From: Brevibacterium luteolum
GTDB taxonomy: Bacteria; Actinomycetota; Actinomycetes; Actinomycetales; Brevibacteriaceae
Length of the DNA stretch: 28,887 bases
Direction: 5' to 3'
Assembly (NCBI RefSeq): GCF_013004595.1
Contig: NZ_JABEMC010000006.1
Location: 124,001 to 152,887, forward strand
The translations under genes and the position numbers were made by a program. The notes below the pieces were generated by a model that was not told the DNA's origin, ran no database searches, and saw only the letters and a list, made by a program, of their open reading frames with translations. Numbering within the stretch: the first letter of the stretch is position 1; each line of letters opens with the position of its first letter. Shown one piece after another: positions 1-28,887 of this stretch.

Positions 1-339
1 ACGAAGTCAGACCCACCGGATGTTCTCGTCGCAGCGATCCGTCAGGTGATGGACGATGATGAACCTGGTGCGCTTAAGAACCTCGCCGAAACCATCTTCA
101 TCAGCGGCGATCCCATGCCAGATTCGCCAGCAGTCCCGCCGCGTCTCACTTCCGCTGAACAGAGCATCCTTGAGTACATCGCTCGGGGCATGAGCTATGC
201 AGACATTGCCGAAGAGCTCACGATCTCTCCGGCGACGGTACGGACACACGCGCAACGTCTACGTGAGAAGCTCAATGCCCATTCACTGTCACAGCTGGTC
301 TATCGGGGCCTGCAGATGAGATTCATCAGCGTCTACTGA
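1..339 (+). CDS. NarL/LuxR-family response regulator, 5'-partial (end of receiver domain plus LuxR HTH)
   Basis: Frame +1 is open from base 1 (TKSDPPDVLVAAIRQV, typical end of a receiver domain). It continues into LTSAEQSILEYIARGMSYADIAEELTISPATVRTHAQRLREKL (LuxR HTH) and stops at TGA 337-339. The true start is upstream of the window. Confidence 0.85.
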   Translation, partial: TKSDPPDVLVAAIRQVMDDDEPGALKNLAETIFISGDPMPDSPAVPPRLTSAEQSILEYIARGMSYADIAEELTISPATVRTHAQRLREKLNAHSLSQLVYRGLQMRFISVY

Positions 340-388
340 CCTGGCTATATCTCTTGCCTCTGTCCAGCTACCGGTGCTGTCGAGAGCG

Positions 389-420
389 GTGGCCCAGAGT
401 CCCCTGGGGCTCTGGGCCAC
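389..420. terminator. Hairpin between convergent genes, probable bidirectional terminator
   Basis: GTGGCCCAGAG (389-399) and CTCTGGGCCAC (410-420) are a perfect 11-bp inverted repeat, with further CCC/GGG pairing inside. It lies between the regulator stop and the glmM stop. Confidence 0.7.
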
Positions 421-449
421 GACGATGGTCTGCGAAACCGGTCAGGCGC

Positions 450-1916
450 TCACAACGCGAGTTCGCGCTTGACGACCTCTGCCAGGCGTTCGGCTTGCTG
501 CTGGGCGAAGTCGTGTGTCTCTGCTTCGACCATGACGCGGATGACCGGCTCGGTGCCAGACGCGCGCAGCAGCACGCGGCCGGTCTTGCCGAGCTCGGTC
601 TCCACTGCTTCGACCTCGGAGGCGACGGCGGGGTCGCCGGCCCGGGTCTTGTCCACGCCCTTGACGTTGATGAGCACCTGCGGCAGCCGCGGGATCTCGG
701 CAGCCAGGTCGGCAAGTGAGCGTTTCGTCTGCGCCATCCGGGCCAGCAGGTGCAGGGCGGTCTGCACGCCGTCGCCGGTGGTGCCGTAGTCGAGCATGAG
801 CACGTGACCTGACTGCTCACCGCCGAGGGCATAGCCATCGGCGAGCATACGCTCGAGCACATAGCGGTCACCGACCTTCGTCTGCACCGTCGTGATCCCA
901 GCCTGCTCCATCGCCAGATGCAGGCCGAGGTTCGACATGACCGTGGTGACGAGCGTGTCGTGGGCGAGCTTGCCTGAGTCCTTGAGGCTCAGCGCCAAGA
1001 TGCCCATGATCTGGTCGCCGTCGACCTCGCGGCCGAGTGCGTCGACGGCCAGGCAGCGGTCGGCGTCTCCGTCGAAGGCGACACCGGCATCGGCGGAGTG
1101 CTCCTTGACCGCAGCAACGAGCGAATCGATGTGGGTGGAGCCCACGCCGTCGTTGATGTTGTAGCCGTCCGGGTCAGCGGCAGTGACGATGACGCGGGCG
1201 CCGGCTTGGCGCAGCGCGGCAGGTCCGACGACCGAGGCGGCGCCGTGGGCGCAGTCGACGACGACGGTGAGTCCGGCCAGCGGCGCCCCGATGATCTCCA
1301 GGGCACCGGTGACCGGCGCGACCGGCGCATCCGGGTCGGAACCGGCAGGCTGCTGGCCCTTGAATACGCCCATGACCAACGATTCGACGTATTCGTCGGC
1401 AGCGGACGGAAAGTTGCGGATGCGGCCGACGGCGTCACCGGTCGGGCGATCCCAGTCGGTGCCGATGAGGCCCTCGATCTCGTCTTCGAGAGCGTCGGGC
1501 AGCTTCGTGCCGCCGCGGGCGAAGAATTTGATGCCGTTATCGGGCATCGGGTTATGGGAGGCGGAGAGCACGACGCCGAAGTCGGCGCCGGTGTTCTTCA
1601 CCACGTGGGCGACACCGGGGGTCGGCAGTTCCCCGACGAGCAGCACGTCGACGCCGGCGGCGGCGATGCCGGAGGCGACGGCATGGGTGAGGAACTCACC
1701 GGAGGCGCGGGTGTCGCGGCCGATGACGGCGAAGGGGCGCTGGCCGTTGGCGGCGACGCCGGCACCGGAGGGTCCGGCGACGGCGGCATGCTGGCCGTTG
1801 CTGCCGCGGCGGGCGAGCACACGGGCGCCGGCTTCGGCGATCTGCAGGGCAAGGGTGGCGGTGATGTCGGCGTTGGCGAGTCCGCGCACGCCGTCAGTGC
1901 CGAAGAGTCGTGACAT
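450..1916 (-). CDS. glmM: Phosphoglucosamine mutase
   Basis: [13 protein letters not shown]-terminus, catalytic SASHNP, metal loop DGDADR, GGEQSGH and RASGTEP motifs. Located downstream of rplM-rpsI as usual in Actinobacteria. Confidence 0.97.
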
Positions 1917-1974
1917 GGTCGTCCTTGTGGGTGATGTGACAGGTCAGAGGGCCCAGCTGGCCTGGCTGCAGACA

Positions 1975-2016
1975 CTCGAACCCCCGCACCGCGCAGGGCG
2001 GGTGCGAGGGTCCGAG
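1975..2016 (-). terminator. Hairpin downstream of rpsI
   Basis: Imperfect inverted repeat CTCGAACCCCCGCACC ... GGTGCGAGGGTCCGAG about 35 nt after the rpsI stop. No U-tract, which is common in Actinobacteria. Confidence 0.5.
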
Positions 2017-2050
2017 GTTCAGCATAGGGCCGGCACAGCGGCTGAGCGCA

Positions 2051-2560
2051 TCAGCGCTTCGAGAACTGCGGTGCCTTGCGGGCCTTCTTGAGTCCGGCCT
2101 TCTTGCGCTCCGGGACGCGGGCGTCACGGGTGAGGAAGCCGGCCTTCTTCAGTTCGGCGCGGTTGGACTCGCGGTCGATCTGGTTGAGCGAGCGGGCGAC
2201 GCCCAGGCGCACGGCGCCGGCCTGGCCGGAGGGTCCGCCGCCGGAGATCCGCACGAAGACGTCGAAGCGGCCTTCGAGGTCGAGCAGGCGCAGCGGCTCG
2301 TTGACGAGCTGCTGGTGCAGCTTGTTCGGGAAGTAGGTCTCCAGGTCGCGGCCGTTGATCGTCCACTGGCCGGAGCCGGGGACGAGGCGGACGCGGGCGA
2401 TGGCCTGCTTGCGGCGGCCGACGCCGGAGCCCGGGGCGGTCAGCGACTGTCCGCGGCCACCGGCCACGGACTCGCCCAGACCAGCCGAAGCCGGGGTCTC
2501 GGTGGAGTATTCGGTCAGTTCGACGTCGTCGACGTCAGGGGTGTTGGTGGTATCAGCCAC
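2051..2560 (-). CDS. rpsI: 30S ribosomal protein S9
   Basis: [26 protein letters not shown] and [27 protein letters not shown] motifs. GTG start preceded by GAGGAG. Acidic N-terminal extension typical of Actinobacteria. Confidence 0.98.
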
Positions 2561-2593
2561 GGTTCTCCTCTTAAAGTCTTGGATGCCTGGTGC

Positions 2594-3037
2594 TTACTGC
2601 GCAACCTGGCTGATCTCGAACTGCTGCGGGTTCTGGGCGGCGTGCGGATGCTCGCCACCGGCGTAGACCTTCAGCTTCTTGATCTGGGCGCGACCGAGGC
2701 GGTTCTTCGGCAGCATGCCGGCAACAGCCTTCTCGACGGCGCGCTGCGGATCCTTGGCCAGCAGCTCAGAGTAGGACGTGCTCTTGAGGCCGCCCGGGTA
2801 GCCCGAGTGGCGGTAAGCGCGCTTCTGCTCCAGCTTGGCGCCGGTGAGCGCGACCTTGTCGGCGTTGATGATGATCACGAAATCACCCGAGTCGACATTC
2901 GGTGCAAAGGTCACCTTGTGCTTGCCGCGGAGCAGGCGGGCAGCCTGCGAGGCAAGACGGCCGAGGACGACATCAGTGGCGTCGATGACGTGCCACTGGC
3001 GCTGAACATCGCCGGGCTTGGGGGTGTACGTACGCAA
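2594..3037 (-). CDS. rplM: 50S ribosomal protein L13
   Basis: [20 protein letters not shown]...LGRLAS...LRGKHK...[14 protein letters not shown] start at 3037 with AGAAGG upstream gives 147 aa. The ORF-track start at 3148 is over-extended. Confidence 0.97.
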
Positions 3038-3226
3038 AAGTAGCCTTCTTCTTCGTCTATTGAGTGAACAGCTCGATGGCCGCCATTTCCACAGGTCGTG
3101 ATCCAGGAAACGGCGTCCGGCTTGTCTGGCGCGCATACGTTCCCACACAGCTGACCCTCATCCCAGTGCCTGCAACGCGAATGAGGCTTCATGAGGAGCG
3201 TGTATAGACGTATACAACAACAGGCT

Positions 3227-3256
3227 AATCTACCGGAATCGCCTCCCCGGGCGCAA
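3227..3256 (-). promoter_or_regulatory. Putative housekeeping-sigma promoter of rplM-rpsI
   Basis: Minus strand reads TTGCGC-N18-TAGATT (3256-3251 and 3232-3227), implying a 5' UTR of about 180 nt. Confidence 0.55.
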
Positions 3257-3324
3257 ACCGGGCCTGCGCCAGCTGACAGCAGGCCTCTCAGCAGGCGCCA
3301 TGCTCCAGCCGATAAGCTGGGCGA

Positions 3325-5751
3325 GTGTCAGCCGCCTCAACTCCCGCCCGCGCGCGAGGTGCCGCTCCGGTGAGCATCCTCACGCGCTTACTCGTGTGCC
3401 TGGGTGCGATCGCAGCCCTCGTACTGCCCACCACGGCACCTGCCGCAGCCGGCCAGCCGGCCGACGCCTCGGGAGCGGAGCACCCGGTCGTCTTCATCGG
3501 GGCCTCGGGTCTGTCGCTGTCCGACATCAGCCCGGAGAGCACCCCGCATCTGTGGAAGTTCGCTGAGCGCGCCGACATGGCCAATGTCACCGTCCGCTCC
3601 GTAGTCTCGGTCACCTGCCCGGCTGCCGGCTGGCTGGCCGTCGGGTCTGGGGCGCGCATGCACGCGGTCAACATCTCCCCTCATGTCACCGGTGAGCAGG
3701 CCGCTGCCGAGGCCGACGGCACGCTGAGCAGCGAGGACGAGGAGCGGGCCGCAGAGGAGCGCCGCTCGGCGTGCCCGGACCTGCGCGCTCCAGAGGGCAC
3801 CGGTGAGGACGTCACGGTGGAGAACTTCGACCGAGTCGTGGCAGCCAATGCGCAGAACTCCTACAGTTCAGGGATCGGCCAGCTGGCTAACACCGCCCGG
3901 GAATCCCGGGTGTGCGTCGAGGCGATCGGCCCGGGGGCTGCGTGGGCGGCAGCCGATGAGACCGGCCGCATCGACACGTGGGAGCCGGCCGGCACGAAAC
4001 CGGGCAGCTCGGCTCGCGCCCAGCAGGCCGACACCGCCGGGACCGGTCTGTGCCCGCTGACCCTCATCGACGCCGGCACGATCGGTTCGGAGCGCTGGAC
4101 GGCCGACGCCCCGGCCGGGGAGCACGATGAGCAACTCACCGCGATCGACGAGCACATCGGCGAATACCTCGCAGGCCTCGATCTGAAGACGACGACCGTG
4201 CACATCGCCGGGGTCGGCGACCTCGGCAACCCCTCCCGGCTGCGCGCCCTGCTGCGCTCCACCCCTGAGGTCGCCACCGGTGATGCGTCCCCGGGGATCT
4301 TGGAGAGCTCCTCGACGCGCAAGCCGGTGCTGCAGCTGACCGACCTCACCGGATTGCTGCTCGCCGCCGCCCCCGGCATCGATTCCGAGCTCGCCCCGAA
4401 TCCCGCCCAGCTCACCCGCATCGACGCCGGTGAACCGGCCGCTGAGCGCATCGACTCACTTACCGGCGATGCGACCGCGGCAGCGACAGTGCATCGCAGC
4501 GCCCAGACCTTCTCAATCGTCGTGACGACCGCCTTTTACGTCCTCACCGTCACCGTCGGCCTGCTGCTCTTCCGCCCGCTGCAGCGCTGGTGGGCGCGCC
4601 GGGCGGGAATCGCCCAGCCGGTGCTCGCCGGGAGGATCCGCACCGGCCTCGGCTGGGCCGGCCTCATCCTCGGCACCGTGCCGATGGGCTCGTTCATCGC
4701 CGCCCTCCTGCCGTGGGAGCAGATGCCCGACCCGGTCCTCGGCCTCGGCCTGGCGATCGCGGCCGGTTCCGCGCTGCTGCTGGCCACCGGCTTCGCAGGT
4801 CCCTGGCGGCGCACCTTCGCCGGACGCGTCGCCGCGATCTGCACGGTCACCGCGGTGCTGCTCGGCGTCGACGTCGCGCTGTTCGGCTCGCAGCTGCAGT
4901 ACAACTCGCTCATGGGCTACAACGCGATCGTCGCCGGCCGGTTCTACGGCCTCGGCAACCAGGGCGCGGCTCTGTTCATCGTCGCCCTGTTCCTCGCTCT
5001 GGCCTTCGGTGCCCGGGCACTGGCGGCACGCACTGACCGGCGCGGGCCGCTGATCCTGTTCCTCGCAGGTCTCGGCGCGATCGCCGTCGGCACGCTCGGC
5101 AACCCGGTGTGGGGTGCGAAGTTCGGCGGCACCGTCGCAACGCTCTCAGGCCTCATGGTGCTCATCGCGCTCAGCCTCCGCGCCCGCCTGTCGCTTCTGC
5201 GGCTGGCTGGGATCGGGGCTGTCTCGCTCGGCGCGATCCTCGGTGTCGCTGCCCTCGACTACCTGCGCGCGCCGGCAGCCCGCTCGCACTTCGGCAACTT
5301 CTTCGCCCAGCTGCTCAGCGGTGAGGCCTTCGAGGTCATCTCCCGCAAGCTGAGCGCGAACCTCAACATCATCGTCGTCAACCCCGGCATGGCGATCATC
5401 GTGCCGTTGGCCGCCGTCGTCATCCTCATCTTCCTCGCCTACCTGCGCCGGTTCGCCGCCACCGCGGCGCTGACCCGCCGCTTCGACGGCGTGCTGCCTG
5501 CGGCCTTGGAGGATCGCTGCGTCCACGCCGGGTTCCTCGCCGTGTGCACCGGCCTGCTCGTCGGCCTCGTCATCACCGACTCCGGGGTCGCCGTACCCGG
5601 CACCGGGGCGATGATGTTCGTACCGTTCCTCCTCGCCCTCAGCGCCGATGTCCCCGCCGGCCGCACGCCCTCAACGGCGGCGACCATGCCCGAGGCGGAT
5701 TCTGGACGGCAGGAGTCGGCTGGGGCCAGCGTGGCTGGGGAGGGTCGATGA
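3325..5751 (+). CDS. Uncharacterised membrane protein, paralog A (signal peptide, extracellular alkaline-phosphatase-like domain, multi-TM C-terminal half)
   Basis: 808-aa ORF with GC-rich third positions and a hydrophobic N-terminus. Motifs VVFIGASGLS, TPHLW and TCPAAGWLAVGSG, then many TM segments with GRFYGLGN, GAKFGG, RSHFG, RKLSAN and TDSG. GTG 3325 lies 6 nt after TAAGCT (leaderless pattern); GTG 3370 is an alternative start. Confidence 0.8.
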   Translation: MSAASTPARARGAAPVSILTRLLVCLGAIAALVLPTTAPAAAGQPADASGAEHPVVFIGASGLSLSDISPESTPHLWKFAERADMANVTVRSVVSVTCPAAGWLAVGSGARMHAVNISPHVTGEQAAAEADGTLSSEDEERAAEERRSACPDLRAPEGTGEDVTVENFDRVVAANAQNSYSSGIGQLANTARESRVCVEAIGPGAAWAAADETGRIDTWEPAGTKPGSSARAQQADTAGTGLCPLTLIDAGTIGSERWTADAPAGEHDEQLTAIDEHIGEYLAGLDLKTTTVHIAGVGDLGNPSRLRALLRSTPEVATGDASPGILESSSTRKPVLQLTDLTGLLLAAAPGIDSELAPNPAQLTRIDAGEPAAERIDSLTGDATAAATVHRSAQTFSIVVTTAFYVLTVTVGLLLFRPLQRWWARRAGIAQPVLAGRIRTGLGWAGLILGTVPMGSFIAALLPWEQMPDPVLGLGLAIAAGSALLLATGFAGPWRRTFAGRVAAICTVTAVLLGVDVALFGSQLQYNSLMGYNAIVAGRFYGLGNQGAALFIVALFLALAFGARALAARTDRRGPLILFLAGLGAIAVGTLGNPVWGAKFGGTVATLSGLMVLIALSLRARLSLLRLAGIGAVSLGAILGVAALDYLRAPAARSHFGNFFAQLLSGEAFEVISRKLSANLNIIVVNPGMAIIVPLAAVVILIFLAYLRRFAATAALTRRFDGVLPAALEDRCVHAGFLAVCTGLLVGLVITDSGVAVPGTGAMMFVPFLLALSADVPAGRTPSTAATMPEADSGRQESAGASVAGEGR

Positions 5752-7937
5752 CCCGTCTGCGCCCAGCCCTTCTGGCGGTGCTCACCGCCGTGCTCATCGC
5801 AGCCCTCGGACTCGCCGGCCCGCTTGCCGCCGCCGCGCAGACCCAAGGCGCCGGAGCGCCGGGTGCGCAGGTGCCGGGCGCCCAGGCACAGGGTGCTCTG
5901 GCGCAGCCGGCCCCGGCTGCCGGTCAGCCGCAGTCCCAGCCGGTCATCTTCGTCGGTGTCTCCGGCCTCGAGCACGAGGACCTCGATCGATGGCGGACCC
6001 CGCACCTGTGGTCACTGGTGGAGAACGGATCGATCGGCACGATGACCCCGCGGTCGGTGCGCTCGACGAGCTGCCCGGCCGACGGCTGGCTGGCGGTCAG
6101 CTCCGGGCGGCGTGCTGCCGATGAATCTGCCGCCCAGTGCCGGGCGCTGCAGCCGCCGCTGTCAGGCTGGACCGCTGACTGGGACGTCTACCAGGAGAAG
6201 GTCGCCCACGACCGCTATGACGCCGACCTCGGTGCGCTGGCCGCAGCCGTCCCCGATCTCCATGCGATCGGACCCGGAGCGGCGATCGCCGCAGCCGAAT
6301 CCGATGGCCGGGTGCGCTCCTACGAGAGCCTCGACGCCGACCTCGGCGACCAGGTGCGCACAGCAGCCGAGCACCATCCGCTCGTGCTCATCGACCTGGG
6401 CAATGTCCGCACCCCCGGCTACTCGATCACCGAACTCGACGACCACCTCGGCGACATCCTCTCCGTCTACGAGGAACAAGCCGCCGGCAGCACCGGTACC
6501 GCGCAGCCGATGCTCATGGTCGCCTCGATCGCCGACGGCTGGACTGAATCCTCCAGCATGCAGTTCGCTGCGATCCAGCGGCCCGGTGAGCAGCCGGGCA
6601 TCCTCACCTCCCCGTCGACCAAGCAGCCGGGCCTCATACAGACCACCGACATCATGCCCACCCTCGTGCGCGCGACCGGCGCGCAGACGGATGCGAACCT
6701 CGCCGGCGCCCCGGTCACCACCGCCTCGGCGCCGCCCAGTGCTGGGGATCGCTACCAGCTCATGCTCGACCGGCAGGTCGCCGTCGCCACGCAGGCGGCG
6801 ATGTCGGTGTGGTTCTATCCCGTCTTCGCCGGGCTCATGGCCGCACTGCTCGCGGTTGCCGCGCTCGTCGGTCGGCGCGCCTGGCCGCGGGTCATCAACC
6901 CGCTGCGCGTCGGCGGGCTGTTCTTCGCCGCGATCCCGGTCTCGACCTACCTCGTCAACGTCATCCCGTGGGAGCGTTCGACGAGCCCGGATGTTGCGAT
7001 GCTCGCAGCCTTGGCCGGGTGGGCTCTGGCGCTGACGCTGGCCGGGCTGCTCGGGCCGTGGAAGCGCTTCACGCTCGGCCCGCTCACCTTCGTCGCCGTC
7101 GCCACCGTGCTCATCCTCGCCGGTGATGTCATCACCGGTTCGCACCTGCAGATGTCGACGCTGCTCGGGGAGCCGCTGCTCATCGCCTCCCGGTTCTACG
7201 GCATCGGCAACTCAGCTCTCGCGCTGTTCCTCACCGCGCTCGTCTTCGCGCTCATCACCGCCTGCTCGCTCATCGCCAACCGCTGGGTGCGGCTGAGCGT
7301 CGTCCTCGTGACGATGGTGCTCGCCTGCCTGCTGCTGGCCACCCCCGGACTCGGCACGAAGTTCGGCTCCGTGCCGGCGCTCGTCGTCGGCCTGGGCGTG
7401 CTGGCGCTGGCGGCTGCCGAGATCCGGGCCTCGATCAAGCGGCTGGCGCTCATCGTCGGCACGACGGCCGGCATCATGATCGCCGTTCTCGTCATCGACT
7501 GGCTGCGCCCGGCCGATGACCGCACCCATTTCGGCCGGTTCTTCGCCTCGATCATCAGCGGTGAGGCCGGCGCGGTGCTCATGCGCAAGATCGGCATGAA
7601 CATCGACATCCTCACCCAATCGTGGATGACGCTGCTGCTGCCGCTCATCATCGCTGCGGTGTTCTGGGCGGCGATCGCTCCGGGCCGGTTCCGCATCCCG
7701 GCGCTGCCCCGGCTCTACGCCCGGTTCCCGCATCTGCGCATGGGCATGATCTCCTTGGCGGTGCTGCTCGGCGTCGGTGCCGTCGTCAACGACTCCGGCA
7801 TCATCGTCCCGGCTGTTGGGCTGCTGTTCCTCATTCCGGCACTCGCCCATCTCGTCGGACGGCAGGCAGCCGAATGCCAGCTCGCAGACCGCGCCTCGCA
7901 CCCGGTGGCCGCAGCACCGGAGACGCCGCGGCGGTGA
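5748..7937 (+). CDS. Uncharacterised membrane protein, paralog B (same architecture as 3325..5751)
   Basis: ATG 5748 overlaps the upstream TGA (ATGA) and follows GGAGGG. Signal-like MTRLRPALLAVLTAVLIAALG, then VIFVGVSGL, TPHLW, SCPADGWLAVSSG, RFYGIGN, GTKFGS, RTHFG, RKIGMN and NDSG. The ORF-track start at 5544 is over-extended. Confidence 0.8.
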   Translation: MTRLRPALLAVLTAVLIAALGLAGPLAAAAQTQGAGAPGAQVPGAQAQGALAQPAPAAGQPQSQPVIFVGVSGLEHEDLDRWRTPHLWSLVENGSIGTMTPRSVRSTSCPADGWLAVSSGRRAADESAAQCRALQPPLSGWTADWDVYQEKVAHDRYDADLGALAAAVPDLHAIGPGAAIAAAESDGRVRSYESLDADLGDQVRTAAEHHPLVLIDLGNVRTPGYSITELDDHLGDILSVYEEQAAGSTGTAQPMLMVASIADGWTESSSMQFAAIQRPGEQPGILTSPSTKQPGLIQTTDIMPTLVRATGAQTDANLAGAPVTTASAPPSAGDRYQLMLDRQVAVATQAAMSVWFYPVFAGLMAALLAVAALVGRRAWPRVINPLRVGGLFFAAIPVSTYLVNVIPWERSTSPDVAMLAALAGWALALTLAGLLGPWKRFTLGPLTFVAVATVLILAGDVITGSHLQMSTLLGEPLLIASRFYGIGNSALALFLTALVFALITACSLIANRWVRLSVVLVTMVLACLLLATPGLGTKFGSVPALVVGLGVLALAAAEIRASIKRLALIVGTTAGIMIAVLVIDWLRPADDRTHFGRFFASIISGEAGAVLMRKIGMNIDILTQSWMTLLLPLIIAAVFWAAIAPGRFRIPALPRLYARFPHLRMGMISLAVLLGVGAVVNDSGIIVPAVGLLFLIPALAHLVGRQAAECQLADRASHPVAAAPETPRR

Positions 7938-8010
7938 CGCCGGCCCAGCAGGCTGCTGCGGTGACGCCGGCGCAGCAGGCTGCTGCGGTGAGGCCGGCGC
8001 AGCAGGCTGC
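7931..8010. repeat. 27-bp tandem repeat, about 3 copies
   Basis: GCGGTGACGCCGGC(C/G)CAGCAGGCTGCT at 7931-7957 and 7958-7984, and a near copy at 7985-8010. The first copy contains the TGA stop of paralog B. Confidence 0.9.
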
Positions 8011-8088
8011 GGCCCGTCACGCTGGTTCCACCAGACGCGGCCAGGCGCTCACGCCGCTGCCTCTCCGCTCCCCTGGACTGCTGACGCG

Positions 8089-8141
8089 ATCGGCCCGCCT
8101 GCCGGTTCCCGGGGATTCCGGGTTCCGGCAGGCGGGCCGAT
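8089..8141. terminator. Long hairpin between convergent genes, probable bidirectional terminator
   Basis: ATCGGCCCGCCTGCCGG (8089-8105) and CCGGCAGGCGGGCCGAT (8125-8141) form a perfect 17-bp stem, plus an inner CCCGG/CCGGG stem. Confidence 0.75.
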
Positions 8142-8192
8142 GCTGGTGGCCGCAGCCGATCAGCGGTTCAGCTGACCGGTCTCACCTTCTGC

Positions 8193-10529
8193 TCAGAGCT
8201 GTGAGCGGCGGCGCACGGCGTAGACCGAGGCTACACCTGCACCGATGAGTGCCAGTGCGACACCGAGGGCGGTGGCGAGTTCGGCACCGGTGCGCGGCAG
8301 CCGGCCCTTGTCGTCCTTGCCCTTGCCGTCCTTGTCCTTGTCCTTGCCGTTGTCGTCCTTGTCCTTGCCGTCATCGGACGGGTCGTCGGAGGGCTCATCA
8401 CTCGGATCGTCAGACGGGTCATCGCTGGGGTCGTCAGACGGGTCATCGGACGGGTCATCCGAGGGGTCCTCTTCGGGCACCGTGACAGCTGCCTCGACCT
8501 CATGGATGAGCGGCATCGGGTTGTCATCCCAGAACGCGTGCTTCGGATCAGCTGTCAGGCTCACGGTGAACGGGTACTCACCGGGCTTGGTGCCCTCCGG
8601 TGCCGTGATGGTGAAGGGGTACTCCGAGTCCCCGGCGGGAATCTCGTCGATCCGTGCACCGGCTGCCTGCTGTGCGCCTTCCTCCGCACCCGCAGCGCCC
8701 TCGGCGGCGTGCTCACCGTAGTCGACGGTGAAGCCCTCAGGCAGGTCCTTGACCTCGAAGACGACCGGACCGGTGACCTTCTCCTTGGCCTTGAGAGCGA
8801 CCGCGAAGTTCATCGGCTTGTCCTCGCTGCCCTTGAGCGTCGCTTCGACGGTGCCGTTGCTGATGACGTCGAGCGCGGCGTCAGCCTGACGCTCCTTCTT
8901 GTCCGGGCTGACCGGCGTGTTCTCCTCGAAGTACTTCTGCCAGATCTCGAAATCGGTCATGCCCGACTGCTCGAAGGTTCCCTTGGCGAAGGACTCGAAG
9001 TTGTCACCACCGGCTGCCAGGAACGACAGCGTCGCGACCTTGTACTCCTTGCTCTCGTCAATCTGCTCGCCGTTGACGGTCACCGACTCGACGCGCTTGC
9101 CGGCTTCAGCCTCGGAGTTGTAGACGACGTTGAGCTCCTTGGAGATGCCCAGGTGCAGGAACGGGCGCGAGGCGCCCTCAGGCTGCCACTGCTCCTCGAA
9201 CAGCGCGATGACATCGGCGCCCTTGAGCGTGACGACACCGTGGTCATTGGCGAAGGGCAGCACGCCGTTGAGCTCGGCGACGGTGACTTCGCACTTCTCT
9301 TCGGTGTTGTAGATGTCATCGCACTTGAGGTCGGTGCGCAGACCGCCGGGGTTGGTGATGCCGAAGTCGGCTTCCCCGAGCTGGGTGTAGGACGCGCCCT
9401 CCTTGAGGGCATCGGCGACGAGGTTGCCCAGCGTCGATTCAGCTCCGCGGTCCTCCTTGTCGTCCTTCTCAGCCCGGGTGATGTCCTCGGTGATCTTCCC
9501 GACGACCTCCGAGCCCTTCTCCTTGGCGACCTCTTCGGCATCGGCGATGACCTTCTTGGCCTTCGTCACCCGCTCGGAGTCGTAGTCCACGCCCTTGGTC
9601 GGCAGCACCTCGTTGGTGTCCACGCTCCAGCTGCCGTCGCCTTCGGAGGTGAGGATGAGCTTCGAGACGGCCTTGGCGTAGTGATCCGCCTGGATGACCG
9701 GACGGGTGCGGTCGGTGCCGGGCACCGGCGCTTCGAGGGTCATCGGCTTGTGCGAGTGGCCGAAGTACAGCGCGTCGATCGAGGCGTCGGCCTTGTCGAC
9801 GAGGGTGGCGAACTCCTTGTTCGACGCACGCGCGCTGTCGATCGTATCGGTCTCCTCGGGGCCGAGGTGGGCCTGCACGATCGTGAGATCCGGCTTCTGC
9901 CCCTCAGGAAGCGCTTCGAGACGCTCGGCTTCGGTGTTGACGGCTTCGGTGGCGTCACCGAAATCGAGGTCTGCGATGCCGTCGGGTGCGACGAGGCTGG
10001 CGGTGTCCTGAGTGACGACACCGATGACGGCGATCTTCACGCCGTCGACCTCGTACTGGTGGCTGGCCGGCAGCTCCTCGAAGTGCTCCTTGGTGCCGTC
10101 CTTGTAGACGTTCGCGCCGAGGGTCGGGAAGTCGCTGCGCGGCACAACCCGGTTGCGCAGGTCGTCGAGCCCGCGGTCGAACTCGTGGTTGCCGACGGCT
10201 GAGGCGTCGAGGTCCAGCGCGTTGAGGTAGTCGATCGTCGGAGCGTCGTCCTGGGCAGAGGAGGTGTAGATCGATGCGCCGATGTTGTCGCCGGCTGACA
10301 GCAGCGTCGTAGCTGCCTCACCGCCGTCGAAGGCAGCGCGCTCACGCTCGATGACCGAAGCGGTGCCGATTCCATCACCGTTGAGGCGACCGTGGAAGTC
10401 GGCGATGCCCAGGATCTGGATCTTCTTGCCTTCTTCGACATCCGCGAGTGCCGGGAGGGCGCCGAGCGGCACCACCAGACCGGCAGCGGCTGTGGCGCCG
10501 ATGAGCAAGCGGGGGAGGGATGAAGTCAT
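8193..10529 (-). CDS. Sortase-anchored 5'-nucleotidase / calcineurin-like metallophosphoesterase (UshA-like)
   Basis: Signal peptide; metallophosphoesterase motifs ADFHG, AGDN, GNHEFD and GHSH; 5'-nucleotidase C-domain ESTLGNLVADA, NPGGLR, VLPF and FLAAGGDNF; C-terminal LPRTG, TM helix and RRR tail. Confidence 0.92.
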   Translation of the reverse strand: MTSSLPRLLIGATAAAGLVVPLGALPALADVEEGKKIQILGIADFHGRLNGDGIGTASVIERERAAFDGGEAATTLLSAGDNIGASIYTSSAQDDAPTIDYLNALDLDASAVGNHEFDRGLDDLRNRVVPRSDFPTLGANVYKDGTKEHFEELPASHQYEVDGVKIAVIGVVTQDTASLVAPDGIADLDFGDATEAVNTEAERLEALPEGQKPDLTIVQAHLGPEETDTIDSARASNKEFATLVDKADASIDALYFGHSHKPMTLEAPVPGTDRTRPVIQADHYAKAVSKLILTSEGDGSWSVDTNEVLPTKGVDYDSERVTKAKKVIADAEEVAKEKGSEVVGKITEDITRAEKDDKEDRGAESTLGNLVADALKEGASYTQLGEADFGITNPGGLRTDLKCDDIYNTEEKCEVTVAELNGVLPFANDHGVVTLKGADVIALFEEQWQPEGASRPFLHLGISKELNVVYNSEAEAGKRVESVTVNGEQIDESKEYKVATLSFLAAGGDNFESFAKGTFEQSGMTDFEIWQKYFEENTPVSPDKKERQADAALDVISNGTVEATLKGSEDKPMNFAVALKAKEKVTGPVVFEVKDLPEGFTVDYGEHAAEGAAGAEEGAQQAAGARIDEIPAGDSEYPFTITAPEGTKPGEYPFTVSLTADPKHAFWDDNPMPLIHEVEAAVTVPEEDPSDDPSDDPSDDPSDDPSDDPSDEPSDDPSDDGKDKDDNGKDKDKDGKGKDDKGRLPRTGAELATALGVALALIGAGVASVYAVRRRSQL
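8370..8468 (-). repeat. Coding 12-bp repeat encoding a (DPSD)n wall-spanning linker
   Basis: Translation EDPSDDPSDDPSDDPSDDPSDDPSDEPSDDPSDD followed by a K/D-rich stretch before LPRTG. Codons vary between units. Confidence 0.9.
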
Positions 10530-10719
10530 TTTCGTCCTTCGTCAGGTACCTGAATCGTCTCCGCGCCGGGCCCGCTCAGGGCCGGAGGCGCACCGTCCCA
10601 GCCTGCCGTCTGCCGATTGCGTGCCGGCGAACTGAAGCTGAACGCGCTGTGAAACACCCAGGTTCTTCGCATGGTCCAGGAATCACTCTTTCATAGACCT
10701 GGGCCGGCTGTAACCCCTC

Positions 10720-11646
10720 TCACACAGATGCGTCGGGTGATGCGTCGGCACCCGGATCGGGGCCGGCACCCGGTTCGGTGTCGCGGCGGGCGCGGGTGCG
10801 CTCAGCGCGGGCCCGCCATTCCCGAGGCGGCGGGTACTCGACGTGCTCCATCACCAGGCCGTGGGCGGGGGTGACGAACATCGGGCCGAGGTCGGTGTCG
10901 CCTGCCTCGGCGCGGGCGATGAGCTCGGCCGGCCGGGTGGCCGGCCAGGCGCCGGTGCCGACCTTCATGAGCCCGCCGACGAGCGCTCGGACCATGTGGT
11001 GGCAGAAGGCGTCAGCGCGCAGGTCGATGACGATGATGCCCTCAGCATCGCGGGTGACGCTGCACTCGAGCAGGGTGCGGATCGTCGTCGATTCCGGGCG
11101 CGGCTTGCAGAAGGGCAGGAAGTCGTGCAGGCCGAGGATCTCCTGGGCCGCGGTGTGCATCGCCGCAGAATCGAGGCGCTCCTTCGACACGGTCGTGTGT
11201 CCGGCGGCCAGCGGGTCGAGGAAGGAGTGGGGGTCGGCGATCCGGTACGTGTAGCGGCGCGAGACCGCAGCGAAGCGGGCATCGAAGGCGGCATCGACCT
11301 CGCTGGCGGCGTGGACGACGATGTCGTCGGCGCCCAGATGGCGCAGCGCCCCGCGCAGCCGGGCGGCCAGCGCATCACCGACGGTGCGGTCGGAACGGCC
11401 GATGAGCCGGGTCGCGATCGCATCGGTGATGTCGAGGTGGACGACCTGCCGGCGGGCATGCACACCGGCATCGGTGCGCCCGGCCACGACGGTGCGCACC
11501 GGGGTGCCGCAGATCATCTCCAGTCCCGCTTCGATGAGACCCTGCACGGTGCGGGCCTCAGGCTGGCGGGCCCAGCCGTGGAAGTCTGTGCCCCGGTAGC
11601 CGAGGTCGAGGCGGATCCGCCTGCGCGACTCCGCTTCGGCGCTCAC
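10720..11646 (-). CDS. truA: tRNA pseudouridine(38-40) synthase
   Basis: YRGTDFHGWARQ, AGRTDAGVHA (catalytic Asp), FDARF and FCHHMVR motifs. The GTG start overlaps the LemA stop. Confidence 0.95.
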   Translation of the reverse strand: MSAEAESRRRIRLDLGYRGTDFHGWARQPEARTVQGLIEAGLEMICGTPVRTVVAGRTDAGVHARRQVVHLDITDAIATRLIGRSDRTVGDALAARLRGALRHLGADDIVVHAASEVDAAFDARFAAVSRRYTYRIADPHSFLDPLAAGHTTVSKERLDSAAMHTAAQEILGLHDFLPFCKPRPESTTIRTLLECSVTRDAEGIIVIDLRADAFCHHMVRALVGGLMKVGTGAWPATRPAELIARAEAGDTDLGPMFVTPAHGLVMEHVEYPPPREWRARAERTRARRDTEPGAGPDPGADASPDASV

Positions 11647-12287
11647 CGGCCCTCGCTCAGCCGGCCGGGCCGGTAGTCGGGATCGCTGCTGGGCACGATG
11701 TCCTGGGAGTCGGTGTCGAGGTCGAGGTCGAGCTCGGAGTACGGCACCGGAGTGAACTCCGGGAAGCGGCGGGGCATGAGCACCGGCAGCACCCCGCGCC
11801 GGCGCCTGCGGTAGCGGGCGACGTTGGCGTTGTAGTAGCGGGAGTCAGCGGCGATGCGCGATTCGACGACGCACATCTGGATGAACAGCGCACGGGCGAC
11901 GTACTCGGCATCCGAGGCTGACTCCCCATAAGCGACCTGCTGGGTGCCGAGGCGCTGGTGCAGCTGCGCAAGAGCCACGGTGAGCTGCTCTTCAGCCGCG
12001 CCCACCGCCTCGGGCCCGGCCGCCTGGCGAGCGGCGGCGAAGGCATCGCCGACCGCATCGACCCGGGCGCGCAGCTGCGGGTTCTCCTCGACCAGCGCCG
12101 CACACGATTCGAGGAAGGAGGGGATGAGGGAGCGGCGCTCGTGGATGTCGGCGCTCAGCTGCCGGTGCCCCTCCGCGCACAGGTCGCGGGCGAGGCTGAG
12201 CTGGTTGAACCGGATGACGAGGATGACGACCGCGACGAAGATGAGCAGGCAGGCCAGTGCGGCCAGCCACCACAGCAGCGTCGGCAT
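11643..12287 (-). CDS. LemA-family protein
   Basis: N-terminal TM helix then FNQL...ERRSLIP...ESRIAADSRYYNANVARY, matching the LemA pattern. ATG 12287 follows GAGGAAAGGA. Confidence 0.7.
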   Translation of the reverse strand: MPTLLWWLAALACLLIFVAVVILVIRFNQLSLARDLCAEGHRQLSADIHERRSLIPSFLESCAALVEENPQLRARVDAVGDAFAAARQAAGPEAVGAAEEQLTVALAQLHQRLGTQQVAYGESASDAEYVARALFIQMCVVESRIAADSRYYNANVARYRRRRRGVLPVLMPRRFPEFTPVPYSELDLDLDTDSQDIVPSSDPDYRPGRLSEGR

Positions 12288-12480
12288 CGTGTTCCTTTCC
12301 TCAAACCTCGAGAATGCGCCGGCGCACCGCACCCCCGGCCGTGTGCATCGCCGGCTGGCAGGAATGGCGCCGCCAACAGTTTACCCCGAGTTCGCCTGGA
12401 CCTCCGGGCTTCGTCTGGTGTTGCCCGACACGTCACATCATGGCCGCACGAGCGTCACGCACACCCGGTGCACTGGAATC

Positions 12481-13656
12481 ATGCGCGTCGCTATCCTGGC
12501 CGAATCATTCCTCCCGCACATGAACGGGGTGACCCATTCGCTGCTGCGGGTGCTCGATCACCTCGCCGACCGCAGCGACGACGTCCTCGTCATCGCCCCC
12601 GGCACCAAACGCGACAGACCCCACGAGGTGGCCGGTGCGCCGATCGTGCGCGTACCCTCCTTCGCACTGCCGAAGTACCGGCGCGTGCGCGTGGCCCCCG
12701 GCGGTGTCGCGCGAATCCGCCGGCTGCTCGCCGAGTTCGAACCCGATGTCGTGCACCTGGCCTCCCCGTTCGTGCTCGGCTGGCGCGGCGTGCTCGCCTG
12801 CCAGGACCTCGGGCTTCCCTCGGTGGCCGTCTACCAGACCGAGGTGCCGGCCTACGCCGCCCGCTACGGCATGCACGGGCTGGAGCAGATGCTGTGGCAT
12901 CACGTGCGCAACATCCACCAGCATGCCTCGCTCACCCTCGTGCCCTCCAGCTACGCCGCCGGCCAGCTGACCTCCCACGGAGTCGGCACGGTGCGCACCT
13001 GGGCGCGCGGCGTCGACGCCGGCCGCTTCGACCCGAGCCGCCGCAGCGAAGCCTGGCGGCAGACGGTCGCCCCGAACGGTGAGAAGATCATCGGCTTCGT
13101 CGGCCGGCTCGCGGTGGAGAAGCAGGTCGAGGATCTCGCGGTGCTCGCCGGCGACCCGTCGCTCAAGCTCGTCATCGTCGGCGAGGGCCCGCAGAAGAAG
13201 CGCCTCCAGCAGGTGCTGCCCGGCGCCCACTTCACCGGGTTCCTCGGCGGCGACGCACTCGCCCAGGCGGTCGCGAGCTTCGACGTCATGGTCGCCCCCG
13301 GTGAGCTGGAGACCTTCTGCCAGACGATCCAGGAGGCGATGGCCTCAGCCGTGCCGGTCGTCGCACCGGCCCGCGGCGGCCCCCTCGACCTCGTCGACTC
13401 CTCGCGCACCGGCTGGCTCTACCAGCCCGGCGACCTGCGAGCGCTGCGCGGTCACGTCCGCGACCTCGCCGGCGATGACGCCAAGCGCCGCGCCTTCGGC
13501 CAGACCGCCCGCGCCACCGTCCTCGGCCGGTCCTGGAAGTCTGTGTGCTCCCAGCTCATCGGCCACTACGCTGCGGCGATCGAGAATCCCGCCCCGCAGG
13601 TCATCGGCCGCTCCGGGGTGGGTGCGCCCCGCTGGGCGCAGGATCGCGTCGGCTGA
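12481..13656 (+). CDS. GT4 glycosyltransferase, MgtA/PimB-like GDP-mannose-dependent alpha-mannosyltransferase
   Basis: MRVAILAESFLPHMNGVTHS N-terminus, VHLASP, FVGRLAVEK and the E-X7-E motif ETFCQTIQE. The ORF-track start at 11944 overlaps lemA and is over-extended. Confidence 0.88.
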   Translation: MRVAILAESFLPHMNGVTHSLLRVLDHLADRSDDVLVIAPGTKRDRPHEVAGAPIVRVPSFALPKYRRVRVAPGGVARIRRLLAEFEPDVVHLASPFVLGWRGVLACQDLGLPSVAVYQTEVPAYAARYGMHGLEQMLWHHVRNIHQHASLTLVPSSYAAGQLTSHGVGTVRTWARGVDAGRFDPSRRSEAWRQTVAPNGEKIIGFVGRLAVEKQVEDLAVLAGDPSLKLVIVGEGPQKKRLQQVLPGAHFTGFLGGDALAQAVASFDVMVAPGELETFCQTIQEAMASAVPVVAPARGGPLDLVDSSRTGWLYQPGDLRALRGHVRDLAGDDAKRRAFGQTARATVLGRSWKSVCSQLIGHYAAAIENPAPQVIGRSGVGAPRWAQDRVG

Positions 13657-13659
13657 GTC

Positions 13660-13680
13660 CCACCGTCGCCGAGGCGGTGG
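13660..13680. terminator. Short hairpin between convergent GT4 and bioN
   Basis: CCACCGTC / GGCGGTGG stem with one G-U pair, immediately after the GT4 stop. Confidence 0.4.
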
Positions 13681-13700
13681 TTCAGTCCCCGGCCGGCGGC

Positions 13701-14315
13701 TCAGTCCCCGAGTCCGCGGGCGTCGAGTGCCCGGCCGGTGTCCTGGGCGAACTTCACCGCACCGAGCACCACGGGCACTGAGCGTGCCCGGATGCTGCGC
13801 TCCAGCCCGCGCGCCCGCGCGGCATCCGCTGACTGCCCGACGAGCTGGGCCATGAACGGGATCGAGCGCACCGTCAGTGCGGCGGTCAGCGCGACTCGCT
13901 CGGCGTCGATGCCGAGGAATCGCAGCGGGCGGACGAGCACTGCGAAGGCCTCGAGCAGCTGGCCGATCGACGAGGTGAGCATGAGCAGCCCGGCGGCCTG
14001 GACGCACACGATGAGCTTCGACACCATCGCCAGCGCTTGAGCGGCATCACTGACGATGAGGTGGAAGGCGATGATGAGGGCGACGAAGATCCAGATCGCC
14101 CGCAGCGGGGAGAGCACCTGGCCCAGCCGCAGCCGCGAGGTCAGCCCGCAGGCGAGCAGGACTGCGAAGACACAGGCGTCCACAGCCGGATTGCGCAGGG
14201 CGAGCACGACGACGCTGATCGCTGCGACTGCCCCGAGTTTGAGCAGCACCGGGGTGCGATGCAGCCAGCCGCCGGTGGGCACATAGGTGCCGAAGAACCG
14301 CGACTGTCGTCTCAT
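13701..14315 (-). CDS. bioN: ECF transporter transmembrane (T) component, BioN-like
   Basis: LHRTP..LKL N-terminus, TM helices, ARARG and LDARG motifs. Start overlaps the ATPase stop; third gene of the bioY operon. Confidence 0.85.
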   Translation of the reverse strand: MRRQSRFFGTYVPTGGWLHRTPVLLKLGAVAAISVVVLALRNPAVDACVFAVLLACGLTSRLRLGQVLSPLRAIWIFVALIIAFHLIVSDAAQALAMVSKLIVCVQAAGLLMLTSSIGQLLEAFAVLVRPLRFLGIDAERVALTAALTVRSIPFMAQLVGQSADAARARGLERSIRARSVPVVLGAVKFAQDTGRALDARGLGD

Positions 14316-15142
14316 GCCTGCTCCTCGCCCGAGGCGGTGGTCCCGTCTGTGGGGCGGCGGGCTGCCGAGACGGTGGCAGCGATGAGCTGCCGGTAGGCGG
14401 CAACCGCCTCGGCCGGGGCGGTGTCGGAGACGATCCGGCCGTCATGGAGCACCAGGGTGCGTTCGGCATCACATGCGAAGTCGAGGTCGTGGGTGGAGAC
14501 GATGAGCTGCACACCGCGGCGGGCGGCGAGATCGTCGAGGGTGGCGCGCAGCAGCTCCCGGTTGGCCAGATCGAGCAGCGTCGTCGGCTCATCGAGCACC
14601 AGCACCGTCGGGGAGACCGCGAGCACGCTGGCCAGAGCGACGAGCTGTCGCTGGCCGGAGGACAGTTCGTAGATGGAGCGTTCGGCCAGATCCTCGACAC
14701 CGAACTCTGCAAGTGCCTCGACGGCTGCCTGCCGGCAGGCGTCCTTGTCGCGGATGCGCCGCTTGAGGGAGAGTTCGACGTCTTCGACCGGGGTCGGCAT
14801 GACGAGCTGAGCGGCCGGATCGGAGAAGACGAATCCGACCTCCCGGCGCACGGCAGCCCCATCATCGACGGTGTCGAGGTCGCCGAGGCGCACGCGCCCG
14901 CGGGTGGGTGTCGTCAGCCCGTTGATGAGCTGGAGGAATGTCGACTTGCCCGAACCGTTGGCACCGATGACGCTGATGCGCTGTTCGCGCAGCGTCAGGG
15001 TGAGGTCGGTGAGCAGGGTGCGGGTGCGCAGCCGGCTGCTGACAGGATCCATGTCCTCGACGGTGACGGCGACATCGTCGAACACGACGCCGGCCCGGGC
15101 CCTGTCCTGGGGCCCGGGCACCGGAGCGTGTCGGTCGATCAT
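14312..15142 (-). CDS. bioM: ECF transporter ATPase, BioM-like
   Basis: Walker A GANGSGKST, signature LSSGQRQ, Walker B LVLDEPT and STHD. Lies between bioY and the T component. Confidence 0.88.
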   Translation of the reverse strand: MIDRHAPVPGPQDRARAGVVFDDVAVTVEDMDPVSSRLRTRTLLTDLTLTLREQRISVIGANGSGKSTFLQLINGLTTPTRGRVRLGDLDTVDDGAAVRREVGFVFSDPAAQLVMPTPVEDVELSLKRRIRDKDACRQAAVEALAEFGVEDLAERSIYELSSGQRQLVALASVLAVSPTVLVLDEPTTLLDLANRELLRATLDDLAARRGVQLIVSTHDLDFACDAERTLVLHDGRIVSDTAPAEAVAAYRQLIAATVSAARRPTDGTTASGEEQA

Positions 15143-15146
15143 CTGG

Positions 15147-15770
15147 TCAGCGCCTCACGAGGATGCTGGGGAAGGCGCGGTGGATGAGCAGGGCGAGTGA
15201 GGCAGCGACGATGTTCTTGACGACATCTCCGGGCCAGTACGGCAGATCGGCGACGAACGCGGCCGAGAGCGGGATGCCGGCGTTGAGCGAGATGCCGAGG
15301 ATGCCCAGCGGGTGGGTGGTGAGGAAGCTGGCGATCAGCCCGCCGATGAACAGAGTGGCCCACAGTCTGCCGCCGGTCATCCGCTTGACCGCCCAGCTGG
15401 CGACGGCACCGGCGAGCAGCGCGAAGAGCGGGAAGGCGATGAGGTAGCCGGCGGTCGGCCCGGCGAGCACGCCGAGACCGCCGGAGAAGCCGGCGAAGAT
15501 CGGCAGCCCGATGAGCCCGAGCACCAGATAGAGCAGGGTAGCGAGGAAACCGCGCAGCGGGCCGAGTGTCAGCCCGGTCAGCCCGATGACGAGGGTCTGC
15601 AGGGTGATCGGCACACCGACGTTGCCGACCGGGATCGGCGGGGTCATCGCGAAAGCGGCGATGAGCGCGGCGAACACCGCGATGAGAGCGACGTCCGTCG
15701 ACGTGAAGCGGCGCGCCGGCCGGCGGGTGCCGGATGCCTCGGCGGCACCGGAGGTGGCAGAAGAGGTCAT
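15147..15770 (-). CDS. bioY: Biotin ECF substrate-binding component
   Basis: VPITLQT, YLVLGLIGLPIFAG, GPTAGYL and PGDVVK are BioY signatures. Confidence 0.93.
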   Translation of the reverse strand: MTSSATSGAAEASGTRRPARRFTSTDVALIAVFAALIAAFAMTPPIPVGNVGVPITLQTLVIGLTGLTLGPLRGFLATLLYLVLGLIGLPIFAGFSGGLGVLAGPTAGYLIAFPLFALLAGAVASWAVKRMTGGRLWATLFIGGLIASFLTTHPLGILGISLNAGIPLSAAFVADLPYWPGDVVKNIVAASLALLIHRAFPSILVRR

Positions 15771-15819
15771 GGAGACTCCAGTCTGTTCTCAGTCAGGATG
15801 CAAACCAGAACACCATAGC

Positions 15820-15832
15820 TGAACACTGTTCA
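15820..15832. promoter_or_regulatory. BioQ-type operator upstream of bioYMN
   Basis: Perfect TGAAC-ACT-GTTCA palindrome 50 bp upstream of the bioY start. It matches the TGAAC-N3-GTTCA site known for the actinobacterial TetR-type biotin repressor BioQ. Confidence 0.8.
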
Positions 15833-15905
15833 TCTCTGTGCGATGGGCACAGCCGAACGGTCCCTGCGCTGGCGGTCGCGCACACCAGCTGCCTGCTGGA
15901 GCTGA

Positions 15906-17531
<1,626 letters not shown>

Positions 17532-17565
17532 GTGCTCAATCCTAATGTGCTTGGCGACTGCGGGG

Positions 17566-18036
17566 TCAGCCCTCGACAGGGGCGACGACGACGGCGGCGT
17601 CGAGTTCGTGCTGGACGCGGTGGTGGACACGGCGCTCAAGGATGAAGGACATGACCGGGACGACACCGGCCAGGGCCATGAGCAGCAGCCGGCTGAGCTT
17701 CCAGCGCATCGTCTGGTTCAGCCACAGGCACGAGATGAGGTAGACGACGTAGCACCAGCCGTGGCTGATGGCGATCGCGGCGGCGAGGTTGAAGTTGCCG
17801 ATCATGAGCGCCTGGGAGGCGTCGCCGTTCATGATGAGCCCGACGATGATGTACTTGTAGATCATCTCGACGGTGAGGATGAGCAGCAGGGTGCCGGTGA
17901 TGATCGCCATGACCCGGTAGAAGCGCGAGGCGTTGAGCGCTGAGGTGTAGCGGCTGTAGAGCCAGACGTTGTCATCGGACAGGTCGGGCCGGGCGTCGTC
18001 GGGGTGCTGGCGGGCATCATGGGGGTCAGTGACCAT
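17566..18036 (-). CDS. DUF3817-like membrane protein
   Basis: [17 protein letters not shown]...HGWCYVVYL...RW...[15 protein letters not shown]. The position between SURF1 and guaA is typical of Micrococcales. Start is ATG 18036 (GTG 18033 possible). Confidence 0.8.
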
Positions 18037-18922
18037 CGGTGTCCTTCGTCGGGTGCTGCTGAGGCTGCGCGTCCTGGCCGGGCCGACTCGCTCCGGCGGG
18101 CTTGACGACCACATAGTCTACTGTCTTCCCGGCCGCGGCGCGCTGCTGGGCGAGGTAGGCGTCGCGCAGCAGACGCCACCAGATGTAGAACGCGAATCCG
18201 GCGAAGAACAGCCATTCGAGGGCATAGACACCGGACTGCAGGTCGAAGCCGCCGGATTCGTCTGCGTTGAGGTCCACGCGGGTGAGCCCATCGGCCGCTG
18301 CTGAGGCGCCGGGCCCGGTGTCCTGTTCGGGGAAGAGATAGCCGGAGTAGGTGTAGACGTCGAAGAGGTTGACCAGCTGCGAGGTCGACACGGTGCGCAC
18401 CTGCCCGGCTGGCAGGCCCTCGGTCGATTCGGGTCCTTCGATCGGGCCGAGCCGGGCGGTCATCTCGACCGCACCGTCCTTGGCACGCGAGTTCATCGCC
18501 GCCTCTTCGTTCTCCACCCAGCCGCGCACCACGGGGATGGCGATCGGGCGGGTCTCATCCGCCTCGGCGCCGGTGAGCTGGGCGTCCTCGCCGATCGTCG
18601 CGCCGTCGGGGGCGAACATCGTGACGACCCAGAAGCCCTCGGTGCCGTCGTGGTAGCGGCCGGTGACGACGACCTGCGCATCGGGCAGGTAGTGGCCGGT
18701 GAGCGTCACTCGCTGGTCGGCGACGAGCCCGGGCTGCGGGACCTGGGCTTGGACGACCTCGTTGAAGTCCTTGACGGTTTCGATGTCCTGGGAGCTGATG
18801 GCGTCGTTCTTGTGCTGGGCGCGGTTGAGCTGCCAGTAGGACAGCCCGACGAAGACGGTGGCGAGCAGCAGGACGAGGGCGAGGAAGCCCATCCAGCGTG
18901 GGGTGAAGGCGAGTCGGAGCAT
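18026..18922 (-). CDS. SURF1-family protein
   Basis: N-terminal TM with LSYWQLNRA, then GFWVVT, VVRGW and C-terminal YALEWLFFAGFAFYIW. Confidence 0.85.
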   Translation of the reverse strand: MLRLAFTPRWMGFLALVLLLATVFVGLSYWQLNRAQHKNDAISSQDIETVKDFNEVVQAQVPQPGLVADQRVTLTGHYLPDAQVVVTGRYHDGTEGFWVVTMFAPDGATIGEDAQLTGAEADETRPIAIPVVRGWVENEEAAMNSRAKDGAVEMTARLGPIEGPESTEGLPAGQVRTVSTSQLVNLFDVYTYSGYLFPEQDTGPGASAAADGLTRVDLNADESGGFDLQSGVYALEWLFFAGFAFYIWWRLLRDAYLAQQRAAAGKTVDYVVVKPAGASRPGQDAQPQQHPTKDTDGH

Positions 18923-18954
18923 ACGGATCGCTCAGCGCTGTGCGGCGCGCCGGC

Positions 18955-20091
18955 TCAGAACCCCGCGTTCTGCGGCTGGTATGGGGAGACGACGACGTCG
19001 ACGCGCTGGAACTCCTTGAGATCCAGGTAGCCGGTCGTCGCCATCGCCCGGCGCAGCGCCCCGGCAAGGTTGACTTCGCCGATCGCGGTGTGGCCGGGAC
19101 CGAAGAGCAGCTGTTCGAGCGGGGCGACGGTGCCGATGTCGACGCGGCGTCCGCGCGGAAGCTGGCTGTGGTGGGCTTCAGCACCCCAGTGACAGCCCTT
19201 GCCCGGAGCCTCTTCGGCACGGGCGAGCGCGGAGCCGAGCATCACGGCGTCAGCGCCCATCGCGAAGGCCTTGATGATGTCGCCGGAGGTGCCGAGTCCG
19301 CCGTCGGCGATGACGTGGACGTAGCGGCCGCCGGATTCGTCCATGTAGTCCCGGCGGGCGGCGTGCACATCGGCAAGTGCGGTGGCCATCGGTGCGTGGA
19401 TGCCCAGCGTGCGCCGTGTGGTGGCCGCTGCTCCCCCGCCGAAGCCGACGAGCACACCGGCGGCACCGGTGCGCATGAGGTGCAGGGAGGCGGTGTAGGT
19501 GGCGGCGCCGCCGACGATGACGGGCACGTCGAGTTCGTAGATGAAGCGCTTGAGGTTGAGCGGTTCGGCGTTGGAGGAGACATGCTCGGCCGACACGGTG
19601 GTGCCGCGGATGACGAACAGGTCGACGCCGGCGTCGACGACGGTGCGCCAGAACTCCTGGGTGCGCTGCGGGGTGAGCGCGCCGGCGACGGTGACGCCGG
19701 CTTCGCGGATCTCTGCCAGGCGGGCGGTGATGAGCTCTTCCTTGATCGGCTCGGCGTAGATCTGCTGCATCCGCTCGGTGGCCTGGTCAGACGGCAGTGA
19801 GGCGATCTCGTCGAGGTAGGGCTGCGGGTCCTCATAGCGGGTCCACACGCCTTCGAGGTCGAGCACGCCGAGGCCGCCGAGCCTGCCGAGGGCGATGGCC
19901 GTGGCCGGGGAGGCGACGGAGTCCATCGGGGCGGACATGAACGGGATGTCGAAGTGATAGGCGTCGATCTGCCATTCGAGGGAGACATCCTGCGGGTCGC
20001 GGGTGCGCCGGGCCGGGATGATCGCGATGTCATCCAGGGAGAAGGCCCGCAGGCCGCGCTTGCCTTTGCCGATTTCGATTTCGCTGCTCAC
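18955..20091 (-). CDS. guaB3: GuaB3-family IMP dehydrogenase-related protein
   Basis: EIEIGKGKRG..AFSLDDIAIIPARRTRDP, GTTVSAEHV, LNLKRFIYELDVPVIVGG, RRDYMDESGGRYVHVIADG and GYLDLKEFQRV. Confidence 0.93.
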   Translation of the reverse strand: MSSEIEIGKGKRGLRAFSLDDIAIIPARRTRDPQDVSLEWQIDAYHFDIPFMSAPMDSVASPATAIALGRLGGLGVLDLEGVWTRYEDPQPYLDEIASLPSDQATERMQQIYAEPIKEELITARLAEIREAGVTVAGALTPQRTQEFWRTVVDAGVDLFVIRGTTVSAEHVSSNAEPLNLKRFIYELDVPVIVGGAATYTASLHLMRTGAAGVLVGFGGGAAATTRRTLGIHAPMATALADVHAARRDYMDESGGRYVHVIADGGLGTSGDIIKAFAMGADAVMLGSALARAEEAPGKGCHWGAEAHHSQLPRGRRVDIGTVAPLEQLLFGPGHTAIGEVNLAGALRRAMATTGYLDLKEFQRVDVVVSPYQPQNAGF

Positions 20092-20163
20092 ACCTCCAGG
20101 GTATCGCAGGCCCCAGACGCATCTCTCATCGGCTGTTCAGGCACGCAGCCGGCGCTGCTGTGG

Positions 20164-20579
20164 TCAGTCGCCGGTGGACCCGTCGAGGTGTTCGCGGATG
20201 AGGTCGGCGTGGCCGAGGTGACGGTTGTACTCCTCGATCATGTGCACGAGCATCCAGCGGATGCTCCACGGCTCGCCTTCGCGTGGTGGTGCGGCAACGG
20301 GCGCGGACAGGTCGGTGATGCCTGCGGTGATCCCACGCGAACGGGCGGCGGTGTCGGTGAACAGGGCCCGCGCCTCGGCGGCGGGGATCTCGGCTGCGAG
20401 GTCCCAGTCCCAGTCGCTGCTGTCCTCCCACGGTGCGGTGTCCCACGGCGCGGCGGGCGGGCGGCCACACGGTGGCCGAACCAGTAGTCCTCGACGAAGG
20501 CCATGTGGGTGAGCAGCCCGGCCAGGGTCATCGTCGACGGTGCCAGCGGCGTGCGCAGCGGCCGGCGGTGCGATGTTCG
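20164..20579 (-). pseudogene. DinB/DUF664-family remnant, 5'-truncated with one frameshift
   Basis: One frame gives [27 protein letters not shown]. After a shift near 20455-20465 another frame gives [15 protein letters not shown]...[37 protein letters not shown] (20164). The usual N-terminal helix is absent. Confidence 0.8.
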
Positions 20580-20580
20580 C

Positions 20581-21237
20581 TCAGTCGGTCATCGTGGCTG
20601 CCAGCTCGGCGAGCTGCTGGGGTGTGCCGGTCATGATCGCGGCGGCGTGTGCCGTGATCGGCTCGATCGGCCAGTCCCACCACCGCACGCGGCGCAGCAG
20701 GTCGACCTCGTCTGGTGTGAAGCGGCTGCGGATGTGCCGGGCCGGGTTGCCGGCCACCACCGCATAGGTTGCGACATCGCCGGTCACCACCGACCTCGCG
20801 CCGATGATCGCGCCGTCGCCGATCGTGACGCCGGGCAGGATCATCGCCTCGCGGCCGATCCACACATCATTGCCGATCGTCGTGTCACCGGCCTGTTCCA
20901 GGCTCGTGAAGGCGTTGAGGGTGTTCGCGGTCCAGTCGCCGCCGAACATCGTGAACGGGTATGTCGACGGGCCGGCCATCGGATGCGTGCCGCCGGGCAT
21001 GAGGAACTGCGCGCCGGGGCCGATCTCGGTGAAACTGCCGATCCGCAGCCGCTGCGGCCCGTAGAGGTAGGCGACATTGGCCTTAGCGAACGGCGGTCGC
21101 CACCCTTCATCGTCGTAGTAGGTGTAGCGGCCGATCTCAATGAGCGGTGAGCTGACGTCGTGTGCCAGGAAGACGACGTTGGTCAGCTCCGGCCGGGTCG
21201 TCGGGGTGCGCGCGTGGGCGTCGGGGATGCCAGTCAT
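20581..21237 (-). CDS. vat: Vat/CatB-type xenobiotic O-acetyltransferase, most similar in motifs to streptogramin A acetyltransferases
   Basis: IEIGRYTYYDD, catalytic-His region MPGGTHPMAGPSTYPFTMFGGDW, hexapeptide repeats GDTTIGNDVWIG..ILPGVTIGDGAIIGARSVVT, GNPAR and WWDW. ATG 21237 follows GAGGAG and overlaps the upstream stop. 218 aa. The symbol is family-level only. Confidence 0.85.
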   Translation of the reverse strand: MTGIPDAHARTPTTRPELTNVVFLAHDVSSPLIEIGRYTYYDDEGWRPPFAKANVAYLYGPQRLRIGSFTEIGPGAQFLMPGGTHPMAGPSTYPFTMFGGDWTANTLNAFTSLEQAGDTTIGNDVWIGREAMILPGVTIGDGAIIGARSVVTGDVATYAVVAGNPARHIRSRFTPDEVDLLRRVRWWDWPIEPITAHAAAIMTGTPQQLAELAATMTD

Positions 21238-21440
21238 GGGTTCTCCTCTGATTCGGGCGGGTCGATGCGGTGCAGGCCGGAGGTATCGAGCTCCAGCCAG
21301 GTGTCGAGCTGGCAGCGGGCGAGGAAGGCGCCGTCGTGGCTGACGATGATGAGCCTGCCGCGATAGGACTCCAGCGCGGAGACGAGGGCGTCGACGCTGG
21401 AGAGGTCGAGGCTGTTGGTCGGTTCGTCGATCAAGCTCAA
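21234..21440 (-). pseudogene. 3' remnant of an ABC-F family ATPase
   Basis: LIDEPTNSLDLSSVDALVSALESYRGRLIIVSHDGAFL is the second-NBD Walker B/H-loop region of ABC-F proteins. Similarity ends near 21435-21445, just before the recombinase start. Confidence 0.8.
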
Positions 21441-21467
21441 GGGGCAGAGGGAAGGCAGACACACCTG

Positions 21468-23052
21468 ATGTCCATGAACACCACCACGACAACGAACACC
21501 AACACGACCACTACGAACAGGCTCTTGGAGCTACCACAGCTCACGCCGGAGCTGCGGGCCGCAGTCGAGCGGCTGCGCGAAATGGCCGGAGAGAACTGGA
21601 CCGCTTCGATCCTCTATGGCCGGGCCTCCCAGGACCGGCACAAGCTGATGCGCTCGATCGATGACCAGCTCACCGACATGGTCGGCTGGTGCCTGCCGAT
21701 CGAATGGTACCCAGAGGCGATCGTTCGCGACGCTGACCGGTCGGCCTCTCAGTGGCGCAGGCGGGAACGCGAAGGCTTCGACGAGGCCATGGCCTTGATC
21801 GAGTCCCGCAAGTACGGCGGCTTCGCCTCCTGGGAGCCCTCGCGTGCCGGGCGCGATATGGAGGTCTACGTGCAGTTGCGCAAGGCCTGCCAGCGCGCCG
21901 GAGTCCTCTACCTCACCCACGGCAGGGTGTACGACTTCTCCCGCTCCGATGACACGTTCATGATGGGCTTCGAGTTCCTCCGCGCCGAGGCCGATGCGAA
22001 CACGATGCGGGAGCGGCAGTTGCGCACGGCCAAGATCAACGCGGACAAGGGCCGCCCCCACGGTCGTCTCCCGTACGGGTACCGGCGGGTCTACGACCAG
22101 CACACCGGTGTCCTACTGCGCCAGGAACCCGACCCCCACACCGGGCAGATCGTCCGCGATGCCGCCCGTGACGTGCTCGCGGGTAAGAGCATGTACTCGA
22201 TCGCGATGCGGTTGCAGGATGCCGGGGAGCCCACACCGAAGAAGCCGTGGGCCGAGAGTCCCCGCGGCTGGGATACCTACACCGTCCGCCAGGTGCTCCA
22301 GAACCCCACCATCGCCGGCAAGCGCGTCTACCGTGGCGAGGTTATCGGGGATGCGCAGTGGGAGCCGCTGATCGACTGGGAGGACTTCCAGAAGATCCAG
22401 CGCCTCTTCGCCGATCCCGGTCGTCTGGTCAAGGGCGGGGGCGGGATGGCCGCGAAGACGCTCATGGTCCACATCGCCCGCTTCCACTACTGCGGCCGCC
22501 CTTTGAAGCGGGCCACGATGCGGAAGAAGGAAAGGACTCCTGCGGTGAAGTACCAGTGCCAGTTCCGGGGGTGCTACAAGACGATGATCTCCCAGCCGGG
22601 CCTGGACGCCTATGTCGAGCAGGTCGTGCTCGAGTGGTTCCAGAACCCGACCAACCTCGCCTGGCTCACCGGCGACGACGACGGCGATTGGCTCAAGGTT
22701 GCCGAAGCCGCCGAACAGAAGCGGGCGGCCTTGCAGGCCCGGCTGGACGAGGTCATCGCCCAGTATGCGGTCGGGAGTCTGAACCTCGACACGCTGACCA
22801 GCTGGAAGCCGCGTTGCGGCCCCAGATCGCCGAGGCCGAGCAGGCGCTCATCCCCCCCCCCGGTGACCGAACGAACGCGTCCGCGCTCTCGTCACCGCCG
22901 AGGATGTGCCCACCGCGTGGGCGCGCTTGCCGTTGGCGGAGCGGAGGAAGATCATCAAGGCCACGTTCAACGTGCGCATCCAGCAGACGAAGAACCGGGG
23001 CCAGAACGCGTTCGAGCCCGAGCGGGTACTCATCGAGCCCCGCGCCCTCTAA
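21468..23052 (+). pseudogene. Large serine recombinase/integrase with a frameshifted C-terminus
   Basis: Catalytic LYGRASQD, SASQW, WEPSRAGR, GRPHGRLPYGY, VRQVLQNPTIAG and WEPLI motifs, then a zinc-ribbon region and coiled coil. The frame must shift near 22800, in the C-run at about 22852-22861 and near 22870 to read LEAALRPQIAEAEQALIPP-VT-ERVRALVTAEDVPTAWARLPLAERRKIIKATFNVRI...ERVLIEPRAL-TAA (23050-23052). Confidence 0.88.
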
Positions 23053-23096
23053 AGGACGCGAGGCTCGATGCCGGACCGGTCAGAGTACCGGACGGG

Positions 23097-23297
23097 TCAG
23101 GAGGCGCCGCCGCGGAGTTGGTGACGGATCATCTCGGCCTGCTCGACACTCATAGGCGGGAACCGGCAGGCCGTGGACTTCGCGGCCTGCCGGATCGCCT
23201 CCCGGTCGGTCTCGGTCAGTGCCTCGTCGTCGATCGCGAGACGAGGTTTCGTTGTGGGGCTGTTGGTCTGGGTGTGGGATGCCGGCGCGCTGCTCAT
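23097..23297 (-). CDS. Small hypothetical protein (66 aa) convergent on the recombinase
   Basis: MSSAPASHTQTNSPTTKPRLAIDDEALTETDREAIRQAAKSTACRFPPMSVEQAEMIRHQLRGGAS. It fills the gap, has plausible codon usage and a helical-looking C-terminal half. No family recognised. Confidence 0.5.
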   Translation of the reverse strand: MSSAPASHTQTNSPTTKPRLAIDDEALTETDREAIRQAAKSTACRFPPMSVEQAEMIRHQLRGGAS

Positions 23298-23340
23298 ATC
23301 CGACAGGTACGCTCTTGCACCCGCGGCCAGAAGAAGGCGA

Positions 23341-23388
23341 CCGCTACATCTAGCCATCTCCGCCGATTCGAATCACTATATCTAGATC
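23341..23388. promoter_or_regulatory. Tandem NrdR-box-like motifs
   Basis: ccgCTACATCTAGcca (23341-23356) and tcaCTATATCTAGatc (23373-23388) have cores exactly 32 bp apart and resemble the NrdR consensus acaCwAtATaTwGtg. A minus-strand TATAGT -10-like hexamer lies inside the second box. Confidence 0.5.
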
Positions 23389-23545
23389 CTTGGCTCCTCG
23401 CCGGCTATGCGTTGCCTTGCGGCGATCGCGGTGAGCTGTCGTTGTCTCTCAGTGTTGATAGTCCGAACCGGGATTGTCGCGACACCTTCCCTATGACGGT
23501 GATCTGTATGATCACGAGCGAGAAGACACGCCAGAGGAGCTGCCC

Positions 23546-24244
23546 TTACCGGGTCTCTCCGGCGGCTGCGGGAATGAGACCCGCGCTCCGCGAGTCAAGG
23601 TAATCACGTGCATGCTGCTGACCGGTGTCGAGGAGCTTTCGACTGTCGGAGATGCCGAGGTTGTCCAGCATTTGCAGCCATGCTTGCTCCACGCGATGCC
23701 CGAGCTTGCTGAGTGAGCCAAGCCGGTCAGCGAGCTGGTAGGTTCCGTAGAGGACCGAGATCATCATCCAGGCTTCGTCGTCGAGGTCGATGTCCTGAGC
23801 GATCTGGCCAGCTTCCTGCGCTCGTATCAGCTGGCGCTTCACAAGCGTCATCCACGTCGTACAGGGCTGGAAGTCTCCGCCATCGGGTGCGGTCCGGTCG
23901 CCTTCCAGGGCCATTGCTGCCTGAAAAATGGACATGTTCTTCTCATCGGTGATGACGATGAACACCGTCGCAACCAAGGCTTCAAGACCCGAAACTCCTC
24001 GGCGTTCGAGTCCTTCCGCGCAGGTATTGAGCAACTGGTCCTGGCGAGACAGGACCGCGTGGGCGATGTCGGCCTTGGCCGGGAAGTGGTAGGTGATGAA
24101 GTTTGGGGTGCTCTTGCCGAGCACCTTGAGGATGCCAGTGTGGGTGGTTCCTCCGTAGCCGTTGCGCGCGAACTCACCCGCTGCGGCGCTGACGATCAGA
24201 TCACGAGTTGCAGACGAACGCGACTGTCGAGTCCGCATCGGCAT
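23546..24244 (-). CDS. TetR-family regulator, ScbR/ArpA (autoregulator receptor)-like
   Basis: RQSRSSATRDLIVSAAAGEFARNGYGGTT..ILKV...YHFPAKADIAHAV parallels the ScbR N-terminus (Q.R...TR..I..AA..F...GY..T...IL). The C-domain has FQPCTTW..L...L.RAQEAGQI, with Trp at the position conserved in gamma-butyrolactone receptors. Confidence 0.8.
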   Translation of the reverse strand: MPMRTRQSRSSATRDLIVSAAAGEFARNGYGGTTHTGILKVLGKSTPNFITYHFPAKADIAHAVLSRQDQLLNTCAEGLERRGVSGLEALVATVFIVITDEKNMSIFQAAMALEGDRTAPDGGDFQPCTTWMTLVKRQLIRAQEAGQIAQDIDLDDEAWMMISVLYGTYQLADRLGSLSKLGHRVEQAWLQMLDNLGISDSRKLLDTGQQHARDYLDSRSAGLIPAAAGETR

Positions 24245-24549
24245 CCGCTCCTTCCCGCTTCATCGATCGCTTCCGGCCGTCGTCCAGTCTACCCTTCCCG
24301 TTCCCCACGCACTTCAATCGCGAGCGAGCACGGCCACCTGATCGCAGCTCTGCCGGAGGCTCACGCGCACGCAGGAAATGGGCGGGTGACCAACGTCACT
24401 CCTATCTCACCACCGACGGTCCGACAAGGCTTGCGGAGGGCTGTCTCGCACCAGGTGCGACCAGCACCTTCACGGCTCCCGCTTCGTCGAACACCACCAG
24501 CTGCCACCCGGCGCCATGCACTCGACGGCAACAACGTTGTGCCACAGAG

Positions 24550-24580
24550 TTTAGATGCGCGTCTAAATCGGTGTTAGGCT
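24550..24580 (+). promoter_or_regulatory. 18-bp palindromic operator overlapping the putative ACP-operon promoter
   Basis: TTTAGATGCGCGTCTAAA (24550-24567) is one mismatch from a perfect dyad. TAGGCT -10-like hexamer at 24575-24580, ACP ATG at 24655. Confidence 0.6.
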
Positions 24581-24654
24581 ACTTCTCGGCCCGGCTGGGG
24601 TCCTGCGACACGTGCCGGGTTTCTCCTCATTGGAACAAAGAAAGACGGACAACC

Positions 24655-24936
24655 ATGCCTCATGTGAATGTGACGGAAGAGAAGCTGCGCTCGGTCGTCT
24701 TCGAGATTCTCGACGATGCCTCCGGTGTGGAGAACGCCGATCTCAACTCGAATCTCGACGACGTTGGCGTGGACTCTCTCGGTCTGACCGAGTTGATCGT
24801 CGAGATCGAGACTCGTCTCGACCTCGGCGAAGAACTCGACAGCAAGCTCAACGGCCTTGATCGCACCGGAATTCTCGGCACGCTCATCGAGCACCTCCAT
24901 GGCGTCATCAACTCCCTGCCAGCCCCGACCAGCTGA
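24655..24936 (+). CDS. Acyl carrier protein (93 aa)
   Basis: Small acidic protein with the phosphopantetheine motif LDDVGVDSLGLTELIVEIETRL. ATG 24655 follows a purine-rich stretch. The ORF-track start at 24208 is over-extended. Confidence 0.88.
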   Translation: MPHVNVTEEKLRSVVFEILDDASGVENADLNSNLDDVGVDSLGLTELIVEIETRLDLGEELDSKLNGLDRTGILGTLIEHLHGVINSLPAPTS

Positions 24937-24971
24937 GCACCGGCAGAAACCACGACAAGGACAGATGACTC

Positions 24972-26159
24972 ATGACTGACACCCTTCTTGACAGCCCGAT
25001 CGCCGGGGAATTCGCCGCCTGGGAGAACGAAGGAGTTTCCCCGTTCCTCCCCACGGTCGAATCCAACACCGGAAACCGAGTCCGCATGAACGGCCGCGAT
25101 GGCGTGCTCATGTTCGGCTCGTGCGACTAACTCGGACTCTCCCAGAATCCCGCGGTCGCCGAGGCATCGATCCAGGCGATCCGGCGTTTCGGAACGAACA
25201 CCTACGGCGCACAGGCCCTGTGCGGACACACCGTCCTCCACGAGGACATCGAGAATCGTCTCGCACGCCTCCACGACAAGGACGCCGCGCTCCTGTTCCC
25301 CTCGGGCATGTCGGCCAACCTCGCCGTGCTCACCAGCCTGGCCGGTCCCGAGGACGTGATCATCAACGACCGGCTCAACCACGTCTCGATCTTCATGGGC
25401 GCCCGCCTCTCCGGCGCGAAAGTCCGTACGTACCAGCACAACGACATGCGCCGCCTCGAAGCCATCCTGTCCTCGACGACAGACAAGCGACGACGCATCA
25501 TCGTCACCGACGGCTTGTTCTCCGCCGACGGTGACCTCGCGCCCCTGGACACGATCACCGGCTTGGCCGAGACCTACGACGCGATGGTCGTCGTGGACGA
25601 AGCCCACTCCTTCGGCTGCCTTGGCCCGCGTGGACTGGGCGCAGCCGATCACTTCGGGGTGCTCGACAAAGTCGACGTGATCGTCGGAACCATGAGCAAA
25701 GCCATCGGCAGCACCGGAGGCTTCGTCGTCACCAGCCATGACATCCAGTTGCTGCTGCGAACCACCGCCCCCTCGTACACGAGTTCACGAGGTGCGTCCC
25801 CCGCCGTGGCCGGAGCCACCCTGAAAGCTCTGGAGATCATCGAGCACGACGGACCTGAACTGAGAGCCAGACTCGCCGAGAACGTCAAGTACATCTCGTC
25901 GAGACTGCGTGTGGAGGGTATCGACCTGGCCGACACGTCCAGCCAGGTCCTTCCGGTCATGATCGGATCCGAGGACACGACGATCCGGGTCGCACACTGG
26001 CTCATCGAGCACGGAGTGTTCGCTGCCGCGTTCACGTTCCCCAATGTCCCCAGAGGCAAGGGGCGCCTGCGAATCGGAGTCACCGCCGCCCATACCCGCG
26101 CTGAATGCGACGAACTCATCGACAGGCTGCTCCAGGCACGGGAGGACTACCCGTTCTAA
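24972..26159 (+). pseudogene. PLP-dependent alpha-oxoamine synthase (BioF/SPT/Kbl/CqsA family) with one in-frame nonsense codon
   Basis: One frame from ATG 24972 reads ...MFGSCD*LGLSQNP; TAA 25128-25130 replaces the Tyr of the DYLGL motif. It continues LFPSGMSAN, DRLNHVSI, TDGLFSADGD, VDEAHS, GTMSKAIG (PLP lysine), VPRGKGRLR and HT. Full length would be 395 aa. Confidence 0.9.
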
Positions 26160-27157
26160 ATGAGTGACAAGACCAGGCCCACCTCGCTAACCCCCATGGA
26201 CACTCATCCTGCCCCGATGGCCGCCCGGTCCGGACCGGCTGGATTCTCGCGGCCATCGCCACTGCTTATCTTGTCGTGATGATGGACTACTCCATCATCA
26301 ATGTGGCGTTGCAGACCATCCAGGAAGACTTCGACGCCTCGAACGCGCAGATGCAATGGATGGTCAGCGGATACGAGATCTTTTACGCCGCACTACTCCT
26401 GCCCGCCGGATTCCTCGCCGATCGGTACGGACGCAACCGCGTGCTCATCACCGGTCTGCTCGTATTCCTCCTCGGCTCCGGCCTCATGGCCACAGCGGCC
26501 TCGGCCAACCAGATCATCGTCTGGCGAGTCCTCATGGGCATCGGCGGAGCCGTGGTCCCAGCGACCACGCTCGCGATCATCAAGCACATCTTCCCCGCGG
26601 CCAAACAGGCACGGGCCATGGGCGTGTGGTCGGCAGTCGGCGGGGCGTCTGTCGCGGTCGGTCCCATCCTTGGCGGGCTCCTGGTCCAGTTCTTCCCCTG
26701 GTGGTCCATCTTCCTCATCAATGTGCCCATCGTTGCCGTCTTCCTCATCGTCATCGCGAAGGCCACGCCCGAGTCCAAGACCCCCACCGGGAACAGGCTC
26801 GATGTCATCGGCATCGTTCTCTCCGCGGCCGCTGTCGCAGCGCTGACCTTCGGTCTGATCCGCGGCGGCGAGACTGCTCAATGGGTGGGATGGGATACGG
26901 CCGGGATGATCACACTCGGCGTGCTCCTGCTCATCGTCCTGGTGATCGTCGAACGGCACCGGCTCGCCCCGATGCTCGATGTCAGTCTGTTGCGGCACCG
27001 GGCGTTTGCCACAGGCACCATGTCGATCTCCCTGGCCTACTTCGCATTGACCGGCGGCACGTTCCTGCTCGTGTTCTATATCCAGCTCATCCGTGGACAA
27101 ACACCCCTCGAACTAGGTGTACTGACCGGACACGTTGATCGACGGTCAGGAGCTTGA
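26160..27157 (+). pseudogene. DHA2 (14-TMS, EmrB/QacA-like) MFS exporter, 5' frameshift and 3' truncation
   Basis: ATG 26160 abuts the synthase stop but is out of frame with WILAAIATAYLVVMMDYSIINVAL, QWMVSGY, GFLADRYGRNR, WRVLMGIGGA, GPILGG and WWSIFLINVP. Similarity stops at about 27120 (IQLIRGQTPLELG), leaving the last TM segments missing. Confidence 0.85.
27118..27145. mobile_element. Possible IS481-family-like terminal inverted repeat at the MFS breakpoint
   Basis: TGTACTGACCGGACACGTTGATCGACG begins exactly where MFS similarity ends. It starts with TGT as IS481-family ends do. No partner end or transposase is seen in the window. Confidence 0.4.
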
Positions 27158-27184
27158 CCTTGACGCAGCGTCAATGTTTAGCGT
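27154..27184 (+). promoter_or_regulatory. MerR/TipA-type promoter with 19-bp spacer and dyad operator
   Basis: -35 TTGACC (27154-27159), perfect dyad TTGACGC-A-GCGTCAA (27160-27174), -10 TAGCGT (27179-27184). The spacer is 19 bp and the ATG follows 7 nt later at 27192. Confidence 0.85.
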
Positions 27185-27191
27185 CGCGAGC

Positions 27192-28097
27192 ATGACAGTG
27201 ACGATGATTGACAGTGCCGCTGGGATGCGGGCGATGGTGAGCAGTTCTCCGGAGCAGTGGAAGGACGCAGCTCGCAGACTGTGGGAGCCGATGGCGGGGA
27301 TGTACTTCTTCATTCCCGGTGGACCTGATCTGGCCGCGGTTCACAGCCAGAACTTCGGTTTCAGACCCTCCGTAGCGGCAGACAAGATCCTCGGCGCGGT
27401 CGACGCTTTGGAACGCGCCGATGCTTGGGGCCGTGTCGAGCGAGCGCTCGAAACGGGGCTGCGGGAGCTGAGTGCCGCCGATCCGACTGTGGCGATGCCT
27501 GACCTGAAGGTGTTGCTCGTGCTCGGGGATCCCACCAACAAGCACTTCATGGATGAGATCCGCGGCCTGTCGGCCTTCGGTGGGATCAGCGGGTACATCG
27601 CCATCACGATCTGGCCCACCGACGAGGTTCTGGCGCGGTTGGAGGGCATCGCCCTGCACGAGCTCCACCACAATGTGCGGTACTCGCCAAGACATGTGGT
27701 GTGGAACCCGCAGACGGTGACGGTTGGTGAGCACGTGGTGGCTGAGGGTCTCGCGGACCTGTTCGCCGCCGACATGGTGGGCGAGCAGGGATTCACGCAC
27801 TTCGTCAGCGACCAGACCCGTACCAGTGACGAGGTGCTGCGCCGCGTTGTGGAGGGCTTGGACGTGACTGGCATGCAGGATTTCGCGGCTTGGGTGTTGG
27901 GCGATCCGAGCGCTCGCCTGTTCGGCGCGACACCGGTCGGGCTGTCCACCGGCGCTGGTTACGCTGCCGGGGCTCGCATCGTGTCCGCCTTTCTGGAGGC
28001 CACCGGACAGTCACCCGCCAGGGCTGTGGCCACGCCCGCCTCCGAGATCCTGGCCGTGGCACTGCCACAGTTGGGTCTGACAATGCCTGCCCGCTGA
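27192..28097 (+). CDS. DUF2268-like putative Zn-dependent peptidase
   Basis: HExxH in ALHELHHNVR, downstream VVAEGLADLFA (third ligand) and GAGYAAG..IV..FL. Start placed at ATG 27192 from promoter geometry. Confidence 0.8.
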   Translation: MTVTMIDSAAGMRAMVSSSPEQWKDAARRLWEPMAGMYFFIPGGPDLAAVHSQNFGFRPSVAADKILGAVDALERADAWGRVERALETGLRELSAADPTVAMPDLKVLLVLGDPTNKHFMDEIRGLSAFGGISGYIAITIWPTDEVLARLEGIALHELHHNVRYSPRHVVWNPQTVTVGEHVVAEGLADLFAADMVGEQGFTHFVSDQTRTSDEVLRRVVEGLDVTGMQDFAAWVLGDPSARLFGATPVGLSTGAGYAAGARIVSAFLEATGQSPARAVATPASEILAVALPQLGLTMPAR

Positions 28098-28111
28098 CGA
28101 GAGAGGCCGAG

Positions 28112-28786
28112 ATGGTGGAGTGGACCGTCCAAGAACTCGCTGACCGCGCCGGCATCAGCGCCAGGACATTGCGTCACTATCACCAGATCGGCCTGCTCGT
28201 CCCGGACCGGATCGGTGCGAACGGCTACCGCTACTACGGACCCGTCGCCGTGGCACGCCTGCAACGCATCCTGCTCCTGCGTGAAGCTGGCCTGGCTTTG
28301 AGTGCGATCAGCGAAGCACTGGCAAGTGACGCGAACCCAGGAGACGAGATCACCGCCCTCGAGGCGCACCTGACACACCTCGAGCACGAGCGGGAAGCAC
28401 TGGGACGTCGTATCGCGTCCGTCGAGCACACAGTGGCGATGAGACGCGAGGGGCGCCAGCCGCGGATGGACATGATGCTCGAAGGCTTCAACGACCGCTA
28501 CGAGGCTGAGGTGACCCAACGATGGGGACGCGTGGTCTTCGAGCAGTCCAACCGGTGGTGGCATGCCAAGAGCCTCACCCAGCAGCGCCAGTTCCAAGCC
28601 GATGCCGAGCGACTCTTGGCGCGGTGGGGCGAACTTCACCAGTCGGGTGTCTCCCCATTCTGCGACCCGGCCCAACAGCACGCAGCCGCCCACGCCGCCT
28701 GGTTCGCCCAGATCCCCGGGACGCCCGGGCATGCCGGCGATCTGGACAAGACCCGCGCCATGAACCGTCCTGGGTTTCGTTCCTAG
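28112..28786 (+). pseudogene. MerR-family regulator, TipA-like, C-terminus interrupted by an IS at 28761
   Basis: WTVQELADRAGISARTLRHYHQIGLL.P...NGYRYY...RLQRILLLREAGLALSAI is a MerR HTH. FNDRYEAEVTQRWG and P....AQQHAAAHAAW resemble TipAS. ATG follows GAGAGG. The last 8 codons come from the IS end. Confidence 0.85.
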
Positions 28787-28887
28787 ATGGTTGGTAAAGA
28801 CAGTTCATCGTTGGTGAGGCTTTCGGCGTATTGGGCTTCGACTTCTGCTGGTGTCTTGTAGCCCAGTGCTTCGTGCAGCCGGGTGGT
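28761..28887 (-). mobile_element. IS3-family element (IS6110/IS51-group-like), right end; continues beyond the window
   Basis: Terminal TGAACCGTCCTGGGTTTCGTTCC resembles the TGAACCGCCCCGG end of IS6110-type elements. The transposase 3' end is adjacent. Confidence 0.88.
28783..28887 (-). CDS. IS3-family transposase (OrfB) C-terminal fragment, 5'-partial
   Basis: Minus-strand translation TTRLHEALGYKTPAEVEAQYAESLTNDELSLPTI-stop contains the R.H..LGY.TP.E.E motif of IS3 transposase C-termini. It is not in the ORF track. Confidence 0.88.
   Translation of the reverse strand, partial: TTRLHEALGYKTPAEVEAQYAESLTNDELSLPTI

Follow-up and report, generated by a model that had tools for sequence, protein, structure and literature searches.

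A rare repressor–carrier protein–synthase–exporter cassette, decayed in Brevibacterium luteolum, that may make, export and sense an acyl-aminoketone

The Streptomyces hormone systems that work through butyrolactones, furans or butenolides (ScbA–ScbR, AfsA–ArpA, AvaR1, CprB, TylP) have divergent receptor and synthase genes with a palindrome between them, and the locus described here shares this arrangement as well as the receptor fold and sequence family. Its partner genes differ, however, in being those of a PLP-dependent alpha-oxoamine synthase (AOS), an acyl carrier protein (ACP) and a pump, with no AfsA-type synthase found, and its TetR protein is only 20–31% identical to known butyrolactone receptors, falls under their family cut-off and has no visible regulon. 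In a second known design, that of TetR/efflux loops and pseudo-receptors (ActR–ActA, ScbR2, JadR2), a TetR protein controls the exporter of a biosynthetic unit and is released by the product (described in part of PMC4909744); compared with ActR–ActA-type loops, the cassette has a pathway of only two genes and a predicted acyl-aminoketone product, and compared with the pseudo-butyrolactone receptors its TetR has a mostly acidic pI. On the enzyme side, the nearest named relatives by tree and structure are bacterial serine palmitoyltransferases (SPTs) with an ACP, and SgaB. The SPT-like loci L178, L179 and L181 carry an ACP gene directly upstream, as the cassette does, whereas the cassette AOS falls in a separate clade (about 38–40% identity), distinguished by the motifs GSCDY, GAQ and SADGD, and ceramide synthase, reductase and PKS are absent from the cassette. 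AOS-made sphinganines are known as secondary metabolites (PMC12134224, in part). The AOS of CqsA/LqsA quorum sensing likewise yields a small molecule derived from an acyl-aminoketone, but the cassette enzyme is distant from it and is accompanied by a carrier protein and a pump, with no sensor kinase. The AOS steps of prodiginine synthesis (RedN/PigH, RedL) are also carrier-protein-dependent condensations, and several loci of the clade to which our enzyme belongs have prodiginine-like neighbours (PigA/RedW-like, FabH-like or PigC/RedH-like); the cassette enzyme, in contrast, stands alone and lacks such partners. We found no description of the cassette's combination of genes in the main texts of an open-access library, in line with the initial annotation, which had not recognized it.

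The window, that is the whole stretch of DNA analysed (28,887 nucleotides), contains the following features.

21405..23387, unstranded: large serine recombinase (broken; Pfam Resolvase and Recombinase) and a small divergent ORF, the head of an integrative element adjoining the cassette
23546..24244, minus strand: TetR repressor, gamma-butyrolactone-receptor fold; 232 aa, or 230 aa if translation starts at the second ATG; intact
24550..24567, unstranded: inverted repeat TTTAGATGC/GCGTCTAAA, putative operator, overlapping the presumed -35 of the operon
24572..24580, plus strand: TG-n-TAGGCT, putative extended -10 of the ACP–AOS–exporter operon, conserved in four loci
24655..24936, plus strand: stand-alone ACP, 93 aa, with DSL motif (Ser41) and PP-binding profile match, intact
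24972..26159, plus strand: PLP-dependent AOS of an unnamed clade, here a pseudogene with an in-frame TAA at 25128–25130
26160..27117, plus strand: DHA2-type (EmrB/QacA-like) MFS exporter, frameshifted and ending prematurely at 27117; its orthologue has 521 aa

The layout is as first annotated: a receptor-like TetR gene is divergent from the ACP, AOS and DHA2 exporter genes, and a dyad spans the -35 region of the operon. The exporter start (26160) directly abuts the AOS stop, and the ACP scores 29.7 bits against a PP-binding cut-off of 20.8 and aligns with the ACPs at other loci of the AOS clade. All four genes are intact, in the same order, in Rothia halotolerans (L013, NZ_NOIU01000002.1), the one fully intact four-gene locus seen as DNA; identities to the window are 73% for TetR, 66% for ACP, 84% for AOS and 86% for the shared part of the exporter, with the differences mainly at third codon positions (162 of 239 in AOS). 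The best model of the intact 521-aa L013 exporter is TIGR00711 (224.8 bits, cut-off 230.2). Intact AOS alleles are further represented by P0004 and P0142 (94–95%, against 84% for L013), and six TetR/AOS pairs lie on equally long contigs, an indirect sign of linkage, at identities as low as 53%/64%; together with the Rothia locus, these pairs indicate that the four-gene circuit proposed earlier is a conserved unit. A reduced form is seen in G864, which at the same chromosomal site combines the TetR gene with a perfect dyad and a pump that is intact at 529 aa, while ACP and the clade AOS are absent from both the locus and the whole genome. Genes past the pump in L013 and G864 (ApbA-like, CGNR and HMGL-like) were considered as pathway genes and rejected: they run convergently to the operon, and no close match turned up in G000.

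Few genomes carry the cassette. Its TetR type occurs in one of 68 other genomes of the Brevibacterium genus (G828), a second match, G845, being a conventional ScbR-family protein at 31% identity; it occurs in one of 70 other genomes in the genus of G416 (G864) and in none of 400 further genomes from that family. The clade synthase was found in one of 400 other genomes of the order (G344, 57%, with different neighbours) and in none of 400 genomes of the class. A DNA search of 40 relatives gave short matches only, the best TetR matches in a plasmid collection were at about 27–30%, and a metagenome scan with the TetR alignment confirmed 126 stretches; the 80 kept were without exception generic, distantly related TetRs (E no better than 1e-14), with no cassette among them. 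The recombinase region (21405..23387) has 86–92% DNA matches in eight of the 68 other genus genomes, and the TetR is in none of these eight. The cassette is small, rare and probably horizontally mobile.

The copy in the window was noted from the outset as damaged, and so it is. The premature TAA is codon 53 of AOS, and the exporter has a frameshift about 50 nt into the gene and loses homology at 27117. The damage is more than an error of one assembly, since run X1, possibly itself the source, agrees with the window at every base and two distinct AOS alleles, each truncated to 52 aa, are on record. In runs X3, X4 and X10 the contigs continue as exporter-like sequence beyond 27117, so that the exporter cut is peculiar to the lineage of the window. 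Judged from its sequence, this genome has a dead synthase and a dead pump, with repressor and ACP remaining. RNA runs contained only 5–13% of the sequence words searched.

The dyad taken alone is at chance level: when the intergenic region was shuffled 500 times with its dinucleotides preserved, 22% of the shuffles contained an equally good one. It gains its meaning from conservation in four loci. The window, G828, L013 and G864 have in common the 16-mer TTAGATGNNCRTCTAA followed by TG-n-TAG(G/C)CT, kept as TGTTAGGCT or TGATAGCCT across the four, and in G864 dyad and -10 still precede the pump although ACP and AOS are missing. We therefore infer that the dyad is the operator of the operon and TG-n-TAGGCT its extended -10; a sigma-70 scan called no promoter in the region. 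Each of the four genomes has a single exact copy of the operator, and sites with two mismatches are at background level; a regulon of degenerate sites is conceivable. The sequence is presumably unlike the ARE consensus.

The initial annotation had paired an ScbR-like receptor with an AOS instead of AfsA, and the receptor fold is borne out: the closest solved relatives of TetR are CprB and then other butyrolactone-type receptors, and all top Foldseek and phmmer matches are such receptors. W131, aligned with the pocket Trp of CprB/AvaR1-type receptors, is invariant in eight of eight sequences. No AfsA-type synthase (PF03756) was found in G000, G416, G828 or G864 by a search that was positive in three of five control records. 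The best NCBIfam match is nevertheless below threshold (ScbR_bind_reg, 105 bits, cut-off 150), and the five members scanned with the ScbR-family model NF041196 all score 101–118 against that cut-off, while the control TetR from G845 reaches 183. TetR and its seven close relatives form one 50% cluster, a small isolated family. The pI is 5.1–6.3 in seven of nine sequences and 7.0 and 7.8 in the other two; an acidic pI has been reported for genuine butyrolactone receptors, as a tendency only (part of PMC7554373).

For the synthase, sequence comparison indicates that it is a member of an unnamed clade closest to the serine palmitoyltransferases rather than to CqsA. In the IQ-TREE analysis, for which 35 of 68 rows were kept (near-duplicates and several unnamed rows being dropped), the AOS clade has support of 100/99 and is sister to SPT-like enzymes (91/94); it lies outside the SPT group (99/96), and KBL forms a separate 100/100 group. 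The label SPT-like and, in part, the label BioF were assigned by neighbouring genes or by names in the source rather than by assays. A grouping of the clade with BioF is nevertheless not rejected (AU test, p 0.129). The AOS model (pLDDT 93) has a TM score of 0.94 to SPT and rmsd values of 1.3–1.7 to SPT structures against 2.0–3.1 to BioF, KBL and ALAS, to which differences open and closed states may contribute. Presumed catalytic residues are kept among 54 relatives (H137 in 53; D209, H212, K243 and R367 in all), and in all 54 the GSCDY motif has Cys in place of the usual Asn. The column of ThAOS Val79 has Ala in 41, Ser in 12 and Thr in one of the 54 and KBL's Val in none, and tdh, looked for as a mark of KBL identity, is a neighbour at none of 32 clade loci. 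Pro24, invariant in the clade, occupies the position of an Arg in BioF and ALAS, which we take to bind the acid tail of the substrate. The Val79 column sets the choice of amino acid in ThAOS (part of PMC11906848).

Family models place the enzyme less sharply. The top-scoring NCBIfam model is bioF (359 bits, cut-off 426), a weak test since even the BioF encoded in the host's bio operon scores below that cut-off (330 bits); SPT models give 327–361 bits, the best with a cut-off of 640; and CqsA/LqsA is among the weakest matches (NF005526, 193 bits against 428; PDB match 109 bits, that of SPT 268), so the analogy with CqsA/LqsA drawn at first is not upheld. Because AOS is nearer to SPTs, the 'sphingoid-like' option for the product, also raised at that stage, is favoured. 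The synthase is distinct from the host BioF, which belongs to a bioB-bioA-bioF-bioD operon located elsewhere and is 33% identical to it.

A stand-alone ACP or PCP lies within 5 kb at 27 of the 32 clade loci, and an exporter (EamA, MFS or MMPL) at most. A butyrolactone-type receptor is present at one of the 32, with LysR, ArsR or two-component regulators at others, and bioA, bioB and bioD are at none. The loaders at clade loci (FAAL, FabH, or an adenylation enzyme with a PigA/RedW-like dehydrogenase, which would supply a pyrrolyl group) are so different that the acyl donor is not readable from the clade; the cassette has neither an acyl-loading enzyme nor a PPTase, whereas most clade loci do, and the host has a FabH homologue. 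Outside the cassette, the three synthases closest to it (L014, L026 and L038) all lack an ACP within 5 kb, so CoA substrates are possible. A weak search for fused longer synthases gave three distant matches and no close fused relative; as a lead only, the highest-ranking structural matches in the atlas are actinobacterial AOS clusters with a fused ACP. For the clade locus of the S. clavuligerus plasmid pSCL4, the part of PMC2997539 covered holds no description.

We suggest, with a probability of roughly 0.55, that the cassette is self-regulating and makes, exports and senses an acyl-aminoketone in the manner of a TetR/efflux feedback loop. At the sequence level, the repressor and the operator-like dyad belong with ACP, synthase and pump to one conserved unit. 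A host phosphopantetheinyl transferase may prime the ACP and, as the cassette has no loading enzyme, type II fatty-acid synthesis of the host may load the acyl chain, although this step is a guess. By the chemistry of its family, the PLP synthase would condense the acyl chain with a small amino acid, releasing CO2; Ser or Ala would be likelier than Gly alone. The expected product is an acyl-aminoketone resembling 3-keto-sphinganine or, if the chain is beta-ketoacyl, a cyclized pyrrolinone; as a cationic amphiphile it would leave through the proton-driven DHA2 pump. A TetR dimer bound to the dyad across the -35 may be released on binding the product, or a molecule closely similar to it, and synthesis and export would then be induced together, giving positive feedback and self-protection. 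Given that its own operon is the only evident target of TetR, the system may work like a TetR/efflux loop around a bioactive lipid, with a hormone-receptor-type protein in the regulatory role.

The same parts could instead serve cell-to-cell signalling, the candidate role of the initial annotation. A diffusible aminoketone or aza-analogue of a butenolide, read at nanomolar levels, would then report population density and replace the AfsA/butyrolactone pair. The receptor fold with its aligned W131 (CprB, TylP, AvaR1 and relatives), the mostly acidic pI, the missing AfsA and the divergent synthase–receptor arrangement, which we take to mirror scbA/scbR, all speak for this, and copies lacking the synthase could be cheaters or eavesdroppers. 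Yet the single operator per genome leaves no regulon to coordinate, a receptor of this type is at only one of the 32 clade loci, the ScbR cut-off is missed by all five members scanned and two pI values are near or above neutral; moreover, pseudo-receptors sharing the fold bind antibiotics (part of PMC4909744). The autoinducer claim is weakened also by G864, in which receptor, operator and pump without a synthase are explained no less well by an export/self-protection loop than by a signal. We thus regard density signalling as doubtful, and equally tentative is the broader proposal of a new actinobacterial autoinducer class, in which an acyl-aminoketone (or pyrrolinone) from an ACP-dependent AOS would be read by a receptor of butyrolactone lineage, mobile among Micrococcales, with synthase-less 'cheater' copies keeping receptor, operator and pump.

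G864 bears also on the idea that TetR, operator and pump form a resistance module for an outside compound (e.g. host sphingoid bases or a competitor antibiotic), with ACP and AOS as optional cargo, modifying or passenger. It would agree with this that GC3 in L013 is lower in ACP and AOS (0.70, 0.78) than in TetR and pump (0.89, 0.88), and that staphylococcal efflux/regulator pairs confer resistance to sphingosine (part of bioRxiv 10.1101/2020.09.15.297481). But the most distant TetRs (53%) appear on contigs with a synthase, and that synthase is basal in the cassette group (97/92), so that a loss in G864 is a simpler account than gains in the other genomes; the AOS stop is immediately followed by the pump start, and AOS enzymes are irreversible synthases (part of PMC11906848). 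We consider the module improbable. Two further readings of the enzyme seem very unlikely. The first, an additional BioF that has its own pimeloyl carrier and makes and exports a biotin vitamer, would accord with the best NCBIfam model, its weak cut-off and the AU test, but is opposed by the separate host bio operon, by the lack of bioA, bioB and bioD at the clade loci and by Pro24 and the Cys of GSCDY. A plain serine palmitoyltransferase supplying ceramide synthesis for membrane sphingolipids would suit the nearest named group, and FAAL, GNAT-like acyltransferase, reductase and hydroxylase genes do occur at more distant clade loci; however, the acyltransferase and reductase needed (part of PMC11087976) are missing from the cassette, SPT cut-offs are missed, the clade lies outside the SPT group, and a repressor–pump pair suits a released compound.

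Finally, the biological weight of the finding is limited by the pseudogene state of the window copy and the rarity of the cassette. Even so, the intact natural unit of 4 kb combines a two-gene pathway, a pump and a matched receptor–operator pair, so that product and ligand should be directly findable with the receptor as its own biosensor. This would give a first function to a widespread, unnamed, carrier-protein-linked AOS clade (Actinomycetota, Bacillota and others), and would reveal whether aminoketones can become ligands of butyrolactone-type receptors, a question that concerns the many orphan receptors of this family.

The initial annotation had placed a TetR gene facing away from ACP, synthase and exporter genes, and gene calls together with family searches of the window bear this layout out:

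24244–23546, minus strand: TetR gene, 232 aa
24550–24567, intergenic: inverted repeat TTTAGATGC/GCGTCTAAA, candidate operator
24572–24580: putative extended −10 promoter element, the TG-n-TAG(G/C)CT block
24655–24936, plus strand: ACP gene
24972–26159, plus strand: alpha-oxoamine synthase (AOS) pseudogene, in-frame TAA at 25128–25130 (codon 53)
from 26160, directly 3′ of the AOS stop, plus strand: DHA2-type exporter gene, with its reading frame lost some 50 nt past the start
21405–23387, left of the cassette: broken large serine recombinase and small ORF, short inverted repeat at about 23031–23070
27135–28786, plus strand, right of the cassette: DUF2268 and MerR/TipAS regulator genes

The copy is also damaged, by the AOS stop codon, the exporter frameshift and the end, at 27117, of the exporter's homology to its intact orthologue. 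Run X1, possibly the one from which the assembly was made, is identical to this copy throughout, a 52-aa truncated AOS has been recorded as two different alleles, and exporter-like sequence goes on past 27117 in contigs of runs X3, X4 and X10. The decay is therefore real, and the copy in the window is dead. Near-identical intact AOS (P0142) and TetR (P0148) proteins are source-named Brevibacterium luteolum and B. otitidis, respectively, which makes Brevibacterium the probable host genus.

The four-gene unit is rare: among sampled genomes the cassette TetR turned up in 1/68 others of the genus (G828), 1/70 others of the genus of G416 (G864) and 0/400 others of the family of G416, and the clade synthase in 1/400 other genomes of the order and 0/400 of the class; a metagenome scan with the TetR alignment gave only distant generic TetRs. 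When its synteny was looked for elsewhere, a full, intact, co-linear set was found in Rothia halotolerans (L013), with identities to the window of 73% (TetR), 66% (ACP), 84% (AOS) and 86% (shared part of the exporter, 521 aa in L013). Substitutions between the two are concentrated at third codon positions (AOS 47/30/162 for positions one to three), so until recently the genes were under selection. In G828 the TetR (95%) and intergenic DNA are kept, but of the operon only a piece of the ACP gene, itself frameshifted, is left. G864, from the genus of G416, occupies the chromosomal site used in L013 and has the TetR (67%), the dyad and an exporter of 529 aa (82%), with neither ACP nor clade AOS at the locus and no clade AOS anywhere in its genome. 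In a protein collection, six TetR/AOS pairs have longest contigs of equal size (5093, 5756, 10796, 3276, 3559 and 95811), indirect evidence of co-location that extends to 53% (TetR) and 64% (AOS) identity. Within the cassette group, the basal branch is the synthase from the TetR-bearing contig that is most divergent, so the lack of a synthase in G864 most likely reflects loss. Synthesis has gone while the repressor was kept in three of the four loci known as DNA, as expected if production is costly.

The cassette is mobile cargo: its sites in the window's genome (G000), in G828 (beside a zeta-toxin-family gene) and in Rothia (flanked by sulP/AHSA1 genes on one side and the nrd operon on the other) are mutually unrelated. 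G+C drops from about 0.68–0.70 to 0.61–0.64 over it. The serine recombinase module recurs at 86–92% DNA identity, at other sites, in 8/68 other genus genomes, all eight lacking the cassette TetR. The exporter cut at 27117 marks the arrival of the DUF2268 and MerR/TipAS genes, a region with 65–70% matches in 10 of the 68 genomes; the MerR/TipAS gene is shortened at a repeated contig end, whose repeat is also present on other contigs. Just left of the recombinase lie a Vat/CatB-like hexapeptide acetyltransferase (20584–21240, minus strand; Vat family 192 bits, cut-off 300) and the C-terminal fragment of an ABC-F-like ATPase (21234–21404, minus strand), cut at the module's left edge, the remainder of which was not found in the window's genome.

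A dyad as such is not rare, an equally good one occurring in 22% of 500 shuffles. TTAGATGNNCRTCTAA, with the TG-n-TAG(G/C)CT block a few bases downstream of it, is nevertheless present in all four loci; the L013 dyad reads ATTAGATG-CC-CATCTAAT and that of G864 is perfect (TTAGATGG/CCATCTAA). The dyad/−10 block is the best-kept intergenic stretch (13–15/20, versus 5–11 upstream of it). A sigma-70 scan called no promoter; if 24572–24580 is an extended −10, the dyad covers the −35 position, and a repressor bound there would block transcription. The exact motif is single-copy in each of G000, G416, G828 and G864, and two-mismatch sites (3, 1, 5 and 0) are at about the level of a reversed-pattern control, so that motif counts reveal no regulon in these genomes.

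The TetR belongs to a small, isolated family (seven close relatives; a single 50% cluster scores 409 bits, and the runner-up drops to 121). Its best family model, ScbR_bind_reg, gives 101–118 bits in five members, below the cut-off of 150, and the solved structures closest to it, both in sequence and in predicted fold (model pLDDT 90), are CprB, 6srn/7ky1 (MmfR), TylP and AvaR1, at 20–26% identity. The pocket Trp is retained (W131), and pI is 5.1–6.3 in 7/9 sequences. According to PMC7554373, genuine butyrolactone receptors tend to an acidic pI and pseudo-receptors to a basic one; PMC4909744 describes pseudo-receptors as binding antibiotics and as lacking a butyrolactone synthase next door. 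An AfsA search that was positive in 3/5 other records gave no match in G000, G416, G828 or G864. The TetR is predicted to act as a butyrolactone-type receptor does, yet, with no AfsA found in these four genomes, outside any butyrolactone system. Separately, G845 carries a conventional ScbR-family regulator (L148:8210–8812) that clears the cut-off at 183 bits; a FabH-like gene and an ABC transporter lie nearby, and that genome gave no AfsA match.

The synthase belongs to an unnamed clade, and its neighbourhoods were examined at 32 loci. A stand-alone ACP/PCP lies within 5 kb in 27/32 (profile from 15 such proteins, 14 from clade loci, most Pfam-confirmed), and a cassette-type receptor in one. 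Four actinomycete loci (L015, L016, L021, L022) hold LysR, EamA, ACP, AOS, FabH (found in three) and PPTase, and three Bacillus loci (L012, L017, L019) ACP, AOS, ArsR, EamA and PPTase; both minimal clusters are apparently uncharacterized. In L011, L018, L023, L024, L027, L040 and L149 the synthase lies beside genes for an adenylation enzyme, a carrier protein and a dehydrogenase of PigA/RedW type, which suggests a pyrrolyl aminomethyl ketone product, and the Streptomyces clusters L030–L037 and L041 (FAAL, ACP, synthase, GNAT-like protein, reductase, fatty-acid hydroxylase, MMPL) resemble a ceramide-type pathway. A Thermolongibacillus locus has ACP, GNAT-like protein, dehydrogenases, reductase and a PEP-utilizing enzyme. 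The adenylation-enzyme type of locus on S. clavuligerus pSCL4 sits within an NRPS/PKS cluster with diaminopropionate-type genes. A theme shared across the clade loci is an acyl group on a carrier protein, a condensation step and export; regulators are interchangeable. In G864, the genes convergent with the pump (L158:3076–6887) have lower GC3 than host genes and encode an HMGL-like enzyme, an ApbA-like reductase, a CGNR zinc finger protein and an AEC-type transporter; the reductase and zinc finger genes also occur in L013.

The AOS scores below every AOS family cut-off (bioF 359/426, kbl 340/460, SPT 327/640, CqsA type 193/428). With its relatives (44–94%; Micrococcales, Streptomyces, Lentzea, Micromonospora, Kineosporia, Bacillus and others) it forms one clade (100/99) in a 35-row tree, outside the KBL (100/100) and SPT-like (99/96) groups and sister to the latter (91/94). 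Tree placement had been proposed at the outset; a topology that unites the clade with BioF survives an AU test (p 0.129), so that the deep position beside SPT-like enzymes is only moderately supported. An accessory BioF, which that test accommodates, seems very improbable: bioB-bioA-bioF-bioD form an operon of their own in the host, the BioF encoded there shares 33% identity with the AOS, and bioA, bioB, bioD and tdh occur in 0/32 clade loci. The AOS model (pLDDT 93) is nearest SPT structures (rmsd 1.3–1.7, including SPTs at just 28% identity), versus 2.0–3.1 for BioF, KBL and ALAS. Clade signatures are GSCDY (Cys replacing the usual Asn), GAQ and SADGD, with Pro24 where BioF and ALAS have Arg. 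The ThAOS Val79 column sets amino-acid choice, according to PMC11906848; the clade has Ala, Ser or Thr at the equivalent column, derived via KBL Val and SPT Ser. A membrane sphingolipid pathway, for all the SPT likeness, is as improbable a reading of the cassette as an accessory BioF.

We put at roughly 0.55 the probability that the cassette is a feedback and self-protection loop that makes, exports and senses its own aminoketone. The host, which has a FabH homologue, would load the ACP through its PPTase and its type II fatty-acid synthesis, the AOS would condense the acyl group with a small amino acid, decarboxylating, the aminoketone or a cyclic form would be pumped out, and the TetR would block the promoter until product is bound. 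That the product is a true autoinducer is doubtful, and an efflux module answering an outside ligand, with the other genes as cargo, is somewhat less probable still. Butyrolactone-type receptors, TetR-controlled exporters and ACP-linked AOS enzymes are known kinds, each matched by one part of the cassette, and AOS-made sphinganines are already known as secondary metabolites (PMC12134224; PMC11087976). The pairing of a butyrolactone-type receptor with an ACP–AOS–pump operon was not found in the open-access literature, covered mostly as titles and abstracts. At the level of sequence, the gene unit, its conservation, the dyad/−10 block and the enzyme and receptor families are established. We regard the cassette as real, testable and undescribed, with a candidate role in signalling.
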